DNA from: Candidatus Nomurabacteria bacterium
GTDB taxonomy: Bacteria > Patescibacteriota > Minisyncoccia > Phycocordibacterales > CALRBL01
DNA length: 64,000 bases
Assembly: GCA_963834935.1 (NCBI GenBank)
Contig: CAWIDS010000001.1
Span: forward strand, 1,338-65,337
Reading direction: 5' to 3'
Shown piece after piece: positions 1 to 64,000 of the stretch. Numbering within the stretch: the first letter of the stretch is position 1; each line of letters starts with the position of its first letter. A model generated the notes under the pieces. That model saw only the letters and a list, made by a program, of their open reading frames with translations. It did not search any database and had not been told where the DNA came from. The position numbers were made by a program, and so were the translations under genes.

Positions 1-482
1 GCATTGTTCTTGCAGCTCTTAACACTGCTCGACTAAAGGCTCGCGATGCTCGAAGAATTTCTGATATACATCAAATAGCGACTGCCATTAAACTTTATGA
101 AAATGATAACAATGGTCAATGTCCATCGACAGTAGACATAAATAATAATTCTGGTGATTTTATAGATAGCAGCCAGACAGATTTGTGGAGCCAGCTTAGT
201 ACAATCTTAGCCCCTTACATTCAACTTCCGAGTGATCCAACCAATAACGGTAGACTCACAGATAATGCTGGGAATTATTCATACGGTTTTTTTTGTGATC
301 CCACTGATGGAACAAATGATTACGATCTTTTTGCCAAACTTGAGGACCAAAACAGCCCTTATATTTCACAAATAAAGCATTGGGTAATTCATTCAAGCTT
401 TTATGGTTCATATGGGGCGTACCACTGGGGTTGTCCCGATCTTTGTTTTAATGGACTTCAGTACGTATATGCTGATCACTAA
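1..482 (+). CDS. Type IV pilin, C-terminal part; 5' end truncated by the window edge. Nucleotide-identical copy of 1617..2098.
   Basis: The translation is identical to residues 27-186 of the pilin at 1538..2098. The in-frame ORF runs from the window edge to the stop at 480-482. Confidence 0.7.
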   Translation, partial: IVLAALNTARLKARDARRISDIHQIATAIKLYENDNNGQCPSTVDINNNSGDFIDSSQTDLWSQLSTILAPYIQLPSDPTNNGRLTDNAGNYSYGFFCDPTDGTNDYDLFAKLEDQNSPYISQIKHWVIHSSFYGSYGAYHWGCPDLCFNGLQYVYADH

Positions 483-640
483 AATTTCTATTAAGTAATG
501 CTTATATAGAGGCATATAAATCATAACAATGGAAGGTACCCTAATCATCGAACACTCATTCTAAATTAATAGTTAATGATTTAACCCCTCTCTTCACCTC
601 TATCCCAACATCCTCCCACGTTCGGAGCATTGTAGACATT
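1..640. repeat. Copy A of a ~640-bp perfect direct repeat: pilin C-terminal coding sequence plus ~160 bp of 3' flank.
   Basis: Bases 1-640 match 1617-2256 exactly. The two copies diverge after 'ggagcattgtaga' at ~640 and ~2256. Confidence 0.8.
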
Positions 641-709
641 TCATAAAATAAATTGTAGTGTTCCGTCAGAATCTTCTTCGGCCAGTAACCGTGGAAGACC
701 CTCTTCAGA

Positions 710-1108
710 ATGGAGTATCCTATGCCAGTGATCAAAGTCTGGTGCCTTCCGAAATCAAGCGAACGCAAGCTCAACCAGGTCTTCGAGAGCATCATCAATG
801 CCGTTGAGGGCGTCCCTGAGCTTGACCTCAAAGGCAAGCACTCGATGACAGTCCTCTTTCCGCCAGACATGATGAAGTTCGGTCTGGGTACCGAGATTAT
901 CATTGAGGTAACGGGCCTGTTTGAAAAGCCAGAACGAACTCTCGAAGTTCGTAACCGTCTGGCTGAACGTCTCGGAAAAACACTCAAGGAACATTTTCCC
1001 CAAGCAATGGTCGAATGTTTCGTGCATCCGTTCAATCCGGAGCAGGGTTTCTGGACAAATCCTCGGATGGGTCGGCGGCATAAGCCGACCCTCGAGGAAC
1101 TTAAGTAG
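710..1108 (+). CDS. Small GC-rich protein, possibly tautomerase-superfamily-like. The real start may be M5 (MPVIKVW...) at 722.
   Basis: ORF of 132 aa. A Pro follows the Met in 'MPVIKV'. The fold-like pattern is EVTGLFEKPERTLEVRNRLAERL. GC about 52% against AT-rich flanks. A terminator follows. Confidence 0.35.
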   Translation: MEYPMPVIKVWCLPKSSERKLNQVFESIINAVEGVPELDLKGKHSMTVLFPPDMMKFGLGTEIIIEVTGLFEKPERTLEVRNRLAERLGKTLKEHFPQAMVECFVHPFNPEQGFWTNPRMGRRHKPTLEELK

Positions 1109-1129
1109 CCTTCACAGAGTTCACCAATT

Positions 1130-1160
1130 GCCCCATCGCGAGATGAGGGCTTTTTTATTT
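1130..1160 (+). terminator. Rho-independent terminator.
   Basis: Hairpin GCCCcatcgcgagatgaGGGC followed by TTTTTTATTT. Confidence 0.7.
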
Positions 1161-1265
1161 ACCCAAAACTTTCCGAATATTCTTCCAAGTGTGGAGCTTT
1201 TTCACTCTATTTATTAAATTTCATATCAAAGATGCATAGATATAAAATTATGATATAATTAATGT

Positions 1266-1541
1266 ATGTCAATAGTAGAGTTTGAAGAGGAAAAAATAAA
1301 TAATCGTTTCCAGCTACAAGTTAGAAAAAAATCAAAACTAACAAGCTTTTTAATAGATAAAGGAGTGGTGAAGGATGAAACTATGGCACAAAATGTTCTA
1401 ATTGGCTTTACCTTATTAATTCTTTTCTTTTCCGGATATTTATATTATATTTATGTCGTTGGTTTACCGCATAGACCCACAGCGCAAGAAAAAATAGACG
1501 AGCAAGCATATTTCAATAAGTATGAAAAAGGAAAGAAATGA
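1266..1541 (+). CDS. Small membrane protein with one TM helix, hypothetical.
   Basis: ORF of 91 aa. Hydrophobic segment LIGFTLLILFFSGYLYYIYVV. Immediately precedes and overlaps the pilin start. A TATAAT-like box lies upstream. Confidence 0.45.
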   Translation: MSIVEFEEEKINNRFQLQVRKKSKLTSFLIDKGVVKDETMAQNVLIGFTLLILFFSGYLYYIYVVGLPHRPTAQEKIDEQAYFNKYEKGKK

Positions 1542-2098
1542 AATTTTTTAGTAAAAAAAAAGGGTTCACATTGATTGAGCTTTTAGTCGTAATTGCCATA
1601 ATCGCTTTATTGTCGAGCATTGTTCTTGCAGCTCTTAACACTGCTCGACTAAAGGCTCGCGATGCTCGAAGAATTTCTGATATACATCAAATAGCGACTG
1701 CCATTAAACTTTATGAAAATGATAACAATGGTCAATGTCCATCGACAGTAGACATAAATAATAATTCTGGTGATTTTATAGATAGCAGCCAGACAGATTT
1801 GTGGAGCCAGCTTAGTACAATCTTAGCCCCTTACATTCAACTTCCGAGTGATCCAACCAATAACGGTAGACTCACAGATAATGCTGGGAATTATTCATAC
1901 GGTTTTTTTTGTGATCCCACTGATGGAACAAATGATTACGATCTTTTTGCCAAACTTGAGGACCAAAACAGCCCTTATATTTCACAAATAAAGCATTGGG
2001 TAATTCATTCAAGCTTTTATGGTTCATATGGGGCGTACCACTGGGGTTGTCCCGATCTTTGTTTTAATGGACTTCAGTACGTATATGCTGATCACTAA
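1538..2098 (+). CDS. Type IV pilin / pseudopilin (prepilin).
   Basis: Class III signal peptide MKFFSKKKG|FTLIELLVVIAIIALLS, with Gly at -1 and Glu at +5. Length 186 aa. Confidence 0.85.
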   Translation: MKFFSKKKGFTLIELLVVIAIIALLSSIVLAALNTARLKARDARRISDIHQIATAIKLYENDNNGQCPSTVDINNNSGDFIDSSQTDLWSQLSTILAPYIQLPSDPTNNGRLTDNAGNYSYGFFCDPTDGTNDYDLFAKLEDQNSPYISQIKHWVIHSSFYGSYGAYHWGCPDLCFNGLQYVYADH

Positions 2099-2256
2099 AA
2101 TTTCTATTAAGTAATGCTTATATAGAGGCATATAAATCATAACAATGGAAGGTACCCTAATCATCGAACACTCATTCTAAATTAATAGTTAATGATTTAA
2201 CCCCTCTCTTCACCTCTATCCCAACATCCTCCCACGTTCGGAGCATTGTAGAAAAA
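1617..2256. repeat. Copy B of the ~640-bp perfect direct repeat.
   Basis: Identical to 1-640 by direct comparison. Confidence 0.8.
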
Positions 2257-2377
2257 ACATAATTTATGTAATATTTTATTTTTGTAGCAAAAATTGCAGC
2301 TCTCAACAACCAACACCAGGAGAAAACTGTCTGATGTGAGCGAACCTCAAGTATGATCAAGTTTGGATTCAGCAACT

Positions 2378-2407
2378 GCCCCGTCATTATGATGGGCTTT
2401 TTTTATT
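2378..2407 (+). terminator. Rho-independent terminator.
   Basis: Hairpin CCCGTCATtATGATGGG followed by CTTTTTTTATT. Similar in sequence to the terminator at 1130. Confidence 0.65.
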
Positions 2408-2473
2408 ACTTCTATCGAATATGTCTTGTATTTTAATTTTTTTTATTTATCATGACAAAAAGAAAGGAGTTCT

Positions 2474-3313
2474 ATGAACAAGAATCGTATCGGAATGTGT
2501 CAATGGTTTCATTTCAAGGAGTATGAGAGAGCACAACGTGCCGTATCTCACCTCGAAGATCTCGGGGTCAAGCATCTTCGGATGGATGTTTCGTGGGCCG
2601 ATTATTTTCGCTCCGATGGCCCAGAGTGGTACAACTGGCTTTTCAAAATGCTCGGCACGAAATTCAAACTTTTGGTATGTCTGTGGCACACACCCCCATC
2701 TATTTCAAGGAACGGCAAACCGAACGGTCCGCCATTTCCCTCCAAACTCGCTTACTTCCAGGATCTTGTCCGACAAGTCATTGAGCAGTACGGAGAATAT
2801 ATCGAAGCAGTTGAGCTTTGGAACGAGCCCAACAACCGCTTAAAATGGGACTTCAGTACATTTGACCCGCATTGGAGCTGGTTGGATGAAATGATTCTAA
2901 GAGGTGCCAAGCAGGCAAAAACGATGGGAATGACCACTGTCTTTGGGGGGATCAGTCCTATTAACGGCGGATTTCTGAGACAATTTCAAAAGTCATTGTC
3001 GTTTATCGATATAATTGGCATTCATGCTTTTCCCGGCCAATGGAATGAAGCTTCGGGATGGCAAGGATGGACAGGTGTCGAAAGGCATATCCTTCAAGCA
3101 GCTGGCGGACGGCGCGTATGGGTAACGGAGTCAGGTCTAGCGGCGAAACCGGACAAAAGCGATGAGCTTAAACTTCAGCGAAAACAATTTGAGGAGACGA
3201 TTGATACAGCCTATCTCTTGGCGCATCCTCTTCAGTCGAAATTTCAAATGGTGGTGACATTGGTAATCCTCAACGCTTTAACTATCATTCTTTTGTCTTT
3301 CGCATTCAAATAG
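2474..3313 (+). CDS. Glycoside hydrolase, clan GH-A (TIM barrel) type.
   Basis: The RBS AAAGGAG sits 7 nt upstream. Motifs ELWNEPN (acid/base Glu) and VWVTESG (nucleophile Glu). Unusual hydrophobic C-terminal tail. Confidence 0.6.
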   Translation: MNKNRIGMCQWFHFKEYERAQRAVSHLEDLGVKHLRMDVSWADYFRSDGPEWYNWLFKMLGTKFKLLVCLWHTPPSISRNGKPNGPPFPSKLAYFQDLVRQVIEQYGEYIEAVELWNEPNNRLKWDFSTFDPHWSWLDEMILRGAKQAKTMGMTTVFGGISPINGGFLRQFQKSLSFIDIIGIHAFPGQWNEASGWQGWTGVERHILQAAGGRRVWVTESGLAAKPDKSDELKLQRKQFEETIDTAYLLAHPLQSKFQMVVTLVILNALTIILLSFAFK

Positions 3314-3401
3314 ACATTTACTTAAATAAATTGTAGTGTATGTTCACTCTGACATTCCGTCAGAGTGTATTAACAACAAAACACCAGACCTTTAATCAAC
3401 A

Positions 3402-3839
3402 ATGAGTTATTCTTTATTTCCTGTCAGCGAACCTGACACCTACCCGATCTTCTCCGAGCAAAAGCCGTCAGACATGTTCGCCGAAATCATTTGTAACGGC
3501 GGTACTCCGGTGAGCGACTGCGAGCTCTGTGGCAGAACGCACTTCAATGAAACCGGCGAGTACATGGACAAAGGAGAACTTGAAAAACTCCTCGAAAGAC
3601 AACAGGCCGAGCCGGATAAATATGTTGCCCATGATAATCAGGTCTATCATGGCGACTTTGACAGCAAGCGGGTCGTCTGGGATTGCCCTTGTAACGGCCT
3701 GCGTCTTTACGAGGAGATGTTGTGGGGCGAACGACATATGATCTCCCAGTACATCTGTGCCAGAGCCGAAGCGAACTTGGATGTTGCCCAACACGATGCC
3801 GAAGCAGCGACGGCGACCAAGGAAGCCTTGGAATCCTAA
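3402..3839 (+). CDS. Cys-rich hypothetical protein, possibly a Zn-ribbon protein.
   Basis: ORF of 145 aa with CELCGRTH and DCPCNG motifs. GC-rich. Confidence 0.5.
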   Translation: MSYSLFPVSEPDTYPIFSEQKPSDMFAEIICNGGTPVSDCELCGRTHFNETGEYMDKGELEKLLERQQAEPDKYVAHDNQVYHGDFDSKRVVWDCPCNGLRLYEEMLWGERHMISQYICARAEANLDVAQHDAEAATATKEALES

Positions 3840-3867
3840 CGACTCTCAATTCTTGACCTGATACCAG

Positions 3868-3897
3868 CTCTACACAGTGTGTGGGGCTTTTTTATTC
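3868..3897 (+). terminator. Probable terminator with an imperfect hairpin.
   Basis: CACAGTGTG palindrome and GGGG, then CTTTTTTATT. The tail matches the conserved terminator tail used elsewhere in the window. Confidence 0.4.
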
Positions 3898-3948
3898 ACT
3901 GCTTATGAGCAAAGTCACGGGGCTACCAGACTCTGATATAATAAGAAT

Positions 3949-4599
3949 ATGAGCAATGAATTGCCGGAAAAGGCCATTGAAGCTGAAAAAGAAGCTACTT
4001 TGGAATTATTCAGCTTGAACGAAGAACAATCGGCTGAATTAAAAAAGCGGATCGAGAAATTCCACGGGCTTGTCCGAATCTTCATACATCCTGATACTAT
4101 TTCTCCGGATGAATATTCAAAGCAATTTCTGGGATTTGTCATGACAATCTCATCTGAAAATTCACCTCCGATTATTTTCTTGGAAGACCACAATCATGTA
4201 GAAGGTTTCAAGGAAGACTTTGAACTGATGAGGGATAAATTACCTAATCCGATTTATTTCGCTGAAACGTTACCACGATTTCCCTACCCGATCTTCCCCG
4301 GTGATACGGTTCCAAATGAAATAGTAGAATTCAGGGAAATGCCTCTTGAACAGCAAAAAAACGCAGTTAAGGGCATGAGAACGCTTGCGATCATCCTCAG
4401 AAATTTGGGTGTCAAAAAAGTCTTAGTCGGCGGAGCAAACCTTGAAATCGACGATTCCGATAGACTTCAGGAGTGCGTAGGAAATTTCGTTGAATCATTC
4501 AATATGTGCGGGGAATCCGATTTTGATATAAAAGTTTCGAACTTGACCATACCTAAAAACAGAAACGATTTAAGAGGTGTAAGGGATAAATTTTTGTAA
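3949..4599 (+). CDS. Hypothetical protein.
   Basis: ORF of 216 aa with no recognised motif. Starts after the terminator of the previous gene. Confidence 0.5.
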   Translation: MSNELPEKAIEAEKEATLELFSLNEEQSAELKKRIEKFHGLVRIFIHPDTISPDEYSKQFLGFVMTISSENSPPIIFLEDHNHVEGFKEDFELMRDKLPNPIYFAETLPRFPYPIFPGDTVPNEIVEFREMPLEQQKNAVKGMRTLAIILRNLGVKKVLVGGANLEIDDSDRLQECVGNFVESFNMCGESDFDIKVSNLTIPKNRNDLRGVRDKFL

Positions 4600-4680
4600 A
4601 ACATATGATTTCATATTTCGCTTATGGCCCAAACCAAGATGAGGCTCAAATGAGACCCGAGGCTTTACTTTTAATCCTTC

Positions 4681-5040
4681 TTGCCATATTATGCAAATCG
4701 CTTGCATAATATGAGAACCAACGTATACAAAGGACAGATACTGAAGCTGCTTAAGAAAAAGCATCTTTTGACTATCGCGGAAATTCACAAAGCTGTTCCG
4801 AATGCCGACTATTCCACGGTCTTCCGCAATGTCGAGCAGCTTCTCAAAGGCAAGCAGATCAAGAAAATCATGGTCGACAACCGGTCTATCGCGTACGAGT
4901 TTTCAAAAGACAGTCATGATCATTTTATCTGCAACGATTGCGGAAAGGTCGAATCGATTCACCTGCCCCGCAATTCAATCAAAGACCGCAAGATTGACGA
5001 TATTACCATAAGAGGCAGTTGCGGTAACTGCACAAATTAA
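4681..5040 (+). CDS. Fur-family metalloregulator (Fur/Zur/PerR-like).
   Basis: The ORF track starts at TTG 4681; the ATG at 4711 is the likely start. Winged-helix N-terminal domain, then HDHFICNDCGKV and a C-terminal CGNC. The next gene begins 1 nt after the stop. Confidence 0.8.
   Translation: MPYYANRLHNMRTNVYKGQILKLLKKKHLLTIAEIHKAVPNADYSTVFRNVEQLLKGKQIKKIMVDNRSIAYEFSKDSHDHFICNDCGKVESIHLPRNSIKDRKIDDITIRGSCGNCTN
4685..4713. promoter_or_regulatory. Perfect 12-5-12 palindrome (candidate operator) whose last triplet is the ATG of the Fur-family gene.
   Basis: CATATTATGCAA-atcgc-TTGCATAATATG. The two arms are exact reverse complements. Confidence 0.6.
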
Positions 5041-5041
5041 T

Positions 5042-5995
5042 ATGAGAATAGCTTTCGTAGGAAAAGGCGGATCAGGCAAAAGCACCCTCTCGGCGTCGTT
5101 CGCTTCATATCTCTCAAAACATACCGGCAAGCCGGTGACCGTCTTTGATGCGGACATTAATATCCACGTGCCAGAGCTTCTCGGCTTCGGTGTCATACCT
5201 TTTGAAAAGCACCTCTCGAATCCGAAGGTGTCGAAAGTGATCAAGAAGTGGCTGCTCGGCAGCAACGATATGAGCGACTCCGGCGCATTTCGCAAGTCTA
5301 CGCCACCGACACGCAAATCGAACATCATTAAGATAGAATCAATCGGAAAAACACCTGTCGGAACATTTGGGTCACATGATGGAAATCTTTCGATCTTCGC
5401 CGTTGGGACATATCAGGATGAAGACATCGGGGCAAGCTGTTATCACAATAATCTCGCTATACTTGAAAACATCTTAAGCCATACGGACGACAAGAATGGT
5501 TATGTGGTAGCTGACATGGTCGCGGGAGTAGACTCATTCGCTGGGACTCTCCATGCGCAGTTTGATCTTACCTGCCTGATAGTAGAACCGACGGTGCGAA
5601 GCATTGAGGTCTATGCCAAATACATGGAGCTTGCGAGGGAGGCTGGCGTCGCTGACAGTCTTCGCGTCATCGGGAACAAGATAAGAAGCGAGAAAGACAA
5701 AGACTTCATTCGTGCCCATATTCCACCGGAAGAAATCATCGGATACTTCACTGATGATGATCATATCCGAGATATTGATCAGGACGGTAGAGCGCTTTCA
5801 ATATCAAAGCTTAATCAAAGCAATCAGGAACTATTGAAACAGGTTCTAGAAGCCGCAGACTCTTTGCCTGATAATCGTGACACGAGGCTCAAGAAAATCT
5901 GGGACTTGCATAAGAAATATGTGGCGCAGGCCTTTGTAAAAGACAAATTTGGAGACCTGACAGATCAAATAGATTATGACTTCACATTCCGATAA
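5042..5995 (+). CDS. CooC-family (MinD/ParA-class) P-loop ATPase, metallochaperone-like.
   Basis: Deviant Walker A GKGGSGKST and a DADINIH segment. CooC-like blocks FAVGTYQDEDIGASCYHNNLAILENIL, LTCLIVEPT and VIGNKIR. The usual C-x-C position reads C-Y-H. Confidence 0.8.
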   Translation: MRIAFVGKGGSGKSTLSASFASYLSKHTGKPVTVFDADINIHVPELLGFGVIPFEKHLSNPKVSKVIKKWLLGSNDMSDSGAFRKSTPPTRKSNIIKIESIGKTPVGTFGSHDGNLSIFAVGTYQDEDIGASCYHNNLAILENILSHTDDKNGYVVADMVAGVDSFAGTLHAQFDLTCLIVEPTVRSIEVYAKYMELAREAGVADSLRVIGNKIRSEKDKDFIRAHIPPEEIIGYFTDDDHIRDIDQDGRALSISKLNQSNQELLKQVLEAADSLPDNRDTRLKKIWDLHKKYVAQAFVKDKFGDLTDQIDYDFTFR

Positions 5996-7484
5996 CAATA
6001 TTAAAAACCTCCCCGATGACGGCAAGCCGTCTTTGCTTGAGACGGAAAAAAGCAAACTGGTATACGCCGGCCCGGCTTCGATTTTGGATTATCTCAATCC
6101 CGACAATACTCCCTACACGCCGCTAATAGAAATTCCAGATCATCTTAATCCGTATCTCAAAAGCGGGGTGAGGATCTTTGCGAAGCTCATGAATGCGCTG
6201 CCTCTCGCAAACGTGAAGTCGCTTCCGGCGTACAACATGCTTCTCGATAGGAAGGAAAAAGGACCGCTGCCGGACACCATCATCGAGAACTCATCAGGTA
6301 ACACGGCATTTTCTCTTGCGGTCATTGCCCGGCTTATGGGCATACCACATACAAAAGCTGTCGTCTCTCACGAGGTAAGCCGCGGCAAACTCAACATACT
6401 GCGTCTTCTCGGTACCGAAATAATCGTCAATGACGAGCCCATTTGTCCTGATCCAAGCGATCCAACGAGCGGAATCTACAAAGCAAAGGAATGGTCAAAA
6501 GAGAACGGCTGGTTCAACCCCGGACAATACGACAACGAAGCTAATCCTGCCGCTCACTACAAATGGACAGGTCCGCAGATATGGGACCAGACAAAAAGTA
6601 AAATTTCCCTGCTCTCCACCGGTCTTGGAACTACGGGCTCAGCCGTGGGAATCGGTACATTCCTCAAGGAGAAAAATAAAGACATTAAAATTCTTGGCGT
6701 AACGCGCATCGTTAATAATCAAATACCCGGTGTTAGAACTGCCAGCCTTCTCAAAGAGGTCGCTTTTGATTGGCGATCGGTGATCGATTTTCAAGAAGAA
6801 GTCGGCACAACTGAATCGTTCAAGATGTCCATGGAGCTATGCCGGTCCGGATTATTCGTCGGACCAAGCTCAGGCTTTGCCTTGGTAGGACTTTTGAATC
6901 ATATCGCAAAGCAAAAGCTCTCCGGTGAAGAAAAAATAGCCGTCTTCATCTGTCCCGACAGTCCGTTTCCCTATATCGACGAGTATTTTCAATATCTTGA
7001 TCCCGCAGTTTTCCCAGAAATCCAGAATGAGCGACTGCTTAAGGAAAAGATTCAGATCAGCCCGTCGCAAAGTGCCGCCATCAAAGAGCTTGGCCCGCTG
7101 GAAGTGTTTGACCTTATTTTTACCGGCACACCCGATAAAGTCTGGGAAAAAATAGGAAACAAGCAAGAAGCAGATATCAAAAAAGGATTCGCTGTGATTG
7201 ATGTCCGTAACGAAGGAGAGTATGAAGACCACCACATCCCGGAATCGATCCATGTTCCCTTTCATGAACTTGATGAATTCCTCAAGAAAAACAAGACGAG
7301 CCTCGCCAGAAATGAAGCGGTCATTTTCGTCTGCAAACATGGCAATGCAAGCCGGCTCGCTGCTTACAAAGCGGAGGAACTTGGTCTCAAACCGATCAGC
7401 CTCAAAGGCGGCGATGCCGAATGGAGCAGGCTTGATCTGCCAAGAATCCGTGCTGAGAAATGCATCATCAAATTCGATTTATGA
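5976..7484 (+). CDS. Cysteine-synthase-family PLP enzyme (fold type II) fused to a C-terminal rhodanese domain.
   Basis: PLP-lysine region ANVKSLPAYNM. Glycine loop TGLGTTGSAVGIG. C-terminal rhodanese with active-site loop CKHGNAS. Overlaps the previous gene by 20 nt. Confidence 0.8.
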   Translation: MTSHSDNNIKNLPDDGKPSLLETEKSKLVYAGPASILDYLNPDNTPYTPLIEIPDHLNPYLKSGVRIFAKLMNALPLANVKSLPAYNMLLDRKEKGPLPDTIIENSSGNTAFSLAVIARLMGIPHTKAVVSHEVSRGKLNILRLLGTEIIVNDEPICPDPSDPTSGIYKAKEWSKENGWFNPGQYDNEANPAAHYKWTGPQIWDQTKSKISLLSTGLGTTGSAVGIGTFLKEKNKDIKILGVTRIVNNQIPGVRTASLLKEVAFDWRSVIDFQEEVGTTESFKMSMELCRSGLFVGPSSGFALVGLLNHIAKQKLSGEEKIAVFICPDSPFPYIDEYFQYLDPAVFPEIQNERLLKEKIQISPSQSAAIKELGPLEVFDLIFTGTPDKVWEKIGNKQEADIKKGFAVIDVRNEGEYEDHHIPESIHVPFHELDEFLKKNKTSLARNEAVIFVCKHGNASRLAAYKAEELGLKPISLKGGDAEWSRLDLPRIRAEKCIIKFDL

Positions 7485-7505
7485 TATTGAATTTTTACGT
7501 TTTCA

Positions 7506-7760
7506 TTGGACGGAATCTATGAAAGCATGACACCCGAAGAAGCCCATGCGCACTTCGTAAAGATGGGAATGTTTGGCGCAAACGGGCCGTGGGCTCCACG
7601 CGAGCCTGTCGAGCCCGAAGGCTTGAATGGACTCATCGGCAAAGACAAGGTCTTCAAAGCCTTCCTGCTCGACAAAGGTCTGCCAGGAAATATGGTCGAC
7701 CTCGTCCTTAGTGGGAACGCCCTCCGATTCCTGAAGCGTGCACTTCGCTTAACCTACTAG
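7506..7760 (+). CDS. Small GC-rich ORF; possibly a remnant of an amidohydrolase C-terminus.
   Basis: Weak resemblance of DLVLSGNALRFL to amidohydrolase C-termini. No SD. A terminator follows. Confidence 0.3.
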   Translation: MDGIYESMTPEEAHAHFVKMGMFGANGPWAPREPVEPEGLNGLIGKDKVFKAFLLDKGLPGNMVDLVLSGNALRFLKRALRLTY

Positions 7761-7779
7761 TCTCTCGGGGCTGACATCC

Positions 7780-7823
7780 GCAAGTAATTGATTACCCGGT
7801 CAATTGCTTGCAGTTTTTTTATT
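7780..7823. terminator. Bidirectional rho-independent terminator between convergent genes.
   Basis: Hairpin GCAAGTAATTG...CAATTGCTTGC followed by TTTTTTTATT. Confidence 0.6.
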
Positions 7824-8184
7824 GCTTCTCCTGACTCTCAAGCTTTGCTGCTGCTTCAGGGGTGGATACTGTTTTTCCCATTAAAAATAAATTGATTATT
7901 CCTACAGCAATAATCCAGTAGACAATCATTGCAAGAAGGGTGGTCCATTCAAATATGCTTCCGGTAACTATTCGTGTGTTCTGAAACACACTAAGGAATG
8001 GATTGGCAAAGATATATGTCACCTTATAAATGAAGCTGGTGAATCCCGCTGCAGGATTAGCACCCAAGAGCTTCAAGATAAAACGAAATGCCAACAAGAC
8101 TTCAATGATGCCGAGAATATACCAGACCACTTGAATTCCGCGATAAAGAGGTTTGGTGCTTGAAGAGGTATATGATGAATCCAT
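7819..8184 (-). CDS. YggT/Ycf19-like small membrane protein.
   Basis: ORF of 121 aa with two TM segments. The QVVWYILGIIEVLLAFRFILKLLGANP pattern is typical of YggT. Confidence 0.5.
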   Translation of the reverse strand: MDSSYTSSSTKPLYRGIQVVWYILGIIEVLLAFRFILKLLGANPAAGFTSFIYKVTYIFANPFLSVFQNTRIVTGSIFEWTTLLAMIVYWIIAVGIINLFLMGKTVSTPEAAAKLESQEKQ

Positions 8185-8399
8185 AAAGATAATTTGATTA
8201 GGCTATTAAATGAAATAGACTGACAGACTAATTATACACTTTAATTTTATCTTCGTTTGCTCCTTACGTACGGTACTATATCATTTTTTCCGAACACCTT
8301 TAAGTTATCCACAATTCTTCATTTTTCATGTTTGATTATTCAAAAGAGAAATTTTAAAATCATAAACGGACCCTGTACCCGTGAAAAAAGAACACGACA

Positions 8400-8651
8400 A
8401 TGGAATACTTCGACTCTAAATTATATGATCTGCCCCTTGATACGCCTATCGGAGCAATCATACGGACAGGACGCTATTGCTACTTGAAGGAAACCACCTT
8501 GGGCCAACTCATTAAGGTAGCCCCTATCGTCCTGTCTTCACGCTTCTCCATGAGAGATGCATGCCTCGCCGTCGGCCAAAATGAAGGACACTCATCACTT
8601 CTCGAAGCCGCACTCATCCAACAACACAACAAAGAAATTGCACTCAAATAA
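8400..8651 (+). CDS. Hypothetical small protein.
   Basis: ORF of 83 aa followed by its own terminator. Confidence 0.4.
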   Translation: MEYFDSKLYDLPLDTPIGAIIRTGRYCYLKETTLGQLIKVAPIVLSSRFSMRDACLAVGQNEGHSSLLEAALIQQHNKEIALK

Positions 8652-8675
8652 AAGACTCGCGGCAAGAGCGCTCAG

Positions 8676-8707
8676 AGACGTCATACGTATGTGGACGTCT
8701 TTTTTAC
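8676..8707 (+). terminator. Rho-independent terminator.
   Basis: Hairpin AGACGTC...GACGTCT followed by TTTTTTAC. Confidence 0.65.
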
Positions 8708-8823
8708 TTATTTTATTTTGCAGACACGGGAGCAAGTTGACATTTTTTCAATAAATTGTAGTCTCTTTCTAGATATTCCCCTCACGTGTGTGCTGGTGGA
8801 ATTCTTCTATAGAAAGGAGAAAG

Positions 8824-9078
8824 ATGCCAGGACCATATTTTCCAAATCAAGAAGCTTTAGAATGCGGGTGCTACTATCCGGATGTAACCCGCATTGAAGA
8901 TAATCCCGACAAAGGCGTTCGAATTCTTTACTGCATTACGCACGGCCGGGTCGAGATGAAAGTGGATCCGCGCTGCCTGACTGCGCCAGCTCGTCCGATC
9001 CCTGACGACCACTGGCGCATACGTGAACGCGCCCGGCTTCTCAATTCTGATGAGCTTCATCAGAATGCAGCTTCCTAG
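8824..9078 (+). CDS. Small Cys-rich hypothetical protein.
   Basis: RBS AAAGGAG then ATG at 8824. The ORF track started earlier, at 8788. Motifs ECGCYYP, CITHGR and a further C. GC-rich. Confidence 0.45.
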   Translation: MPGPYFPNQEALECGCYYPDVTRIEDNPDKGVRILYCITHGRVEMKVDPRCLTAPARPIPDDHWRIRERARLLNSDELHQNAAS

Positions 9079-9114
9079 AGTGATGAGCACTCCTCGACAA
9101 CTCAAGTGCACCGC

Positions 9115-9143
9115 CCCTGTCGCTAGACAGGGGTTTTTTATTT
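9115..9143 (+). terminator. Rho-independent terminator.
   Basis: Hairpin CCCCTGTCgctaGACAGGGG followed by TTTTTTATTT. Confidence 0.75.
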
Positions 9144-9163
9144 ATGCTATAATTTCAACCAAT

Positions 9164-9622
9164 ATGATGACAATCATTTTACTTGGGATATTAGGCGTAG
9201 TCATAAGCATTTTGGTAGGAATATGCTGGTACTCGACAAAAACGCCGATGGGCAAGCTTCATCTGGAATCGCTCGGCTTTTCGAATGTTTCAAAGGAAGA
9301 GCAAGAAAAGAAGATGCGTGAGATAAAACCGAAATTATGGAAATACTATGTCGGTCAGATTATCCTTTCTTTCCTGACTTCCACTTTCATCGCCTACATC
9401 ATGCTTGAACAAAGAATGTTCGGCATCGGCTCTGCTGCTATTTATGTGGAAGTAGGCGCGATCTGGCTTTGCTTTAACGTACCAATAGTCGGACAAACTC
9501 TATTATGGGGCAATTGCGATTTGAAATTACGTTGGAAAAAATTCTTCTCTGACATATTTGCTAACCTTGTAACCTACATGCTGATCATCTTCATATTCAG
9601 CTTGATATATGCCGCCCTATGA
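9164..9622 (+). CDS. Integral membrane protein, hypothetical.
   Basis: In-frame ATG after a TATAAT box at ~9146. About four TM helices. The ORF track started at 9023, inside the terminator. Confidence 0.5.
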   Translation: MMTIILLGILGVVISILVGICWYSTKTPMGKLHLESLGFSNVSKEEQEKKMREIKPKLWKYYVGQIILSFLTSTFIAYIMLEQRMFGIGSAAIYVEVGAIWLCFNVPIVGQTLLWGNCDLKLRWKKFFSDIFANLVTYMLIIFIFSLIYAAL

Positions 9623-9652
9623 GATAAGGTTCCATTTGAAAGGAGTTCATGT

Positions 9653-10351
9653 TTGAAAAATCTAAAAGAGATAAACGCGCAGCTTCAGGATGCTGACCCC
9701 CGTGAGATAGTCACATGGGCTCATGAGACCTTCGGAAATAGCCTGGCCATGACTTCGGGTTTCGGGGCCGAATCGGCCCTGACAATCAATCTAGTTACGC
9801 TTCGTGTCCCGGAGATTCCTGTGATCGTCATTGATACCGGATACCTCTTTCCAGAGACGCACGCCTTTATGGAGAAGCTCAGGAAGAGGTTCAGCCTCAA
9901 CCTGAAGACCTACTTCCCTTTGCTTAGTCCGTTCGCCATGGAAAACCAATATGGCAAACTATGGAAGCAAGGCAAGCGAGGTCTGGAATGCTACAACCGG
10001 ATGAGAAAAGTGGAGCCAATGGAACGGGCACTCCGCGAACTCGGTGTCAAAGCCTGGATTTCAGGATTAAGGGCAGACCAGACAGCGCTACGTTCCAAAT
10101 TGAAGATAGTCGAAAGAAGATCTGATGGAATATACAAGATCCATCCCATCATCAAATGGACGGCGGAGGAAATCCGCCAATACTTCTTCCTTTACGACCT
10201 GCCCTATCATCCTTTAGTTGAAAAAGGCTATTCGTCTATCGGCGATTGGCATTCGACGCTTCCCTCAAAAGACCGTTCCGGACGTTTCAACGGGATCAAG
10301 GAAGAATGTGGGCTGCACGAAGAATTATGCGGAGATAACAGCGAGGTATAA
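9653..10351 (+). CDS. cysH: Phosphoadenosine-phosphosulfate / adenylylsulfate reductase (thioredoxin-dependent), CysH.
   Basis: TTG start with AGGAG 7 nt upstream. PAPS-reductase fold. C-terminal catalytic ECGLH motif. Confidence 0.85.
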   Translation: MKNLKEINAQLQDADPREIVTWAHETFGNSLAMTSGFGAESALTINLVTLRVPEIPVIVIDTGYLFPETHAFMEKLRKRFSLNLKTYFPLLSPFAMENQYGKLWKQGKRGLECYNRMRKVEPMERALRELGVKAWISGLRADQTALRSKLKIVERRSDGIYKIHPIIKWTAEEIRQYFFLYDLPYHPLVEKGYSSIGDWHSTLPSKDRSGRFNGIKEECGLHEELCGDNSEV

Positions 10352-10360
10352 ATGCGCACG

Positions 10361-10389
10361 GCCGAACGGAAGTTCGGCTTTTTTTATTT
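10361..10389. terminator. Bidirectional terminator shared by cysH and pgsA.
   Basis: Hairpin GCCGAACggaaGTTCGGC followed by TTTTTTTATTT. Confidence 0.75.
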
Positions 10390-10415
10390 CCCGAAGCGCC
10401 ACCAGTCATGATTAT

Positions 10416-11054
10416 TCATATCGAATTATAAGAGAAGATGCTTGCCAAAGCGAAGGCAACGGCTACCCAGAGGATGATTTCTGCGAGCAAAAGGAGGAGG
10501 CCGATTTTGAAAAGGATAAAAAAAAGAAGCAGGATAACTCCGACGCATTGAAGGACCATTTTGATCTTACCGGGAAGCTTGGCTTGAATGTTAGCCTTCG
10601 GATGCGTGATCTTCTTGTATATCGCTGCTGTGATGATGATCACCTCAAGGAATATGATGACAAGCGCAAGCCAGATGTTGACACAGCGAGTGAGAAGGAT
10701 GACCGCCGCCGATCCGATGAGAAGCTTGTCTGCTAACGGATCGTAAAATTTCCCGACAGTAGTGATCTGATGACGGATGCGAGCCATGGCGCCATCGAGA
10801 GCATCGGAAAGGGCTGCTGCGATGAATATGATAGATCCCCAAAAATAATCATAGGTGAGGAAAAAATAGATGACGAAAGGAATGCAACAAAGCCGGAAAA
10901 AAGTGACGGTATTAGGCCGGATTTTGCGCGGAATGGCATTAAGTATACTTCTTCCTATGACCTTGTCGGTAAACGTAAGCTTGGATTTGCCGATGCGGTT
11001 CTTTAATTCATCTTTTGGTTCCTCCAGCTTCATTGCATGAATTATACCTATCAT
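10416..11054 (-). CDS. pgsA: CDP-alcohol phosphatidyltransferase (phosphatidylglycerophosphate synthase-like).
   Basis: Motif DALDGAMAR...G...DPLADK. Multi-TM protein. Confidence 0.8.
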   Translation of the reverse strand: MIGIIHAMKLEEPKDELKNRIGKSKLTFTDKVIGRSILNAIPRKIRPNTVTFFRLCCIPFVIYFFLTYDYFWGSIIFIAAALSDALDGAMARIRHQITTVGKFYDPLADKLLIGSAAVILLTRCVNIWLALVIIFLEVIIITAAIYKKITHPKANIQAKLPGKIKMVLQCVGVILLLFFILFKIGLLLLLAEIILWVAVAFALASIFSYNSI

Positions 11055-11089
11055 AAATCAAGTTCTCAATCATATAGACATTCATCTAC

Positions 11090-11725
11090 ATGCTGATATG
11101 GTATATCATACACACTATGGACGGAAACACTGAAAGCAAAATAAATCCCATCATCCGATCCCTGATTTTTTCGGATTTTCTCGTCTTATCCGCATTTTCG
11201 ATCTATGGGCCGATATTCGCCATCTTCATTCTTAAGCAAATCAACGGCGGAACAGCCGGAACAGTAGGGGTCGCAACCGCGTCATACTGGATAGTGAGGT
11301 CAATACTGCAATTGCCGATCTCTAAAGCTCTCGACAAGCAAGACGATAAACGCCTCAATTTCAGAGCGCTGATAATAGGATCATTCCTTTTCAGTATCGT
11401 GCCATTCCTTTTCATATTCGCTACCGAGCCATGGCATGTCTATGTTCTCCAAGCTATTTATGGCATCGGTGATTCCCTCGCTGCTTCCACTTATCTGTCA
11501 GTCTTCTCAAATCATCTCGACAAGAAGAAAGAGAACCTCGAATGGGGAACGCGCTCCGTCATGGTCGGTATAGGCACATCCATTGCTGCAGTCGGAGGCG
11601 GTTTCCTCGCTGACCGCTACGGTTTCCATATGATATTCATCATCACCGGGATACTGGCTCTTTTCGGCTCATCGCTTCTCATCTATTCTCGCTATAAGGA
11701 TTCAGAATTAGGAATGCATAATTGA
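11090..11725 (+). CDS. MFS-like 6-TM membrane protein (half-size transporter unit).
   Basis: Six hydrophobic helices. GIGDSLAASTY and GGGFLADRYG loops resemble MFS motifs. At 211 aa it is about half a canonical MFS transporter. Confidence 0.45.
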   Translation: MLIWYIIHTMDGNTESKINPIIRSLIFSDFLVLSAFSIYGPIFAIFILKQINGGTAGTVGVATASYWIVRSILQLPISKALDKQDDKRLNFRALIIGSFLFSIVPFLFIFATEPWHVYVLQAIYGIGDSLAASTYLSVFSNHLDKKKENLEWGTRSVMVGIGTSIAAVGGGFLADRYGFHMIFIITGILALFGSSLLIYSRYKDSELGMHN

Positions 11726-11900
11726 CTTTATAGTTAAGTATGATATAATTATATAAAATAGAACTTTGTAATTGGTGGGATATTTGATTGCAGCCACTTC
11801 TTCGCGATTGAAGCGAATAGTTTTGACGCGAAAAGCTGAATGCAATCAAGTACTCCAAGACGGAAGAACGATGCAGAAACCAACCAACATATAGATAGTC

Positions 11901-12686
11901 ATGAAAAAAAATATCCTGTTCGTCTTTGCAATCGTCCTCTCCGCGAGCGCCGCCTTCGGCGCTTCCCTGCGCGATACTGTCATCAACAAGATCCTAAGCA
12001 TCCAAGTCCAGAAGTTTCTCACGCCGGAGTTCATCTCCAGCGTGATCAGCACTCGGACTCCCGACTTCGACGAAGCCGAGTGCTCGTTTGCGGACAGTTA
12101 CTACGTGTGCCGCGACCGCACCTACGAGAGTCTCTTCGGCGGCTGGGAAGGCCTTGAGGACGCAAAAAACAATGATTCGGACAACGATGATCTCTACTAC
12201 CAATTGAGAACCGTGGCCGTTGCCAAGCTGAAGGCTGAACTCCACCAAGGAGACACCTTGATGGAGGTCTATCAGAACTGCCGCCCGGCGTTCGTCAAGA
12301 CGATTGCCCGGCAGTCTCCGGCATTCCGCCAGCACCTTCAGGCTTTCATCGAGGAAGCGATCGAGTCATTCACTTCGGTGAAAGACAAAGATTACCGATC
12401 GAAGTTCAGCTACTACCTTGAGGTGCAGAACGTGCGTCTCTATGGCGTCAGCAACAGCATCATCGAAAACATGCTGGCTTCGAATCGGCCTGCCGAAGAG
12501 ATTGCCAAGCAAGTCCTGAACTCTCCGGTCGCTGCCGAGGACAAGAGCTTCCAAGCTCCGCCCGATGTTGACCTGAGCAAGTTCGCTCTTCGGCGCTGGA
12601 ACGAGGGAGGAACAACACTGGTCGGTAAGTATCTCGCGGTCCTTCAACTCATGCAAAAGGATCTCGCGACGCCGGCATTCCACTGA
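11901..12686 (+). CDS. Secreted hypothetical protein.
   Basis: Signal peptide MKKNILFVFAIVLSASAAFGAS. GC-rich (about 57%). Confidence 0.55.
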   Translation: MKKNILFVFAIVLSASAAFGASLRDTVINKILSIQVQKFLTPEFISSVISTRTPDFDEAECSFADSYYVCRDRTYESLFGGWEGLEDAKNNDSDNDDLYYQLRTVAVAKLKAELHQGDTLMEVYQNCRPAFVKTIARQSPAFRQHLQAFIEEAIESFTSVKDKDYRSKFSYYLEVQNVRLYGVSNSIIENMLASNRPAEEIAKQVLNSPVAAEDKSFQAPPDVDLSKFALRRWNEGGTTLVGKYLAVLQLMQKDLATPAFH

Positions 12687-12712
12687 CGCAGAAGAGGCTT
12701 GACCTTCACCCA

Positions 12713-12754
12713 AGCTGCCGTTTTCCTTTCGGAAAATGGCAGCTTTTTTATTTT
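12713..12754 (+). terminator. Rho-independent terminator.
   Basis: Hairpin AGCTGCCG...CGGAAAATGGCAGCT followed by TTTTTTATTTTT. Confidence 0.75.
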
Positions 12755-13072
12755 TCACAAACAAAAACACCCCTAAGCGGAGCGTCTTTGGAAGCTGCTA
12801 ATGCCTTAAGCCCGGCAAATACATGGTGGGTACTCAATGAATAGCCGTCAGAATGCTCGGAAGCGCTCATCGGGCTATGCTAATATGATGTTCCCTGTTC
12901 GTATTGGTACTCGGTTTAAGCCGTTAACCTCTTGCCTCTTAATACAACCCTATTACGGAAAAATTTCACATCAAAAGAAGTATCCGTGTTATACATAAAG
13001 CTTAGCAAGCGGCTGGTCCCTAGAAAGGACCTGCCGCTTCTCTGTTTATCTTTCAATTGATATAATCACATC

Positions 13073-13564
13073 ATGCAAAATCTCCCTGAAAATAAAGTAA
13101 TGGCAAGCAGGATATTCGATGCACCGGTCGAGCAAGTCTGGGAAGCTTGGGCCAAGCCTGGACTGGTGATGAAATGGTGGGCTCCTGACAATTTCACTTC
13201 GCCGAGCGCGAAGATAGACTTCCGCGTCGGGGGAACTTCACTTGTCTCCATGCTCGCCCCGGAAGAGCTCGGCGGTCAGCACACATACAGCATATGGAAA
13301 TACGAGAAAATAATTCCTTACCAGCGGATCGAATTCATTCACAGCCTTTCCGACGAGAATGGGAACAAAATTAGTCCGAGCACCCTCGGCATGCCGGAAG
13401 ATTTTCCAGAAGACATGCCCATGGAAGTCATATTCAGGGACCTTGGCAAAAACAAGACGGAAATGACAGTTGTCCAGCACGGCTGGAATCAGGGGAAAAT
13501 GCGCGAAATGGCAGAAGCCGGCTTAAACCAATCGCTCGACAAGATGGTGCTGCTTTTTCAATAA
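13073..13564 (+). CDS. SRPBCC-superfamily protein (AHSA1 / activator of Hsp90 ATPase-like).
   Basis: VEQVWEAWAKPGLVMKWWAP signature. A TATAAT box sits about 15 nt upstream. Confidence 0.7.
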   Translation: MQNLPENKVMASRIFDAPVEQVWEAWAKPGLVMKWWAPDNFTSPSAKIDFRVGGTSLVSMLAPEELGGQHTYSIWKYEKIIPYQRIEFIHSLSDENGNKISPSTLGMPEDFPEDMPMEVIFRDLGKNKTEMTVVQHGWNQGKMREMAEAGLNQSLDKMVLLFQ

Positions 13565-13573
13565 AAAAGCCGC

Positions 13574-14149
13574 TCATGCAAGCGGCGTCTCTCCTTTCGT
13601 ATTGATGTATTCGACTGCCCTCGCTAGGCTGCATCTATCATCAGGATCTTCCTCATGAAAATACAATACCTGAGCGATCCTCGTCGCCCTATTCCAGACT
13701 TCGTCAGTCCGCGCCCAACCCGTATCACCCTGCCCAAGCGGCAAATAAAGCTGCTTCGGCAGAATATCGCAAAATTGGCCGAACGGCGGAAAAAGCAATG
13801 GCGAGAAAGCGAATACACCTGGAGGAAAAGGGTCGACCGATGCTCCATCTGGCAGCATAAGCCAGGAGTGCCTAATACTCTCATGAGGAACAAGCGTCGC
13901 CTGACCTTCCTTTTTGAGGACATAACTTCGATAACCCATCATCAGTCCATCTGCGACCTCTACGTCGTCTCCCAGATGAATTTTCAATCCCCTGCAGATC
14001 GAATGGCAGTTAGGCCAGAATAGCTTCCTTCTTTGCTTGTCTGCCTCGTCATGCACTTTTGAGAAGAATCTCGTTAGGCGTGTAATTTGGCTGTAAATCA
14101 TCTTGTCGGATCGGGATATTCTCCCGACTGATTCTTGTGCAGTAAACAT
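13574..14149 (-). CDS. Hypothetical protein.
   Basis: ORF of 191 aa, GC-rich, no recognised motif. An overlapping + frame ORF (13655..14023) is also unrecognised. Confidence 0.35.
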   Translation of the reverse strand: MFTAQESVGRISRSDKMIYSQITRLTRFFSKVHDEADKQRRKLFWPNCHSICRGLKIHLGDDVEVADGLMMGYRSYVLKKEGQATLVPHESIRHSWLMLPDGASVDPFPPGVFAFSPLLFPPFGQFCDILPKQLYLPLGQGDTGWARTDEVWNRATRIAQVLYFHEEDPDDRCSLARAVEYINTKGETPLA

Positions 14150-14181
14150 TCTTAATGGACACTATCATGTTTCATTCCTAG

Positions 14182-14892
14182 CTACCAGCCGCTCCGATGC
14201 GTCTTCCTATTCTTCCTTTGCATCACATGCACGGCAAATTCGCTGAACCGCGACGGCAGAAAGTAGATAATCGGCACTATTATGAAAAGGCCTATGGAAA
14301 GGAGCGGATCCCAGAAAGCGGCTGGGATCGAAAGAAAATACAACAGGAGCGCAGGAGTATTCCTCAGCACACGTTTCTTGCTGTATTCGCCTTGCAGATG
14401 AGGTTTGTAGAGCTTAGCCTTGTCAGCATAATGGGTAAGAAGCCAAAAAGCGACCGACACCAGAAAAAGATTCAATCCATAAAGAGCGACTGGTACTGGA
14501 TCAAGGGCATGCAAAGCGATGAAAGAGGTAGGAAACGGGATAAGGCAGATCCAGAAAAGCAAGTGGTTGTTCAGCCAGAGGAAATGATCGTCGGTATTCT
14601 CGAGCGTCGAGAAGAAATTATGATGATTGATGAGGAAAATTGCCACTACCATGAAACTCAAAGCGAAGCCGACGAAATTGTAGAGGACTGGAAACAGAGC
14701 GACAAGGAAATCATGGTAAGAAGCGCCAGCCTGAACTGCAGGAGCATGAAGGTCGAGAACAAGCAGCGTGAGGACGATAGCAAAAATGGAATCGCTATAT
14801 GCTTCTATCCTGCTTGTTGGTTTGAGATTGGACGACACGCATGATTGTACCAGACTCATGTATAATATAGCAATGGAATCGATCCCTCTCAT
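14182..14892 (-). CDS. DUF1211 domain membrane protein (TMEM175-like K+ channel family).
   Basis: RIEAYSDSIFAIVLTLLVLDL matches the DUF1211 signature. About six TM helices. The true start may be an internal Met. Confidence 0.7.
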   Translation of the reverse strand: MRGIDSIAILYMSLVQSCVSSNLKPTSRIEAYSDSIFAIVLTLLVLDLHAPAVQAGASYHDFLVALFPVLYNFVGFALSFMVVAIFLINHHNFFSTLENTDDHFLWLNNHLLFWICLIPFPTSFIALHALDPVPVALYGLNLFLVSVAFWLLTHYADKAKLYKPHLQGEYSKKRVLRNTPALLLYFLSIPAAFWDPLLSIGLFIIVPIIYFLPSRFSEFAVHVMQRKNRKTHRSGW

Positions 14893-15223
14893 CCCAAAGA
14901 ACGGACTGGAAGAACTGCAATCTTACATAAACCTTTCCGAGACGGCTATTCAGACAGAGTTCGAGACATCAACTAATGCCTGGGCTGATTGCTTCGGAAG
15001 CATGGTGGATGTCATAAGCATGTACCTGCATCTTCACAAAGTAAGCAAAAACCTGTCGCCAGAGATGCTAGAAATGGCAATACAAAGGACAGAGGAATTG
15101 AAAGACGAATTTTATCGGCTCAAGAGTGAGTACCCGAAAAGAGAAAATATCCCTTCAGAGGAAATAAGGCAGAGGCTTGTAAAAAGACTTGACGTCTTCG
15201 CTAGCGACTGGGGAAATATCTGA
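14858..15223 (+). CDS. Hypothetical protein, divergent from the DUF1211 gene.
   Basis: Internal Met of ORF 14768..15223. The longer ORF would overlap the minus-strand gene by 125 nt. Confidence 0.35.
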   Translation: MYNIAMESIPLIPKNGLEELQSYINLSETAIQTEFETSTNAWADCFGSMVDVISMYLHLHKVSKNLSPEMLEMAIQRTEELKDEFYRLKSEYPKRENIPSEEIRQRLVKRLDVFASDWGNI

Positions 15224-15248
15224 AAATAATGATAGGCATAATATGGCA

Positions 15249-15271
15249 TAAAAAAACCCGCTTAAAGCGGG
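15249..15271 (-). terminator. Rho-independent terminator, minus strand.
   Basis: AAAAAAA then CCCGCTTAAAGCGGG on the plus strand, which gives a hairpin plus U-tract on the minus strand. Confidence 0.6.
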
Positions 15272-15732
15272 AGGCATTGAATGCTGACGATTTCAAACAC
15301 GAGCTTACTCTCGCCAGAGACCCTGATCAAGGTTGCATTCTTATCCAGAAGGCCCATGAGATCTCTCCTTTCCAAAGCATTGCTGATTCCCGGTTTTTTG
15401 CAGTCAATGGGTAGGCAGCCGACCTGATATTGAGTGCCGTCTTCCATACTGACCCACAATGTCTGCTTGCCAGAGATCTTCACCTCCTTGTCATCAGCGG
15501 TACGATCCCTCCAAAAAAGCGCCACGATTCGGTCAGGCAGGATCACATTGGCGCAGTGGGGGCAATATCCCATGGCTTCCGTATTAGGATTCTGAATGAC
15601 CTCAAGCGACGTTCTGATGCCTATAGGGCCGAACCGGGCCCGGGTTCGCCTAACCCACTCCCATGAGCTGTAATTATAGAGGAACCTGAGACCGTCGATC
15701 CTCTTAGCCAAAGAACGAAAGAACTTTTCCAT
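15262..15732 (-). CDS. Hypothetical protein with CPHC and C..C motifs.
   Basis: ORF of 156 aa. Confidence 0.45.
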   Translation of the reverse strand: MEKFFRSLAKRIDGLRFLYNYSSWEWVRRTRARFGPIGIRTSLEVIQNPNTEAMGYCPHCANVILPDRIVALFWRDRTADDKEVKISGKQTLWVSMEDGTQYQVGCLPIDCKKPGISNALERRDLMGLLDKNATLIRVSGESKLVFEIVSIQCLPL

Positions 15733-15789
15733 ACATTGACAACATTAAACAAAATGACAGTTCTGTCAATGGTGTGATATCATTAGCGC

Positions 15790-16800
15790 ATGAAATTCAT
15801 TTTTATCGCAATGGTCGCTTTCTTGTTCTTATCCCCTCCTTTAATCGCTTCCGCGCATGAGGTATATGTGCTCCCTCCAGCTGAAATCCAGGCCGCACTG
15901 CATAGCCCGACAGTCTCCCCTTTGACGGTGATAAAGGACAACCTCGTCCAATTCACCTTCTGGGCCTTCATCGTCGCCTTGAGCATATTCTGCGTCTTCT
16001 TCATCTCTATCACCCGCAAATTCGAGAAATATCTCGCGCCTTTTTTCGCCAGAACCAAGCACTGGGCGCCGCTCATAGGCAGAGTGACAGTCGGGATCAG
16101 CTTTCTCGCCGCAGCTTTTTACCAAGCAAGCTATGGTCCTGAACTGCCGCTTGCTGCGACTTATGGATCCTATACTCCAATTGTAACCGCTGGACTCATT
16201 GCAATCGGAATGATGATTATCTTCGGAATCGGCGCGCGCATCGCCGCTTTCATCGCCCTTATCATGTATGGCGTCGCGGTCAATAACCACGGCTGGTACA
16301 TGCTTACTTACTCCAACTATCTTGGAGAAATACTCCTTTTGCTCCTCGTTGGCACCAGCAACAAGTCCCCATGGGCAAAAAAAATCGAACCCTACGGCTT
16401 CCTCATACTTCGCGTGCTTTTCGGCTGCGCCCTCATCTACACTTCAGTCTATGCCAAGCTCTGGTTCTCGAATCTCGCTTTGGATACGGTCACTTACACC
16501 AGAGGAGGTACTCTTCTTCCGCTGACTCACTACCTCCATTTCGAGCCGCACTTCCTCGTCCTCGGCGCCGCATGCATCGAGATCCTTATCGGCCTCTTCT
16601 TTATCCTCGGCATCGAAATCCGCTTCACCGCCTTATTCTTGAATTTCTGGCTGACGCTTTCGCTCATACATTTTGGAGAAATCGTCTGGCCACATATTAT
16701 ACTCATAGGCATCCCTATCGCATTCTTCTTCTACGGTTACGACAAATTCTCCCTTGAAGGCTATTTCTTCAAGAAAAAAGGACTTGAACCCGTTCTTTAG
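15790..16800 (+). CDS. Polytopic membrane protein, DoxX-like (tandem).
   Basis: Signal-like N-terminus. Two repeated units (RVTVGISFLAAAFY... and LRVLFGCALIYTSVYAKLW...) resembling DoxX-family repeats. Confidence 0.45.
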   Translation: MKFIFIAMVAFLFLSPPLIASAHEVYVLPPAEIQAALHSPTVSPLTVIKDNLVQFTFWAFIVALSIFCVFFISITRKFEKYLAPFFARTKHWAPLIGRVTVGISFLAAAFYQASYGPELPLAATYGSYTPIVTAGLIAIGMMIIFGIGARIAAFIALIMYGVAVNNHGWYMLTYSNYLGEILLLLLVGTSNKSPWAKKIEPYGFLILRVLFGCALIYTSVYAKLWFSNLALDTVTYTRGGTLLPLTHYLHFEPHFLVLGAACIEILIGLFFILGIEIRFTALFLNFWLTLSLIHFGEIVWPHIILIGIPIAFFFYGYDKFSLEGYFFKKKGLEPVL

Positions 16801-16835
16801 TTTCTCTTTGAGACAATTTGCTATATAATCTAAAA

Positions 16836-18461
16836 ATGTTTGAAACATTAAAGCCCTCCTTCAAGGGTGACATTGATAGCTTGGAAAAGACACTCGACTT
16901 TTATTCGCATGATGCCAGCCTTTTCGAAATAAAGCCTCAAGTAGTGCTTTACCCGAAGGATTCAGAAGACATCAAGACCATCGTCAAATGGGTCAACGAC
17001 AACCGTGCCGCTCATCCCGAACTTTCCATCACTGCCCGCTCTGCCGGCACCGACATGTCAGGAGGGGCCATCGGCAGCTCGATTATCCTCGACTTCACCC
17101 GCTACATGAACAAAATAATCGAAGTCACGCCTGACCACGCAATTGTCATGCCCGGCTGCTACTATCGTGACTTCGATGTGGAGACCCAAAAGATACAGCG
17201 TTTCATGCCTGCCTATACCGCTTCCCGCGAGATAAATGCCGTCGGCGGAATGATAGGAAACAATAGTGGCGGAGAAAAAGCCATCAAGTATGGAAAGACT
17301 GAGCAATATATCAATTCGCTCAAAGTAGTCTTTTCAGACGGCAATGAATACGAAGTGAGACCGATGACAAAGCAGGAAATCGAGCAAAAAGGCGCAGACA
17401 GCTTCTACAAGAAGATTTTCAATCTCATAAACGATAATTACGATCAGATCATGGCTGCCAAGCCGGCTGTCTCAAAGAATTCTGCGGGATATTACCTCTG
17501 GAATGTTTATGACAGGCAGACGGGTATTTTTGACCTCTGTCGACTCATTGTCGGATCACAAGGGACGCTCGGTATCGTCACTGAAATAAATTTCAAGCTT
17601 GTTCCTACACAGCCATGCTCGAATATCCTCGTGGTATTCCTGCCTTCACTCGATGATGTCAGCAAGCTTGTGACTGAAATCCTACCTTTCAAGCCCGACA
17701 GCCTCGAAACCTACGACGACAAGAGCATGATATTAGCAGTCAGGTTCTTCTTTGATTTCTTCAAACAGCTCGGCTTCTGGGGTGCAATCAAGCTCGGCTT
17801 CCAATTCGTGCCGGAAAGCCTGATGATCATCGCCGGCGGCGTGCCAAAACTCATCCTGATGATCGAATTCACCGGACAGAACGAGGAAGAAGTGAAGAAA
17901 AAACTTGTCGAAGTCAGCGAACATATCGCCCATTTCAAATTCCATATGCATATCGCCCATTCAAGCGCGGAAGCCGATAAATACTGGAGGATACGCCACG
18001 AGAGTTTCAATCTTCTGCGCAAGCACGTCAAGAACAAGCGTACTGCGCCTTTCATCGACGACATCATTGTCAAACCGGAATTTCTTCCCGAATTCTTGCC
18101 GAAGATAAAGGTATTGCTCGACCAATACAAGCTCGACTACACCGTCCAAGGCCATCTCGGCAACGGCAATTTCCACATCATTCCTTTGATGGATCTCAAC
18201 TCGCCTTTTTCCGCAGACATCATCCTGGAACTATCCGCGAAAGTATACACGCTCGTGAACGAATATCATGGCTCGATCACCGCAGAACACAATGACGGAA
18301 TCATCCGCACCCCTTACCTCGAACAGCAATATGGAAAATCGATAGTCGCGCTTTTCCAAAAAACGAAGGACATCTTCGACCCGGATAATATCTTTAATCC
18401 CGGGAAGAAAGTCGGAGGAACGTTCGAAGACATTAAAAGAGCAATTAAAAAGAAAAATTAA
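16836..18461 (+). CDS. FAD-binding oxidase (GlcD / D-lactate dehydrogenase family).
   Basis: FAD-binding PCMH motif ARSAGTDMSGGA. C-terminal GSITAEHNDGIIRTPYL. TATAAT lies 7 nt upstream of the ATG. The ORF track used TTG at 16818. Confidence 0.8.
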   Translation: MFETLKPSFKGDIDSLEKTLDFYSHDASLFEIKPQVVLYPKDSEDIKTIVKWVNDNRAAHPELSITARSAGTDMSGGAIGSSIILDFTRYMNKIIEVTPDHAIVMPGCYYRDFDVETQKIQRFMPAYTASREINAVGGMIGNNSGGEKAIKYGKTEQYINSLKVVFSDGNEYEVRPMTKQEIEQKGADSFYKKIFNLINDNYDQIMAAKPAVSKNSAGYYLWNVYDRQTGIFDLCRLIVGSQGTLGIVTEINFKLVPTQPCSNILVVFLPSLDDVSKLVTEILPFKPDSLETYDDKSMILAVRFFFDFFKQLGFWGAIKLGFQFVPESLMIIAGGVPKLILMIEFTGQNEEEVKKKLVEVSEHIAHFKFHMHIAHSSAEADKYWRIRHESFNLLRKHVKNKRTAPFIDDIIVKPEFLPEFLPKIKVLLDQYKLDYTVQGHLGNGNFHIIPLMDLNSPFSADIILELSAKVYTLVNEYHGSITAEHNDGIIRTPYLEQQYGKSIVALFQKTKDIFDPDNIFNPGKKVGGTFEDIKRAIKKKN

Positions 18462-18463
18462 AA

Positions 18464-18697
18464 ATGAATAAGACCATGAAAAATAAAATACTTGTAATTG
18501 GATCGGTTATACTGGGCATATTGTTTTTAGCACTCTCTTTCGTCTATTTTACCACTCCAGCCGGGTCCCTTCCTTCATTCATACCAGGTTTTGAGCCGGG
18601 CATTGTCAGCACTCATGTAAAGCACAGCGTTGCCTGTTTCATACTGTCACTCGCACTGTTCATCTTCGCCTGGTTTAAAAGCGCAAAAAAAGCGTAA
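18464..18697 (+). CDS. Small 2-TM membrane protein.
   Basis: ORF of 77 aa with two hydrophobic helices. Confidence 0.45.
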   Translation: MNKTMKNKILVIGSVILGILFLALSFVYFTTPAGSLPSFIPGFEPGIVSTHVKHSVACFILSLALFIFAWFKSAKKA

Positions 18698-19517
18698 GCG
18701 CTCCCACGATTACACAATAGGCCGCAAAAGGAAAAAGGGTCTTCTTCTCGAAATACTTCGTCAGGAATTTTACGGAAAAATATGCGCCGAGAGCGGAAGC
18801 AACCGAACCGGCAACTATGGGTGTAATCGCGTAACTCTGGTTTCCAATGAGTTCTGGCAGTTTCAAGACCGCGGCAGCAAAGATGATTGGCGTGGCAAGG
18901 AGGAACGAGAAATGAGCGGCATCTTCATGATTGAGGCCTATAAGTAGTCCACCACTGAGTGCCGCTCCTGTCCTTGAAAAGCCCGGAATGAGTGCCAGAG
19001 CCTGCGCAAAGCCTATCTTCACGCTCTGACCCCACGAGAGGTTCCGAGTATTAACAGTGGCTGCTTCCCTTTTTTTGCTTCTGCTTATGAGTTTTTCTGC
19101 CCCATAAAGCATGAGGCCGTTAAGAATGAGAAAGAAAGAAGCAGAACGCGGTGAAGCAAAAAGGATCTTGAATTTCTCTTCAAACAGCAAGCCGAGGATT
19201 CCCGCCGGGATGGTAGCGACCACCAGAAGCCAGCCAATCCTCTCGTATTTGTCTGCGGGGTCAATCAGCCGATTTTTCAGTGATCTAAAAATACCTTTTA
19301 TGATTAGCGCCCACTCCTTGAAGAAAAAAATAAACAACACGAAGGAGGTAGCTAGGTGTGTGGCTACGATAAAGATGAGGAAAAGATTTGAATTCTGGTC
19401 GATAGTCCATCCCAAAAGTGAAGGAATGATAACAGTGTGACCAAGACTGGAAACCGGAAAGAGTTCGGTGATTCCCTGGAAAAGGCCCAGGATTGTTGCC
19501 TGAAAAAGCGAGAACAT
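18675..19517 (-). CDS. uppP: Undecaprenyl-diphosphatase UppP (BacA).
   Basis: Motifs ITELFPVSSLGH and PGFSRTGAA. Eight TM helices. Confidence 0.9.
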   Translation of the reverse strand: MFSLFQATILGLFQGITELFPVSSLGHTVIIPSLLGWTIDQNSNLFLIFIVATHLATSFVLFIFFFKEWALIIKGIFRSLKNRLIDPADKYERIGWLLVVATIPAGILGLLFEEKFKILFASPRSASFFLILNGLMLYGAEKLISRSKKREAATVNTRNLSWGQSVKIGFAQALALIPGFSRTGAALSGGLLIGLNHEDAAHFSFLLATPIIFAAAVLKLPELIGNQSYAITPIVAGSVASALGAYFSVKFLTKYFEKKTLFPFAAYCVIVGALTLFLRF

Positions 19518-19520
19518 ATA

Positions 19521-19559
19521 GCCATTCTAACACAAATGTACTTTTTGTGTTAGAATGGC
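19521..19559. promoter_or_regulatory. Perfect 16-bp inverted repeat. Each arm carries an extended -10 (TGTGTTAGAAT), one facing tRNA-Glu and one facing uppP.
   Basis: GCCATTCTAACACAAA-tgtactt-TTTGTGTTAGAATGGC. On the + strand TAGAAT ends about 11 nt before the tRNA. On the - strand TAGAAT ends 6 nt before the uppP ATG. Confidence 0.55.
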
Positions 19560-19567
19560 GAACTAAC

Positions 19568-19639
19568 GGCCCTATCGTCTATCGGTTAGGACGAAGCCTT
19601 CTCAAGGCTTAAAGCCGGGTTCGATTCCCGGTAGGGTCA
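19568..19639 (+). tRNA. tRNA-Glu (anticodon CUC).
   Basis: Manual cloverleaf: acceptor GGCCCTA/TAGGGTC, D-stem GTCT/GGAC, anticodon stem AAGCC/GGCTT with loop TTCTCAA, T-arm CCGGG-TTCGATT-CCCGG, discriminator A. 72 nt; CC is encoded after it. Confidence 0.85.
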
Positions 19640-19696
19640 CCTTCAACAGCTATCTGGTTACTACAAGCACGAAGCAATGATTCAGGTGCCCCCGCG

Positions 19697-19729
19697 AGAC
19701 CCAAGTGAAAGCTCGGGTCTTTTTTTATT
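19697..19729 (+). terminator. Terminator after the tRNA.
   Basis: Hairpin AGACCCaagtgaaagctcGGGTCT followed by TTTTTTTATT. Confidence 0.75.
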
Positions 19730-19732
19730 AAA

Positions 19733-19763
19733 ATAAAAAAGGCGTCAACTACGAAGCGACGCC
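19733..19763 (-). terminator. Terminator for the minus-strand gene 19749..20072.
   Basis: AAAAAAA then GGCGTCaactacgaagcGACGCC on the plus strand. The hairpin overlaps the stop codon. Confidence 0.6.
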
Positions 19764-20072
19764 TGCCTCCTGCACTGGCCGGAGGAATTTCAAATGAGAG
19801 ATGCGCTCTTCTCTCGATTTCTTCCTTCGCTGAAGCTCGCTGCCGAAAACCGATTTAAATTCACCGAATCTGATGGTGATCGGTCTATTATTGGCAAAAT
19901 AATATTCCCGGCAGATGTCCGAAAGAAGCTGCTTCTCCTCTGTAGAGGTAAGCGCCCTGGCTTTCTTGGCTATCAAGCGCTCCCTTTTTTTATGAAATTC
20001 GTCGGCCATCATGCCGACATATCCGTCCAATTTCTGTTGTCGAGTCTTCATCCGAACATCTTTATACCACAA
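19749..20072 (-). CDS. Hypothetical basic protein.
   Basis: ORF of 107 aa. Probably starts at an internal Met (MKTRQQ...). Confidence 0.35.
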   Translation of the reverse strand: MWYKDVRMKTRQQKLDGYVGMMADEFHKKRERLIAKKARALTSTEEKQLLSDICREYYFANNRPITIRFGEFKSVFGSELQRRKKSREERISHLKFLRPVQEAGVAS

Positions 20073-20134
20073 AATATGAAAATTGACATCCTTTGATTTA
20101 ACTGTAAGGTTATGTCAGGACTGCACAAAACTCT

Positions 20135-20236
20135 ATGGCAAAACAGAAGCATGACTCGAAAGTCAAAAAGAGGATGAAAAACCTTGAAGCGAAAAGACGC
20201 AAAAAGGAACTGAAAAGTCTTCGCCGCTACTATTAA
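20135..20236 (+). CDS. 33-aa highly basic peptide (MAKQKHDSKVKKRMKNLEAKRRKKELKSLRRYY).
   Basis: Not in the >=60-aa ORF track. Carries its own strong terminator. The C-terminus is reminiscent of ribosomal protein bS21 tails, but that identity is unproven. Confidence 0.35.
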   Translation: MAKQKHDSKVKKRMKNLEAKRRKKELKSLRRYY

Positions 20237-20263
20237 GATGAGCTTCGAGAGCTCTCCAACTCG

Positions 20264-20286
20264 CCACCTTCCGGTGGTTTTTTATA
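20264..20286 (+). terminator. Rho-independent terminator.
   Basis: Hairpin CCACCttccGGTGG followed by TTTTTTAT. Confidence 0.7.
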
Positions 20287-20299
20287 TGCCAGCAAAATG

Positions 20300-22012
20300 C
20301 TACCTGTCTGGTGGAATCCCGTAATAGGTGATAAGGAAATTGGTAAGATCAACGAATGTGGGACCGAGAGATTGCGACGAATATGGCACTCCTTGCGGAT
20401 TGACTGCATACATGAATATCAGGAATTGAGGATTGTAAGCGGGGAGATAACCGAAGAAGGAATGGAGATTGTGGCTATCATCGTAATATCCTCCACCAGG
20501 CGCCGGAATCTGAGCCGTACCGGTCTTCTCTGCGATGCTATAATGAGGATTCTTTGCCGCACCATTCTGGAAATACTGGTCGAAGTCATCGACGAGCATG
20601 TCAGTGACCGCTTTGGACGTGGAAGGCTTGATGACCTGTGGTCCGGTCGGATAGGTAATATCCTTGAAAGTGCCTATGGTGTAATTTATCCTTTTCACTA
20701 TATGCGGAGTGATGAGCGTTCCGCCATTCGCTATTGCCGAAAGGGCGCGCACCACTTCAAGCGGAGTGACGGCGATGCCCTGTCCGAATGAAGCAGTAGC
20801 GTATTCCAAGTCGCGCGGGCTGTTGAGGTTCGATATGAGCCCTGTCGCTTCGTTCGGAAGGTCGACGCCCGTCTTCTGCCCCAGCCCGAATGCAGTAAAA
20901 TATTTCCTGAAATTATCATGGCCAATTTTTTGCGACAAGAAGACGAATCCGGTATTAAGCGAGTAGCCCATCGCTTCCTGCATCGGAATCACCCCTCTTC
21001 CCGCCTTATCGAAATTATAGATCGTGCTGCCATTCAAAGTGACCGATCCTGTATCATCATACGTGGTGCTTGCGTTGGCGATGCCGAGATCGATGGCAGT
21101 GGCCATCGTCAAAGGCTTGACGATGGAACCCATCTCATGGACATTCTCCACCACATCATTCGAAAATACCGCGGAGCTTTTTTGAACCCTGAAATTATTC
21201 GGATCGAAGGTAGGATTCAAGGCCATTGCATATATCTCGCCGGTCTTCGGGTTGATGATAAGGCCACCGATGCTTTCAGGGTTGTATTCATCCTTCACTT
21301 TCTGCAGAGCTTTCTCAAGCGTATCCTGCACAGTCGGATCGATAGTGGTAACAAGATCGCCTTCGAGCGGCTTGTCCTGCACGACAGTCTTATTAACGTC
21401 AGCGAATATCTCAGCAAAGAAATTCACATAGACGTCGTTGGCATTCCTTGCGAGCACATCGTCATAATAGCTTTCGAGGCCGTATCTTCCGGCAAGCACG
21501 TCGCCCTTATAGCCTACGAAACCGAGGACATGCGCAGCAAGCGAGCCGGCCGGATAGTCGCGCCAGCTGTCTTGATAGATGGAAATGCCTGGCAAGCCGA
21601 GAGATTCGACAGTCTTAGCTTTGTCGTCATCAACCTGTTTTTCGACTTCGACATAGCTTTCAGTCTTGTCTGCAGCTCGCTCGTCAAAATTAACACAATC
21701 AATGTCGCTGATGATGGCCTGTATCTTCTCGCAAGTTGAGGTGGCATCTTTGACTTTCTGAGGATCCAGTGCGATGAGGTAGCCAGACTTCAAGGTCGCC
21801 GCAGAAACTTCATTGCCGTCCTTATCGGTAAAAAAGATAGAGCCGCGATCGAAGACATATTGCGCTGGACGCACGTACTGGCGGTCAGCGCGGTCTGTCA
21901 GTTCCTTGCCGTGCACGATCTGCAGCAAGTAAAGCCGGCTTATGAGCACCAAGGCGAAAGCGACTATCAGGAATGAGAAAAGGCGTATGCGGAATTGGAA
22001 AGAAGATTTCAT
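20300..22012 (-). CDS. ftsI: Peptidoglycan D,D-transpeptidase FtsI (class B PBP).
   Basis: N-terminal TM anchor and PBP dimerisation domain. Motifs SIVKP (SxxK), SLN (SxN) and KTGTA. Sits in the dcw context after ftsL. Confidence 0.9.
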   Translation of the reverse strand: MKSSFQFRIRLFSFLIVAFALVLISRLYLLQIVHGKELTDRADRQYVRPAQYVFDRGSIFFTDKDGNEVSAATLKSGYLIALDPQKVKDATSTCEKIQAIISDIDCVNFDERAADKTESYVEVEKQVDDDKAKTVESLGLPGISIYQDSWRDYPAGSLAAHVLGFVGYKGDVLAGRYGLESYYDDVLARNANDVYVNFFAEIFADVNKTVVQDKPLEGDLVTTIDPTVQDTLEKALQKVKDEYNPESIGGLIINPKTGEIYAMALNPTFDPNNFRVQKSSAVFSNDVVENVHEMGSIVKPLTMATAIDLGIANASTTYDDTGSVTLNGSTIYNFDKAGRGVIPMQEAMGYSLNTGFVFLSQKIGHDNFRKYFTAFGLGQKTGVDLPNEATGLISNLNSPRDLEYATASFGQGIAVTPLEVVRALSAIANGGTLITPHIVKRINYTIGTFKDITYPTGPQVIKPSTSKAVTDMLVDDFDQYFQNGAAKNPHYSIAEKTGTAQIPAPGGGYYDDSHNLHSFFGYLPAYNPQFLIFMYAVNPQGVPYSSQSLGPTFVDLTNFLITYYGIPPDR

Positions 22013-22028
22013 CCGTCAGCTTATTTTA

Positions 22029-22361
22029 CTACTCAACCTTGTTAATTGAAAGCGCCTTGCCGAAGGTAGGTCTCGAGACATAGGTAGTATCCTTGTCATT
22101 TGCATCCTTAAAGCCGAGTGCGTAGGCATTATTGATGCTGACTGCGTTCTTGAGGGTGATATAGCTATATTCGAGCTGCGAGACCTGGTTGGTAACCGCA
22201 CTAATCTTAGCTGTGGTATTCTTTCGCGTGACGACGTTCCAAACTGTCTTATTCACCATATAGGCATACGAAAAGCAGAGCATGACAATGATCGCCAGAA
22301 GTACAAGCATGATCTTCTTCTCCTGGCTGTATTCATGTATCGTTTGTTCTATTTTTTTCAT
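22029..22361 (-). CDS. FtsL-like cell division protein.
   Basis: 110 aa with a single TM segment. Positioned between rsmH and ftsI. Confidence 0.55.
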   Translation of the reverse strand: MKKIEQTIHEYSQEKKIMLVLLAIIVMLCFSYAYMVNKTVWNVVTRKNTTAKISAVTNQVSQLEYSYITLKNAVSINNAYALGFKDANDKDTTYVSRPTFGKALSINKVE

Positions 22362-22372
22362 ATATGGTGCTG

Positions 22373-23278
22373 TTATTTTTTGCTTATAATCCTTAACTTC
22401 GCGCTTCGCGACCTCGGGTTATCCCTTATCTCGCTTTCAGCCGGCACGATCGCTTTCTTGGTGATGATCGTTCCGAAACCTTCCTTTTCCTTATCCTTAT
22501 AAAAATGCTTTACGATCCGATCTTCCAGGCTGTGAAAGGAGATGACTGCCATCCTGCCGCCTGGAGAAAGGAGCTCAAATCCTTTCTGCAAGCCTTCCTT
22601 GAGCGCCCCGAGCTCGTCGTTGACCGTGATCCGAAGCGCTTGGAAGGTCTTGGTAGCAGGATGCGGCCTTTTCTTCAGCGAGAATTTGCGGGTGATCGGC
22701 GGCATCGCTTCCTCGATGATCTTGGCAAGCTCTGCGGCGGTCTTTATGCGGTGATTCGCCCGCTTCTCGACAATCGCCCTTGCGATCCTCCTCGCATATC
22801 TTTCTTCGCCGTATCCGTAGATGACATCCGCTATAGATGATTCTTCCCATTCATTGACGATGTCGTCTGCATTAAAAAGCTGCGAATGGGGATCTTTTGA
22901 GAAAGTCATATGGAGCGGCTCTTCATTCTTGAAGGAGAATCCCCTGCCAGACTCTTCTAGCTGAAAGGAGCTTAATCCAAGATCCAAAAGTATTCGGTCT
23001 GCATGATTTAAATCGTGGGCCGATAATACTTTGTCGATATTGCGATAATCTTCCTTAGCCAGATACAGTCGGGAGGAGAATGGATCGAGGCGCGCTCTGC
23101 TTCGTTCCAAGGCATCAGCATCGCGATCTATTCCAACAATGCTTACCTTGTCGCCCCATTCCTTTGCCACTTCTTCGCTATGGCCTCCCCCGCCGAGAGT
23201 ACCATCGACAAAGACGTCTCCTTCGTGAATATCCAATCCGTCTATCGATTCGTGTAAAAGAACTGTCTCGTGAGTCAT
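22373..23278 (-). CDS. rsmH: 16S rRNA (cytosine1402-N4)-methyltransferase RsmH (MraW).
   Basis: Start MTHETVLLHESIDGL lies immediately after the mraZ stop. SAM-binding motif DGTLGGGGHS. The ORF track over-extended the 5' end to 23401. Confidence 0.9.
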   Translation of the reverse strand: MTHETVLLHESIDGLDIHEGDVFVDGTLGGGGHSEEVAKEWGDKVSIVGIDRDADALERSRARLDPFSSRLYLAKEDYRNIDKVLSAHDLNHADRILLDLGLSSFQLEESGRGFSFKNEEPLHMTFSKDPHSQLFNADDIVNEWEESSIADVIYGYGEERYARRIARAIVEKRANHRIKTAAELAKIIEEAMPPITRKFSLKKRPHPATKTFQALRITVNDELGALKEGLQKGFELLSPGGRMAVISFHSLEDRIVKHFYKDKEKEGFGTIITKKAIVPAESEIRDNPRSRSAKLRIISKK

Positions 23279-23279
23279 G

Positions 23280-23714
23280 TCAGATGGCGCCGATCTCTCC
23301 AAGTTTCTGCGCGAGCCTGTCAGCCTCCGCCCGCACTTTCTTCTTGTAGCTGATCCATGCCGTCTCATCCCATACCTCGACTCGGTTGTGAACTCCTGCA
23401 AAAACCACCTTTCCCGTCAGCTTGGCGAAATCCCGGAGATACTCCGGAATCAAGATCCTTCCGATGGCATCCACATCGACTTCGACGGCGCCTGAAAGGA
23501 AGAAGCGATTGAATCCTCGCGAATCTGACTGGCCGAATGAGAGATTTCCCAGCTTGTCAGAAATCTTTTCCCATTCCTTTACCCCGTACACGAACAAACA
23601 ATTGTCGAGACCATGCGTCACCACAATTTTCTTTCCCATTTCCTTGCGAAATTTCATCGGCAAGGAAATCCTTTTTTTATCATCTTGCGTGTGCGTATAT
23701 TCTCCGATTAACAT
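23280..23714 (-). CDS. mraZ: Transcriptional regulator MraZ.
   Basis: Two SpoVT/AbrB-like halves. First gene of a dcw-type cluster. Confidence 0.9.
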   Translation of the reverse strand: MLIGEYTHTQDDKKRISLPMKFRKEMGKKIVVTHGLDNCLFVYGVKEWEKISDKLGNLSFGQSDSRGFNRFFLSGAVEVDVDAIGRILIPEYLRDFAKLTGKVVFAGVHNRVEVWDETAWISYKKKVRAEADRLAQKLGEIGAI

Positions 23715-23726
23715 ATATTTTTATAT

Positions 23727-23763
23727 TCCCACTTCTTCCCACTTATCTACTATCATATCCCAC
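23727..23763 (-). promoter_or_regulatory. Three direct GTGGGA repeats (MraZ-box-like) upstream of mraZ.
   Basis: TCCCAC on the plus strand at about 23727, 23737 and 23758. The spacing is 10 and 21 bp, as for known MraZ operators. Confidence 0.5.
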
Positions 23764-23799
23764 CTCTCAGACTGGGGTCAAATTACTTATCCACACGAT

Positions 23800-23836
23800 A
23801 AAGGCCTCTGTTTCCAGAGGCCTTTAGTCTTTTTAT
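23800..23836. terminator. Hairpin terminator between the grpB 3' end and the mraZ promoter.
   Basis: AAAGGCCTCTgtttccAGAGGCCTTT, then AGTCTTTTTA. Confidence 0.5.
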
Positions 23837-23849
23837 ATGAGGCAAAAAA

Positions 23850-24371
23850 TCAGATTTCGGAGAGCGCTTCCCTTTCCGCCAAAGCGACGATCTTGGAAAC
23901 GAATTCATCCTTATTCGTCGTATAAGCCTGGTCGATAGTCGGATCCTTTTTAAGGATATTAAGCTTGAATTGCTCGTATTCCTTGGCGGATTGCGGGTGC
24001 TTGATGAGATAATCACGGAAAAGTATCTGTCTCTTCCAGAACGTGGTCCGGTCGGCATACGCAAGCGAGAGGTGGAATTCGGTCGGATTACCTTTCCTGA
24101 AAAAATGCCGCTCTGACGACGAATTCTCCTGGACATAGCTGTAGCCGATCGCTTCCAGAGGCTTGATGAATTGTTCCGCATCCTTGTACGAGCCTATGAG
24201 CACGCCAATGTCGATGATGGGCTTTGAAAGCATTCCGGGAATCGCGGTGCTTCCGATATGCTGGACATCGAGAAGCAAGTCCCCGAAAACTATTTTAACC
24301 TTTTCCGCTTCGCCTTTGTATTTTTCTTCCCACTCCGGCGAATAAGGCATGAGCACTTGGTTTTGATTCAT
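23850..24371 (-). CDS. grpB: GrpB-family protein (UPF0157, nucleotidyltransferase-like).
   Basis: DVQHIGSTAIPGMLSKPIIDI signature. Confidence 0.75.
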   Translation of the reverse strand: MNQNQVLMPYSPEWEEKYKGEAEKVKIVFGDLLLDVQHIGSTAIPGMLSKPIIDIGVLIGSYKDAEQFIKPLEAIGYSYVQENSSSERHFFRKGNPTEFHLSLAYADRTTFWKRQILFRDYLIKHPQSAKEYEQFKLNILKKDPTIDQAYTTNKDEFVSKIVALAEREALSEI

Positions 24372-24389
24372 GGGTTTATTATATCACTT

Positions 24390-25853
24390 TTATTCCTTTG
24401 GTTTCAAAAGCGGAAAGATCTGCGTCTCACGGACAGACTTGTCAGAGAGGAAAGCGAATACCCTTTCGCTGAAGCCGAAGCCGCAGCTGGGAGGCATGCC
24501 GTATTCAAGCGCTTCGACGAATTCCCTGTCGAACATCTGAGCTTCTTCATCGCCGGCCTCGCGAAGCCGCGACTGGCTCTCGAACCTCTCCGCCTGATCT
24601 ATCGGATCATTAAGCTCGCTATAGCCGTTTCCGAGCTCGCTACCGGCAATGATCGGCTGAAAACGCTCAGTTATACCCTTCCTCTCTGAAGATTCCTTTG
24701 CGAGAGGAGAGATTTCTTTCGGAGCGCCTACCAAGAATCCGGGGCCTCCGATCTTCCTCCGGCAATATTTCCAAAGGCTGTCTATCGCCCTTACTTTGCC
24801 CCAGCCTTTCGTATCATATCTAACGGCAAGTTCCGTAAGCTTTTTCTCTATTTCACTCAAGCTCGCGACACTGATATCAATGCCTGTCATTTCTTTTATC
24901 GTTTCAGTATAATCATAAAGTTCCCATTTCTTTCCTAGATCGACATTAAAATCTCCTATCTTGAATTGAAGCGTTCCGAAGGTTTCTTGAGCCAGGTATT
25001 TATACATCTTCTCAACAAGCTCCATTCCTTTCTTGTAATCTGCATATGCCCAATAGAATTCCATCTGGGTGTAATCCTGAAGATGCTCAGCCGACATTCC
25101 TTCATTCCTGAATATCCTGCCTATTTCGAAAATCTTGGGAAAGCCTGCTACAATGAGCTTCTTCTGCCACAATTCTCCTGCAGAGATTCTCAGATAGACA
25201 TCAGTACCAAGCGCATGATGATGAGTCTCGAACGGACGTGCATCAGCACCCCCTGTTGTATTTTCCAAGACAGGAGTCTCTACTTCCAAAAATCCTTCGT
25301 TCATCAGGAATGTCCTGATCGACTGCCAGAACTTTGCTTTTCTTATTATCATTCCGCGTACATCGTCATTAAAAAGGATATCGAGATAGCGTTTGCGCAA
25401 TCGCTCTTCCACATCCTGCAATCCGCTCCATTTTTCGGGAAGATTGCGGAGACTCTTGGAAAGCATATTCCAGGAAACAACCTCAATGGTCTGCTGGCCT
25501 CGCTTGGTGACAAAGACAGTTCCCGATACTTCGACGAAGTCACCGATGTCGACCGCCTGGTCAAAAAGAGAGAATATCTCTTCGGTCTTTTCATCTTTCT
25601 TGAGAAAAGCCTGGAATTTTCCGGTGCCGTCAAAGAGATCGAAGAAAATGAGCCCTCCTTGAGAACGGAAAGACATGACGCGGCCGCCGATTGTCACTTG
25701 CTCCTTTTGCGATTCGAGATCAGAAAATTTCTCGATGACTTCGCTGATAGTATGCGTAATATGAGATTCTGTCGGATAAGGATCTATTCCCTTTCCTTTG
25801 AGAATTGCCAATTTGGCAAGCCTCGCTTGCTGAATTTCTTCGATTGATGCCAT
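24390..25853 (-). CDS. lysS: Lysyl-tRNA synthetase, class II.
   Basis: N-terminal OB-fold region. Motif 2 IFRNEGMSAEH. C-terminal GFGFSER. Confidence 0.85.
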   Translation of the reverse strand: MASIEEIQQARLAKLAILKGKGIDPYPTESHITHTISEVIEKFSDLESQKEQVTIGGRVMSFRSQGGLIFFDLFDGTGKFQAFLKKDEKTEEIFSLFDQAVDIGDFVEVSGTVFVTKRGQQTIEVVSWNMLSKSLRNLPEKWSGLQDVEERLRKRYLDILFNDDVRGMIIRKAKFWQSIRTFLMNEGFLEVETPVLENTTGGADARPFETHHHALGTDVYLRISAGELWQKKLIVAGFPKIFEIGRIFRNEGMSAEHLQDYTQMEFYWAYADYKKGMELVEKMYKYLAQETFGTLQFKIGDFNVDLGKKWELYDYTETIKEMTGIDISVASLSEIEKKLTELAVRYDTKGWGKVRAIDSLWKYCRRKIGGPGFLVGAPKEISPLAKESSERKGITERFQPIIAGSELGNGYSELNDPIDQAERFESQSRLREAGDEEAQMFDREFVEALEYGMPPSCGFGFSERVFAFLSDKSVRETQIFPLLKPKE

Positions 25854-25871
25854 TGAACTATTATAAGATAT

Positions 25872-26339
25872 TTAAGCGATATCCACTACTTTGTATTTGA
25901 AGCTTCCCTTAGGTGCGTTGAAAGTGAAACTGTCGCCTTTCTTCTTTCCGAGCATCGATTCTCCGAGCGGAGAACGAAAAGATATTTTACCTTCAGCCAT
26001 GTTGGCTTCTTCCGATCCGACAATCTTGTAAACGATATTCTCCTTTGCGCCTTCTTTCTGAATAGTGACTGTGGAGCCGATATCGGCCGTGCTGCTATGA
26101 TGAAGAGAAACGATCTCTGCATTCTTGAGGATAGACTCGATCTTGCTGATGCGGTCTTCGATCATCGCCTGCTCCTCGCGAGCTTCGTGATATTCGGCAT
26201 TCTCGGAAAGGTCGCCTAGAGCCTTGGCGAATTCGAGATTTTCTGCCACTTCCTTCCTTTTAACCTTTTTCAAGTGGTCGAGCTCATCCTGCAATTCCTT
26301 GTACTTTTCCTTGGTCAAATATTCCTTTTCTGCGTTCAT
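25872..26339 (-). CDS. greA: Transcription elongation factor GreA.
   Basis: N-terminal coiled coil and C-terminal FKBP-like domain. 155 aa. Confidence 0.9.
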   Translation of the reverse strand: MNAEKEYLTKEKYKELQDELDHLKKVKRKEVAENLEFAKALGDLSENAEYHEAREEQAMIEDRISKIESILKNAEIVSLHHSSTADIGSTVTIQKEGAKENIVYKIVGSEEANMAEGKISFRSPLGESMLGKKKGDSFTFNAPKGSFKYKVVDIA

Positions 26340-26396
26340 GCTTTTGTGTTATTGATTAAACGTTGTGGGGGTATTTTACAGGAAATGGAGTGATAG

Positions 26397-28115
26397 TCAA
26401 ATTGAGGGCTGTGTCACGTACTCCGGAGTGTCGCTTGCCATTTCGTTGAAAATTCTTTTCATTACCGCTTGGGCACCTTCGGTATAGATCGACGGGCCTT
26501 TCTCAAGAATGAGGGCAAAAGCGTAGCGGGGCTTTTCATACGGGAAGAAGCCGACAACAAGCGAATTCACGTACTGCTTCTGCGAGCCGAGCTCGGCGGT
26601 TCCTGATTTGGCGGCGATATGGATCGTGGGGAAATTAAGCTGACCCAGCGTACCGTCCGTGACTGCGAGCCGCATGCCTGCCTTTGAAATATTGAAATCA
26701 TCATCTGAAATTCCTTGGAGCTTGGTAACAGGGGTGGAGACATACCCTTCCTCGCCTTGTTTTATGATCGACGGCTGGACCATCGTGCCATTGTTCGCGA
26801 GCGTGGCTACAGCCCTCACTGCCTGCAAAGGTGTGATCTGGAAGCCGAATTGGCCGATAGAGGTGTGATAAGTGTCTCCAAGCCTCCAGATATCGCCGTT
26901 GAAGACCTCTTTCTTCCAATCCGGCGTCGGGATGACTCCGTTATTCTTGATGCTGAAGAACGAATTCTGAAAAGGCGCTGCAAAGCCGAACATTGAGATA
27001 TATTTATCGATAAGGTCGATGCCGAGGCCTTTCTGATCCTGATATCCTCCACCGATTTCGTAAAAGAAGACGTCGGACGAGACAGCGATAGCCTGCTCTA
27101 TATTGGTCCAGCCGTTCGCTTTCCAGTCCTTGAAGACGGTAGCCTCGCCTGGGTGGTAAGGATTAGGTATGGAAATCTGTCCGGTGCTTAGAAGCTGCTT
27201 GGTCGAATCGATTATGCCCTCATTCAAAGCGCCGACAGCAAGGAAAGGCTTTACGATCGAGCCGGGAGTATAAAGGCCGGAGACTGCGCGGTCAAGCAGC
27301 GGGTTGCGAGAATCATTAAAATATCCCGTGATGACAGGGGTGTTCGTTCCATCAGTGAGGATCTGGGAATCATATTCGGGATAAGTAGTGAGAGCGATCA
27401 CTTCTCCGGTATTGACATCCATCATCACACCTGCGCCTGCTATGAAGCCTGCGCTGTCGACAGTCTGCTTTATATTCCTGAACATGATGTCCTGAACCTT
27501 GGCGTCGATTGAAAGAACTACTTTTGATCCCTCCTGCGGCGGCTGGATGGTCGATGAGCTCTGCGGCTTGCCGCTGGCATCAGTCTCGACGATATTGACG
27601 CCGTTCTGGCCCGCAAGAAGATCATTAAAATATTCCTCGATCCCGTCCTGGCCAGTAATATCGTATTTGTAGTAGATTCCCTTGTTATCCTTCGCCGGAT
27701 ACTTCACGTAGCCGAGAAGATTGTTGAATCCTTCGAGCGTAGTATATGCCCTCCTTGAAAAATCATTAGGGTCTGCAGCTGGCGTATTCCAAGCGAGAAC
27801 CGTGCCATATCTATCAGTGATCAGGCCGCGGTCGGCGAATATCGGAGAATTGTTCAAGTGATTGCTTTCGCTTCGCTTGGCATACGTCGATCCCTCGACA
27901 ATCTGGAGGTAGAATATCCTGCCGAAGAAGAAAACGGCTACCGCAAGAAAAAAGATGCCCAGATAGAGGATATTCCTTGCGGATATGGCCTTCTCGATCC
28001 TCCCTTCGAACTGATGCGTATTGAATTCGGGAAGATTGCTTGAATCAAGGAATATCTCTTCGGGGGCTATCTCATGGTTGTATTTTTTCTTTTTCTTAAA
28101 GGGGAATTTCAACAT
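26397..28115 (-). CDS. mrdA: Peptidoglycan D,D-transpeptidase MrdA (PBP2).
   Basis: Motifs SIVKP, SSD and KSGTAE. Lies downstream of mreB-mreC. Confidence 0.85.
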   Translation of the reverse strand: MLKFPFKKKKKYNHEIAPEEIFLDSSNLPEFNTHQFEGRIEKAISARNILYLGIFFLAVAVFFFGRIFYLQIVEGSTYAKRSESNHLNNSPIFADRGLITDRYGTVLAWNTPAADPNDFSRRAYTTLEGFNNLLGYVKYPAKDNKGIYYKYDITGQDGIEEYFNDLLAGQNGVNIVETDASGKPQSSSTIQPPQEGSKVVLSIDAKVQDIMFRNIKQTVDSAGFIAGAGVMMDVNTGEVIALTTYPEYDSQILTDGTNTPVITGYFNDSRNPLLDRAVSGLYTPGSIVKPFLAVGALNEGIIDSTKQLLSTGQISIPNPYHPGEATVFKDWKANGWTNIEQAIAVSSDVFFYEIGGGYQDQKGLGIDLIDKYISMFGFAAPFQNSFFSIKNNGVIPTPDWKKEVFNGDIWRLGDTYHTSIGQFGFQITPLQAVRAVATLANNGTMVQPSIIKQGEEGYVSTPVTKLQGISDDDFNISKAGMRLAVTDGTLGQLNFPTIHIAAKSGTAELGSQKQYVNSLVVGFFPYEKPRYAFALILEKGPSIYTEGAQAVMKRIFNEMASDTPEYVTQPSI

Positions 28116-28866
28116 AAGTGATTTCGTAAAGGTTTATGGGGAGATTGAAAAGTATAGTGACAAGCGTGCTCTGCGGTTGCGAGATGACTGCTCCTACCCG
28201 GCCGATGGGTACGATCGATGAATTAAGATTGACGAATACTTGGTCTGCCTTATTGATCGAGACGCCTTGAGGAAGAGTGACTATGAAATTTCCTCCTCCC
28301 GTACCCGAGGCGACGGCCGGTATCTTCTTGTCTCCGATAAAGACATTCACTTTGTTCGAAGGCGACGAAAGAAGCTGTATTTCAGAAGTGTCGCTCGAGA
28401 CGCTGGTGACATTTCCTATATAGAAAGTGCCGATCATTACGGGAGCGCCAGCCTTGACCCCTTGATCGCTTCCGGCGCCAATGAACAATATGTCGAATGG
28501 AGCAAAAGGAGGCTTCGAAAGGACAGCTGCTTGTATGCGCTTCTGGTCTTGTTTCATCTGAAGAGCGCTCTTGAGATTCATATTTTCTCGCAGGATCGCA
28601 TCCATGTCCGCCAAGCGGATATCATCATCTTCAAGTTTCTTGTTCAAGTCATCATTATCCTTTTGCAAGGCGGCTTTCGAGCTGAAGAGGGCGAAAAAGG
28701 AAGATGAGACGCTTGCCGTATCTTCCTTAGACGATGTCAGAGCGATCATGCTATCGGCGAATGTTCGCGAAAAGAATCCGCTGAGCAAAGCAACAAGAAC
28801 AAGGGCTCCCAAGCCAGCGCTCCACCACAGCCTCTTCTTTTTCTTATCTCTTAAGCGGTAATTCAT
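28096..28866 (-). CDS. mreC: Rod shape-determining protein MreC.
   Basis: N-terminal TM and coiled coil, then a beta-rich domain. Lies between mreB and mrdA. Confidence 0.85.
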   Translation of the reverse strand: MNYRLRDKKKKRLWWSAGLGALVLVALLSGFFSRTFADSMIALTSSKEDTASVSSSFFALFSSKAALQKDNDDLNKKLEDDDIRLADMDAILRENMNLKSALQMKQDQKRIQAAVLSKPPFAPFDILFIGAGSDQGVKAGAPVMIGTFYIGNVTSVSSDTSEIQLLSSPSNKVNVFIGDKKIPAVASGTGGGNFIVTLPQGVSINKADQVFVNLNSSIVPIGRVGAVISQPQSTLVTILFNLPINLYEITYVEIPL

Positions 28867-29884
28867 CTTCGTTATCTATGAGTACGGTTTTGAATGCTTC
28901 CATGTTCTCAAGGATGATTCCAGTGCCGCGTACCACTGCTTCCATCGGATTCTCGCCTATGAATACCGGAATGCCGAGATATTCATGAAGGACATCGCGG
29001 AATCCCTTGATTAAAGCGCCTCCGCCGATAAGATAAATCCCTTTGTTCATGATGTCGGCGAGGACTTCGGGCGGCGTAGTTTCCAAGACTTCCTTGACGC
29101 CTTCGATCAGGCCGTCAAGAGACAAAGAAAGCGCAGCCCTGATGTCTTCGTCAGAAATGACCACTTCACGCGGAAGGCCGGTGACCAGGTCGCGACCACG
29201 GATAGGCATATGAATTGGATCGCTTTCGCCGATGGCGCTGCCGATGGTCATCTTGATGTATTCAGCAGTCTTCTCGCCGATGAGAACCTGGAATTCGCTA
29301 CGCAGGTAGGTGATGATGTCGCCGTTGAGCTTGTCTCCGGCAATCTTGACGTTCTTCGACTTAACGATGCCTCCAAGCGAGATAACTGCGATGTCGCTGG
29401 TTCCGCCTCCGATATCGATGACCATGCTACCGATCGGTTCCATGATGGGTAGATTGATGCCGATAGCACCGGCCATTGGCTCTTCGACAATGAAGACTTC
29501 GCGCGCTCCAGCGCTTTTCGAAGCGTCACGGACAGCCCGCCGCTCGACATTGGTAGTCCCTGAAGGCACGCCGACAACCACCCGCGGACCGAACATCTTT
29601 TTCGCTCCTTCTTCAGCTTTCTTGATGAGATAGGAAAGCATTTCCTCGGTCACTTCGAAGTCTGAGATCACGCCATCGACGAGAGGACGTATGGCCTGGA
29701 TATGAGCAGGCGTTCGGCCGAGCATTTCCTTGGCATCCTTGCCTACCGCCACCACTTGGCCAGTCTTCTGGTTGATAGCCACTACCGACGGCTCATTAAT
29801 GACAATCCCTTTTCCACGCACATACACCAGAGTATTGGCTGTACCTAAATCAATTCCTATGTCGTTCGAGAAAAATGTGGACAT
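28844..29884 (-). CDS. mreB: Rod shape-determining protein MreB (actin homologue).
   Basis: IGIDLGTANTLVYV and other actin-fold motifs. Confidence 0.95.
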   Translation of the reverse strand: MSTFFSNDIGIDLGTANTLVYVRGKGIVINEPSVVAINQKTGQVVAVGKDAKEMLGRTPAHIQAIRPLVDGVISDFEVTEEMLSYLIKKAEEGAKKMFGPRVVVGVPSGTTNVERRAVRDASKSAGAREVFIVEEPMAGAIGINLPIMEPIGSMVIDIGGGTSDIAVISLGGIVKSKNVKIAGDKLNGDIITYLRSEFQVLIGEKTAEYIKMTIGSAIGESDPIHMPIRGRDLVTGLPREVVISDEDIRAALSLSLDGLIEGVKEVLETTPPEVLADIMNKGIYLIGGGALIKGFRDVLHEYLGIPVFIGENPMEAVVRGTGIILENMEAFKTVLIDNEDELPLKR

Positions 29885-29901
29885 TTGTAGAGTATAGAGG
29901 A

Positions 29902-31143
29902 TTAAATGATTTCATCAAACTTGACGATAACTGAGTTCCCTGTTTTTCTTTCCGAAACTTCAGCAGAACCTACTTTGATAGTACGAGGGCTGACGACAAT
30001 CCTCTTCGGAATGCCAATGAGGTCGGCATCGGCAAATTTTGCTCCTACGCCGGCTTCCCGATCGTCGTAAAGGACTTCTTTGTTTCTGGATAGTTTTTCG
30101 TAAAGGCCATCGGCGATCTTCTTCGTCTCGCCTGTCTTGTCCTCGAGGGCAATGAGATGAACGTCGAACGGCGCCACACTCTCAGGCCAGACGATACCTT
30201 TTTCATCAGAAAGCGTTTCGACTATGGTTCCCATGAGCCGCGGCACTCCGATGCCGTATGATCCCATAATGACGTCGACAAGCTCGTCCTTCTCATTCTT
30301 ATACGCAAGCTCAAGCGGCTTGGAGAAACGCGTGCCCAGGCTGAAGATGTTTCCGACTTCGACTGATTTTTCTTCCACAAGCTCTTCGCGCTTCAAGCCG
30401 AGCTCCGCAAGCACCTCGTCACTGAGCACTTCCTTGTTCACTGCTATGTTCTTTTCCTTGCTTATGTAAATGATATCTTCTCCAGAAGGGGTGATTGTCT
30501 GGAATTCATGCGAATATTTCGAAAACACCCCACCGGAAGCGAACGTCACTAATGTCCTGTCTCCCAAGCCGGCTTTGCTGAAGATGTTCATGTAAGCTTG
30601 TTTGGCTTTCTCATAGAAAGTATCATGTTCTTCCTGGTTACGCGAGAAAGAATACAAGTCTTTCATCACAAATTCCCTGCCGCGCATGATTCCACTCTTA
30701 GCCCGCGTCTCGTTGCGGAACTTCGTCTGGAATTGGTAGGCGGAAAAAGGCAGGTCACGAAAAGAGCGGATATGATCCTTGAGCAGATTGGTCAGCGGCT
30801 CTTCGTGGGTGAAGGCCAAGCCGAGCTCAGTGTCGTTCTTGAGCTTAGTCTTGAACCAATTGTCGACTACAGCGTCATCAAAACGGCCTGTCTTTTCCCA
30901 GACTGACTTGTCTTGGAGCGATGCAAGGTGAAGCTCTTGGGCGCCGAGTGCATTCATCTCATCGCGGATGATCTGCTCTATCTTATTCAGCACCCGGAGG
31001 CCAAGCGGCAAAAAAGAATATACCCCAGCCATATCCTTGTGGATAAAGCCTGCGCGGATGAGTAGCTTAGCATTAAGAGAAACCTCGTCTTTTGGGGCAT
31101 CTTTACGCGTCTTGAATACCAGTTTTGATTGAAGCATGTCCAA
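29902..31143 (-). CDS. proS: Prolyl-tRNA synthetase, compact class II form.
   Basis: Motif 2 FRNETRAKSGIMRGREFVMKDLYSF. C-terminal anticodon-binding domain. Only 413 aa. Confidence 0.85.
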   Translation of the reverse strand: MDMLQSKLVFKTRKDAPKDEVSLNAKLLIRAGFIHKDMAGVYSFLPLGLRVLNKIEQIIRDEMNALGAQELHLASLQDKSVWEKTGRFDDAVVDNWFKTKLKNDTELGLAFTHEEPLTNLLKDHIRSFRDLPFSAYQFQTKFRNETRAKSGIMRGREFVMKDLYSFSRNQEEHDTFYEKAKQAYMNIFSKAGLGDRTLVTFASGGVFSKYSHEFQTITPSGEDIIYISKEKNIAVNKEVLSDEVLAELGLKREELVEEKSVEVGNIFSLGTRFSKPLELAYKNEKDELVDVIMGSYGIGVPRLMGTIVETLSDEKGIVWPESVAPFDVHLIALEDKTGETKKIADGLYEKLSRNKEVLYDDREAGVGAKFADADLIGIPKRIVVSPRTIKVGSAEVSERKTGNSVIVKFDEII

Positions 31144-31541
31144 TAACTATATCAGACTTGGCTTTTTTCCTTATTATTGACTTTATTGAATTTAATGTTA
31201 AAGCTTTAAGAGAGTTGGGCCGTGGAATATCCCCTACCCGCCTACAGCCATAATGGCTGGCATCATACTCAACATTAGGCAGAGCAAGATTTGCGGCCAA
31301 GCGAGGGAGATCGCAAAAACGCAATTAGTGGCGAAGGATAATACCATCGGATCGGTCTACATCTACATCTGCAAGGGCAAGATCCTGCAGCTCGACGGCA
31401 AACCCTATCAACCGTAGCAGAATGCTACGGTCATCACAACAACCACACATCATTGAATATTCAGGAAGGGCTACTTCCTCAAACAAAATAGTAGCGACAC
31501 AAGCAGAAATGCTTTTTTTTATTGAAAATTTTTGTGCAGGA

Positions 31542-32648
31542 TTACTTCACGAACAACTTGAATATATCGTGGTAGGTCACCACGAGCATAAGGAGGATGA
31601 GCAAAGCGAAGCCGGTAGCATTCAAGGCATTTGCCACGCGCGGCGGGATTGATTTTCGGGTGATCGATTCGATAATAACGAAAAGCAGGCGGCCGCCGTC
31701 TAGTGCGGGAAACGGCATGAGATTGATAACGGCGAGGTTGATCGAAATAAGTGCAGTAAAGAAAAGAAGATAGGAGAAGCCTGATTTGGAGGCACTTCCC
31801 ACCATGCCGACGATTCCTACTGGGCCGGAGACCTGATCGAAATGGGCGGTGCCGTGAAATATGGTTCCGAGAAAACTAAATAACCCCTGCTCTGTGAGGA
31901 CAGTCGCCTCATAAGCCACTTTTAATCCTTCATACGGCGCAAGATAAAAAGGAACCTGAATAATTCCAGCAGACTCCATGGCGATTCCAACTGCGGCCTT
32001 TCCGTTAACTATACCCATGACCGGAAGCATATTTATCGCGATTGCCGTGCCCCCCCTGTCTATGTCAAAGACTATCTGCTGGCCTTTGTCCGATGAGATC
32101 AGATTCTGAATTGAAGATACCTGAAGGGCATTCCCGGAAAGAGTCGTATTTCCTTCCTTAACAGAAATGATGGCATCTCCCGCCTTCAATCCGCTCTTGT
32201 CGGCTGGAGAAAGCGGAACGACTTCTGAAATGATGACCTTCGAGTCTTTTACATATGTTGAATTGGTGTCGAAAGACACTGACGGAGAGATGCCGATGGC
32301 GAGGGCAATACTTATCAATATCCAGGCGAAAAGGACATTGAAAATCACGCCTGCTACGAGCACCGCCGCTTGAATAGGTCGCGGCTTGTTCGCAATGCTT
32401 CGCGGAGAATCTACTCCAACCATCGACTCCTCATCAGGATTCTCGCCGAAGATGCTGACATATCCGCCGAACGGAATAAGGTTCAGCTTGTAAGTAGTTT
32501 CGCCGATTGTTTTCTTATACAAAGTAGGCGGAAAGCCGAGAGCGAATTCGTCGACTCGGATGCCTGAAATTTTGGCAACAAGAAAATGCCCGAGCTCATG
32601 AACGAAGATAAGGACTGCAAGGATGACGAGGAAGATGATGAATGACAT
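31542..32648 (-). CDS. rseP: RIP zinc metalloprotease RseP (M50 family) with a PDZ domain.
   Basis: HELGH zinc motif in TM1. A PDZ domain follows. LDGG motif. Confidence 0.9.
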   Translation of the reverse strand: MSFIIFLVILAVLIFVHELGHFLVAKISGIRVDEFALGFPPTLYKKTIGETTYKLNLIPFGGYVSIFGENPDEESMVGVDSPRSIANKPRPIQAAVLVAGVIFNVLFAWILISIALAIGISPSVSFDTNSTYVKDSKVIISEVVPLSPADKSGLKAGDAIISVKEGNTTLSGNALQVSSIQNLISSDKGQQIVFDIDRGGTAIAINMLPVMGIVNGKAAVGIAMESAGIIQVPFYLAPYEGLKVAYEATVLTEQGLFSFLGTIFHGTAHFDQVSGPVGIVGMVGSASKSGFSYLLFFTALISINLAVINLMPFPALDGGRLLFVIIESITRKSIPPRVANALNATGFALLILLMLVVTYHDIFKLFVK

Positions 32649-32663
32649 TTTATGATTTTTTAT

Positions 32664-33215
32664 TTATGATTGGATTTCCTTTTCCTTCTTGACTAGATGC
32701 TCGTCGAGCTTTGCGTTGGCTTCCTTGATCAGCTTATCGACTTCGTTCCAGTAGCGGAGTGCCTCATCCTTTCCGAAACCGCCGTCCTTCTCAAGAGAAT
32801 TGATATCCTTTATCACCTTTTCACGCTCCTGGCGTCCGCGAACTTTCGCGTCTTCAAGGCGCTCCTTTGCAGCCTTGATAAGCATCGTGCGCCTTTCCGC
32901 CGAGAGTTCGGGAAAGATGACCCGCAAACCTTTCTCATCGACGACTGGCGAGAAGCCGAGGTTGGCAAGTATTATAGCTTTCTCAATAGCTTGCACTTGC
33001 GACATATCCCATGGGGTGACACGAATAGTTCGCGCGTCTTCCACCGAAAGCGAAGCAATGGAGGAAATCGGCATCCGGGCGCTGTAAGAATCCACTGAAA
33101 CGCCGTCAAGAAGTGCTGGTGTCGCCCTGCCCGTACGAAGCGCCCCGTATTCTTTGACCAACCAGTCCTCAGCTTCCTTTAACTTCTGCTTGAAATCCGA
33201 AAAATTATACGCCAT
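32664..33215 (-). CDS. frr: Ribosome recycling factor.
   Basis: Full-length RRF similarity. 183 aa. Confidence 0.9.
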   Translation of the reverse strand: MAYNFSDFKQKLKEAEDWLVKEYGALRTGRATPALLDGVSVDSYSARMPISSIASLSVEDARTIRVTPWDMSQVQAIEKAIILANLGFSPVVDEKGLRVIFPELSAERRTMLIKAAKERLEDAKVRGRQEREKVIKDINSLEKDGGFGKDEALRYWNEVDKLIKEANAKLDEHLVKKEKEIQS

Positions 33216-33222
33216 GCACGTA

Positions 33223-34773
33223 TTATACTATCCTTTCCGCTTTTTTAATAATCAGGTTCGCCTTGTCGATCTTTTCCCTGCTTTGCTCTTCTTCTATTTG
33301 AATTTCGGCAAAAACGCGTTCCAGTTCCTCTACATCGCGTGCCATTCCTTCCACTTTCGATTCAAGGTCCCATTGGTTCTTCTCGACATCGCGAAGAGAC
33401 TTTTCAAGCTGCCATCGCTGCTCCTCAAATGAATGCCTATCCTTCTCATTGGAAGCAGATTTTTCCAAAAGCTCCGTTTCCTCGATTTTTTTCTTCATCG
33501 ATGCGACGTCACTCTGCAGATTTTCTATTTGCTCGCGGATATGAGACATGTCTGATTTCGATTTTATCCAGTCTAACTCGTATTTCCTCTTCTTCTCGCG
33601 GGTCGAAGCTTGAATCTTCTCCTCGAGCACCTTGTCGATGCGAGCCTGTTCCGCTTCCTTCTTCAAAGTGATCACCTCAAGGTCTCTTTTGAATTTTTCC
33701 TGCTCGGCTTCGATCTTTCCTTTCTGCCTGTTCCTTTCCGAAAGCTGTTTCTCGATATCATCTATCTTCTGATGAATGTCCCACCGTTCCTTCTCATATG
33801 TCTGCCTCTGATCCTCGAGTGACCATCTTTTTTCCTCGATCGCCTTGTGAGATGAGATCGTTCCCGACTCCTTTTCCTTCATATTGATCGCCGCTTCCTG
33901 ATCCTCCACTGATTTTTCATGCAGGCGAAGCAGCTCCAAATCGCGAAGGTAGCTGTTCCTTGTCAAAGTAAGGGCTTGTATCTCCTTTGTAATTGCCGCT
34001 TTCTTCTCTTCAAGCGAGGCATCCTTGTCATAGAGCTCGGATTCATCTGTAGCGGTTTTAGGTGCCAGCTTCTCGGGAAAGATTATGGTCGAAGAAGGAG
34101 TTGGAGGAACTACAACTGAAGCAGGCTTCGGTTCAGGAGGCTTAGGTGCCGGTGCAGAAGCCGGCTTCCATGCCGATACCGGTTCCTTTTGAGGCGCGAG
34201 TTTCGCTGCTGCTACTGGCTCTGCTTTTTTCTCCTGCTTGATTTCCTGCTTGATCTCCGGCTTGATTTCCTGCTTTACCACCTCTTTCACTGGCTCAGAA
34301 ATGATTTCATTCTCTTGTTCCTTCGAAATGCGCTGTATCGCTTCTTTGACGACATTCACCACTACATTTACCGATTCAGGCTGTACTACTCCGCCTCCAA
34401 ATCTACTATAGGGGTTTTGCGCGCCGACAAAAGAGATGGAACTTGGCTCTGGCATCTTGGCGGCTGGCGGTTTGTAGGCACGAGCGAGCTCATCGGCAGA
34501 AAGGATAGGCTCAGCAGGCTGAGCATCCGTTCTCGGACGAGGCGGCCTAAGGTTGCTCGAGACAGGCTTCGGAGCAGAAGGCTTGTTACTTTTCAAAGTG
34601 AGGGTCATTTTCGAAAGATCTTCGTCCTTGGGAAGACTACTCACGCATGCAAGAACTTGCTGCTGGAAATCCCTGTCGAATTTAGAGAATTCCTCTTTGC
34701 TTATCTTGTTATTTTTCAAGAGACGCGCCGTATCGAGAACGATCGTCCTTGGTTGCTGTGGGTTCATATTCAT
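33223..34773 (-). CDS. Large coiled-coil protein with a Pro/Lys-rich N-terminal region and repeated E-x-x-R-W-x-L-E heptad-like motifs.
   Basis: 516 aa. Low-complexity PKPxxP segment. C-terminal 300 aa are charged coiled coil with repeats EEKRWSLEDQR, EKERWDIHQK and EEQRWQLEKS. Confidence 0.6.
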   Translation of the reverse strand: MNMNPQQPRTIVLDTARLLKNNKISKEEFSKFDRDFQQQVLACVSSLPKDEDLSKMTLTLKSNKPSAPKPVSSNLRPPRPRTDAQPAEPILSADELARAYKPPAAKMPEPSSISFVGAQNPYSRFGGGVVQPESVNVVVNVVKEAIQRISKEQENEIISEPVKEVVKQEIKPEIKQEIKQEKKAEPVAAAKLAPQKEPVSAWKPASAPAPKPPEPKPASVVVPPTPSSTIIFPEKLAPKTATDESELYDKDASLEEKKAAITKEIQALTLTRNSYLRDLELLRLHEKSVEDQEAAINMKEKESGTISSHKAIEEKRWSLEDQRQTYEKERWDIHQKIDDIEKQLSERNRQKGKIEAEQEKFKRDLEVITLKKEAEQARIDKVLEEKIQASTREKKRKYELDWIKSKSDMSHIREQIENLQSDVASMKKKIEETELLEKSASNEKDRHSFEEQRWQLEKSLRDVEKNQWDLESKVEGMARDVEELERVFAEIQIEEEQSREKIDKANLIIKKAERIV

Positions 34774-34889
34774 CTATTATCTTTCATATCGCTTCTTTTA
34801 TCAATAGCCATGGCGCATAAAGTGGATAAATAAAATAAAAAAGCGCCCCGTGAAGGGCGCACAAGGGGAACAAGATCAGGATCGGAGCG

Positions 34890-35513
34890 TCACGCTACAT
34901 ATAAAAGCGATGGCACCGCAGCAGGAAGCGCGTACATGCTCATCAGCCCCGTGATAAACGGCGTAACCTCGCTGGTACCATCCTTATTGCTCCTCATGAT
35001 AATGCGCTGAGGGCGAGGCTCGATCGACATGTTCATCAGTATGGCAATTGCCGGTTCCGTGAACTGATGATATTCGAGCAGCCGTTGCTCGATACGCGCA
35101 TCATCCGCGCGACCACGTTCCTTAGCGCGACGGACGCATGTCGCATCAGTGGCTTCGACTTCGATTACCACGAATGAATCGATCTTGTTCGCTACGACGA
35201 ACTGTTCGATATGCACCACCTGATCAGGGATGCGAAGAAAGCCGTCGAGACAAATCACGTCATGCTCCATGGCAGCCTGGACAAAGTGCGACTCGACCGC
35301 CGCCATCAAGGCTTCGGTGGGCCAGAGGTCGGTGCCTGTAGCTTCCATGTGAGCCTTCGCGCGCACATAGAGTTCAGATTTAATCTTCTCATGATCACGG
35401 CAGACTTCCCCGCATTCGATGACGAAAACATCCGCCATCCTCTGCACTTCTCTGAGAAATGTTCCTTTGCCTGAATTAGGCTTCCCAATTACTGCGATTA
35501 CTGTTTTTATAAT
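34890..35513 (-). CDS. Adenylate-kinase-like NMP kinase. The P-loop is encoded upstream of the first canonical start, so the true start is non-AUG (ATT/ATA) or the gene is frameshifted.
   Basis: In-frame upstream sequence encodes IAVIGKPNSGKGTF (Walker A). The body carries LDGFLR and RGRADD (NMP-binding and LID motifs). The upstream frame is closed by TAG. GC-rich. Confidence 0.5.
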   Translation of the reverse strand: MIKTVIAVIGKPNSGKGTFLREVQRMADVFVIECGEVCRDHEKIKSELYVRAKAHMEATGTDLWPTEALMAAVESHFVQAAMEHDVICLDGFLRIPDQVVHIEQFVVANKIDSFVVIEVEATDATCVRRAKERGRADDARIEQRLLEYHQFTEPAIAILMNMSIEPRPQRIIMRSNKDGTSEVTPFITGLMSMYALPAAVPSLLYVA

Positions 35514-35698
35514 TAATCCTGTCTAATGTTTGAAACCTTTGTTCATTCTTCGCCTTGAAAAGGAAAAGACCAGATCAGAAAATACCATACTTACATCTTA
35601 AACTCAATAGCATTGCCATCTTATTGTACTTGACAATTTATCTAAAATGATGTTAACCTAGTCGAGGTTTTAAGTTCAACCTCAACCAGAAAGATACC

Positions 35699-35899
35699 AT
35701 GCCAGACACCATCAAGTCGGTTTGCGATGAGTTCAAGAATAAACTCTGTAAGGTTCCAATCCAGGATTTCGGTGCCGCAGCCCTCGTTCGCGAGGTTCAG
35801 CGCACTATCGATCCGAAAGGAACCAAGGAGTTGAGCCCCAACCAGGTCAGGACTACCAAGTCCTTTCTCCGTGTTTTGGTCAAGAAGGCCTATTCCTAA
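35699..35899 (+). CDS. Small hypothetical protein (66 aa).
   Basis: Followed by a strong terminator. Confidence 0.4.
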   Translation: MPDTIKSVCDEFKNKLCKVPIQDFGAAALVREVQRTIDPKGTKELSPNQVRTTKSFLRVLVKKAYS

Positions 35900-35923
35900 A
35901 CCATTCCAGCATCCTGATCCAAG

Positions 35924-35956
35924 TGCCGCTCGCTTCAAACCGAGCGGCATTTTTCC
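35924..35956 (+). terminator. Rho-independent terminator.
   Basis: Hairpin TGCCGCTCG...CGAGCGGCA followed by TTTTTCC. Confidence 0.75.
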
Positions 35957-37030
35957 TTAGATCAAAAATTCAATGACATCGCCGTCTTTGACGACATACT
36001 CCTTTCCTTCAGTGCGAAGCAGGCCTTTTTCGCGAGCAATCGCGAACGAGCCGGCATCAAGAAGGTCTTTCCAGAAGATGATTTCAGCACGGATGAATTT
36101 TTCCTTGAAATCGGTATGGATAGCAGTGCCTGCTTCGGGAGCTGTCCAGCCTTTCTTGATGGTCCACGCGCGCGTCTCCTTTTCGCCGGTAGTAAAATAG
36201 GTGATGAGGCTAAGCATCTCGTAGGCTTTGACGATCAGCTCATTGATACCATCGTCATGTCCGCCGAGCTCCTGGCGGAACATTGCTTTCTCTTCGCCAT
36301 CGAAATCCTTCAGCTCATCTTCGATCTTCGCGTCGATGACGACGTAATAACTCTTCTCATTCTTTATATATTCGACAAGATCAGCAGGAGGCGTGGTGTT
36401 TGATCCATTGAGGCCATAAAGCATCGGCTTCATGGTAAGAAGGTTGAGCTGCCTAATGATCTCTTTCTCGTCATCCGAAAGCTTAGCCTTCCACGCTCGC
36501 TTGCCTTCGGCAAGAATAGCCTCGACTTTCTGCAAAGCCTCGTGCTCGGCGATTATCTTCTTGTCACCTTTCTTGAGATCCCTCGCAAGATTGCCGATGC
36601 GTTTTTCGACAGTTTCCTTGTCTGCAATGACAAGCTCAAGGTTTATGGTCTCGATATCTGCGATCGGATCAACCTTATTGTTCACATGAATGATCGAGCC
36701 GTTCTCGAAAATCCTTACTAAGTGCAAGATCGCGTCAGTCTCGCGGATATTCGAAAGGAATTTATTACCAAGGCCTTCGCCTGTGGATGCGCCTTTTACC
36801 AAGCCGGCAATATCGACGAACTCAATGGCGGCGGGAATGGTCTTCTGCGTCTTGGAAAATTCCGCTAGGTTGTAGAGGCGACTATCAGGAACCGCCACCA
36901 CCCCTACCGAAGGATCGATAGTGGCGAAAGGATAGTTCGCGATAAGCACACCCTTCTTGGTGAGGGCGTTGAAAAGAGTCGATTTGCCGACATTGGGAAG
37001 GCCGACGATGCCTACGGAGAGCTTTGCCAT
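35957..37030 (-). CDS. ychF: Ribosome-binding ATPase YchF (Obg-like ATPase).
   Basis: G1 motif [10 protein letters not shown]-terminal TGS domain. Confidence 0.9.
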
Positions 37031-37039
37031 GGATAATTG

Positions 37040-37639
37040 TTATTTTCCTTTCTTTCCGAGCTGATAAGTCTTCTTCATCCACTTGTCTACTGTTGCAGGC
37101 TTAGCCTTCGCGACCGGGCCGAACTTGGTGACGAGGATCGGAGAGATACCGGCGAAGCCGAGAATCCCTACCTTGAGTATTTTGGATGGATCGCCGAAAA
37201 GAGCCGACACTATAAAAGGCATCGTTCCGGAGGTCTGAATGATGCGCGCTGACTTTCCCCGCAACATCTTCGTCCAGCCGAGCCCTTTCATCATCCCTGT
37301 CTTCCAGAAATAAAAAGCGAAGCCGGGGACCCAGATGCGATCGAAGAGCCCTTTGAATATCGCCGGTAATGAGGCCCACCAGACGGGATGAAGGAGAACG
37401 ATGTGGTCTGCCCATTTCATGTCTTCCTGGACTTGCACGAGGTCCGGCTCGAGAGTCTGGATGACCCGGTATCCTTTATGAAGGACCGGATCGAATTTAA
37501 TGTTTCCAATATGTGTATATCTCACCTCATGACCGGCTTCTTTTGCTCCCTTCATATATTGCTCGGACAATGCGGTACAAAGCGATTTGTTTACGGTGTC
37601 ATTATTAGGATCGCCGACAAGTATGTATATTTTTTTCAT
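37040..37639 (-). CDS. Flavodoxin-like NAD(P)H-dependent oxidoreductase (quinone reductase type).
   Basis: Flavodoxin_2-like fold. Signature MKKIYILVGDPNNDT...HIVLLHPVWW. Confidence 0.7.
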   Translation of the reverse strand: MKKIYILVGDPNNDTVNKSLCTALSEQYMKGAKEAGHEVRYTHIGNIKFDPVLHKGYRVIQTLEPDLVQVQEDMKWADHIVLLHPVWWASLPAIFKGLFDRIWVPGFAFYFWKTGMMKGLGWTKMLRGKSARIIQTSGTMPFIVSALFGDPSKILKVGILGFAGISPILVTKFGPVAKAKPATVDKWMKKTYQLGKKGK

Positions 37640-37645
37640 GGTATT

Positions 37646-37873
37646 CTATGACTGGCTGATTTTCTTCAATTCTTCCTGGTGCCTTTTCATCACTTCCATC
37701 GTCGCTTTCATCTGATCCTGGCCGGAATCCATCTTTGATTTTATTTCTTCGGCGATTTTTTGAAAAAATTCCGGATTATCGCTTATCATGCTGATCATCT
37801 TTTCCTGATCTTCCTTGGGTACGCCCTTAAGTTGCCTTTCAAGCATCTTCCTCATCAAAAAATCTTTTATCAT
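37646..37873 (-). CDS. Small hypothetical charged protein (75 aa).
   Basis: Tightly spaced between two genes on the same strand. Confidence 0.4.
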   Translation of the reverse strand: MIKDFLMRKMLERQLKGVPKEDQEKMISMISDNPEFFQKIAEEIKSKMDSGQDQMKATMEVMKRHQEELKKISQS

Positions 37874-37876
37874 CGA

Positions 37877-38947
37877 TTATTTATACCACCCCACCTTGTA
37901 TACAACAAGAGGGGTGTTTTCTTTCACTTTTTCCACTTCTTCGATGAATCTCCATGTACTGAGAACTTCCTTGTCCGACAAGAAGCTTGAGCGCTTGCCC
38001 TGTATGGCATCGGAAAAGACATTCTCATATGCCTCAGTGCCCGACGCCAAGATGATTTCCTTTTCTTCGCCCGAAAGCATGGAATACGAAATGCTCGCCT
38101 TGGTTTCAGCAAGCGCCTTGCCTCCTTGTAGAATGATTTCGATGTGAGAAGTTTCCGGCTTGTCGAGCTTTGCAGGGACAGAAAAGAATGTCTCGGTCTT
38201 GGAATCTTTCCTTACACCTTCGACATCCTTGAATCCTTCATACTGCCCGAAAAAGTATTTCTTCATGTCATCGCCCTTAGTCAAATGATCATAGACCTCA
38301 TCGCGCGCGCCCAAGCCTTTGAAGAAAGAAGAGAGCATGAAAAGGATATGATTCTGGCCAACATCGCGAAGCGCGCCCGTCTCGTCATAAAATCCTCCCC
38401 TGCCATCGACAGTGGCTTTCTCGAAAATATTGAATGATATTTTTGATATGAGGCTGAAATCGATATCTTCCATCTGCCTCAATTCTTTTTTTCCGGCGTA
38501 ATGATCTATCTTGAGGCACTGATCTTCCCTGAAAAAATCACAGCAAAGCCTAGTGAGCGATTCGGCATCGGAAAAACCCAGGCCGAATGGCTTCTCAATA
38601 AGGATGAGTGAGTGTCCTGCAGGATCGTCGCTACCTATGAGTTCAGCTCCGTGAATGGAGACAAGCACGGTGCCCATTACCGATGCCGGCAAAGCAAGAT
38701 AGAACAGATGCTTCTTATCTTTCCTCAGAGAATCCTTGAGCTTCAGAAAATCTCCAGGATTATCATACTGTCCTGAAATCGCGACATACGGAAAAGGAAC
38801 ACCGTCGATCCGTTCCGGAGCCTTGCGTGAGAAGCCGATGATCCGTGTATCATCGGGTAATCCTTTTTTTTGCTTGAGGGAAGTGAGCGCTGGAATAAGC
38901 TTCTTGTGGGCAAGGTCTCCCGATATTCCGAAAATCACTATATCCAT
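37877..38947 (-). CDS. zwf: Glucose-6-phosphate 1-dehydrogenase, short form.
   Basis: Motifs IFGISGDLAHKKLIPAL, KIDHYAGKKEL and RDVGQNHILFML. 356 aa. Confidence 0.85.
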   Translation of the reverse strand: MDIVIFGISGDLAHKKLIPALTSLKQKKGLPDDTRIIGFSRKAPERIDGVPFPYVAISGQYDNPGDFLKLKDSLRKDKKHLFYLALPASVMGTVLVSIHGAELIGSDDPAGHSLILIEKPFGLGFSDAESLTRLCCDFFREDQCLKIDHYAGKKELRQMEDIDFSLISKISFNIFEKATVDGRGGFYDETGALRDVGQNHILFMLSSFFKGLGARDEVYDHLTKGDDMKKYFFGQYEGFKDVEGVRKDSKTETFFSVPAKLDKPETSHIEIILQGGKALAETKASISYSMLSGEEKEIILASGTEAYENVFSDAIQGKRSSFLSDKEVLSTWRFIEEVEKVKENTPLVVYKVGWYK

Positions 38948-38948
38948 A

Positions 38949-39752
38949 TTATGGAATGAGCTCTATATTTATTAAAGGTATGGTTGATGAAGAAGTCGAG
39001 CTTGCATCAAGTACATCGGCAGTAGTGCTGGCATTGGAAGCAGGAGTAGAAGACGCCGTTGTAGCAGGAGTGGTGGTAGCGGCCGCCGTGACAGATGCAG
39101 TTGAAGAAGCGTTGCCTGAATCTATCGTTGATATTTCATTCTTGACCTGATTGACCTGCGTAGCAAGAGCATCGCTCGAAGAAGCAGTCGCAAGGACAGC
39201 TGCATTCGCCGTCAATGAATTAGTGAGGTCAGAAAGCGCGTCTTTTACGGTATCAGTAGCATCTTCGGAAGCAAGTACTGAGACATTTGCCTTAATGGTA
39301 TCGGCATGCTTCTGAAGATTAGTCTCGATGATGCTTTGATTCTGGGCGTTGAGCTGGCCTTTCTTCGAAAGAGTTTCCGCTTCCTGAAGACGCGTCTTCG
39401 CGTGATTTACTTCCACTTTGACTTTTGCGTCGGGGGTAATTGCGACAAAGCTGTCAAAGCCTTCGTTCACGTTAAGCTTTATGGGATAAAGCGGCTCTCC
39501 CGGCAATGCGCTTTCCGCGGCGTATGAGGTTCCGGCACAGGTCATGATGAGCAGCGCGATCGCCGCGAAAGCAATGGCTCTCTTCCGATGAGCGTAAGTA
39601 AAGAATGAAAAGACGGAGTATGGCGACACCAAGGAATATTTGCTTGGAGACAGCGAAGATCCGAGTATGGAAAAAATCATAGCTCTCTTTTCAGAAGCGG
39701 TCATAGCGACCTTCTTAGTCCTGATTATGAAATTGTGGAGTGATTTACTCAT
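38949..39752 (-). CDS. Putative anti-sigma factor-like membrane protein with a Ser/Thr/Ala-rich tail.
   Basis: Overlaps the ECF sigma gene end by 8 nt. One TM helix. Long low-complexity A/S/T C-terminus. Confidence 0.5.
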   Translation of the reverse strand: MSKSLHNFIIRTKKVAMTASEKRAMIFSILGSSLSPSKYSLVSPYSVFSFFTYAHRKRAIAFAAIALLIMTCAGTSYAAESALPGEPLYPIKLNVNEGFDSFVAITPDAKVKVEVNHAKTRLQEAETLSKKGQLNAQNQSIIETNLQKHADTIKANVSVLASEDATDTVKDALSDLTNSLTANAAVLATASSSDALATQVNQVKNEISTIDSGNASSTASVTAAATTTPATTASSTPASNASTTADVLDASSTSSSTIPLINIELIP

Positions 39753-40254
39753 GTGGGTATAATTTCTTCAGCTTATCTAGTGCTCTATGGATGCGCACAG
39801 ATATGTTATTTTCCTTCTCGCCAAGCAGTTCGGCAATCTCGGCAACCGATAAGTCATTGACGAAACGGAGAATTATCACTTCCCTATACATCTCCTCAAG
39901 CTCGTCGGCTTTCTTGATTACCCTGCTTGCTTCCATCTTGTCCATATCGACGGAAGAATAATCAGACGAAGGAACCTCAAAGCCTACTTCATCAAGTGCA
40001 TCAAGGGAAACGGGCTTTTTCTTCCTATACCAGTCGATGACCGAATTGCGGGCTGAAGTATAAAGAAATGCCTTGGGATTATCCAGAATATTGCCTTTTT
40101 GGATGGTTTGCCATAATCGGGCAAACACATCCTGGATAATCTCCAGAGAATGCTCCCTGTCCCCGATCTTGAAAAAACAGTATCTGAAAAGGCCATCGGA
40201 ATATTCCTCATACCATTTGAGGAACAACCTTGTATTTTCTTTGTCTTTTGACAT
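39745..40254 (-). CDS. ECF-type RNA polymerase sigma factor (sigma-70 regions 2 and 4).
   Basis: Region 2 motif DVFARLWQ. Region 4 helix-turn-helix SVAEIAELLG. Confidence 0.85.
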   Translation of the reverse strand: MSKDKENTRLFLKWYEEYSDGLFRYCFFKIGDREHSLEIIQDVFARLWQTIQKGNILDNPKAFLYTSARNSVIDWYRKKKPVSLDALDEVGFEVPSSDYSSVDMDKMEASRVIKKADELEEMYREVIILRFVNDLSVAEIAELLGEKENNISVRIHRALDKLKKLYPHE

Positions 40255-40314
40255 ATATGATGACGATACAGCGCGGCGTTTATTACAGGATTTCCTATGA
40301 TATACTGAAAACGC

Positions 40315-41190
40315 ATGCGTACCAACAGGATAATTATAGCACTATCATCCGCTATAGGCATTTCTATAGTGGTTTTATTCACTTTTTTCGGAAACTGGAC
40401 CGGCAATATCCTCAGGGTTGCCAATCAGAATCTCAACATTTTCGACCTCTACCAGAACGTCGCTAATCCCTACATCCGTTTTGTGAGCATTCCTGAAGGG
40501 CTCAGGAAAGAAGAAGTGGCCGATATCTACAGCAAAGTGCTTGCCTGGAATGACCAGGATGTCCAGGAATTCCTCCAGGACGGAGATGCCGTCAACTTGG
40601 AAGGAAGATATTATCCTTCGACCTACATCCTTCCGGTGGATGCGAGCGGAAACGAGGTAAAAGAAGTGATGCTTGATAAATTCGACCAGAAAGTGGTGGA
40701 TGGCTTGAAGGGCCAGAAGACCGTGCTTGACAAGAATAAGATAAACATAGAGACAGCCTTGAAGATCGCCTCTCTTATCCAGCGCGAAGCCGGCGGAAAA
40801 AGCGACATGAACCTCATTTCCGGCATAATCTGGAATCGGATCTGGAACGGAATGAGCCTCGACATCGATGCCACTCTCCAGTACGCCAAAGGTAACGATC
40901 AGAATGGCTGGTGGCCTCAAGTGAAATCACAGGATAAGAATATCGATTCTCCTTACAACACTTACAAGAACAAAGGCTTGCCTCCTACTCCAATTGCCAA
41001 TCCCGGACTTGCTGCCATTGAAGCAGCTTACAATCCTGCCGTCACTGATTGCCTCTTCTATTTCCATGACAACAACCACAAGATACATTGCTCAAAGACC
41101 TACGCGGGGCAAGTAAGCGGCGTACAGCAATACCTGATAGATCCTCAGAGCCAAGCCGCAATGGCCACGGGAAGCGCTTCGACAAACTAG
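40315..41190 (+). CDS. mltG: Endolytic murein transglycosylase MltG (YceG-like).
   Basis: N-terminal TM segment. YceG-domain motifs EGRYYPSTY, ASLIQREAG and SPYNTYKNKGLPPTPI. Confidence 0.85.
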   Translation: MRTNRIIIALSSAIGISIVVLFTFFGNWTGNILRVANQNLNIFDLYQNVANPYIRFVSIPEGLRKEEVADIYSKVLAWNDQDVQEFLQDGDAVNLEGRYYPSTYILPVDASGNEVKEVMLDKFDQKVVDGLKGQKTVLDKNKINIETALKIASLIQREAGGKSDMNLISGIIWNRIWNGMSLDIDATLQYAKGNDQNGWWPQVKSQDKNIDSPYNTYKNKGLPPTPIANPGLAAIEAAYNPAVTDCLFYFHDNNHKIHCSKTYAGQVSGVQQYLIDPQSQAAMATGSASTN

Positions 41191-42155
41191 GCTTTGCGAA
41201 GCAGTTTCAGCAGATTATCCTTCAGTTCCGAGACAGATTGATCGTCGAACACCGAGACAGTGAAATAATCTTTCTTCAGACCTGAATCCTTGATCTTCTG
41301 TTCCATTATTTCCTTTGAAACAGCGTCTTTTTTCGTAAAGATCACATATTCCGGCTTTCGCGCAACTTCAGGGTCGAAGGCTTCGAGCTCGGCGCGAATG
41401 GCATTGTAAGTTCCGAGCATGTCTTCATTCTCCAAAGACAGGCAATGGAAAAGTATCTTGGTCCTTCGTATGTGCCTTAAAAATTTATGTCCTAACCCTT
41501 TGCCGCTTGATGCGCCGCTGATGAGTCCGGGGATATCCGCAAGGATGAATTCGAAAAGCGCTCCGAGATTCGGCTCAAGGGTGGTGAATTGGTAATCGCC
41601 CACTTTCACATCAGCATTAGTGAGAGCATTAAGTAGGCTCGATTTACCAGCATTCGGAAGCCCTATGAATCCAGCTGATGCCGATATCATGAGCTCGATC
41701 AGGAAATCACCTTCTTCGCCAGGCTTGCCGGGAGTCGACTCCATCGGCCTGACATTAGTGGATGCTTTGAAGTGCTCGTTACCGAGCCCTCCGCGTCCTC
41801 CTTTAAGAATCAGCACTTTCTCGCCTACTGTCGAGATATCGTATCTCTTTTCAGTCTCAAGATCAGTGATTACCGTGCCGACGGGAACTTCAATGATCAG
41901 GTCTTCTCCATTTTTCCCGTGCATGCTATGCGATTCTCCGCTGCCTCCGCGTTCCGCCTCGAATTCCTTCTTATGCCTATAGCGGGCGAGGATTGAGAGG
42001 TCGCTCACGCCGACAGCATAGACATCGCCTCCTTTGCCGCCATTTCCGCCTGCCGGACCCATGAATTCCTTTCCTTTCTCATGCAGCCAGCGCACGACTC
42101 CGTCGCCTCCCGCTCCAGCTTTTATATTCACTTTCAGTTCGTCGATGAATGCCAT
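41187..42155 (-). CDS. obg: GTPase Obg (CgtA).
   Basis: Glycine-rich Obg fold (GGDGG) at the N-terminus. G domain motifs GLPNAGKSS and DIPG. Confidence 0.9.
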   Translation of the reverse strand: MAFIDELKVNIKAGAGGDGVVRWLHEKGKEFMGPAGGNGGKGGDVYAVGVSDLSILARYRHKKEFEAERGGSGESHSMHGKNGEDLIIEVPVGTVITDLETEKRYDISTVGEKVLILKGGRGGLGNEHFKASTNVRPMESTPGKPGEEGDFLIELMISASAGFIGLPNAGKSSLLNALTNADVKVGDYQFTTLEPNLGALFEFILADIPGLISGASSGKGLGHKFLRHIRRTKILFHCLSLENEDMLGTYNAIRAELEAFDPEVARKPEYVIFTKKDAVSKEIMEQKIKDSGLKKDYFTVSVFDDQSVSELKDNLLKLLRKA

Positions 42156-42167
42156 ATGTTTTTAAAA

Positions 42168-43055
42168 TTATGATTCGACTGCTATCTGAGCGAGCTTCAG
42201 AGCTCCTTCTTTCGAATTAGCGATGGTGATGAAACGGCCATTATGGCAGAAGTTTGCGTCTGGCACTCCGGTTATGGCCGCAAGCTCGCTTCCTTTCTTG
42301 CCTGCCCAGCTTTGAGGGAACAGCTTCCTGCTCTGGAAAGTCACGCCGTCTTTTCCAATGGCCGAGACGGCCCATGTAGTCTGTACTCCGTCGTTCATTA
42401 TCACAAAAAGCGGTTCGGAGTGCTTGGTAATCACATCCCTCCATGAATAACTATTATCCAATATGATTATCCTTTTATCTTCCGCCTGTTGATATGCCTG
42501 CTCTACCCTGCTTTCGCCATCAATGAATGAATTTGCTTTCACAATCTCCCTTTTCAATACAATCTGCGCGAAGGCTACTGCATCAGAAAATGCCTTATCG
42601 GTTGAAACCTTTTCCTTTTCCTGCCACGTAGGAAGAAAAGCGATTATTGCGGCGATGAAAAGATATGGCTTGAAATTCTTATTCGCTTTCTGATAAGTGT
42701 CTATTCCATTATCTTCGGCATCGATAGACCAGACCAGCTTCTCTTCGATACTTGCCGCAGCACGTGCGCTTCCGCTGGCTCTTTCGCCGAAGTGTTTCCA
42801 AATGAGGCCGAACGATGCGTAAGGAACGCCATTCTCGCGCTGCCCAGCACCGCCTTCCTGATGATGATCGAAGAAATTTGCCTCTGAATCATATTTCAAT
42901 CCCACATCCAAGACGATATCGTCTTTGCTTTTTCCTTCTATTACCTGTATATCTCGGGTGCGCACTATCTCAGCTTCAGGAAAAAGCAGAAGGAGGGTTG
43001 CTACTCCGAGCACTTCATCTGGTTGGAAATTGCCGCTATGGGTGATTATCTTCAT
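42168..43055 (-). CDS. MYG1 / UPF0160 family metal-dependent hydrolase.
   Basis: MKIITHSGNFQPDEVLG...DHHQ signature. Confidence 0.8.
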   Translation of the reverse strand: MKIITHSGNFQPDEVLGVATLLLLFPEAEIVRTRDIQVIEGKSKDDIVLDVGLKYDSEANFFDHHQEGGAGQRENGVPYASFGLIWKHFGERASGSARAAASIEEKLVWSIDAEDNGIDTYQKANKNFKPYLFIAAIIAFLPTWQEKEKVSTDKAFSDAVAFAQIVLKREIVKANSFIDGESRVEQAYQQAEDKRIIILDNSYSWRDVITKHSEPLFVIMNDGVQTTWAVSAIGKDGVTFQSRKLFPQSWAGKKGSELAAITGVPDANFCHNGRFITIANSKEGALKLAQIAVES

Positions 43056-43059
43056 TTAA

Positions 43060-44112
43060 TTATTCTTCCTTCTTGATGACTTCATGATAAAGCTCGACAA
43101 CAGCAAAGAGGAAAGAGAGTGTCAGCGGTCCTATAAGGAAGCCTTCGGGGCCGAAGAAGCTTATACCTCCGATGATCGAAAAAAGGACAAGCAAAGGATG
43201 TATGTTCATTCCCCTGCCAAGGATGCGCGGAACGAGATAGTTGTCGATGAAGGTGAGAGTAAGCGCCCACCAGACAAAGAGGCCTATCGCCTTAAGAGTC
43301 GATCCGGTGACGAAAAGATAGGCTACTGAAGGAATGAGCACGAGCGAAGTACCGAGGCCAGGCACGAGAGACGCAAGGCCGGTCAAGGACGCCCATAAGG
43401 CGGGATTAGGCAAGCCGAAGATGGTATAGCCGATGCCAGCGACGAGGCCTTGAATGATGGTAATGATGATGGTGCCACCGAGGATCGAACGTATTGAGAT
43501 CTGCAACTTGTGGAAAAGGAATTCATTCTGATTGCGCGGCAGCGGGCTGAGGTCATGAAGCGATTCAATGAATACTTTTCCATCTTTGAGGAAATAGAAG
43601 AGCGCGAAAATGCCGAGGAATATCTTGAATGCGATAGCCAGCGTGCTCGAAAAGAAGAATCCGATATTCTGGAAAACCCAACCAGAGGCATTGCTAATGT
43701 AGTCGTTTATATTCACCGAATAGCCCGGAACGATCTTCGCTATTTTCTTGTTTATATTCTGCTGGACAGTATCCAAGAACATGTAGGTGCCATTGCCTTG
43801 GGTAGTCAGGTGCGCATATGCCCCTTTAGCTTCGTTGAAGACATCAAGAGTGATAAAGAAAAGCGGTATGAGAATGACGACTGTCAGAATGAAGATGGAA
43901 ATGAAAGAAGCAACCGCCTTATTCCCCCTGCATACCTTCAGTATCTTCTTATGGAAAGGATAGACTACGACCGCGACAGTCGAAGAAACGATCAACGTGG
44001 TGATAAATGAGAGGAAGACGAAGAAAGTGAGGAATGAAAGGATGATGAGCACGCCGAGGAAAAAATAGAATTCTATCTTGCGTGGATTTTCGTCTTTTCT
44101 CATGCCGACCAT
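43060..44112 (-). CDS. AI-2E family transporter (UPF0118 / PerM).
   Basis: Eight TM helices. Characteristic GLPNPALWA...FIDNYLVPRILG block. Confidence 0.85.
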   Translation of the reverse strand: MVGMRKDENPRKIEFYFFLGVLIILSFLTFFVFLSFITTLIVSSTVAVVVYPFHKKILKVCRGNKAVASFISIFILTVVILIPLFFITLDVFNEAKGAYAHLTTQGNGTYMFLDTVQQNINKKIAKIVPGYSVNINDYISNASGWVFQNIGFFFSSTLAIAFKIFLGIFALFYFLKDGKVFIESLHDLSPLPRNQNEFLFHKLQISIRSILGGTIIITIIQGLVAGIGYTIFGLPNPALWASLTGLASLVPGLGTSLVLIPSVAYLFVTGSTLKAIGLFVWWALTLTFIDNYLVPRILGRGMNIHPLLVLFSIIGGISFFGPEGFLIGPLTLSFLFAVVELYHEVIKKEE

Positions 44113-44124
44113 TGTAGCACGGAG

Positions 44125-46434
44125 CTATTCCAAATGAGAAATAAGCCTTATCACTTCGTCGTCGATAGCTTGCCACATTTCCTTGTAAAGCCTCAGTCCT
44201 TCCCTCTTATATTCGACAAGCGGATCGCGCTGACCGTAAGCGCGTAAGTTGACGCTTTGGCGGGTATAATCCATAAGCTCAAGATGATCTACCCAAAAAA
44301 GATCTATCGCCTGCAGCAGGACAGCTCGGACTATCCTCAGAAAATCAACTTCTGGAAGCTTGCTCTTCTTCTCGTCAATGGCTTTTCTCTCTTCATCCGA
44401 GCGCCTTTCATAAAGCTCATTGAACTGGATACTCACTTCCTGATCGTTTCCGAGAAGTATTTTCTTCCTTTTTTCGTACACCGTCTTTCGCTGAAGAGAG
44501 AGCACATCGTCGTATTCGAGAACATGCTTTCGCGCGTCGAAGTGGAAGCCTTCTATCTTGGTCTGGGCATTCTCAAGGCCGCGAGTGATGAGATAGTTCT
44601 CGATCGGCTGATCTTCAGGAATGCCGAAGCGGCCCATCATGTTCTTGATGGTGTCAGTAGCGAAGACTTTCATCAGGTCGTCCTCAAGCGAGACGAAAAA
44701 TTGCGTTTCACCGGGATCTCCTTGGCGTCCCGAGCGTCCGCGAAGCTGATTATCGATGCGTCGCGCTTCATGGCGTTCCGTGCCGATGACAAAAAGGCCC
44801 CCGACGCCTTTTATTTCTTCATAAAGCTCATTGCTGGCAAGCGGTCCGCCCAGCTTGATATCCACCCCACGTCCGGCCATATTAGTAGCAATGGTCACTC
44901 CGCCTTTCTTTCCCGCTTCAGCCACAATCTCTCCTTCGCGTTCCGCAAACTGTGGCTTTGCATTGAGAATCTCATGCTTCACTCCTTCTTTTTTCAAATA
45001 GGCGGAAAGCAGCTCATTCTTCTCGATAGAAACCGTTCCCACGAGCACCGGCTGGCCTTTGAGATTGAGTTCCTTTATCTTCTTGGCGATCGCCATGAAT
45101 TTTCCTTTCTCAGTCTGGAAGATAAGATCATTGCGGTCGATGCGGGCGATCGGACGATGAGTAGGCACTTCGATCACGTCCAGGCGGTAGACTTTCAGAA
45201 ATTCTTCCTTACTTGTCGAAGCTGTTCCTGTCATTCCTGCAAGCTTCTTGTAGAGGCGGAAATAGTTCTGGAAAGTGATTGATGCCGCCGTGCGCGATTC
45301 TCGCTGAACCTTCACTCCTTCTTTGGCTTCAACTGCCTGATGCAAGCCCTCGGACCAGCGCCTGCCTGCCTGCAAGCGCCCGGTGAATTCATCAACAATG
45401 ATCACTTCGTCTGATCGGACGACATATTCCTTGTCCTTATGGAAAAGAGCCTTCGCCCGGACCGCAGTTTCGAGATGATGAACATATTTTATACCCTTCT
45501 CCGTATATATGTCTCCGACGCCGAGCAATCCCTCAGCTTTAGTAATGCCGGCGTCAGTCAACGAGACCTGCTTAAACTTCCTGTCAACAGTATAGTCTTC
45601 GTCTTCATTCAGCTTTTCAGCGATTTTGGCGAAAGTGGCATAGAGATTCTCCGATTCAGCGGTAGGAATGGAAATGATAAGCGGAGTGCGGGCCTCGTCG
45701 ATAAGGATAGAGTCTATCTCGTCGACGATCGCGTACTGATACTCCTTCTGGCGGACATTGTTCGGATCACGCTCGATATTGTCGCGGAGAAAATCGAAGC
45801 CGAATTCATTGTTGGTTCCGTAAGTGATATCCGCAGAATAGGAATCCTTGCGCGATGACGGCCGAAGGAATTCATGAACAACTTTGAATGATCCCACTTC
45901 GTCGCGCTTTGCATCAAGGTCCGTATGAGCTGGATCATAGAGGTAGGAAGCGTCGGTATTGATGACTCCGACCGATAATCCAAGAAAAGAGAAGATCTGT
46001 CCCATCCACACCGCATCGCGACGGGAAAGATAATCGTTGACCGTCACGATGTGCACGCCCTTTGCAAGGAGCGCATTGAGATATGCCGGCAAAGTGGCGA
46101 CCAGTGTTTTTCCTTCTCCCGTCTTCATCTCGGCGATCGAGCCGTTGTGGAGTGCGATGCCTCCGATAAGCTGGACGTCGAAGTGGCGCTGCTTCAAAGT
46201 GCGGCGGCTTGCCTCTCGAACGACAGCAAAAGCTTCAGGAAGGATGTCTTCCAAAGTCTTACCTTGGGCTAGAAGCTCCTTGAAATAAGGGGTTTTTGCT
46301 TTGAGTTCGGCATCGGAGAGGGCTTCTATTGCCGGTTCGAAGGCGTTTATGGCCGAAACAAGCGGCTCATAACCCTTGATTATCTTTTCGCTCTGGCTCT
46401 TGAAAATCTTGTTTATGAATGACATGGACATCAC
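44125..46434 (-). CDS. secA: Preprotein translocase ATPase SecA, compact form.
   Basis: DEAD-like motor domains and preprotein-binding domain. 769 aa. Confidence 0.95.
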   Translation of the reverse strand: MMSMSFINKIFKSQSEKIIKGYEPLVSAINAFEPAIEALSDAELKAKTPYFKELLAQGKTLEDILPEAFAVVREASRRTLKQRHFDVQLIGGIALHNGSIAEMKTGEGKTLVATLPAYLNALLAKGVHIVTVNDYLSRRDAVWMGQIFSFLGLSVGVINTDASYLYDPAHTDLDAKRDEVGSFKVVHEFLRPSSRKDSYSADITYGTNNEFGFDFLRDNIERDPNNVRQKEYQYAIVDEIDSILIDEARTPLIISIPTAESENLYATFAKIAEKLNEDEDYTVDRKFKQVSLTDAGITKAEGLLGVGDIYTEKGIKYVHHLETAVRAKALFHKDKEYVVRSDEVIIVDEFTGRLQAGRRWSEGLHQAVEAKEGVKVQRESRTAASITFQNYFRLYKKLAGMTGTASTSKEEFLKVYRLDVIEVPTHRPIARIDRNDLIFQTEKGKFMAIAKKIKELNLKGQPVLVGTVSIEKNELLSAYLKKEGVKHEILNAKPQFAEREGEIVAEAGKKGGVTIATNMAGRGVDIKLGGPLASNELYEEIKGVGGLFVIGTERHEARRIDNQLRGRSGRQGDPGETQFFVSLEDDLMKVFATDTIKNMMGRFGIPEDQPIENYLITRGLENAQTKIEGFHFDARKHVLEYDDVLSLQRKTVYEKRKKILLGNDQEVSIQFNELYERRSDEERKAIDEKKSKLPEVDFLRIVRAVLLQAIDLFWVDHLELMDYTRQSVNLRAYGQRDPLVEYKREGLRLYKEMWQAIDDEVIRLISHLE

Positions 46435-46449
46435 TATATCACAAAAGTA

Positions 46450-46488
46450 AAAACCCCTTCATCTTTCGACGAGGGGGTTTTTACTAAG
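46450..46488. terminator. Bidirectional terminator-like hairpin upstream of secA.
   Basis: AAAAACCCCTTC...GAGGGGGTTTTT, flanked by A- and T-tracts. Confidence 0.55.
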
Positions 46489-46499
46489 TGGGAAGAAAA

Positions 46500-46577
46500 T
46501 TATTTCTTTCCTTTCTTCTTTGTAGCTTTCTTCTTCTTTGCTACAACTTTCTTCTTTGCTTTCTTCTTTGCTGGCAT
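46500..46577 (-). CDS. Tiny lysine-rich peptide (MPAKKKAKKKVVAKKKKATKKKGKK, 25 aa). Speculative.
   Basis: ATG to TAA ORF built from an AAG/AAA simple repeat. Followed on the minus strand by the 46450-46488 hairpin. Confidence 0.25.
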   Translation of the reverse strand: MPAKKKAKKKVVAKKKKATKKKGKK

Positions 46578-46707
46578 AGTATTGAAATTACTTATAATAG
46601 GTATTTGCATTAGCGACCTAAATTTCTAATACAAAAACTTAATGTAATTATCTAACAAATAAATTGCTTACACAAACTTTTTTTCGTAAAACTGTGGATA
46701 ACTTTAG

Positions 46708-46788
46708 AAAAATAAAAGTGAAATAAATATTTTTGTTCGAGCGCCGGGACGGCTAAACCACAAAAATATTTATTTCACTTTTATTTTT
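46708..46788. repeat. 28-bp perfect inverted repeat (AT-rich arms) around a 25-nt GC-rich loop. Overlaps the dus stop codon.
   Basis: AAAAATAAAAGTGAAATAAATATTTTTG...CAAAAATATTTATTTCACTTTTATTTTT. The loop contains GCCGggaCGGC. Confidence 0.75.
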
Positions 46789-47764
46789 TTAAGATGGCGG
46801 AGACTTCAGCGAAAGAATTTGTTTCCATTAATTTTATTCGGAGTTCTTTTGCGCCATCAAAACCATTGAGATATGATTTGAAATGTTTTTTCATCAGCGC
46901 GAAATTCTTGATATCACCAAGGAGTTCATCGAAAAGCCTAGTGTGTTCCAAAAGAACCTTGATTTTCTCCTCTTCAGTAGGCTTTTTAGCCTTGCTGAAG
47001 AGCCATGGATTACCAAAAATGGCTCTGCCGAGCATGGCGCCGTCAGCTCCCGACTCTTTTACCCTTTGCTCTGCGTCCGCAAGATCAACGAGGTCGCCGT
47101 TTCCCAGAATAAAGGTCTTCACTTCATCGTCCTTCTGCATCTCATCACGGATCTTTACCACTTCATTAAGATGTTCCCATCGTGCGGGGACTTTCGACAT
47201 CTCTTTCATGGTCCGTGCATGCACAATAAGTGCATCAGGCTTTTCTGCCAGTAATTCTGGAATCCATTTATCAAGCTCGACCTTGTTGTAGCCGACACGA
47301 GTCTTTACCGAAATGCCAATCATGGGTACTCCTTTTTCTTTTGCTTCGTCTTCCGCGCCGTTGCGAAGCGCTTTGATGAGCTCGCGTGCCAGCTTCGGAT
47401 TTTTTATGAGCGATGCTCCCGCTCCTTGCTTCATCACCGCCTTGTCGGGACATCCCATATTTATATCCGCACCATCGAAACCAAGCCGCACCGCCAGTCT
47501 TCCTGCTTCATACATGTATTCAGGCTTCGAACTGAAGAACTGTGCTACGATCGGCCTCTCGCTCTCATTAAAAACAAGATCACGAAGAAGCTTTTCCTTC
47601 CCTTCTGGGTGGGCCAAAGCCAAACCATCCGCCGAGACAAATTCGGTCCACATCACGTCCGGCTTTCCATACTTCGCGATGACGCGCCGAAAAGACGTGT
47701 CTGTGACGTTCGCCATGGGCGCAAGCACCATTATCGGCTTTTTGAGTTTGTTCCAGAATGTCAT
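46781..47764 (-). CDS. dus: tRNA-dihydrouridine synthase.
   Basis: TIM-barrel Dus motifs VLAPMANVTD and MGCP. 327 aa. Confidence 0.9.
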   Translation of the reverse strand: MTFWNKLKKPIMVLAPMANVTDTSFRRVIAKYGKPDVMWTEFVSADGLALAHPEGKEKLLRDLVFNESERPIVAQFFSSKPEYMYEAGRLAVRLGFDGADINMGCPDKAVMKQGAGASLIKNPKLARELIKALRNGAEDEAKEKGVPMIGISVKTRVGYNKVELDKWIPELLAEKPDALIVHARTMKEMSKVPARWEHLNEVVKIRDEMQKDDEVKTFILGNGDLVDLADAEQRVKESGADGAMLGRAIFGNPWLFSKAKKPTEEEKIKVLLEHTRLFDELLGDIKNFALMKKHFKSYLNGFDGAKELRIKLMETNSFAEVSAILKK

Positions 47765-48210
47765 TATAAATTCTTCTCGAGAACCACACTTATTTCCTTT
47801 GCTCCTTTTCTTTTATAGAATTCTATAGCTTTGGTATTGCCTGCAGATGCCACATAACGAATTCTTTGTACTTGCTTATCTCGGCACCATCCTTCAAAAG
47901 ATTCTATTAATTTACCTCCTATTCCATGACCTCGATAAGATTCATTTACGTACATATTTTCTCCCTCGGCTAATTTGGTAACTGTGGTATAGTCTTCTTT
48001 TTCAATCATTCCGCCGGCGATGTAACCCACAATATCGCCTTCATTTTGAATCCTATAAGTAAAATAGTTTCTTCCCGCCTCGGAGAAGGAATATTCCCTA
48101 TTGATCATGGGATCAAATTCATTATTCTCTTTAATACACAGTTCATTATTCAATTTCTGAATTATCTCTAGATCATTGATTGTCGCTTTTCTTACGATTA
48201 TGTTTTCCAT
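47764..48210 (-). CDS. GNAT-family N-acetyltransferase.
   Basis: Acetyl-CoA-binding motif RGHGIGGKLI. Confidence 0.85.
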   Translation of the reverse strand: MENIIVRKATINDLEIIQKLNNELCIKENNEFDPMINREYSFSEAGRNYFTYRIQNEGDIVGYIAGGMIEKEDYTTVTKLAEGENMYVNESYRGHGIGGKLIESFEGWCRDKQVQRIRYVASAGNTKAIEFYKRKGAKEISVVLEKNL

Positions 48211-48223
48211 TTCTGTTTAAATA

Positions 48224-50830
48224 TTACTTTCCTAACACCTTCTTCAGATACTTTCCTGTATAGCTCTTCGGATTGTTGGCAACTTCCTCAGGGGTTCCCT
48301 TTGCGACAATGTTTCCACCAGCATCCCCTCCTTCAGGGCCGATGTCGATAATGAAGTCCGAAGACTTGATGAGGTCGATGTTATGTTCGATGACGATGAC
48401 GGTATTTCCCTTGTCAACCAGCTTCTGGATGATCTCGATGAGTTTCTTCACGTCTTCATAGTGAAGCCCGATGGTCGGCTCGTCCAAAATATATATCGAT
48501 TTTTGGATATGGGGGCGATAGAGCTCCGAAGAGATCTTCACGCGCTGCGCTTCTCCTCCTGAAAGTGTCGTCGCTGATTGCCCGAGCTCAAGATAACCAA
48601 GACCCACTTCATCAAGAGTCTTCAGCCGATCTGAAATGGATGGAATATCTTCGAAGAATTTCAAGGCTTCCTCGACAGTCATGCACAGCACGTCGTAAAT
48701 GCTCTTCTTCTTGTACTTCACTTCAAGCGTCTCCTTCATGAAGCGCTTGCCATTACAGACGTCGCAAGTCACGTAGACGGTCGGTAGGAAATGCATCTCC
48801 ACTTCTATCATACCGTTCCCTTGGCAGGTCTCGCAGCGGCCGCCTTTTACGTTGAATGAGAAGCGATTGGCTTTCCATCCGCGAGCCTTGGCTTCCGAAG
48901 TCTCGGCGAACATGTCGCGAATATGGGTGAAAGCACCGGTGTAGGTGGCTGGATTCGATCGGGGCGTGCGGCCGATCGGCGATTGATCGATGAGTATCGA
49001 GCGTCCGAGATATTCTGTACCGGTGAAGCTTCCGACATTGAAGAGTTTCGCTGTGCGGTAATTCTTCTCGAGGCGTGCCTGCAGATTTTGATGAATGATT
49101 TCGTAAACGAACGATGATTTTCCCGATCCCGAAACTCCGGTCACGCAAATGAAGCGGCTAAGCGGGATATCGACATTCAGATTCTTGATATTAAAAACAT
49201 TTCCTCCGCGAATCGAAAGCATGCCCATTTCCTTCGAACGCCTTTTCTGCGGAATTTCGATAACAGATTCGCCTCGCAGGTAGCTCAAAGTCAGCGAGCC
49301 GGATATGTTCTTCTTGGCGGTCAGAAGCTCGTCGAGATAGCCTGAGACGACGACATTTCCTCCATGCACGCCGGCACCCGGGCCGATATCTATGATGTAA
49401 TCCGACGCATATATGGTGTCTTCGTCGTGTTCCACTACTATTATGGTGTTCCCTGCGTCGCGAAGGCTGAGCAGCGTCTGGATGAGACGGTCATTATCCC
49501 GCTGGTGTAAGCCAATGGTCGGCTCGTCGAGAACATAAAGCGCTCCTACCAATCCAGAGCCGAGTTGCGAAGCCAGGCGGATACGCTGAGCCTCGCCTCC
49601 CGAAAGCGTATTGGCCCGACGCGAAAGCGACAGGTACTCAATGCCGACATCGTTCATGAAATTCAGGCGCGATTGGATTTCCTTTACCACCACTTTCGAA
49701 ATCTCTTTTTCTTTCGGCGATAGCTTCAGGCTTTTGAAGAAATCCGAGGCCCCTTTGATCGATTTGTCTACCAGATTGATGATGTTTATCTTCCCGCCAT
49801 CAACGATCAAGAAAACGTTTAAGGCTTCTTCGCGTAGACGTGCGCCATGGCATTTAGGGCATGGCTCATTGACGAAGAATCCCCGCGTGCCCAAACCATT
49901 GCACTCGGGGCAAGCGCCATACGGCGAGTTGAAAGAGAAAAGGCGCGGCTCGATCTCAGGATATGAGAAGCCATCGAACGGGCACATGAATTTCGAAGAG
50001 ATGAGGTGATCATCAGTCGGAGTGACAATGCGGAGCAATCCTTCGGATTCACCAAGTGCTTTCTCGATAGCCTCATTCAAGCGCTCGTCAAAAGCCTCTT
50101 TCTGCTTCTTGTCCTTGCTCGCGAGCTCAGATACATAAAAAGCATCAACAAGCACGTCGATACTGTGCTTCTTATTCTTCGAAAGAATGATCTGCTCGCG
50201 GAGCTTGTGCTTCACGCCGTCTACGCGCACTTCTTCATATCCTTTACCGAGAAGGTCATAGAGAAGCTGATAGTATTCACCTTTCCTTCCGACAACAAGC
50301 GGAGAGTAGATCGAGAACGTGAGATCGTCATAGGAAACACCCATGACTTCCTTCTTGCTTTTGACGGTATCAATGGTATTGACGGTCTTGATTATGCTCT
50401 CGAGAATCTCTTCCTTTGAGAGCTTCTTGATTTCCCTTCCACAGACGAGGCAATGCGGGCGGCCGATGCGGGCGAAGAGGATGCGGAGATAATCGTAGAT
50501 TTCGGTGATGGTGGCGACAGTGGAGCGAGGATTGTTCGAGCGGGATTTCTGGTCGATAGAGATAGCAGGCGAAAGGCCAGTGATCTCGTCGACATCCGGC
50601 TTCTGCATCTGGCGGAGGAATTGGCGGGCGTATGAGGAAAGCGACTCGACATAACGCCTCTGCCCTTCGGCAAAAATGGTATCGAAAGCAAGCGACGACT
50701 TTCCGGAGCCAGAAAGTCCGGTAATGGCCACCATCTTATTGCGCGGCATTTCCACAGTAATATCCTTCAGATTATGTGTCCGTGCTCCTTTGACAACTAT
50801 CTTTTCCTGGTGTTCTTTAGGTGTTTTCAT
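48224..50830 (-). CDS. uvrA: Excinuclease ABC subunit UvrA.
   Basis: Two ABC ATPase modules (GLSGSGKSS and GVSGSGKSS) plus zinc fingers. Start MKTPKEH. The ORF track over-extended to a GTG at 50869. TATAAT lies about 9 nt upstream of the ATG. Confidence 0.95.
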
Positions 50831-50903
50831 TAACGCGTAATTATATAAGATAAAAAAGTCCCCGTCCACCTTTGCAAGTGGCGAGGACAGAACGCGGATA
50901 CCG

Positions 50904-51110
50904 CTAGTGGGCAGGGCAAGCCGGGTGTAAATTGCGGAGGGAATCCGCTATCCTCTGGGCTACTCCAGCTGGATCGCGGTCAGATTCATCGATAAAACTA
51001 TCGAGGTCTTCTTTCCGTTGTTGCTGCCGTTGGCGCTCAAGGTCATCGGGCAGGCGTTGCTCCTGTTGCTGCGGCACGCAGCGTTGAAATGCATGGGGTT
51101 CGAGTTCCAT
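50904..51110 (-). CDS. Small Gln/acidic-rich hypothetical protein (68 aa).
   Basis: Sits in a GC-rich island. A hairpin plus TTTTTT terminator lies just downstream on the minus strand. The alternative frame ORF 50960..51175 has no terminator or SD logic. Confidence 0.4.
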   Translation of the reverse strand: MELEPHAFQRCVPQQQEQRLPDDLERQRQQQRKEDLDSFIDESDRDPAGVAQRIADSLRNLHPACPAH

Positions 51111-51183
51111 AAATGCTTCTCGTGGGTTGGTTTTGAGATCTGATTTAATAGTACTCCTCCTATTTTATTTTGCAAAACAGTTC

Positions 51184-51651
51184 CTATCTCGTTACGGAGA
51201 TCTGCTTGGTCGGATCCACCTCGCTTTTAGCACTGATGGTAATATGTCCGTTTAGATCCTGGAATATCGAATATGCGGTATCGTAATCAGTAAGCGACTT
51301 AAAATAAGCAGACTGATCCGTCGGATCGAATGGTACTGAAGCAAGATAGGTAGGCACTATGCAGGAAGCGATGTCGCTGCTTGAAGAAACGGAAGAGATG
51401 ATCGTTGTTGTCGCTGGTAGAGCCTTAGTCGAACTGCCGCAGGTGAATACCCCTTTATTCTCGGAAAAATTCTGGCCGATGGCATTCAATATCGCATTGA
51501 CATGGACTGCCCTTTCGGAATCCCTTGCAAGCTTGAATTGTCGGGCCGGGTTTACGGCTACCAGCACTGCAGTCGAAAGAAGAGCTATAAGCCCTATGAC
51601 GACCAGCATTTCCACTAAAGTGAATCCCCCTTCATTTATTTTTTTCTTCAT
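51184..51651 (-). CDS. Type IV pilin.
   Basis: Signal MKKKINEGG|FTLVEMLVVIGLIALLS with Glu at +5. Confidence 0.9.
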   Translation of the reverse strand: MKKKINEGGFTLVEMLVVIGLIALLSTAVLVAVNPARQFKLARDSERAVHVNAILNAIGQNFSENKGVFTCGSSTKALPATTTIISSVSSSSDIASCIVPTYLASVPFDPTDQSAYFKSLTDYDTAYSIFQDLNGHITISAKSEVDPTKQISVTR

Positions 51652-51696
51652 GGATCAATCGTAACCAAAAGAAGTCAAAGGAAGATAAAGGATGTT

Positions 51697-51909
51697 TCAA
51701 CAGCTTATTAAGAAATCCGGGTCGTATGACTTGTACAATGCTGCCCTATTAAGGCAGCTCTGCTTGCGATAATAATCATCAAGGTAAAGCTCGTGCCTGA
51801 GAACGGCATAACGAAGATTGCTGAGTTCTTCGTGTGTCGAATAGGCAATCATAAAAAGAAAAGATGCCAACATCAATATAGGGAGAAGTATGATAAAGCC
51901 CTTATTCAT
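51697..51909 (-). CDS. Small membrane protein (70 aa).
   Basis: One N-terminal TM helix. Its start overlaps the stop of the upstream 51-aa ORF. Confidence 0.45.
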   Translation of the reverse strand: MNKGFIILLPILMLASFLFMIAYSTHEELSNLRYAVLRHELYLDDYYRKQSCLNRAALYKSYDPDFLISC

Positions 51910-52057
51910 TGATATGGCTTAGGAATAATTGGTACTCGGCATTTATCTGTCTTGATAAGGCCCCTTCGGCATTCGTGATCTCAAAAAAAGAAACGAATGC
52001 CGCTGACAGGATAAAAGCTGCAAGAATATGATAGACGATCATTTCGAATAAAGTCAT
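51902..52057 (-). CDS. Small membrane protein (51 aa), translationally coupled.
   Basis: ATGA overlap with the stop of the 432-aa gene. Hydrophobic MTLFEMIVYHILAAFILSAAFVSFF. Below the ORF-track length cut-off. Confidence 0.4.
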   Translation of the reverse strand: MTLFEMIVYHILAAFILSAAFVSFFEITNAEGALSRQINAEYQLFLSHINE

Positions 52058-53352
52058 AGCGATGGTTTGATAACATAAATAAATAAGCCGCTTTCAGTAA
52101 TGATATAGAACGTATCTTGATCACAATCAAAAGCGACAGGTTTTGAGGAAAAGGCAATGGGCAAAGAATTTTGACGTGCAGCAGAAGATGACGCTGTCTG
52201 ATAGATGAGAAAGCCGTCGGCAAGATTCGTATCGGCGACAAAAAGAAGATTTCCATAGGCCAGTATTCCTGCCACGCTCGAACCAAGTGGAAAAGAGAAT
52301 TTTTTCTGAGTAGGAGATGATGTGGCTGTCAAGGCGAATAACTCATCCTTGCCGACCGTCCTGCCTAAAAAGACAGTGTCAAGAAACAATGAAAGGCGTT
52401 TTCCATTTCCTGAGCCTCCAGGAGCATCGAATGACGAATAAGGAGAAATGACCCCTGATGATGAAAGCGAGAATATCTCCAACTCAGAATTATTCGGACT
52501 TGCGACATAAACCTTGTCTTTAAAAGCGAATATGTCATTTACAGCATTTCCTATCTCGTATGACGAAGTCTCCTTCGGCAATAATGGATTGCTTGCATCT
52601 ATGACATGAAGCTCCGCAATCTGGCTTTTCTGCGTTCCTAAGAATATCTTCCCTGCCTTGTAGAAAAGAGCACTACCCACCGTCGTCTCATCATTATATT
52701 TTCCCGGCAGCTTGAAAGAAGATACTATGTAAGGATGGCTTTTATCTGAGATGTCGATAATCTGAAGCTGCGCATTAATGCTGCTGTTTCCGAGATAGGC
52801 ATGATTACCCGCAACCTTTATCGCAAGAGCTCCAGGCCCAGTATCAAGAGAAGAAAGCAAACGAGGGTATGCAGGGTTTGATACGTCGAAGGCAAAGAAG
52901 TCAGGATCAGTAGATGAGGCGGAATTTGCTGACAAGTAAAGTGATGTGCCAACGATATCGATTCCTGTTATGCTTATTCCCGCCCGAATGAAGGACGACA
53001 GATCGAGAACAGAATGGGAAGGGTTCTTCCACTGCGAGACATCTTGGTCCGGCCTGCACGAGCTTTGGCCGAGGCTTTCAGAAGTGTCGACAATATCCTC
53101 GGAAAGAGTGAACGAAGAAATCGTCACCACAGCTTTCTTAGTGAAATTATCAATATCGGTCGTCGATGCGGACGAGATATCAGAACCAAGATATTCATTC
53201 GCCAGATACATCGCCAATTCCCTGGAACTTATCTCAGTTATATCATGCTGATCTTCGAAAAGAATGAGGCAGATCAAGCTGATTGCTGCGACAAAGACCG
53301 CGCTCGCCACGAGCAATTCCAAAATGAGCATCCCGCGGTCCGTATTTTTCAT
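52054..53352 (-). CDS. Large prepilin-like protein: class III signal/pilin N-terminus fused to an LVIVD-repeat beta-propeller. Candidate pilus-tip adhesin.
   Basis: N-terminus RG|MLILELLVASAVF with Glu at +5. Repeats FFAFDVSNPAYP...GNHAYLG, LQIIDISDKSHPY, LHVIDASNPLLP and LEIFSLSSSG fit LVIVD-type repeats. Confidence 0.6.
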   Translation of the reverse strand: MKNTDRGMLILELLVASAVFVAAISLICLILFEDQHDITEISSRELAMYLANEYLGSDISSASTTDIDNFTKKAVVTISSFTLSEDIVDTSESLGQSSCRPDQDVSQWKNPSHSVLDLSSFIRAGISITGIDIVGTSLYLSANSASSTDPDFFAFDVSNPAYPRLLSSLDTGPGALAIKVAGNHAYLGNSSINAQLQIIDISDKSHPYIVSSFKLPGKYNDETTVGSALFYKAGKIFLGTQKSQIAELHVIDASNPLLPKETSSYEIGNAVNDIFAFKDKVYVASPNNSELEIFSLSSSGVISPYSSFDAPGGSGNGKRLSLFLDTVFLGRTVGKDELFALTATSSPTQKKFSFPLGSSVAGILAYGNLLFVADTNLADGFLIYQTASSSAARQNSLPIAFSSKPVAFDCDQDTFYIITESGLFIYVIKPSL

Positions 53353-53353
53353 A

Positions 53354-54382
53354 TTAGTGGGGAATGCTTACGGAAGAAGTGAGCTTGTAGATCGGCCCTA
53401 TCAAGGAAAGCGCTATAAAGCCGATTACCGAACCGAGAAAAACCATCAATGCCGGCTCGATAAGAACAAAAAGGCTTTCTTGCATATCTTTGATATCTTC
53501 TTCGCAAATATGGGCGAAATGAGAAAGAGTCTCGGACAAATTACCTGTCTCCTCACCAAGAATGATGAATTGAACCATCTCATGAGAGAAAAGGGGTGTG
53601 CCAGAAAGAAGCGTCTTAGAAAAGCGCGTGCCTTCCTTCAATAATGAGAGGATTAAAAGATATTCTTTTCTGATAAATGCACTCTTCTCCGTTTCGGATA
53701 TATGCGCCAAGGATTCGACCAAGGTGTAGCCGCTTTTCAGGAATAATGAAAGGCTTGAGGCGAATGAATGAAGTAAAGATAGTTTCGCCCATTTTTTCAG
53801 GAAAGGGATCTTGAAAAGATATTCTTTTTTGAATGAAAGATGAAATGAAGCAATGATGATAATTCCAGAAAATAATGCCGCCTGCCAGTGCATTTCCAAA
53901 AAAGCTGTCGAATGGACAAGTATCCGAGTGGGCAACGGTAAAGAAATGTCGCTTTCGGCAAATAAAGGAAGGATCTTGGGAAATACGAAAAAAATCAGGA
54001 ATGAAATAAGCACTATCGAGAAGCCGACTATGCACATTGGGTACATGAGAAGGGCAAAAAGCTTTCTCTTTCTCGATATCTTTCCTTCGAGGATGCCTGC
54101 AATCGTATGAACTCCCTCTTTTATCTTTCCCGTCAATTCAGAGCTCTCTAAAATGCGGATCATATCCTTTTCGAGAAAGCGGCCTTTAGCGTCGAAAGCC
54201 TTATGGATGCGAGATCCTTCCCTGATGCGCGAAATGACCTCTTCTATCAAGGATTTCATATGCCTTTTTTGCTCTCTTCCGTTGATTATGTGCAAAGCTT
54301 CCGAGAACGGAATACCCGACGAGAGCAAGAAAGAAAGCTTCTTCATGAAAGAAAACTGATCCTTAAGACTTGCGCTCCTCAT
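53354..54382 (-). CDS. pilC: Type IV pilus / T2SS platform protein (GspF family).
   Basis: Two GspF-like domains (FSFMKKLSFLLSSGIPFSEAL and FSHEMVQFIILGEETGNLSETL). Three TM helices. Confidence 0.85.
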   Translation of the reverse strand: MRSASLKDQFSFMKKLSFLLSSGIPFSEALHIINGREQKRHMKSLIEEVISRIREGSRIHKAFDAKGRFLEKDMIRILESSELTGKIKEGVHTIAGILEGKISRKRKLFALLMYPMCIVGFSIVLISFLIFFVFPKILPLFAESDISLPLPTRILVHSTAFLEMHWQAALFSGIIIIASFHLSFKKEYLFKIPFLKKWAKLSLLHSFASSLSLFLKSGYTLVESLAHISETEKSAFIRKEYLLILSLLKEGTRFSKTLLSGTPLFSHEMVQFIILGEETGNLSETLSHFAHICEEDIKDMQESLFVLIEPALMVFLGSVIGFIALSLIGPIYKLTSSVSIPH

Positions 54383-55224
54383 ATCATTTCGGCAAATAAT
54401 TTCCTCCCCTTATCAGGATGCGAGATCAATCTTTGATGAACCTGAAGCTGAAGGACTGATCTCAGAAGGTTTTCATCCACACCGAGATAGATGAACCTCT
54501 CTCGAATGGAGCGAACGGAAGAAGCGTGGATAGTAGAAAGCACGAGATGACCGGTGAGCGCGGCATGCACTGCCATCTCTGCGGTCTCCGAATCGCGGAT
54601 CTCGCCAATCATGATGATATCCGGATCCTGCCTCAGCACTGATCTTAATACTGTCGAGAAACGGAGCAATGTATTCCCGCCCACTTCAATCTGCCTAGCT
54701 CCACGTAGCCGGCATTCGACTGGATCTTCGACGGTTACGATCGAAACTGAATCGTTATTAAGCAAAGACAGGATCGAGTAGAGCGTTGTCGTCTTTCCGG
54801 ATCCGGTTGACCCGCCGATGACGATCAGGCCCTCATTGCTTATCGAATCATCAAGACGCCTTATCTGTTCCTTGTCAAAACCGAGATCCTCTAATTTCGG
54901 AATGCCTTGATTTGAACAGAAAAGCCTCAGGACAGCATTTTCCCCAAAAGAGGTAGGCATTATCGACACCCTTATATCAACTTCAAAGCCGTCTTTTGAT
55001 ACCCAATGGAATTTCCCATCCTTTGGCAACCTCCGGTCATCAAGCGGTAGCCTAGCAGAAACTTTGATCTGGGAAATGATATTCTCAAATACGAGAGAAT
55101 TACCCGCATTTGCGGGATAAAGGATTCCATCGATGCGATAACGCAAATAGGAATATTCCTTAAAAGGATCAAGATGGATATCCGAAGCGTTTTTATTGAG
55201 TGCATCTTCGATAATTTCATCCAT
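54379..55224 (-). CDS. Type IV pilus / T2SS ATPase (GspE/PilB/PilT family), core domain only.
   Basis: Walker A GGSTGSGKTT, Asp box DPVE, Walker B IIMIGEIRD, His box HLVLSTIH. 281 aa, no N-terminal domain. Overlaps the GspF-family gene by 4 nt. Confidence 0.85.
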   Translation of the reverse strand: MDEIIEDALNKNASDIHLDPFKEYSYLRYRIDGILYPANAGNSLVFENIISQIKVSARLPLDDRRLPKDGKFHWVSKDGFEVDIRVSIMPTSFGENAVLRLFCSNQGIPKLEDLGFDKEQIRRLDDSISNEGLIVIGGSTGSGKTTTLYSILSLLNNDSVSIVTVEDPVECRLRGARQIEVGGNTLLRFSTVLRSVLRQDPDIIMIGEIRDSETAEMAVHAALTGHLVLSTIHASSVRSIRERFIYLGVDENLLRSVLQLQVHQRLISHPDKGRKLFAEMI

Positions 55225-55302
55225 TGAGATATCGTAGCTTCATACCCTTAAACCCCGACCTAACTCCATATCAAATAAACCTAAATCCAGTATAATGGCC
55301 GG

Positions 55303-55899
55303 ATGAATTACCTCGATCCGCTTTTCCTAATCAAAACGCTCGGCCTTGTCGGCGTCATCTTCATTATCTTCGCCGAATCGGGCCTATTCTTCGGCTTCTT
55401 CCTGCCCGGTGATTCGTTGCTCTTCACTGCTGGATTGTTCGCTGCAGAGGGTTATATCAGCCTTCCGCTGCTTATGGCGCTCAGTTTCATTGCTGCGGTG
55501 CTCGGCGACAATGCCGGCTATGCCTTCGGAAAGAAAGTCGGCTTGAACCTTTTCAAGAAAGAAGACTCTTTCATCTTCAAGAAAAGATATCTTGAGCTGA
55601 CTAAAGCCTTCTATGAGAAGCATGGCAAGAAAGCGATTGTCCTTGCCCGCTTCACCCCCATTGTCCGAACCTTCACGCCGATCTTCGCGGGCGTCGCAGA
55701 CATGCCCTACCAGCTTTTCTTCGCCTATAATCTCATCGGGGGGTTTCTCTGGACATCGTTGCTCTGCCTTCTCGGCTTCTTCCTTGGCCACACATTCCCT
55801 GCCATCAACCACTACATCACTCCGATCGTTATTGCCATTATCATCGTCTCCCTCATCCCGAGCGTGATCAAGTTGCTGAAGAATCGAAGTAAAAAATAA
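55303..55899 (+). CDS. DedA-family membrane protein.
   Basis: DedA motif GFFLPGDSLLFTAG. Confidence 0.85.
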   Translation: MNYLDPLFLIKTLGLVGVIFIIFAESGLFFGFFLPGDSLLFTAGLFAAEGYISLPLLMALSFIAAVLGDNAGYAFGKKVGLNLFKKEDSFIFKKRYLELTKAFYEKHGKKAIVLARFTPIVRTFTPIFAGVADMPYQLFFAYNLIGGFLWTSLLCLLGFFLGHTFPAINHYITPIVIAIIIVSLIPSVIKLLKNRSKK

Positions 55900-55962
55900 A
55901 ATCTGGCATGGTTTTTTTCAAAGACGTTGCGAGGCTTGACGGAGCGAGCATTATTTTATCTT

Positions 55963-57195
55963 TTACTCGAACCTCAACGCCTCGATCGGGCTTTTCATCG
56001 AGGCTTGGCGCGCTGGATAGATGCCGAAGGTGAGGCCAACTGCCGCCGAGACGCCGATGCCGAGAAGTGCCGCTCCCCATGGAAAGACGAATTGCCAGCC
56101 GAATGGAATGACATGGGCGAGAATGATCGATATCAGATACGAGGCGCCTGTGCCGAGAATCACTCCGACCAGTCCCCCGAGCAAGGTCAGGATGACAGAC
56201 TCAAAGAGGAATTGGATGAGGATATTCTCGGTCGTCGCGCCCACTGCCTTGCGGAGTCCGATCTCGCGCGTACGCTCAGTGACCGACACAAGCATGATAT
56301 TCATGATGCCGATTCCTCCTACCACAAGCGACACGGCAGCCACAGCCGCAAGGAAATAAGTAAGGGCTCCCGTGATGATGCCGAGGCGGTTGGCGAGGTC
56401 GGCCTGATTGACCAGAGTAAAGTCATCCTTGGTTGAGTCGGTGATATTATGCGAGACTTCGAGCGTATTCTGTATGTCTATCATAGTCGAAGTGATGTTC
56501 GATTCATTGTCCACATCGACGACGATGCGGTCGAAATGCTTCGAACCGAAAAGGTAGTTCTCGGCAGTAGTGTAAGGAATGATGACGCCATCATCAAAAT
56601 TGATGACCGATGATGAGCCTTTCGAAGGAAGGACTCCCACAATCTTGAATGTCTTGTCGTGTATCTTGATCCTCTGTCCGAGCGGATCCTGGTCGGGGAA
56701 AAGCTTGTCTTTCACTTTGGAGCCAATGATCACGATGCTTGAATTGGCATTGACATCGTCGCTGGTGAAGAACGCCCCCTCATCCGGTTCAGCATCAAAA
56801 ATCTGGGGAAGGTTTTCCGACGTTCCGTAAATCGAGACTTGGTACGAATTGCTTTCGAACGAAGCGACATCATTGCCAAAAATGAGAGGAATGACCACGT
56901 TGGCATGAGGAACGTTGTATTTTTTCTGCAAGGCGGCTAAGTCAGCTTCCTTGAGCGACTCAAGGCCGACAGTAGTAGGCGGCCCTTGAAGCTGCCTGCC
57001 CGGCACCACAATGATCGATTTCGTGCCCAGGCCCTGCACTTGCGACAGGATGAGCTTCTGAGCTCCCTGTCCGAGCGAAACGATTAGGATGATTGCCGCG
57101 ATACCTATGACGATACCAAGTACAGTAAGTGACGAGCGCACGCGGTTGGTGGTAAGTCCTGTTATCGATGTGTGCAGATATTCGCTGAAGGTCAT
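55963..57195 (-). CDS. ABC transporter permease (MacB/FtsX type).
   Basis: MacB-like periplasmic domain and C-terminal FtsX 4-TM domain. Confidence 0.85.
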   Translation of the reverse strand: MTFSEYLHTSITGLTTNRVRSSLTVLGIVIGIAAIILIVSLGQGAQKLILSQVQGLGTKSIIVVPGRQLQGPPTTVGLESLKEADLAALQKKYNVPHANVVIPLIFGNDVASFESNSYQVSIYGTSENLPQIFDAEPDEGAFFTSDDVNANSSIVIIGSKVKDKLFPDQDPLGQRIKIHDKTFKIVGVLPSKGSSSVINFDDGVIIPYTTAENYLFGSKHFDRIVVDVDNESNITSTMIDIQNTLEVSHNITDSTKDDFTLVNQADLANRLGIITGALTYFLAAVAAVSLVVGGIGIMNIMLVSVTERTREIGLRKAVGATTENILIQFLFESVILTLLGGLVGVILGTGASYLISIILAHVIPFGWQFVFPWGAALLGIGVSAAVGLTFGIYPARQASMKSPIEALRFE

Positions 57196-57199
57196 TTTT

Positions 57200-57919
57200 T
57201 TATTTTATGAATTCATCGGTGCTTCTCCTGCGTTCGAGCACTTTCTCGTCTTTCACTATCTCTCCGTCCTGAATGCGGATAATGCGCTCCGCGTGCTCCG
57301 CAGTGAATGTCTCGTGGGTGATGAGAAGGATCGTGTGCCCCTGCTCTTCGTTGAGCTTCTGGATGATGTCCATCACCGCCTTTCCGGATATGGAATCAAG
57401 GTTTCCGGTCGGTTCGTCGGCAAAAATGACGCGCGGCTGATTGACCAAAGCGCGAGCGATGGCTACACGCTGCTTCTCTCCTCCGGAAAGCTCCGACGGC
57501 TCGTGCTCAAGCCTGTGCGAGAGGCCGACGGACTGGATAGCGTCTTTTGCCCTTTTATCCCATTCATCTTTTGGAACATTCGAGTAAAGAAGAGGCAGCT
57601 TGACGTTCTCAAGCACGCTTGTCTTTGCAAGCAGATTGAACGACTGGAAGATGAAGCCGATGTCGTGATTGCGGAGCTGTGCCACTTCCTTCTCGGTGAA
57701 ATTCGTTACTGATTTTCCGTCGAAGATATAATCGCCGGAAGTGGAATTATCAAGAAGTCCAAGAATATGAAGCAAGGTAGATTTTCCTGATCCTGACGGA
57801 CCCATGATAGCCAGGAATTCGCCTTTCCTCACTTCGAAAGAAATGCCTTTGAGCACGCGAGTGGTAGTCTCCCCTTCCGTATAATTCTTTATAAGGTTTT
57901 TTACTTCAATGATTGCCAT
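57200..57919 (-). CDS. ABC transporter ATP-binding protein (MacB/LolD type).
   Basis: Walker A GPSGSGKST, ABC signature LSGGEKQR, Walker B VIFADEPT. Confidence 0.9.
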   Translation of the reverse strand: MAIIEVKNLIKNYTEGETTTRVLKGISFEVRKGEFLAIMGPSGSGKSTLLHILGLLDNSTSGDYIFDGKSVTNFTEKEVAQLRNHDIGFIFQSFNLLAKTSVLENVKLPLLYSNVPKDEWDKRAKDAIQSVGLSHRLEHEPSELSGGEKQRVAIARALVNQPRVIFADEPTGNLDSISGKAVMDIIQKLNEEQGHTILLITHETFTAEHAERIIRIQDGEIVKDEKVLERRRSTDEFIK

Positions 57920-57931
57920 TATTTATTCTTT

Positions 57932-59494
57932 TTATGTCCGAGGAGGATTAGTGACGATCGTCTCGCCTTCCGAAAGTCCGCTGGTCACTTCGATATTTCC
58001 CGTGGCGTCGATCAGTCCTGTCTGGATGGTGCGAGTCTCTGTCGTATTGTCGCTTTTCATTACCAGGACGGTTTTGGCGCCGTTCTTAGTGATGACCGCG
58101 CTTTGAGGAACGACTATCACGCCAGGCCGCGTCGGGCTGTCGATATCGATATTGGCGGTCATGCCCGACTTAATGCGGTCATCAGCCGACGTGAACTGAA
58201 GAACTGTCTTGTAAGTGGCAACACCATCTACCTGTGTGCTTCCCTGATCGATGCTCGTGACGACGACGCCGAAATTCACTCCTCCACTGTAGGCGTCAAG
58301 CGTGACATTGCCTTTTTCACCGATTGCTATTTTTGATATATCCGCTTCAGGAATGTAGCTGTCGATCTCGAAATTGTCATTGCTTATCATGGAGATGCCG
58401 GTCGTAGGATCATTGGCATTAACAATCTCACCCTCAGTAAGGTTAGTTTTGGTAATAGTCCCGTCAAACGGCGCGACAATGGTGGTTTTCGCAAGATCGG
58501 CCTCGACTTGAAGCACTCCAGCCTGAGCGCTTTTGACTGCGGCTTCCTGGATAGCGATATCATCCGAGGTAGAACCGGCATTCTTGAGATTCAACTCGGC
58601 CTGCGCGCTCGTGTATGATTGTTCAGCCGCATTGATCGAGTCGATCGCTGCGTTTATGTTCGATCGGGCTACCGAAACATTATTCTGGAAATTCTGTATG
58701 TCAGCAGAAGACATCTGGCTGTCTGGCTGGAAGAGCGCAACAGCAGTCGCAACGTCATTGAGAAAGTCGCGCACCTGATCGAGGTTGGCCTTTGCCTCTG
58801 TGAGATATGAATCATTATATGTTCCATCCTCAAGCGTTGATATGGAAGCAGACCAGCTGGTAAGGGTCTTTTCCAAAGCGCCGCGCTCGGCATTTATCTT
58901 GATTCGGAGGTCGTATGCTGCGCCAGTAGTGTCGCTTGACGGCCCATTGAAAGTAAAGATCTGAGGGGTGGCACTCGTGCTACGGGGATTGACGAAGAAA
59001 GCGTCAGTCTTGTTGTGAATCGCATCGTCTGATTTTACGTAAGCATCAATGATAGAGGATTGAAGCGCGTTCTGAGCCTGGGTGAAAGCTGTTTGCGATA
59101 TGGCGATATCCTCAGGACGGGTGCCATCTTCCGCTTGCTGGAGATTGGCCTGAGCTGATTCGAGAGCGGCCTGCTTGCTGAGCAATGTTGCAGAAAGGTC
59201 ACCGGGGTCGACATAAGCAAGCTCTTGCCCCGCTTTGACCTTATCACCTATATTGACGAGGACCTTATCCACCCTTCCGCCCGTCTCGAAACCGAGCTGA
59301 ACATCATTTGCGGCAGTGACCGTACCTGTTACTGATACCTCTTGATAGAAGTCCTCCTTGGCTACTTTTGCCGTTTGGTAGTTGGAATTGCCTTTATGAG
59401 CCACCGATACCCACGCTGCACCCCCTAATACGAGGATGATAATGGGGATATAAACCTTCTTGAGCTTAAGGATCGAGTATATTTTTTTCATCAT
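57932..59494 (-). CDS. Periplasmic adaptor (HlyD / membrane fusion protein family).
   Basis: N-terminal TM, biotinyl/lipoyl-like hairpin, long coiled coil, beta-barrel. Forms an operon with the ABC ATPase and permease. Confidence 0.8.
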   Translation of the reverse strand: MMKKIYSILKLKKVYIPIIILVLGGAAWVSVAHKGNSNYQTAKVAKEDFYQEVSVTGTVTAANDVQLGFETGGRVDKVLVNIGDKVKAGQELAYVDPGDLSATLLSKQAALESAQANLQQAEDGTRPEDIAISQTAFTQAQNALQSSIIDAYVKSDDAIHNKTDAFFVNPRSTSATPQIFTFNGPSSDTTGAAYDLRIKINAERGALEKTLTSWSASISTLEDGTYNDSYLTEAKANLDQVRDFLNDVATAVALFQPDSQMSSADIQNFQNNVSVARSNINAAIDSINAAEQSYTSAQAELNLKNAGSTSDDIAIQEAAVKSAQAGVLQVEADLAKTTIVAPFDGTITKTNLTEGEIVNANDPTTGISMISNDNFEIDSYIPEADISKIAIGEKGNVTLDAYSGGVNFGVVVTSIDQGSTQVDGVATYKTVLQFTSADDRIKSGMTANIDIDSPTRPGVIVVPQSAVITKNGAKTVLVMKSDNTTETRTIQTGLIDATGNIEVTSGLSEGETIVTNPPRT

Positions 59495-59537
59495 ATTGTT
59501 GTTTATTATACTTTAATATCGGCCAAGTGCACCTTTC

Positions 59538-59879
59538 TTGACAAGAGTAATCCGAAGAGTAAGGTTTGGTCAGATGAAGAAACAAAAGAAAGTCAGCGAC
59601 CGCGATAGCTTGTTGCGCCTCCTGACAAGAAAAATCGAGAAGGAATGGGAGAAAATCGAAAAAGCCTCAAAAAGGGCCACGGGCAAGAAAGCTGCTCCCA
59701 CCTCTCCGTTCCCGATCACCGAAGCATCGTATTTTTCTCAAACAGTCTTCAACCAGATGGTCTCGCGATGGGATATCCGGAGACTAAGAGACATACATAA
59801 AATCCATTTCACGGAAGGAAAGACAGTTGTCAAGGATTTTCTCGACTTTTTCTTCCCTCCGCCCGCCGACTCAACATGA
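59538..59879 (+). CDS. Hypothetical protein.
   Basis: ORF of 113 aa followed by a terminator. Confidence 0.4.
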   Translation: MTRVIRRVRFGQMKKQKKVSDRDSLLRLLTRKIEKEWEKIEKASKRATGKKAAPTSPFPITEASYFSQTVFNQMVSRWDIRRLRDIHKIHFTEGKTVVKDFLDFFFPPPADST

Positions 59880-59893
59880 GCCGGCTTTTTTAT
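59863..59893 (+). terminator. Rho-independent terminator.
   Basis: Hairpin CCGCCGACTCaacatGAGCCGGC followed by TTTTTTATC. Confidence 0.6.
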
Positions 59894-60011
59894 CATAAAA
59901 AACAGACATCCTGGCCTTTATCCTTGCCTCTGAGACTTTCATTTCGGCCTTCTGATCGCCAGTAGCGGTGTTTTTTATGCTTTGATTTTTTTCCAAAGAA
60001 TGAGATAAATA

Positions 60012-60542
60012 GTGCAGAAACTTTCCAATATGAAGCCTCGTTTCACTGAATTCACCCTTTTCGACCACCGCTTGCCGGAAGAGAGACCGACATGCGTCAA
60101 AGCAAGAAGAGATGACTTAATGCATTTGCGATGGACAATCCATTATTTCCTGAGCCGGCGGCTGGTACGGGAATTAGCAGAAGCCCATTCGAGGAAAAAC
60201 CGACTTGAAGGAATAATGCTTCTCAGAGGACACGGTGTAAGGGAATCCGATCATTACCGCTACTGGGACAGCTGGGAACTGAAAAGCTCCCGCCTTGTCC
60301 AGGAATGGATCGACGAGAATGATGGAAGCGCGAACCTTCTCATTATCAGTGCATGCAATCCTGGAAACTATTCCCTCAGTTCAGGAAAATCTATTGTCGT
60401 CCACCCAGACCGGAACATCTCCTATCTGGATCTCCTGAAAAGGGACCGCAACAAATGCATCAGGATCTTCGTTCCCGGAATCGGATATGTCGAGAACAAC
60501 TACCGTCTCTTGAAAAGAACGATTACCTCCCTCTCGGAATAG
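60012..60542 (+). CDS. Hypothetical protein.
   Basis: ORF of 176 aa followed by a strong terminator. Confidence 0.45.
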   Translation: MQKLSNMKPRFTEFTLFDHRLPEERPTCVKARRDDLMHLRWTIHYFLSRRLVRELAEAHSRKNRLEGIMLLRGHGVRESDHYRYWDSWELKSSRLVQEWIDENDGSANLLIISACNPGNYSLSSGKSIVVHPDRNISYLDLLKRDRNKCIRIFVPGIGYVENNYRLLKRTITSLSE

Positions 60543-60551
60543 ATTCGCCCC

Positions 60552-60578
60552 AGAAGCACTTCGTGCTTCTTTTTTTCT
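60552..60578 (+). terminator. Rho-independent terminator.
   Basis: Hairpin AGAAGCACttcGTGCTTCT followed by TTTTTTT. Confidence 0.8.
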
Positions 60579-60615
60579 GGCATAAAATCAGATTATGTGT
60601 TTTAATGGACGGCCT

Positions 60616-62412
60616 ATGGAACAAATCAAAGAACTGCGAAATATCGCCATCATCGCACACGTGGATCACGGAAAAACTACCCTCACTGACGCCCTTATGC
60701 GCCAGACCGGAATGGTAGGCGAAGGAATATCAATGGACTCGAATGCCCTCGAGCAGGAACGTGGCATTACTATTTATGCCAAGAACACTTCTGTCCTCTA
60801 CAAGGGAACGAAGATTAACATCGTGGATACGCCAGGCCATGCCGACTTCGGATCTGAAGTAGAGCGCGTGCTTCGCTCGATCGATTGCGTGCTTTTGGTA
60901 GTGGACGCCCAAGAGGGACCCATGCCTCAGACCCGTTTCGTCCTGAAAAAGTCGCTTGAGCTCGGCATCAAGCCTATCGTGGTCTTGAACAAGATAGACA
61001 AGCCTGCAGCCGACCCTAAACGCGCTGAAGAAGAGATCTTCGAGCTTTTTCTCGACCTCGGAGCTAACGACGAGCAGCTGGACTTCACCACTGTCTATGC
61101 CATCGGACGCCAAGGAATCGCTAAGCGAAAATTAGAAGACGAATCGACCGACCTCACTCCTCTTCTTGACGTTATCCTCGAGAAAGTTCCACCTGCCAAG
61201 AATGATGCAAGCGCTCCCCTCCTTGCCCAGCCTTTCAATCTTGCCTACGACAATTTCCTCGGACGCCTCGGAGTCGCTCGTATCTACAGTGGAACCATCT
61301 CATTCGGCCAGACTATTTTCATAAAAAATCCTACAGGCCATGTGAGAAGCGCAAAGATCACTAAGCTCTATACCTTCGAAGGAGTGACAAAGAAAGAGGT
61401 CCAAAAAGCATACGCAGGCGACATTGTCATCGTTGCCGGAATTCCTGATATCTTCATCGGGGAAACCATTTGCGAAAGCGAATCCCAGGAAGCTCTTCCT
61501 ACAATCAGCATCGACGAACCGACCATCTCCCTCAACTTCATCGTCAACGACTCGCCTTTCGCCGGACGCGAGGGAAAATTTGTTACGGGGCGCCAGATCC
61601 GCGAGCGATTGGAAAAGGAGCTCGAAGTGAACGTCGGACTCAAAGTCGATTTCTCAGAATCGGAAGCCTACAAAGTATACGGCCGAGGCGAGCTTCATAT
61701 CGCCGTCCTGCTCGAAAACATGCGCCGCGAAGGCTATGAGCTTCAGGTCTCGCAGCCGCAGGTAATTATCAAAGAAGAGAACGGAAAGAAAATGGAGCCG
61801 TTTGAAGAAGCAGTCATCGAAGTACCAGAAACTACTTCAGGAATCGTCATTGAGAAAATGGGAAAGCGAAAAGGAATAATGCAGACCATGAAGCAAGATC
61901 GTGGAATCGTCCGGATGACTTTTGAAATCCCTACCCGCGGACTTCTCGGCTACCGAAACGAATTCACTATCGATACCAAAGGTGAAGGAATTCTCTCCAG
62001 CCGTTTCGTCGATTTCAAGCCTTATGCGGGAGTAATTGAAAAACGCGAGGTCGGCTCGATGGTTTCCATGGAAGCAGGAAAAGCTCTTGGCTTCTCGCTT
62101 GGAAACCTCCAGGAACGCGGTCTGCTCTATATCGAGCCGGGACGCGAAGTCTATGTCGGAATGGTCATCGGTAACGTCACCAAAGGAGACGACCTCGACG
62201 TGAATCCTACCAAAGGAAAGCAGCTCACTAACATGCGAGCTTCCGGCTCTGACGATACCATCTATCTCGTTCCTGCCCTCCAAGTGACCATCGAGCGAGG
62301 CCTCGAGCTCATGACCGAAGATGAATATCTTGAAATCACTCCAAAAGATGTCCGCATCCGCAAGAAATACCTCAGCAAGACAGATCGAGCGAAAGCATCC
62401 GCCAAGAAATAA
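60616..62412 (+). CDS. typA: Translational GTPase TypA/BipA.
   Basis: G1 motif [13 protein letters not shown]-like domains. Start [13 protein letters not shown]. The ORF track started 21 nt earlier. Confidence 0.95.
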
Positions 62413-62434
62413 AAAACCGATCGCAGGGGATCGG
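62411..62434 (-). terminator. Terminator for the minus-strand gene 62455..62778.
   Basis: AAAAAA then CCGATCgcagggGATCGG on the plus strand. Confidence 0.55.
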
Positions 62435-62454
62435 AAATGACTGAGGCTGAAGAA

Positions 62455-62778
62455 CTAAAAGTATTCATAGAAATCATCCTGGACCCACTTTGCTGTCTTC
62501 ATAACCGATAACAGCGAGCTAAACCACTGTTTAAGTGAAGCTATGCCCAACCATGAACAGGCAATGGTAAGCATTATGCCATTGACTGGCCCTGATGTCT
62601 CGAACACCTTCTGACACACATAACCCCCCAAGGCGATGAAAAAGAAGGCCTCGGCCGTAGTGTCAGCGAGGATTTGCAATTGTCCATCCAACCTTGCCCA
62701 AAGGCCTGCCAGGACGACTGCCGCATATACAACGAAAGATGTGAACCAGATACTGGATAAGAAGGTACTCATATGCAA
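62455..62778 (-). CDS. Small membrane protein.
   Basis: ORF of 107 aa with three hydrophobic segments. Confidence 0.45.
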   Translation of the reverse strand: MHMSTFLSSIWFTSFVVYAAVVLAGLWARLDGQLQILADTTAEAFFFIALGGYVCQKVFETSGPVNGIMLTIACSWLGIASLKQWFSSLLSVMKTAKWVQDDFYEYF

Positions 62779-62976
62779 AAAGTAATATCACATTCTGCGG
62801 AAATAATCTATCTTTACTTTGCATTTTATTGATTACCTTGATTTACTCTTGAAGGCGGAGATGATCGAATATGAAAAAGATAATCAGTTTTTTAATAAAG
62901 CTTTTGCTTCACGCCGCGCCTGAAAAGCGCTCGCCACGAAGCGCCTTCGTTCCTGAATGGGATTAAAGTCCCTGCA

Positions 62977-63010
62977 AACAAAAACCCCGCACTTGCGTGC
63001 GGGATTTTTG
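62977..63010. terminator. Bidirectional terminator.
   Basis: AAAAA then CCCGCACttgcGTGCGGG then ATTTTTGTTT. Confidence 0.7.
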
Positions 63011-63042
63011 TTTGAGGAATTTTGCTTTCCTCTCCGAAAAGC

Positions 63043-63333
63043 TTAGAAGCTTCGTCGGTTTCCACCCATTTGTCCCTGAGGTCGTTCCTCACGAGGGCGG
63101 GCTTCGTTGACGGTAAGAGTTCGGCCATCCATGTCTTGTCCGTGGAACATGCTAATCGCTTTTTCAGCGTCAGCGTCTTCCATTTCGACAAAACCGAATC
63201 CTCGGCTCTTTCCTGTCATTTTGTCTGTAATGATCGATGTCGAGACGACTGTTCCTGCTTTTGAGAAAGTTTCTTTCAAGCTCTCTGCAGTCGCTGACCA
63301 TGGAAGATTACCAACATATAACTTTTTTGCCAT
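63043..63333 (-). CDS. RRM-domain RNA-binding protein.
   Basis: RNP-2 LYVGNL and RNP-1 RGFGFVEM. Glycine/arginine tail. Start MAKKLYVGNL. The ORF track over-extended the 5' end. Confidence 0.9.
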   Translation of the reverse strand: MAKKLYVGNLPWSATAESLKETFSKAGTVVSTSIITDKMTGKSRGFGFVEMEDADAEKAISMFHGQDMDGRTLTVNEARPREERPQGQMGGNRRSF

Positions 63334-63552
63334 TTGATTGATTTTCTTTTTTACTATTCTGATTGCAATAGACGACCTTCCTCTCACTTGCGCTTTTGGC
63401 TCCGATTGAGAAATACCTACGAATCACATGTACTATACACTATTTAAAAAGAAAAAGCAAGTAGGTGCACAACTGCCCTTTCAAGCCCACTATATGGGGG
63501 TATAATAATGAGGACAGTAAGCATTATCAATATAAGCTAATCTATTATTTTT

Positions 63553-63789
63553 ATGAAAGGATTACACATGGTTACCTTCATTTTACTCGTTATCGGGGGC
63601 CTCAACTGGCTCCTCGTCGGTCTCTTCAGCTGGGATATAGGCTCATTGCTCGGTGGAATGGGTTCGGGAATTTCCCGTACCATCTACGTACTTGTGGGCA
63701 TTTCCGCCATCATCGAGGTCATCATCCACAAGAAAGTATGCAAGATGTGCGAAACAGAAAAGATGAATAGCTCAGCTCCTAAAATGTAA
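63553..63789 (+). CDS. DUF378 family membrane protein.
   Basis: MKGLHMVTFILLVIGGLNWLLVGLF matches the DUF378 N-terminal signature. Confidence 0.8.
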   Translation: MKGLHMVTFILLVIGGLNWLLVGLFSWDIGSLLGGMGSGISRTIYVLVGISAIIEVIIHKKVCKMCETEKMNSSAPKM

Positions 63790-63811
63790 TCTGACGGCAA
63801 TTTGCTTTTGA

Positions 63812-63838
63812 AATCGCGCTTAGGCGCGATTTTTTATT
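63812..63838 (+). terminator. Rho-independent terminator.
   Basis: Hairpin AATCGCGCttagGCGCGATT followed by TTTTTTATT. Confidence 0.8.
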
Positions 63839-64000
63839 CCATTGACAAAACGCTCGCTTGTGGCATTCTTGGCAAAGACATGAACAAAATATGAAATTCC
63901 TTAAATTGACTCGGCCGGTTGAAATTACTGCACCTACCATGTGCTCAAGCACTTTAGGTCACCGCACCGGAACGATAATCCTCACTCCTCCAGACAGCGT

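Follow-up and report, generated by a model that had tools for sequence, protein, structure and literature searches.

We analysed a 64,000-nucleotide stretch of DNA from a Candidatus Nomurabacteria contig (hereafter the window), in which ORF calling places three genes head to tail on the + strand. The first (4711..5040) encodes a Fur-family regulator, probably Zur, of 109 aa when counted from a conserved ATG, although its frame is readable from a TTG at 4681. The second (5042..5995, +) encodes a MinD/ParA-class ATPase of 317 aa whose nearest relative is CooC, and the third (5976..7484, +) a 502 aa enzyme that joins a fold type II PLP domain to a rhodanese domain and belongs to the aspergillomarasmine A (AMA) synthase subfamily. 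The regulator and ATPase genes are 1 nt apart and the ATPase and PLP+rhodanese genes overlap by 20 nt. This spacing, together with a linkage that is kept in relatives, bears out the earlier view of the trio as a single tightly linked unit. An 84-aa ORF located downstream (7506..7760, +) has no family match and no homologue in any related locus; it lies outside the conserved module but may be co-transcribed with the trio. The likely end of the transcription unit is a terminator-like hairpin at 7780..7811 on the + strand, with a 14-pair stem and, after it, a T-run (AGTTTTTTTA).

The family assignments of the preliminary description were recovered in profile searches, with E-values of 4e-13 for the regulator (PF01475, 50 bits for a cutoff of 23.1), 4.3e-46 for the PLP domain (PALP) and 2.8e-14 for the rhodanese domain (PF00581). 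For the ATPase, Pfam returned only generic CbiA/ParA matches, its likeness to CooC coming from PDB sequence searches. No CODH/ACS, urease or hydrogenase partner was found among the window ORFs scanned (40 of the 76 of at least 70 aa, including nearly all those of at least 250 aa), as had been noticed before. The window likewise contains no ZIP, ZnuA, COG0523 or YibE/F gene and encodes no dedicated exporter or importer. A cysH-like gene is located 2 kb from the operon. This gene and an upstream Cys-rich protein (3402-3839) had been drawn into a common sulfur and metal theme, but no other locus has either of them near the operon.

The start codon of the regulator had been placed inside a perfect palindrome, and it does close the right arm of one. 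This palindrome, CATATTATGCAA-ATCGC-TTGCATAATATG (4685..4713), has a 12-5-12 structure with arms that are 100% complementary, and its last three bases (4711-4713) are the ATG of the conserved MRTN start. Chance seldom yields perfect palindromes with 12-nt arms: of 20 shuffled versions of the window (first-order Markov), 19 had none. The conserved core has a 6-5-6 architecture, with ATGCAA (4691-4696) and TTGCAT (4702-4707) separated by five nucleotides. The exact sequence TGCAA-N5-TTGCA occurs only once in the 64 kb window. Of 60 loci, 34 have it directly 5′ of the first operon gene or in the intergenic region between divergent genes, whereas about 0.02 occurrences per locus would be expected by chance. 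Most loci without the exact core harbour it with one mismatch, and two tandem boxes are often present. Because the core recurs upstream of homologous operons across many CPR lineages, these sequence comparisons indicate that the palindrome is a real operator. Under it lies a promoter-like site (4681..4710, +), with a -35 TTGCCA (4681-4686), an 18-nt spacer and a -10 CATAAT (4705-4710), that matches the consensus at 10 of 12 positions, although a consensus match alone does not show function. In another locus (L189), the box likewise overlaps a TTGACA/TATACT pair.

Many CPR classes are represented among the 57 genome loci in which the operon recurs; it is found throughout Patescibacteria and in at least one apparent Gram-negative organism. 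We checked the conservation of the neighbourhood across CPR relatives, as the preliminary description had proposed, by ORF clustering. With the window counted, the PLP+rhodanese gene adjoins the ATPase gene in 52 of 61 loci and a Fur-family gene is located at most three genes away in 43 of 61. In its longer form, the operon also encodes a LysA/FslC-like (DAP-decarboxylase-like) enzyme and a SufS-like enzyme. The gene for the latter, which has the PLP lysine and a GDHC/GRHC catalytic cysteine loop, lies directly beside the PLP+rhodanese gene. In one locus (L190), MacAB/OEP-type efflux genes stand beside the operon.

The regulator exhibits an HDH motif (H79/H81), a structural zinc site of the CxxC...CxxC type and a shortened dimerisation domain; in the alignment, C84, C87 and C114 do not vary, and at least 90% of the sequences have C117 as well. 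A profile built from 32 regulator homologues matched Fur, PerR, Zur and Nur structures of the PDB (1e-30 to 1e-14) without separating these types, and no Fur, PerR or Zur equivalog threshold was reached (20.6 bits for the curated Zur equivalog NF008646, cutoff 167). The sequence of the regulator thus gives no metal assignment when taken alone. When metagenomes were scanned with a single exact 17-mer form of the box, 120 loci were obtained, of which 31 have, directly at the box, a gene for a Fur-family protein (13), a ZIP transporter (6), ZnuA (6), a MerC-like protein (5), a ZigA/COG0523 protein (4), a His-rich protein (4) or an ATPase of the trio type (3), whereas the remaining 89 matches flank unrelated genes and are chance or other lineage-specific sites.

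Several related loci associate the box with zinc genes directly. The ATPase and ZIP genes diverge from a box in L157, while in L186 the box of a Zip-cobW operon adjoins that of a divergent ATPase-decarboxylase-PLP/rhodanese-FUR operon; in L189, boxes are located 5′ of both the ATPase operon and a FUR-ZnuA-ABC cluster. In L001/L002 and L015, a box-bearing COG0523/cobW-type gene takes the place of the regulator as first gene, and the protein of L001/L002, which is the one that was scanned, scored 585.6 bits against NF038288 (ZigA), for a cutoff of 600. The operator is therefore found 5′ of zinc-uptake and zinc-sparing genes (znuABC, ZIP, COG0523) in related loci, whereas in the window, which has one box and none of these genes, it is present at its own promoter only, so that the link to zinc rests on the relatives. 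Because the same box precedes ZIP, ZnuA/znuABC and ZigA-like COG0523 genes, the best reading of the regulator is Zur, which would make the operon a member of a zinc-starvation regulon. The Fur-family assignment thus stands, but not a reading as iron Fur. Zur is known to control COG0523, znuABC and metallophore clusters (PMC6103462). Zur regulons with COG0523 proteins (ZigA/YciC/ZagA) resemble the system described here in having a Fur-family repressor and palindromic boxes, often two per promoter, over ZnuABC, ZIP and COG0523 promoters (PMC6103462). However, the Zur boxes described are 7-1-7, 9-1-9 or 23-bp, whereas the present one is 6-5-6, and the chaperone of those regulons is a G3E GTPase, whereas the operon has a MinD/CooC-class ATPase.

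The ATPase has a MinD-class fold with a deviant Walker A motif carrying the signature lysine (GKGGSGKST), and a switch II DMVAGVDSF. An insert with the conserved sequence FRKxTPPTxxS is present, and the C-terminus is extended by about 70-90 helical residues. In a PDB sequence search it matched CooC1 with 72.5 bits, the next match being MinD with 32 bits; structurally, it is no nearer CooC than FleN, NifH or MinD. With CooC1, the nickel insertase for CO dehydrogenase of Carboxydothermus hydrogenoformans, it shares the GKGGxGK[ST] Walker A, the DMxAGxE/D switch II and the position of the metal site. It differs from it by an insert of about 65 residues, by the C-terminal extension, and by the metal site itself, as the CooC-type Cys-x-Cys is replaced by Cys-Tyr-His. 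C133 and H135, which align with C112 and C114 of CooC1, are invariant in 14 aligned members, the peptide IGASCYHN being one of the two patterns by which the loci were found. The CooC-family label thus holds as regards the nearest relative, but not as regards the motif that defines the CooC metal site. CODH/ACS was also absent from the neighbour families identified by clustering in related loci. We infer that the ATPase is a CooC-derived dimeric metallochaperone, in which the Cys4 nickel site at the dimer interface would have become a Cys2His2 site suited to zinc; it would presumably bind this metal and serve a client.

These data also bear on a module for nickel, or for another non-zinc metal, with a Nur-like regulator and a CooC-like ATPase handling nickel or cobalt. 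The box has the 6-5-6 architecture of the Streptomyces coelicolor Nur box (tTGCaa-N5-ttGCAA), with identical inner 5+5 bases, which weighs against the Zur reading, and the nearest solved ATPase is a nickel chaperone. In addition, ZIP, ZnuA-family and COG0523 proteins can serve metals other than zinc, and AMA binds other divalent metals too, such as Ni2+ and Co2+. However, the outermost base of each half-site differs from that of the Nur box, and the genes behind the box are of the zinc type: genes of the nik, sodN/sodF, urease, hydrogenase and CODH types were found neither at any box nor in the loci examined, the score of the COG0523 gene places it with the ZigA zinc chaperones, and zinc regulons typically include the His-rich proteins and ZnuA seen at the box. 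As the nickel-binding CxC of CooC has moreover been changed to CxH, we consider a nickel module improbable.

The PLP domain of the third protein covers about residues 29-355 (nt ~6060-7040), with K81, SSGNT (106-110), GTTG (218-221), PGVR (251-254) and S298; K81, SSGNT and GTTG are invariant. The rhodanese domain (about residues 387-485, nt ~7134-7430) carries the loop C453-KHGNAS-R, whose predicted catalytic cysteine is invariant in 44 of 44 CPR homologues. Two further cysteines, C157 and C496, the latter in the C-terminal tail, are invariant in, and specific to, the CPR enzymes; at the position of C157, the fungal homologues, of which six were compared, have Q or Y. The preliminary description had regarded this protein as a CysK-like enzyme with a fused rhodanese. 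It is closer to AMA synthase of Aspergillus (PDB 8H4H/8H4Q, E 1.2e-79) than to CysK, CysM, CBS (best CBS/CysK/CysM match, 1e-31) or SbnA, and the same C-terminal rhodanese domain is already present in the fungal enzymes. Among the homologues from outside CPR that could be named, the nearest are indeed PLP+rhodanese proteins of fungi. It could still be argued that the operon contains an ordinary CysK/CysM with a rhodanese tail, its regulator and ParA-like ATPase being chance neighbours: JGI labels homologues 'cysteine synthase/rhodanese-related sulfurtransferase', and the cysH-like gene is nearby. This is hardly credible, and is largely refuted by curated NCBIfam thresholds missed by far (137 vs 344 for cysKM, 130 vs 394 for cysM, 112 vs 351 for cysK), by the replacement of the CysK/CysM lysine motif SVKDR by NVKSL, and by the association with ATPase, regulator and box kept across CPR, whereas cysH is not a conserved neighbour.

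AMA synthase condenses O-phosphoserine (OPS) with L-Asp, and Fusarium poae Fda4, also a PLP+rhodanese protein, uses OPS and L-Ala (PMC12751119). AMA is a natural Zn2+ metallophore (PMC8829947). Both fungal systems lack a Fur-family repressor and an ATPase, whereas the window enzyme is bacterial and is encoded in an operon with both; the likeness is one of sequence, and C157 and C496 are found in the CPR enzymes only. Rhodanese-less relatives adjoin a DAO oxidase gene (a pair like Fda3/Fda4) or SerA-/SerC-like genes; such neighbours hint, by context, at OPS and the amine of an amino acid as substrates. Among bacterial pathways, those to staphyloferrin B (SbnA/SbnH) and to [S,S]-EDDS (AesA/AesC, under Zur) are similar, but the present operon is without an SbnB/DAO-type oxidase and a NIS synthetase, the sequence of its enzyme resembles AMA synthase far more than SbnA, and the rhodanese domain, the SufS-like gene and the CooC-like ATPase are extra. 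Of the alternatives raised in the preliminary description, the 'metallophore precursor pathway', with SbnA as precedent, comes closest to this evidence.

We therefore favour, tentatively, a Zur-controlled module combining a zinc chelator and a metallochaperone as the best explanation. When zinc is sufficient, the small repressor would bind as a dimer to the ATGCAA-N5-TTGCAT box overlapping the promoter and start codon of its own gene, and switch the operon off. At low zinc it would leave the box, and more regulator, ATPase and PLP+rhodanese enzyme would be made. The enzyme would most likely convert O-phosphoserine (or O-acetylserine) to an aminoacrylate, to which the amine of an amino acid would be added, producing an aminopolycarboxylate zinc chelator similar to toxin A or AMA. 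In the longer operons, the DAP-decarboxylase-like enzyme could trim this product to an ethylenediamine-type ligand, as in staphyloferrin B or EDDS. The ATPase would probably spend ATP to give metal to, or take metal from, a partner.

Two features fit this chelator model poorly. First, AMA-type chemistry needs no sulfur, yet the invariant rhodanese cysteine, the two CPR-specific cysteines and the SufS-like desulfurase point to a sulfur transfer that the model leaves unaccounted for. In a sulfur relay, the rhodanese would be persulfidated by thiosulfate or by the desulfurase, and sulfane sulfur would pass via C496/C157 to the PLP aminoacrylate or to Cys133 of the ATPase. The output could be a thiol or persulfide ligand, or a zinc-independent route of sulfur trafficking or metal-sulfur assembly (for example a bypass of Zn-dependent SufU) induced at zinc shortage. 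The position of the SufS-like gene and the membership of Mrp/NBP35 and NifH cluster carriers in the class of the ATPase would agree with such a relay. We nevertheless regard it as unlikely: no sulfhydrylase comes nearly as close to the PLP domain as AMA synthase does, the fungal enzymes (AMA synthase and Fda4) perform C-N chemistry with the same rhodanese domain, and cysteine synthesis would be futile if cysteine were the sulfur donor. Furthermore, the ATPase has one Cys and one His per monomer and no CxxC cluster motif, and the decarboxylase would have no obvious role.

Second, AMA synthase works without an ATPase. By analogy with ZNG1-MetAP1 and CooC-CODH, the ATPase might be a metal insertase for the PLP+rhodanese protein, or for a variable downstream partner, that keeps an enzyme metallated at zinc shortage, with no secreted chelator involved. 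The strict adjacency of the two genes would be explained, as would L055/L058, where the ATPase has another neighbour downstream, a Cys-rich (TNCCIY) protein, fitting a constant ATPase with varying clients. The CPR enzymes have extra invariant cysteines, whereas the fungal ones, which function without the ATPase, have none of them. However, beta-replacement enzymes of PLP fold type II, among them AMA synthase, are not known to require a metal. No ATPase-PLP enzyme fusion was present among the long homologues, and an interaction of the two proteins would be hypothetical. We consider this reading quite doubtful.

Returning to the chelator model, it is possible, if speculative, that Patescibacteria and some Gram-negatives make a new zincophore, AMA-like or of the ethylenediamine type and possibly containing sulfur, by a minimal Zur-repressed pathway. 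Its obligatory partner, the CooC-derived Cys2His2 ATPase, would then be the first zinc chaperone of the MinD/CooC class, or an ATP-dependent step of metallophore handling. If the chelator model is right, a Zur box and part of the zinc regulon would be defined for a large uncultured radiation, bacterial relatives of AMA synthase would be identified, and a synthesis of zinc chelators by one to three enzymes would be indicated. Chelators of the AMA type attract interest as inhibitors of metallo-beta-lactamases, and this fungal 'antibiotic adjuvant' chemistry would have a widespread bacterial counterpart. A CooC-like ATPase with a Cys/His site in place of the nickel site would extend its class beyond CODH and nickel. 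To our knowledge, CPR bacteria have tiny genomes with almost no recognised secondary or metal-acquisition metabolism; a module so widely kept in such genomes is therefore likely to matter for their lifestyle, and, were a zincophore made, ultra-small episymbionts would actively compete for zinc.

The regulator, ATPase and PLP+rhodanese genes all lie on the + strand of the window. The Fur-family ORF spans 4681-5040 in its longest reading, from a TTG at 4681, with the conserved N-terminus MRTN starting at the ATG at 4711. The ATPase gene (5042-5995, 317 aa) begins one base past the regulator stop, and the PLP+rhodanese gene (5976-7484, 502 aa) overlaps it by 20 nt. The ORF list thus bears out the co-directional linkage, with its 1-nt gap and 20-nt overlap, proposed in the preliminary description. 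Pfam profiles were reached by the regulator (FUR, 4e-13) and by both domains of the PLP gene (PALP, 4.3e-46; Rhodanese, 2.8e-14), the ATPase matching a generic CbiA/ParA P-loop family. The sole Rfam match in the window was a tRNA; none of the riboswitch families matched at the operon. Among the window ORFs scanned (40 of the 76 of at least 70 aa), those outside the operon are mostly housekeeping genes (PBPs, MreBC, aminoacyl-tRNA synthetases, SecA, UvrA, Obg), and the reported lack of a CODH/ACS, urease or hydrogenase partner held.

An upstream Cys-rich protein and cysH had also been assigned to a common sulfur/metal theme; this had to be given up, as neither recurs at the operons of relatives. 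The 145-aa Cys-rich protein, a 216-aa protein, an 84-aa ORF following the operon and cysH were each considered as module members and placed outside it because they are conserved nowhere else among the related loci. The cysH-like PAPS reductase gene (9653-10351, + strand; NF002537, 253.9 bits) stands alone, with no further sulfate-assimilation genes beside it among the window ORFs scanned. Elsewhere in the window, a perfect 636-bp direct repeat (1-636 and 1617-2252, possibly extending leftward beyond the window) takes in the 3' portion of a gene for a type-IV-pilin-like protein (1538-2098; N-terminus KKGFTLIELLVVIAIIALL) as well as the beginning of an antisense ORF, and reflects either recent duplication or misassembly.

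Database searches with the ATPase returned 1,639 relatives at E<=1e-3, the best 120 of these 1,639 having 55-100% identity. Where a source names them, it is as Paceibacteria/Patescibacteria or as 'CO dehydrogenase maturation factor' (COG3640). Two invariant peptides, used to scan a genome collection, picked out 57 distinct loci, nearly all labelled as CPR (Paceibacteria, Saccharibacteria-labelled MAGs, Dojka-, Roizman-, Uhr- and Liptonbacteria, SR1) and a few, on small contigs, bearing non-CPR labels; MAG labels are as deposited, and a scan by exact peptide motifs says nothing on the absence of the family outside CPR. For neighbour counts, ORFs were called and clustered in 61 loci, including the window and one duplicate genome, by our own longest-ORF script; starts are approximate and UGA-recoding lineages (L043, L047-L049) look fragmented. 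The trio proved to be a conserved neighbourhood: the PLP+rhodanese gene lies directly downstream of the ATPase in 52 of 61 loci, and a Fur-family gene within three genes in 43 of 61, where it is divergent in some and in others, as in the window, lies just upstream on the same strand. A 388-aa membrane protein recurs beside the operon in 17 loci. We had considered COG0523 as the identity of this commonest neighbour, but the protein is YibE/F (PF07907), and COG0523 occurs in fewer loci. The operon has a COG0523/cobW-type GTPase for a neighbour in L001/L002 and L015; a scan of the L001/L002 protein alone gave 585.6 bits against the ZigA zinc-chaperone equivalog (cutoff 600). One small genome, MAG JBILHA01, carries two diverged ATPase-PLP/rhodanese modules (contigs L010 and L050), their ATPases 73% and 44% identical to that of the window; on L050 an exact operator box lies just upstream of the ATPase.

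The ATPase family profile scores CooC1 (3KJE) at 72.5 bits, with MinD next at 32 bits. Invariant in an alignment of 14 sequences are a deviant Walker A motif, GKGGxGK[ST], and the motifs FDADxN, IGASCYHN and DMVAGVDxFAxTLHxQFD; an FRKxTPPTxxS insert and a C-terminal helical extension are also conserved. C133 and H135 align to C112 and C114 of CooC1, the Cys-x-Cys pair that forms its nickel/zinc site where the two subunits of the dimer meet. We put the chances that the ATPase is a metallochaperone at about even. Its steady association with the PLP enzyme could also mean that the two are a chaperone-client pair, without any secreted product. In two divergent CPR lineages the place of the PLP enzyme after the ATPase is taken by a protein with a TNCCIY motif (L055:8953-9384 and L058:8948-10102); the two share a conserved N-terminal domain and matched no Pfam family. 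Fusions of ATPase and PLP genes were absent among long homologues, and we consider the chaperone-client reading improbable.

The regulator's start codon does lie inside a perfect palindrome, as first described. Direct reading and a repeat finder place the inverted repeat at 4685-4713 (CATATTATGCAA / TTGCATAATATG, spacer 5 nt), the ATG at 4711-4713 being the final three bases of the right arm; 19 of 20 Markov shuffles of the window contained no perfect palindrome with 12-nt arms. In other loci, the palindromes that lie ahead of the operon have the common core ATGCAA-N5-TTGCAT. The exact pattern TGCAA-N5-TTGCA is present in 34 of 60 loci, often twice, against a chance expectation of about 0.02 sites per locus, and nearly always either directly precedes the first operon gene or lies in a divergent intergenic region. 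The window has a single such site, at the operon, over a promoter-like -35/-10 pair.

Nickel was first suspected because the box matches the Streptomyces Nur box, tTGCaa-N5-ttGCAA, in its 6-5-6 layout and core (PMC2691836). The homology of the ATPase to CooC, a nickel chaperone, agreed with a Nur reading, which we set aside since the recurrent box-linked genes are all of zinc type. A metagenome scan for the box in a single exact 17-mer form, ATGCAAATTACTTGCAT, gave at least 120 loci. Among the matches listed, it adjoins Fur-family genes (13 loci), ZIP transporters (6), ZnuA (6), MerC-like membrane proteins (5), ZigA-like COG0523 proteins (4), His-rich proteins (4) and the operon-type ATPase (3), classes that jointly account for 31 loci. 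The rest of the matches listed have unrelated flanking genes. The 17-mer occurs between divergent argC and argG on eight near-identical metagenome contigs (L062, L064, L084, L105, L126, L130, L136, L142) and beside norB on three (L133, L162, L167); these sites are probably unrelated, arising by chance or within a lineage.

Several loci combine the operon with zinc-type genes. In L157 one box separates divergent ATPase and ZIP genes. In L186 an exact box precedes a leftward ZIP-cobW pair, next to a box with one mismatch preceding an ATPase-decarboxylase-PLP/rhodanese-Fur operon. In L189 the ATPase operon, which diverges from YibE/F, is preceded by a TTGACA/TATACT promoter with two boxes over it, and a further exact box precedes Fur-ZnuA-ABC. 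This gene content matches that of known Zur regulons, which include ZnuABC, COG0523 and metallophore clusters and sometimes have two boxes per promoter (PMC6103462). Assignment of the regulator's metal by homology was dropped, as NCBIfam and PDB profile searches do not discriminate; the Zur label therefore comes from regulon content. Zur-type regulation of the operon is, in our judgement, quite likely. We infer it strongly for the family and indirectly for the window, which itself has no ZIP, ZnuA, COG0523 or YibE/F gene. A module for nickel or another non-zinc metal is very improbable. The window clade (window, L003, L004, L007, L012, L014) has a short regulator of about 109 aa (4711-5040). 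Compared with the other aligned regulators, its dimerisation domain lacks some 13-25 residues, and HDH stands in place of HHH(H) ahead of the first CxxC.

The CysK-like identity initially given to the PLP+rhodanese enzyme did not survive. It belongs to the PALP family and missed all curated CysK, CysM, CBS and SbnA thresholds by a wide margin. Its best solved structures are 8H4H/8H4Q ('Rhodanese domain-containing protein'; 1.2e-79, 271 bits), compared with 113 bits for the best CBS and about 100 bits for CysK/CysM. A plain cysteine synthase operon can hardly be entertained. An exhaustive search of representatives found only 174 clusters below 1e-30, in which, CPR sequences aside, those that could be named are PLP+rhodanese proteins of fungi (Ascoidea, Puccinia, Mycena, Ophiocordyceps, Colletotrichum, Aspergillus). 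Characterised members couple O-phosphoserine (OPS) to the amine of an amino acid: aspergillomarasmine A (AMA) synthase makes toxin A and AMA from OPS and L-Asp, and Fda4, annotated 'PLP + RHOD domains', uses OPS and L-Ala (PMC12751119). AMA is a natural Zn2+ metallophore (PMC8829947). CPR and fungal proteins have the active-site motifs K81, SSG(N/S)T, GTxG, PGxR254, R290 and GPSSG in common. A zinc chelator as the product is a serious candidate, to which we give slightly less than an even chance. The CPR enzymes differ from the fungal ones in their cysteines: the rhodanese catalytic Cys453 is kept in 44 of 44 CPR sequences but in 4 of 6 fungal proteins, C157 of the PLP domain is invariant in CPR and Q or Y in the six fungal homologues compared, and C496 in the C-terminal tail is a CPR feature.

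Other members of the PALP subfamily occur in different contexts. A rhodanese-less prokaryotic member adjoins a DAO-family oxidase in L183 (2632-4980), a pairing reminiscent of how fungi make L-2,3-diaminopropionate with Fda3/Fda4; the contig is phage-like (CHAP, PDDEXK and Toprim/DnaB genes), and the pair apparently belongs to a phage or a mobile element. In L181/L185 the neighbours of a rhodanese-less prokaryotic relative are a SerA-like gene and one for a class-V aminotransferase, located after an ABC importer. Fusions of the subfamily domain also occur: a 765-aa CPR protein (P0123) has an N-terminus resembling a methyltransferase, and three proteins of about 900 aa (P0163, P0173, P0272) have a fold-I PLP N-terminus like cystathionine-gamma-synthase/beta-lyase.

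A search with a divergent ATPase, and reading of the locus contexts, revealed a longer form of the operon in CPR loci L056, L057 and L186-L189 and in L190. The ATPase is followed by an Orn/DAP-decarboxylase-like enzyme (LysA/FslC-like), the PLP/rhodanese enzyme and, in most such loci, a class-V aminotransferase, which in L190 comes first. L190 is apparently from a Gram-negative, non-CPR organism, because its contigs exceed 1 Mb and efflux genes of MacAB/OEP type (OEP/MFP/ABC/FtsX) adjoin the operon. Its intergenic region carries AAAATGTTATAAAGTAACATATG, which resembles the proteobacterial Zur box. Between its Fur-family gene and the operon lies a further ATPase of the CbiA class, longer at 354 aa (L190:3188-4732, - strand). 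The pairing of a beta-replacement enzyme with a decarboxylase parallels SbnA/SbnH of staphyloferrin B and AesA/AesC of EDDS synthesis. The aminotransferase is SufS-like, with the PLP lysine and a GDHC/GRHC catalytic-Cys loop; such a desulfurase, together with the invariant rhodanese Cys, points to an input of sulfur for which AMA-type chemistry has no need. The operon might be a sulfur relay, yielding a thiol/persulfide ligand or serving zinc-independent sulfur trafficking. We regard this as unlikely, though deserving some weight.

Each component is of a known kind: a Fur-family repressor, a Zur regulon, a CooC-class ATPase and an enzyme of AMA-synthase type. A literature search of incomplete coverage gave no account of the operon, a CooC variant with Cys-x-His, metal-controlled bacterial AMA-synthase homologues or a CPR Zur box. 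Our preferred explanation, held tentatively as a whole, is a zinc-starvation operon. Zur would repress it until zinc becomes scarce, the PLP enzyme would make an aminopolycarboxylate zinc ligand like AMA or toxin A, and the CooC-derived ATPase may act as a Cys/His metallochaperone.

Follow-up and report, generated by a model that had tools for sequence, protein, structure and literature searches.

A probable autoregulatory operator of a divergent Fur-family metal sensor in Patescibacteria

The 64 kb stretch of Candidatus Nomurabacteria DNA analyzed here (hereafter the window) contains a 29-bp perfect palindrome (12-5-12, positions 4685-4713) at the start of a gene for a small Fur-family protein, and comparison with related loci indicates that it most likely represents the autoregulatory operator of a divergent Patescibacteria Fur-family metal sensor. 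The palindrome is a real, conserved cis-element. Its core, ATGCAA-ATCGC-TTGCAT (6-5-6, 4691-4707), is the predicted site for a Fur-like dimer, and the 6 bp that flank it on either side are particular to this lineage or only semi-conserved. We think it probable, on comparative grounds, that a metal-loaded dimer of the Fur-like protein occupying 4685-4713, with its core contacts at 4691-4707, represses an operon that encodes the regulator itself, a CooC-like ATPase and a PLP-rhodanese fusion protein. The mechanism, a Fur-family repressor acting on its own promoter, is an ordinary, textbook one; the recognition sequence of this Fur-like switch is previously undescribed.

The two arms, CATATTATGCAA (4685-4696) and TTGCATAATATG (4702-4713), flank the spacer ATCGC and form an exact inverted repeat whose last triplet is the ATG at 4711-4713, precisely as a sequence-only reading of this DNA had described it. 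Perfect hairpin-type inverted repeats with arms of at least 12 nt number three in the whole window, and the pattern ATTATGCAA-N5-TTGCATAAT, with up to 3 mismatches allowed, occurs once against an expectation of 0.02 per shuffle. The palindrome scores 30 bits with a weight matrix of the box family described below, and the same matrix finds no second site in the 64 kb window, no other position there scoring 8 bits or more. Searches of the window with parts of the palindrome likewise gave no excess over chance: the TTGCATAAT half-site with 1 mismatch has 19 matches against 19.8 expected, TTGCATAATATG with 2 mismatches has 9 against 5.7, and the core with 1 mismatch has 5 against 3.05. A near-match at 38945 (38945-38956) was considered as a second site and rejected, being merely the CATAAT-ATG of a gene start.

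The gene that begins within the palindrome (4711-5040, forward strand) encodes a protein of 109 aa, a 'mini-Fur', and an identical 109-aa product is annotated from ATG 4711 in public data. Its match to the Pfam model PF01475 (E=3.9e-13; 50 bits against a curated cutoff of 23.1) bears out the earlier assignment of this gene to the Fur family. An AF2 model of the protein (pLDDT 87.8) predicts the Fur fold, with winged-helix DNA-binding and C-terminal dimerisation domains, and all 50 matches listed in a Foldseek search of the PDB are Fur, Zur or PerR proteins, with query-normalised TM scores of up to 0.80. The protein is compact, with roughly 20 N-terminal and 10 C-terminal-domain residues missing. 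Residues H18, E63, H69, H71, C74, C77, C104 and C107 are invariant or nearly so in homologs, E81 is retained in at least 90% of them, and SHDHFICNDC is matched in the alignment by HHDHIICVKC of F. tularensis Fur. This pattern suggests a Cys4 structural-zinc site (C74/C77/C104/C107) together with one regulatory His/Glu site of the H-x-H/E type. In a PDB profile search Fur, PerR, Zur and Nur all match weakly (E 9e-10 to 4e-4), and neither this search nor the Foldseek matches listed show a preference among the four subfamilies; the NCBIfam equivalog models all fall far below their cutoffs, the best of these weak matches being to PerR models. The regulator appears to work like a Zur or Nur repressor but to belong to a Patescibacteria branch of its own.

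Relatives of the Fur-like protein comprise about 85 at the level of clusters (46-80% identity), and the loci examined were 80 from metagenomes and 52 from named genomes; these do not include the source genome, the closest match being 80% identical. All or nearly all close relatives come from Patescibacteria MAGs, with labels including Paceibacteria, Kaiserbacteria, Nomurabacteria, Campbellbacteria, Tayloriibacteriota, Parcubacteria and 'Saccharibacteria'. An exact TGCAA-N5-TTGCA lies no more than 90 nt from the start codon in 60 of 71 distinct ortholog upstream regions, which span 38-80% protein identity, and about 100 exact cores were found in 1.33 Mb of loci compared with the 1.28 predicted by base composition. 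The arms of the box are invariant and its 5-nt spacer takes 38 different sequences across the relatives, the ATCGC of the window deviating from the commonest of them. The conserved element can thus be written as a 6-5-6 dyad, (A/T)TGCAA-N5-TTGCA(T/A), with AT-rich flanks; moderate conservation inside the spacer (GT-N-AC) gives the best sites according to the weight matrix the form TGCAAGT-N-ACTTGCA, a dyad with the length that Fur-family dimers recognize. The box is also visible in protein annotation: in the annotated form of many homologs the protein begins with additional residues, MQ[TSIYF]TCI, which back-translate to ATGCAA-N5-TTGCAT-n-ATG, and the DNA of the relatives bears this out.

The symmetry of the window's palindrome extends further than that of most of its counterparts. 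Outward symmetry of at least 7 bp past the 5-bp core, as in the window, is rare, being seen at only 7 of 71 unique sites. Conservation covers about 6-9 nt per arm and does not reach the leftmost CAT of the palindrome. On the left the outer bases are part of the -10 element, and on the right they extend into the start codon; that the palindrome takes in the ATG is therefore a lineage-specific coincidence. Judged by conservation, the 12-nt arms of the earlier reading accordingly narrow to about 6-9 nt each. One alternative would make the entire symmetry fortuitous, with a TATTAT -10 element on the left, AT-rich sequence plus an ATG on the right, and no operator. This would explain the 6 outermost nt on each side, and the gene start at 38945-38956 is another case of CATAAT followed by ATG. 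We nevertheless find it scarcely conceivable, as the GCAA...TTGC core is neither a promoter nor a start-codon element and yet is invariant across relatives, and as it recurs at sites without a -10/ATG context.

The relation of the box to the promoter is informative regarding its mode of action. A promoter scan places TTTACT-17-TATTAT ahead of the fur operon on the forward strand, with a -35-like hexamer TTTACT at 4664-4669 and a -10-like hexamer TATTAT at 4687-4692, which overlaps the left arm of the palindrome and is found in the same register in relatives. By this geometry transcription is predicted to start about 7 nt past the -10 element, at 4699-4700 on the forward strand, within the spacer of the palindrome. 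An alternative promoter, TTGCCA(4681)-18-CATAAT(4705-4710), has the best consensus score but was rejected, as transcription from it would start after the ATG and it is not conserved in relatives. In the relatives sharing the arrangement of the window (class A, 41 unique sequences) the -10 element is TATTAT in 37 and TATAAT in 3, always in a single register, so placed that the final T of the hexamer opens the TGCAA core; the conservation of the left arm is thus partly explained by its being the -10 element. In 34 of these 41 a TTTACT, TTTACA or TTGACT hexamer precedes the -10 element at a spacing of exactly 17 nt, with an intervening sequence that varies. The gap between the box and the ATG in class A is 2, 4, 5, 6, 8 or 9 nt, and this variable gap, set against a register that is fixed relative to the promoter, shows the box to be tied to the promoter rather than to the coding frame. 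A second class (class B), seen in about 19 more distant relatives, has a different layout: TTGCAA, the left half-site, doubles as the -35 element, TATACT or TATAAT follows 16-17 nt after it, and the ATG comes 6-7 nt further on, a spacing that implies a leaderless mRNA with the whole box upstream of the transcript. The fusion of the box with the -10 element in class A and its position over the -35 element and promoter spacer in class B together argue that it acts on DNA and not on RNA. The transcript of the window operon would carry an SD-less leader of about 11-12 nt. SD-less leaders that are short or absent appear to be the rule in the source genome, as an SD-like motif precedes 4 of the 63 long ORFs of the window and TATAAT is found 6-8 nt before the ATG in many.

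These observations bear directly on an alternative that the sequence-only reading had itself raised, namely that the palindrome forms an RNA hairpin which sequesters the start codon and exerts translational control, possibly with an ORF that begins at TTG 4681. An RNA copy of 4675-4725 would have a folding energy of -14.1 kcal/mol (z = -5.1), its stem including the ATG, and read-through from the same-strand upstream gene (3949-4599) is conceivable. However, transcripts from the conserved promoter would not contain the left arm, which is its -10 element, and the class-B box lies wholly upstream of a leaderless start. Furthermore, a stem of at most 6 bp could form in the majority of relatives, the arms are invariant rather than covarying, and boxes also occur far from any start codon. 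Rfam gave no match with E<=1 for the window site, and a scan of the leader at one related locus (L048) was empty or insignificant. With respect to the TTG start, the box-to-ATG gap changes by non-multiples of 3, 12 of the 41 class-A sequences, that of the window among them, have the upstream ATG in another reading frame, and the homologs all align from MRTN. We accordingly regard the TTG 4681 start as refuted and a functional RNA hairpin as very improbable, and return to the box as a DNA element.

Further boxes in related loci indicate that the element is not confined to the regulator promoter. About 13 additional exact boxes lie away from the regulator start, in neighborhoods of up to 20 kb whose genes were identified by Pfam. 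In one case (L008) a box is situated 90 bp upstream of two successive genes, the first for a His-rich CobW/COG0523 GTPase and the second for a nicotianamine synthase. At four loci (L048, L054, L103 and L107) the box separates the regulator gene from an operon coding for a small Cys-rich ORF, a CooC-like ATPase and YibE/F; at these loci the YibE/F membrane protein has a His/Cys-rich tail and a ZIP transporter gene is found upstream of the regulator. Elsewhere boxes occur at a radical-SAM gene and before a divergently transcribed, YibE/F-associated CooC-like ATPase gene (both in L088), before MauE-like and DUF305 genes (L118), next to CobW (L059/L120), as two tandem copies (L045), and before a fur-like/ZIP operon in a locus labelled Flavobacteriaceae whose regulator is 31% identical (L116). 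In three of the loci with a YibE/F operon (L048, L103 and L107) a box is missing from the regulator gene itself but present at the adjacent target operon, a pattern which implies that the box travels with targets and not solely with the fur promoter, and that the motif behaves as a regulator's target site rather than a quirk of one promoter. The expectation that further half-site copies would be found near metal genes thus failed within the 64 kb window, which has none, but was borne out in related genomes. The original reading of the palindrome as an autoregulatory operator is supported in outline by these comparisons: relatives keep the core at the start of the gene, it coincides with promoter elements that are themselves conserved, and further copies accompany metal-homeostasis genes.

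The assignment of the box to the Fur-like protein rests on their co-occurrence, and regulators of other families might in principle recognize TGCAA-type dyads, in which case a different transcription factor would bind the box and the Fur-like gene would be just one of its targets. We consider this improbable. The box co-occurs with this Fur subfamily over a range of 38-80% identity and is absent from most loci of remoter Fur homologs (L060-L080, L121-L132), with exceptions such as L059/L120, L116 and L124; no other regulator gene is conserved in the neighborhood; and the size of the dyad along with the precedent of Nur suits a Fur-family dimer.

The genes downstream of the regulator provide the context for its possible function. 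The second gene (5042-5995, forward strand) begins 1 nt after the fur stop codon and encodes a CooC-like P-loop ATPase, a probable metallochaperone, and the third gene of the operon (5976-7484, forward strand), which overlaps the ATPase gene by 20 nt, encodes a PLP-dependent cysteine-synthase-like enzyme fused to a rhodanese domain (Pfam PALP 4.3e-46 and Rhodanese 2.8e-14). The closest solved relative of the ATPase is CooC1 (3kje; E 1.3e-12, profile 5.4e-27), with which it shares the MinD/ParA-type fold family; its deviant Walker A motif, GKGGSGKS, corresponds to GKGGVGKT in CooC1. It differs from CooC1 in the metal-binding motif, where its invariant C133-x-H135 aligns on the C-x-C of CooC1, giving Cys-x-His in place of Cys-x-Cys. 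The setting is also unlike that of CooC1: the gene is under a Fur-like operator, there is no CODH in the neighborhood, and it is positionally interchangeable with CobW/COG0523. The gene right after the regulator indeed varies between loci. Across 92 loci, counted without dereplication, the slot directly after the regulator (starting at about +330) is taken by the CooC-like ATPase in 53 and by a CobW GTPase in 7, and the PLP-rhodanese gene follows the ATPase in 27; YibE/F is found near the regulator in 30 loci, ZIP in 6 and NAS in 3, each of them occupying the slot after the regulator in some.

Based on these observations we propose that a metal-loaded dimer of the regulator, most likely with zinc as co-repressor, would bind ATGCAA-N5-TTGCAT and its AT-rich flanks. 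The bound site would stretch from the -10 hexamer across the predicted transcription start to the first codon, and by virtue of this span a bound repressor would block RNA polymerase and turn the operon off. With the regulator gene being part of the operon, the predicted outcome is negative autoregulation, and metal depletion would release the repressor and derepress the operon.

Regarding the metal, we give zinc about an even chance of being the signal, given the context of ZIP, COG0523 and NAS genes and the Cys-x-His motif of the ATPase, which would form a Cys2His2 site in the dimer. COG0523, ZIP/ZupT and NAS-type metallophore genes are typical members of Zur regulons (PMC6103462). The same operator and geometry could instead serve a regulator that senses nickel in the manner of Nur, Mn, Fe or Co, or peroxide in the manner of PerR. 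In favor of nickel, the core equals the Nur 6-5-6 box in its inner bases, the co-transcribed ATPase is closest to the nickel chaperone CooC1, and NAS-type metallophores carry nickel and cobalt too; in favor of peroxide, the best weak NCBIfam matches are to PerR models and a 30%-identical relative (L124) adjoins a rubrerythrin gene. Yet the protein is no nearer to Nur than to other subfamilies: Nur was matched with E=2.3e-4 (3eyy) as against 9e-10 for Fur and is absent among the 50 Foldseek matches listed. Nor did the genes beside the boxes, in neighborhoods of up to 20 kb, include nik, sodF, urease, hydrogenase or catalase/ahpC. Moreover, the ZIP, His-rich COG0523 and NAS neighbors best fit zinc, and a Cys-x-His motif would suit zinc better than the Cys4 arrangement of CooC. 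A signal other than zinc is in our estimate unlikely, though it deserves serious consideration, and zinc is retained here as the working assignment.

To our knowledge almost nothing is known on transcriptional regulation in Patescibacteria (the candidate phyla radiation, CPR), which are uncultured and have tiny genomes, and our searches of the literature on CPR with the Fur family, and on YibE/F with zinc, retrieved nothing pertinent. The interest of the system consequently lies not in the mechanism itself but in a first usable regulator-motif pair and a promoter model for these bacteria. The pairing of the regulator with (A/T)TGCAA-N5-TTGCA(T/A) offers a means of searching CPR genomes for a metal regulon, and TTTACT-17-TATTAT with short-leader or leaderless mRNAs gives a model of a Patescibacteria promoter. 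The operon also points to the uncharacterized CooC-like ATPase as a candidate metallochaperone. This raises the possibility, which we advance tentatively and with a little less than even confidence, of an undescribed, Patescibacteria-wide module for the acquisition and delivery of zinc or nickel in ultra-small host-dependent bacteria. It would combine a 109-aa Fur sensor reading a Nur-type 6-5-6 box with a new class of CooC-like Cys-x-His ATPase metallochaperones interchangeable with COG0523 GTPases, PLP-rhodanese proteins, small Cys-rich peptides and YibE/F.

Comparison with known operators helps to place this box among those of the Fur family. The alpha-proteobacterial Mur box (MRS) may resemble TGCAA...TTGCA. 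One account of the Mur box describes it as a 19-bp palindrome (PMC1698941). The canonical Fur box, GATAATGATAATCATTATC (7-1-7, TGATAAT-N-ATTATCA), has in common with the family consensus only 4 of 7 half-site positions (T, G, A and T), which agrees with the original reading that this is no canonical E. coli Fur box. Like the Fur box it is a dyad over the core promoter with AT-rich flanks, and TGCAAGT-N-ACTTGCA can be written as a 7-1-7 dyad; unlike the Fur box, its central GCAA/TTGC is family-specific and the conserved parts in the window are split by 5 non-palindromic bases.

The resemblance to Zur lies in the putative metal-loaded Fur-family repressor, in the palindromic box over the -35 or -10 element, and in the presence of genes for COG0523 GTPases, ZIP/ZupT and NAS-type synthases by the boxes or the regulator in relatives. 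The box nevertheless differs in sequence from the published Zur boxes, which are of 7-1-7, 9-1-9 and 23-bp types (PMC6103462). The operon of the window has a CooC-like ATPase and PLP-rhodanese in place of such genes, no znuABC or ribosomal-protein paralogs were seen, and Zur structures show weak similarity to the regulator (E 2.6e-5 to 3.9e-4).

The nearest parallel is with the Nur box, the only described Fur-family operator of this form that we know of. In Streptomyces coelicolor, where Nur is a nickel-responsive Fur homolog, it was defined from DNase I footprints as tTGCaa-N5-ttGCAA, a 6-5-6 element; the footprints were obtained on sodF, sodF2, nikA and nikM and the motif was contrasted with the n-1-n Fur box (PMC2691836; PMC3919588). 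The core in the window, aTGCAA-N5-TTGCAt, shares with it the 6-5-6 arrangement and five of six bases per half-site (TGCAA/TTGCA), and class-B relatives have the exact TTGCAA-N5-TTGCAA. The proposal of a recognition code of its own thus stands with respect to the Fur box and has to be qualified by this look-alike. As with Nur, the site overlaps the promoter of its target and the predicted binder is a Fur-family protein. There are also several differences. The regulator is no Nur ortholog, its match to Nur (3eyy, E=2.3e-4) being weaker than those to Fur, PerR and Zur, and it has 109 aa in comparison with the 145 residues of the 3eyy chain. Unlike Nur, it has a box on its own promoter, and no nik or sodF targets were seen among box-adjacent genes within 20 kb. 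The partial conservation of the inner spacer (GT-N-AC) further makes the best sites 8-1-8 dyads, unlike the Nur box, and the phylum is Patescibacteria as opposed to Actinobacteria. Together, these similarities and differences provide evidence that the Nur-type 6-5-6 mode of recognition is not confined to actinobacterial Nur.

Some of the loci fetched from relatives of the regulator carry longer palindromes around the conserved, predicted operator core TGCAA-N5-TTGCA (the box). The locus L044, whose regulator is 45% identical to that of the window, has at ~5945-5990 a perfect 22-1-22 palindrome enclosing the box, CAAGTATATTCTATTTGCAAGT-A-ACTTGCAAATAGAATATACTTG, which also occurs in locus L110. 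This palindrome sets mirror-image TATACT -10 elements, one on each strand, and with these the L044 palindrome may constitute a bidirectional promoter governed in both directions by a single operator. In the locus L088 one of the extra boxes (those lying away from the regulator start), at 5844-5858, is contained in a 13-5-13 palindrome, TACCCAAATGCAA-GACTT-TTGCATTTGGGTA, with convergent genes on both sides; instead of being an operator, this "box" may form a hairpin of the terminator type. A radical-SAM gene in L088 and a YcaO gene in another such locus, L089, are also found close to boxes or the regulator.

In three further loci an extra box is followed directly by a small Cys-rich ORF (L048 6491-6601, L103 10448-10570 and L107 4408-4554) and then by the ATPase and YibE/F genes. 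These small ORFs, with Cys patterns such as ...CPSCGKPKK...C..C.C, could encode metal-buffering peptides or RiPP precursors.

The window contains two strong inverted repeats besides the box palindrome, namely an AT-rich one with 33-nt arms (97% complementary) and a 23-nt loop at 46704-46792, and a perfect 16-7-16 palindrome, GCCATTCTAACACAAA/TTTGTGTTAGAATGGC, at 19521-19559. A type-IV-pilin-like protein with the N-terminus MKFFSKKKGFTLIELLVVIAIIALLSS has its C-terminal part present in duplicate (256-411 and 1872-2027), with a tail of ~98 aa identical between ORFs 183-482 and 1538-2098. The flanking sequence ...STMLRTWEDVGIEVKRGVKSLTINLE likewise recurs in ORFs 556-1035 and 2172-2387, which points to a direct repeat with a period of ~1.6 kb. 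Across the entire window just 4 of the 63 long ORFs (≥150 aa) show a Shine-Dalgarno-like motif, and in many of them (e.g. those starting at 16836, 25853 and 59494) a TATAAT-like hexamer precedes the ATG by 6-8 nt, which together suggest that leaderless or very short-leader mRNAs are widespread in this organism.

The regulator gene is followed on the same (+) strand by a gene for a MinD/ParA-fold ATPase (5042-5995), and this by one overlapping it by 20 nt (5976-7484, +), which encodes a cysteine-synthase-like PLP enzyme fused to a C-terminal rhodanese domain. The latter gene is retained 3' of the ATPase gene in 27 loci, and its product could, within this presumably metal-responsive operon, be a client of the ATPase, take part in making a metallophore or serve to transfer sulfur. 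In the relatives, CobW/COG0523 GTPases and the CooC-like ATPase trade operon position. The nearest solved relative of the ATPase is the nickel chaperone CooC1 (3kje), and we propose the ATPase as a candidate for a new class of metallochaperones. In place of the metal-binding Cys-x-Cys of CooC1 it displays, at exactly the same position, an invariant Cys133-x-His135.

Follow-up and report, generated by a model that had tools for sequence, protein, structure and literature searches.

A PLP–rhodanese fusion related to fungal aspergillomarasmine A synthase in a Fur-family-linked operon of Patescibacteria

Results

Organization of the locus

The window analyzed here is the whole stretch of 64,000 nucleotides, to which all coordinates refer. 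It contains a compact series of genes on the forward strand, with the following features.

4681..4710, forward strand: promoter-like site TTGCCA-18-CATAAT (10/12 match; a consensus match only), overlapped by the operator
4681..5040, forward strand: gene for a Fur-family transcriptional regulator, cluster c2 (Pfam FUR, E 4e-13)
4685..4713, no strand assigned: operator, a perfect 12+12 nt inverted repeat CATATTATGCAA-N5-TTGCATAATATG, with the core ATGCAA-N5-TTGCAT at 4691-4707
5042..5995, forward strand: gene for a CooC-like P-loop ATPase of 317 aa, cluster c1 (phmmer, AF2, Foldseek)
5976..7484, forward strand: PLP–rhodanese fusion gene, 502 aa, member of the AMA-synthase clade
6117..6953, forward strand: PALP (fold-type II PLP) domain, aa 48-326 (Pfam; conserved-residue alignments)
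7134..7430, forward strand: rhodanese domain, aa 387-485 (Pfam), with the loop C453-KHGNAS, Cys codon at nt 7332-7334
7443..7463, forward strand: C-terminal tail motif P489-R-I-R-A-E-K-C496 (alignments), Cys codon at nt 7461-7463
7506..7760, forward strand: small open reading frame of 84 aa, between the PLP gene and the terminator
7780..7821, forward strand: terminator-like hairpin, a 14-bp stem followed by a T run, which closes the transcription unit

The reading frame at 5976-7484 starts with ATG, and its coordinates are exactly those given in an earlier, sequence-only reading of this DNA. A record of an identical protein exists on a contig of 432,723 bp, and the two-domain layout recurs in over 1,400 relatives; the gene is therefore genuine and widespread, not a chance open reading frame. 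The 3' end of the ATPase gene overlaps it by 20 nt. The 84-aa frame downstream gave no Pfam match and no tblastn match in 90 loci; since it is not conserved elsewhere, its membership in the module is doubtful.

The real start of the regulator is probably the ATG at 4711. The protein has a Cys4 site (CxxC...CxxC) and an E-x5-H-x-H site. A second promoter candidate, TTTACT-17-TATTAT at 4664-4692, overlaps the left arm of the operator. Across 710 kb of related loci the operator core is matched 36 times where about 2 matches would be expected, with 33 of these matches in the promoter region of the module; TGCAA-N5-TTGCA is near-invariant across 35 sites. The Nur box of Streptomyces coelicolor, tTGCaa-N5-ttGCAA, has a 6-5-6 geometry (PMC2691836), and the operator found here shares both this unusual geometry and the identical core TGCAA-N5-TTGCA. 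The regulator itself, however, is no closer to Nur (PDB 3eyy, a weak match at E 0.14) than to Fur and PerR, its best PDB matches (E 1e-6), and it carries the Cys4 site.

Domain architecture of the fusion protein

The fusion of a cysteine-synthase fold with a rhodanese, described in the sequence-only reading, was recovered by Pfam at both ends of the protein. The PALP match has an E-value of 4e-46 and 158 bits (cut-off 35). The C-terminal part matches the Rhodanese family (PF00581) with E 3e-14 and 53.8 bits against a cut-off of 22.2, over profile positions 3-101 of 102; a profile search thus detects the rhodanese fold there. A GlpE-like model matches the same domain with 33.7 bits, under its cut-off of 102. 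The AlphaFold2 model of the fusion protein is confident, with a mean pLDDT of 87.7 and a pTM of 0.81, and the alpha/beta pattern of the rhodanese domain is confidently modelled.

The PLP lysine and the glycine-rich phosphate loop, both noted earlier, are present and conserved: the lysine is K81 (NVK81SL, nt 6216-6218) and the loop is G216-L-G-T-T-G221, in which G-TTG is invariant. The lysine and the substrate loop S106-S-G-N-T110 are likewise invariant in the relatives aligned. Further residues of the PALP domain are C157 in PICPDP (nt 6444-6446), R254 in PGVRT (nt 6735-6737) and S298. The rhodanese active-site loop is C453-K-H-G-N-A-S459; as read from the sequence, C453-K-H-G-N-A followed by S-R is of the six-residue type. 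Six-residue loops are those of sulfurtransferase-type rhodaneses, and seven-residue C-X5-R loops those of Cdc25/Acr2. The active-site loop of GlpE is CYHGNS, which the C453 loop resembles.

Relationship to aspergillomarasmine A synthase

Comparison of sequences and of the predicted model identifies the enzyme as a bacterial relative of fungal aspergillomarasmine A (AMA) synthase. In phmmer searches its closest solved relative is AMA synthase 8H4H/8H4Q (E 1e-79, 271 bits, 42-46% identity over about 339 aa), whereas any CBS, CysK or CysM reaches at most 113 bits and at best E 1e-31 with the same protein. AMA synthase 8H4Q/8H4H is also the top Foldseek match of the predicted model, full-length over about 500 columns (E 1e-43). 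In the PLP domain the protein is 42% identical to AMA synthase, compared with 30% for CysM and 26% for CysK. A neighbor-joining tree, which carries no support values, groups the fusion protein with AMA synthase in a single clade and separates it from CysM and CysK.

All NCBIfam cysteine-synthase models score far under their cut-offs (cysKM 137 of 344 bits, cysM 130 of 394, cysK 112 of 351, PRK11761 129 of 413), and we rejected a CysK/CysM equivalog on these grounds. CBS was rejected on its phmmer scores relative to AMA synthase, and SbnA because its model (TIGR03945) gives 106 bits against a cut-off of 350 and an SbnB-type partner is missing. The sequence-only reading had assigned the PLP domain to the CysK/CysM/CBS type and suggested placing it among CysK, CysM, CBS and SbnA; the shared fold held up, none of the four fitted by the scores given above, and the domain fell into the AMA-synthase clade.

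The two proteins have in common the two-domain layout, the lysine motif NVK-x-x-PA and the arginine in PG-x-R[ST]. The motif N-V-K-S-L-P-A is found as in AMA synthase, and E. coli CysK/CysM have SVK[DC]R. R254, retained by 294 of 296 family proteins, lines up with the arginine of 'VPGPRS' in AMA synthase and with R210 of E. coli CysM ('IPGIRRW'). The AMA synthase of Aspergillus oryzae has been solved in the apo form (8H4H) and with O-phosphoserine (8H4Q) (Guo et al., ACS Catal 2020, as cited in PMC12751119). It is one of two characterized members of the clade; both use O-phosphoserine and form C-N bonds (PMC12751119). The other, Fda4 of the fusadapamide pathway of Fusarium poae, is a PLP enzyme with a rhodanese-like domain that carries out beta-substitution and prefers O-phosphoserine over O-acetylserine (PMC12751119). 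By analogy with these homologues, O-phosphoserine would be the electrophilic substrate of the bacterial enzyme.

There are also differences from the fungal enzymes. AMA synthase uses L-Asp as nucleophile to form C-N bonds and lacks Fur-family or CooC-like partners. It has PSQPAP where the bacterial protein has PICPDP, and thus no equivalent of C157, has no C-terminal cysteine, and some of its close fungal relatives have lost the rhodanese cysteine. Around the nucleophile pocket the residues differ from those of AMA synthase, R143, R244 and N247-N248 being confined to the bacterial proteins. Fda4 condenses L-Ala, after which the FAD enzyme Fda3 oxidizes the conjugate to L-Dap for an NRPS (PMC12751119); such a partner is absent here. 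The product of AMA synthase, a Zn/Ni/Co metallophore, matches the metal-regulated setting of the bacterial gene.

More distant systems share parts of this picture. CysM and CysK have the fold, the PLP lysine, the Asn loop, the Gly-rich loop and, in E. coli CysM, the equivalent of R254, but identity is only 26-30%, the lysine motif differs, and the enzyme studied here has the extra Cys loop and the fused rhodanese. Mycobacterium tuberculosis CysM with the CysO thiocarboxylate is alike in concept, with a protein-bound sulfur donor attacking the aminoacrylate. SbnA, of staphyloferrin B synthesis, has no rhodanese domain, and the loci studied here have no SbnB-type partner. The EDDS genes of Amycolatopsis japonicum reportedly encode an SbnA-like enzyme. 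Points of likeness to SbnA and to the Zur-regulated [S,S]-EDDS genes are the CysK-type fold, O-phosphoserine, metallophore synthesis and Fur-family control (PMC6103462).

Conserved cysteines

C453, which the sequence-only reading took for an intact catalytic Cys, does not vary in alignments of 34 and of 58 relatives. The two outcomes named there as refuting, a missing rhodanese fold and a Cys that orthologues do not keep, were not observed. Across the family (296 proteins; the co-occurrence counts that follow are not phylogenetically independent), C453 is found in 204 of the 207 proteins that carry the rhodanese domain, C157 in 200 of these 207 as opposed to 4 of the 89 without the domain, and C496 in 189 of the 207. 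The tail motif around C496 is invariant in the close bacterial fusion clade and C496 is absent from the fungal clade. The fungal C-N-forming clade also lacks C157, and some of its members (P0163, P0180) lack C453. This pattern of cysteines argues for a functional difference between the bacterial and fungal clades.

Genomic context

A CooC-like ATPase gene lies directly upstream of the PLP gene in 49 of 80 loci and a Fur-family regulator gene adjoins the module in 39 of 80, in the conserved order regulator, ATPase, enzyme. Of 13 neighboring YibE/F proteins, 9 have His-rich tails and are encoded across a common operator-bearing intergenic region. A COG0523 GTPase occurs in three loci, in one of which (L037) it heads the operon itself. 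Some lineages have a methyltransferase that is encoded in the operon or fused; those encoded in the operon resemble carboxyl O-methyltransferases (CmoM, Tam, BioC). Gene content places the PLP–rhodanese gene in metal homeostasis rather than in housekeeping synthesis of cysteine. As to the metal, Ni is hinted at by the Nur-like operator and the likeness to CooC, and Zn by COG0523.

The idea, put forward earlier, that the fusion serves an unusual route of sulfur assimilation gains no support from these neighbors. A bona fide CysH is encoded at 9653-10351, 2.2 kb downstream of the PLP gene (254 bits, cut-off 154), but among the 80 loci this is so in the present window only, and CysH is not a conserved neighbor; the conserved partners are the Fur-family regulator, with its own operator, and the CooC-like ATPase, joined in some loci by His-tailed membrane proteins and in three by COG0523. 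In the loci examined we found no CysE, Ser-pathway or sulfite-reductase neighbors, no CysO or MoeZ context and no SbnB/OCD-like or Fda3-like gene. Cysteine desulfurase is not a conserved neighbor in the CPR loci. In a single locus, L033, a gene of the DsrE/SaoD sulfur-carrier family lies inside the operon (192 bits, cut-off 152).

The ATPase encoded at 5042-5995 has a deviant Walker A motif with signature lysine, G7-K8-G-G-S-G-K13-S-T15. It matches CooC1 (3kje) in phmmer with E 1e-12, C133 and H135 being aligned to the C-Y-C of CooC1, and its AF2 model (pLDDT 89.9) has CooC1 as top Foldseek match (E 2e-13; next match 3e-9). C133-Y-H135 is invariant and lies at the position of the C-x-C nickel site of CooC1, the Ni-insertion ATPase for CO dehydrogenase. 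The two proteins thus share the Walker A type and the position of the metal site, but the ATPase described here has about 65 additional C-terminal residues, C-Y-H in place of C-x-C and the PLP enzyme as its apparent partner; in P0117 (46% identity) the two are fused. Because of the C-Y-H replacement and because no locus contains a CODH/ACS gene, we classify the protein as CooC-like and not as CooC.

A second PALP–rhodanese lineage

An independent, CysM-like PALP–rhodanese lineage has the same Cys loop as the C453 enzyme. In all six of its loci (actinomycetes, cyanobacteria) a SufS/CsdA-like desulfurase gene adjoins it, and its other neighbors include heavy-metal P-type ATPase, FUR and ArsR-type genes. 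One cluster, L089, encodes C-Y-H ATPases homologous to the 5042-5995 product (E 3e-43 and 1e-39). These clusters are larger, adding the SufS-like desulfurase, a DAP-decarboxylase-like enzyme and methyltransferases. The sequence-only reading had proposed that persulfide sulfur could feed a beta-replacement site, and this gains support from the co-occurrence of C157 and C496 with the rhodanese domain, from the DsrE/SaoD gene of L033 and from the SufS-like neighbors of the second lineage.

Discussion

The probable role of the enzyme is to make a small amino acid that binds metal, not to take part in ordinary cysteine assimilation. The reading that we prefer, and hold tentatively, is that it is a phosphoserine-dependent enzyme with a persulfide relay that makes a thiol ligand for a Ni/Zn-handling module. 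The operon would be a self-contained, Fur-family-controlled unit of metal homeostasis consisting of the regulator, the CooC-like Cys/His ATPase and the PLP–rhodanese enzyme as its catalytic gene. By comparison with the homologues, K81-bound PLP would eliminate the beta-leaving group of O-phosphoserine, with R254 holding the phosphate, to give the aminoacrylate. C453 would accept sulfane sulfur from a SufS-type desulfurase or a DsrE-type carrier and carry it as a persulfide. As conservation suggests, the C157 loop of the PLP domain may help to pass the sulfur to the aminoacrylate, and an enzyme–product disulfide may be resolved by C496 of the flexible tail. The product would be cysteine or a cysteine-type thiol amino acid, which in some lineages the in-operon or fused methyltransferase may methylate on the carboxylate. 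It would act as ligand or buffer for a thiophilic divalent metal, Ni or Zn, handled by the ATPase and the His-tailed membrane proteins.

Several observations speak against a thiol ligand. AMA synthase and Fda4 form C-N bonds without sulfur, so homology alone predicts an amine nucleophile. A desulfurase is not a conserved neighbor in CPR loci, and the DsrE insert is found in one locus. The three cysteines C157, C453 and C496 could equally form a metal or redox-regulatory site, and the in-operon methyltransferases, by their likeness to carboxyl O-methyltransferases, would suit a polycarboxylate product no less well than a thiol. We know of no precedent for a CooC-type ATPase acting beside a thiol-forming enzyme.

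The main rival is an AMA-like synthase of an aminopolycarboxylate metallophore, which we regard as somewhat unlikely and yet as the most serious alternative. Such an enzyme would join O-phosphoserine once or twice to an amino acid such as Asp, giving a Zn/Ni/Co chelator of the toxin A/AMA type. The closest characterized homologues, of the same architecture, have exactly such chemistry. For Ni the KD of AMA is about 80 pM, and Zn and Co are bound as well (PMC11091072). Its gene cluster consists of two genes (PMC12751119). A one-enzyme pathway would suit a reduced genome. With no SbnB/Fda3-type partner, the pathway would end at the C-N conjugate. Low metal would derepress the operon, with YibE/F as transporter, the CooC-like ATPase as metallochaperone and the cysteines as regulatory or metal-sensing residues. 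Metallophore synthesis placed under Fur-family control along with NTPase chaperones is a well-known arrangement, Zur regulons pairing such synthesis with P-loop NTPase chaperones (PMC6103462), and the carboxyl O-methyltransferase-like proteins of the operon would also fit. What an AMA-like synthase leaves unexplained is the invariance in bacteria of C157, C453 and C496, which are dispensable in the fungal C-N enzymes, as well as the DsrE insert and the SufS-like partner of the parallel lineage; the bacteria-specific residues R143, R244 and N247-N248 around the nucleophile pocket also count against it.

The original reading, framed here as a housekeeping persulfide-dependent cysteine synthase that provides the organism's sulfur-assimilation route and is analogous to M. 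tuberculosis CysM with CysO, now appears improbable. It would account for the intact rhodanese and Cys relay, for the arginine at the position of CysM R210 and for the CysH gene downstream in the window. Against these stand the low scores with all NCBIfam cysteine-synthase models, the absence of conserved CysH across the 80 loci and of CysE, Ser-pathway and sulfite-reductase neighbors, and the dedicated Fur-family operator and paired, once fused, metallochaperone-type ATPase, for which a housekeeping role offers no explanation.

We consider it quite improbable that the rhodanese is inert, either as a structural or oligomerization module inherited with the AMA-synthase scaffold or as a Cys3 sensor of metal or redox state that turns the PLP enzyme on or off, the product being neither sulfur-derived nor cysteine-dependent. 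The rhodanese-like domain of the fungal homologues has no known catalytic part, and some of these proteins lack the Cys; three conserved thiols make a typical Zn/Ni/As(III) site, and the operator evidence suggests that the module is metal-regulated. The bacterial loop, however, is of the six-residue GlpE sulfurtransferase type, and a pure sensor would hardly account for the repeated association with sulfur donors of the SufS-like and DsrE-like kinds.

Finally, the module might be the sulfur-mobilizing arm of a metal-sulfur or Fe-S assembly system under Fur-type control like the E. coli suf operon, in which the PLP domain frees sulfur from cysteine or cystine, the rhodanese carries the persulfide and the ATPase, a dimer whose interface has Cys/His ligands, is scaffold or insertase; this is very improbable, for although SufS-SufE-SufBCD under Fur parallels PLP enzyme, persulfide carrier, ATPase and Fur regulator, the ATPase belongs to the MinD/Mrp/NifH/CooC class that bridges metals or clusters at the dimer interface, and P0117 fuses ATPase and enzyme, fold-type II PLP enzymes are not known to make protein persulfides from cysteine, the known chemistry of the clade is beta-substitution on phosphoserine, one Cys and one His per monomer are atypical for a bridging 4Fe-4S cluster, and partners such as the methyltransferase and the decarboxylase suggest that the product is a small molecule.

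In a wider reading, the module of regulator, C-Y-H ATPase and PLP–rhodanese enzyme, together with its larger actinomycete and cyanobacterial counterpart, may make a novel small molecule or metallocofactor that contains sulfur and binds metal. An aminoacrylate derived from phosphoserine would be combined with a protein persulfide, after which Ni or Zn would be loaded or unloaded by the CooC-type ATPase. This wider proposal is possible, though doubtful. It would amount to a minimal thiol-metallophore or cofactor pathway, widespread in ultra-small Patescibacteria, whose sulfur chemistry would be the ancestral one from which the fungal AMA synthases derived.

A PLP enzyme fused to a rhodanese domain

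The window ORF at 5976-7484 (+ strand) has an ATG start and encodes a protein of 502 amino acid residues; an identical protein is recorded on a 432,723-bp contig. Pfam searches detected, well over gathering cut-offs, a PALP (fold-type II PLP) domain at residues 48-326 (E 4e-46) and a rhodanese domain at residues 387-485 (E 3e-14). Together with the rhodanese loop C453-KHGNAS, these matches firmly bear out the sequence-only reading of this gene as a cysteine-synthase-fold enzyme fused to a rhodanese with an intact catalytic cysteine. The PLP lysine (K81) and the glycine-rich phosphate loop that it named are likewise found in the protein, which carries the loops S106-SGNT110 and G216-LGTTG221. 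The two-domain layout is common to more than 1,400 proteins, chiefly encoded on MAGs of Patescibacteria, namely Paceibacteria and some that carry the label Saccharibacteria. The AlphaFold2 model of the window protein is confident (pLDDT 87.7).

While the cysteine-synthase fold stands, the proposed affiliation with CysK/CysM/CBS/SbnA-type enzymes does not. Scores of the window protein with the NCBIfam cysKM, cysM, cysK, CBS, cysteate synthase and SbnA models (106-137 bits) are far under the cut-offs (344-600), which rules out an equivalog of a cysteine-synthase-type family. The best matches among solved structures, both labelled 'rhodanese domain-containing protein' (8H4Q and 8H4H; E 1e-79, 271 bits), are named by Foldseek as fungal aspergillomarasmine A (AMA) synthase, in the apo form and with O-phosphoserine; the next match is CBS (E 1e-31). 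The Foldseek rmsd of ~18 Å between the AlphaFold2 model and 8H4Q shows only that domain orientation differs between model and crystal. Over ~339 residues, the bacterial proteins of the family share 44-46% identity with AMA synthase, and the PLP domain of the window protein is 42% identical to that of AMA synthase, versus 30% for CysM and 26% for CysK. A neighbour-joining tree of the PLP domain, which carries no support values, separates E. coli CysM and CysK from a single clade that contains the window protein, the remaining bacterial fusions, the fungal AMA-synthase group and a bacterial subgroup with the PLP domain only. The lysine motif N-V-K-x-x-P-A is clade-wide, its CysK/M counterpart being S-V-K-[DC]-R, and the arginine of P-G-x-R-[ST] (R254), which aligns with E. 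coli CysM 'IPGIRRW', is kept in 294 of 296 family proteins. We firmly assign the window protein to the AMA-synthase clade and not to CysK, CysM, CBS or SbnA.

AMA, a Zn/Ni chelator of clinical relevance, inhibits metallo-beta-lactamases and prevents bacteria from taking up nickel. AMA synthase joins O-phosphoserine and L-Asp into toxin A, and O-phosphoserine and toxin A into AMA (PMC12751119). Fda4, a relative from Fusarium poae that is also a PLP-dependent enzyme with a rhodanese-like domain, joins O-phosphoserine and L-Ala, and C-N bond formation is the reaction type of both enzymes (PMC12751119). In the searchable literature, these two fungal enzymes were the only known PLP-rhodanese fusions of the AMA-synthase clade, and no description was found of the bacterial clade, its three cysteines, its C-Y-H CooC-like partner or its Nur-box-like operator.

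Proteins of the PLP-only subgroup of the same clade are ~350 residues long, lack both the rhodanese domain and C157, and share 47-54% identity with the PLP domain of the window protein. They are encoded within arsenic-resistance-like clusters (loci L052-L080, e.g. L061, L062, L067, L070, L079 and L080) of marine Rhodobacteraceae, other Proteobacteria and Actinomycetota, alongside ArsR, ArsD, a two-domain ArsA, a MIP/AqpS channel and a class I/II aminotransferase. Possible products of these putative phosphoserine-dependent beta-substitution enzymes and the aminotransferase are a thiol ligand or even a C-As compound. Literature searches linking ArsA/ArsD ars operons to cysteine-synthase-like genes gave nothing useful.

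Three cysteines co-vary with the rhodanese domain

The distribution of C157, C453 and C496 was read from the 296 aligned family proteins whose PLP domain is complete.

Table. Occurrence of the rhodanese domain and three cysteines in family proteins (not phylogenetically independent)
Rhodanese present; C157, C453 and C496 present: 189 proteins
Rhodanese present; C157 and C453 present, C496 absent: 10 proteins
Rhodanese present; C157 present, C453 and C496 absent: 1 protein
Rhodanese present; C453 present, C157 and C496 absent: 5 proteins
Rhodanese present; C157, C453 and C496 absent: 2 proteins
Rhodanese absent; C157 absent: 85 proteins
Rhodanese absent; C157 present: 4 proteins

The catalytic cysteine C453 is conserved in 204 of the 207 rhodanese-bearing relatives, and C157 occurs in 200 of these 207 versus 4 of the 89 proteins without the domain, all counts being phylogenetically non-independent. 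With the rhodanese fold detected and its cysteine conserved, neither observation that would have overturned the sequence-only reading was made. The non-independence of the counts is tempered by the recurrence of the Cys loop-rhodanese pairing in a distinct lineage that is closer to CysM and has the motif SVKDR. The three cysteines firmly co-vary with the rhodanese domain and, judged from the alignment, are strongly constrained and mutually coupled in the bacterial fusions. Rhodanese-bearing proteins without C157 (n=7) are mainly fungal-type, and the rhodanese cysteine is also missing from two fungal-type proteins, P0163 and P0180; the cysteines are thus dispensable in the lineage known to form C-N bonds.

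A conserved module with a CooC-like ATPase

We called and clustered ORFs at 80 genome loci encoding relatives. The corresponding features of the window are:

4681-5040, Fur-family regulator gene
4685-4713, perfect 12+12 nt palindrome at the beginning of the regulator gene
5042-5995, partner ATPase gene, overlapping the PLP gene by 20 nt
5976-7484 (+), PLP-rhodanese gene
7780-7811, strong terminator at the 3' end of the unit

A ~320-residue homologue of the window ATPase is encoded directly 5' of the PLP gene, on the same strand, at 49 of the 80 loci, and the Fur-family gene is adjacent at 39. The sole strong solved relative of the ATPase is CooC1 (E 1e-12), which is also the best fold match to its model (E 2e-13; next match 3e-9). 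CooC1 is the ATPase that inserts Ni into CO dehydrogenase. The deviant Walker A with its signature lysine, typical of ATP-dependent dimeric switch proteins, is kept throughout the ATPase family, whose 1,595 matches make it about the size of the PLP-rhodanese family. Several histidines are also invariant, as is C133-Y-H135, which aligns with the CooC1 metal motif; that motif is C-Y-C in CooC1, whereas the window ATPase has C-Y-H. Because the Cys/His site is altered, the partner is different and no CODH genes were found in the loci examined, we call the ATPase CooC-like.

In P0117 (829 residues) the ATPase is fused to the PLP-rhodanese protein, and the N-terminal part of the fusion aligns with the full-length window ATPase at 46% identity. 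This protein is known from a single 4.3-kb contig only, and since the two genes overlap in the window, a one-base error could yield such a fusion; it is supporting, not decisive, evidence for the ATPase-enzyme partnership. P0063 (765 residues) has an N-terminal methyltransferase, giving the row FUR, ATPase, [MTase-PALP-Rhodanese]; in L024 and L042 this methyltransferase has a gene of its own within the operon (E 1e-28 to 1e-30), and its best matches, all under cut-off, are the carboxyl O-methyltransferases CmoM, trans-aconitate methyltransferase and BioC. A second, unrelated class I methyltransferase (cluster c22, ~212 residues) adjoins the PLP-rhodanese gene in L003, L047 and L048. Accessory neighbours include YibE/F membrane proteins (13 loci, with His-rich C-termini in 9), a small His-rich membrane protein, a COG0523 GTPase and an ArsP-type permease with DUF1980. 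At a single locus, L033, a 125-residue SaoD/DsrE-family protein (6677-7054, +; NF040913, 192 bits, cut-off 152) is encoded between the Fur-family and ATPase genes.

Small window ORFs at 7506-7760 (84 residues), 3949-4599 (216 residues) and 3402-3839 (145 residues) had no Pfam matches and no relatives in 90 loci, and were set aside as parts of the system. The first of them (+ strand), between the PLP-rhodanese gene and the terminator, may encode a lineage-specific small protein or be non-coding. At the window edge, positions 1-300 recur in direct orientation and with 100% identity at 1617-1916; the repeat spans at least 300 nt and probably runs on to 482 and 2098. ORF 183-482 duplicates the C-terminal part of a type IV pilin-like gene (1538-2098), so that either a pilin cassette has been duplicated or the assembly is at fault here.

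Two contigs of one MAG labelled Candidatus Kapaibacterium (L005 and L040) each carry an ATPase and PLP-rhodanese pair, with proteins 67% and 48% identical to the window protein; either the bin contains two paralogous modules or it is mixed. Full-length module genes are also found on MAGs that bear the label 'uncultured Gammaproteobacteria' or, in one case, 'Marsarchaeota' (L030, L031, L035, L039, L041, L044, L046 and L047-L049), which may reflect real spread beyond Patescibacteria or bin mislabelling.

A dedicated operator

The palindrome overlaps the best promoter-like site, TTGCCA-18-CATAAT. Its core, ATGCAA-N5-TTGCAT, has 36 matches with at most one mismatch in 710 kb of related loci versus 2 expected from shuffles, and 33 of these lie inside the 2.6 kb upstream of the PLP gene; TGCAA-N5-TTGCA is essentially invariant over 35 sites. 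The putative operator occurs in divergent intergenic regions whose other flank is the gene for YibE/F (L001, L002, L010) or for the His-rich membrane protein, ahead of COG0523 in L037, and also in L082 and L083. In L047 and L048, where the ATPase gene is missing, it lies 11 nt upstream of the PLP gene itself. The palindrome is the only exact match in the 64-kb window; a one-mismatch match inside a PBP gene (21215-21231) was rejected, such matches being within chance expectation in number.

The palindrome has the 6-5-6 geometry and the core of the Nur box (tTGCaa-N5-ttGCAA), the site of a Fur homologue from Streptomyces that responds to nickel (PMC2691836). Despite this site, the regulator is not specifically Nur-like: it is most similar to Fur and PerR (~E 1e-6), with weak Zur (0.04) and Nur (0.14) matches, so that its metal is not assignable from similarity. 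Since an operator and promoter lie at the start of the regulator gene, the operator recurs at the module and a terminator closes it, the unit from ~4680 to 7820 is predicted to be a self-contained, autoregulated regulon. Zur regulons provide a precedent for metallophore synthesis paired with P-loop NTPase chaperones (PMC6103462). The operon with a CooC-like Cys/His ATPase and a dedicated Fur-family operator is firmly conserved, and its setting is metal homeostasis.

A second PALP-rhodanese lineage

The CysM-like PALP-rhodanese lineage is widespread in Streptomyces, Nocardia and cyanobacteria. At all six loci sampled (L085-L090, from Peterkaempfera, Planktothrix, Nocardia, Streptomyces, Oculatellaceae and one metagenome), its gene is flanked by a DAP/ornithine-decarboxylase-like gene and a class-V aminotransferase gene, the product of which best matches the cysteine desulfurases SufS and CsdA (240-298 bits, under subfamily cut-off). 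Methyltransferases are next at three loci; variable joiners are a FUR gene (Planktothrix), a heavy-metal P-type ATPase directly upstream (L090), an ArsR-type regulator and ABC exporters (L088), an amino-acid permease and a DAO-type oxidase. The cyanobacterial L089 encodes two full-length homologues of the window ATPase (325 and 327 residues; 31% and 29% identity; E 3e-43 and 1e-39) that keep C-Y-H, and thus the combination of C-Y-H ATPase and PALP-rhodanese, with or without methyltransferase, recurs on two PLP scaffolds. In these larger genomes the partnership comes with a dedicated putative persulfide-generating enzyme. The cluster, apparently uncharacterised, resembles one for the biosynthesis of a small molecule that contains sulfur and is linked to metals.

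Possible reaction and role

We tentatively rank first a persulfide-dependent, thiol-forming enzyme, because it is the only reading to account for the cysteines, for the DsrE insert and for the SufS-like partner found in the second lineage. The substrate would be O-phosphoserine, as homologues and R254 suggest; sulfur would be relayed from C453 via C157 and C496 to the aminoacrylate, and the product may be a thiol amino acid serving as a ligand for Ni or Zn.

Ranked second, as a possible but more doubtful reading, is an AMA-like, C-N bond-forming metallophore synthase. This reading has the chemistry of the closest characterised enzymes and accords with the regulation as well as thiol formation does, but it leaves the same three features unexplained. 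Housekeeping cysteine assimilation, the physiology suggested by the sequence-only reading, is unlikely. The CysH encoded 2.2 kb 3' of the module (9653-10351, +) is a bona fide PAPS/APS reductase (NF002537, 254 bits, cut-off 154); it is absent from every other one of the 80 loci and was dropped as a functional partner because it is not conserved near the PLP-rhodanese gene. CysH aside, the 64 kb of this apparently patescibacterial genome showed no genes of sulfate assimilation, and the remainder holds housekeeping genes. An inert or sensor rhodanese domain is less likely still, and a role in metal-sulfur assembly is the least probable of these; neither accounts for the features that thiol formation explains. 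A bifunctional beta-cyanoalanine synthase/rhodanese for cyanide detoxification was rejected, since it leaves the Fur and CooC-like context and the AMA-synthase affinity unexplained.

Patescibacteria (CPR) have tiny genomes with very few biosynthetic pathways, and to our knowledge almost nothing is known about their metal acquisition or buffering. The dedicated three-gene module identified here, predicted to be self-regulated, gives them a bacterial counterpart of fungal AMA synthase. The operator sequence, the C-Y-H ATPase and the three conserved cysteines are concrete handles for either leading reading. If the product is an AMA-like chelator, the module would make a bacterial metallophore with a single enzyme and would offer AMA-type biocatalysts; no native bacterial nickelophore for NikABCDE is known so far (PMC11091072). 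If it is a thiol made from a protein persulfide, the enzyme would represent new C-S bond formation on a CysK-fold scaffold and would account for the rhodanese-like domain on AMA synthase. There is a substantial chance of both new chemistry, a C-S bond from a protein persulfide, and new physiology, a minimal metal-ligand pathway of CPR bacteria.
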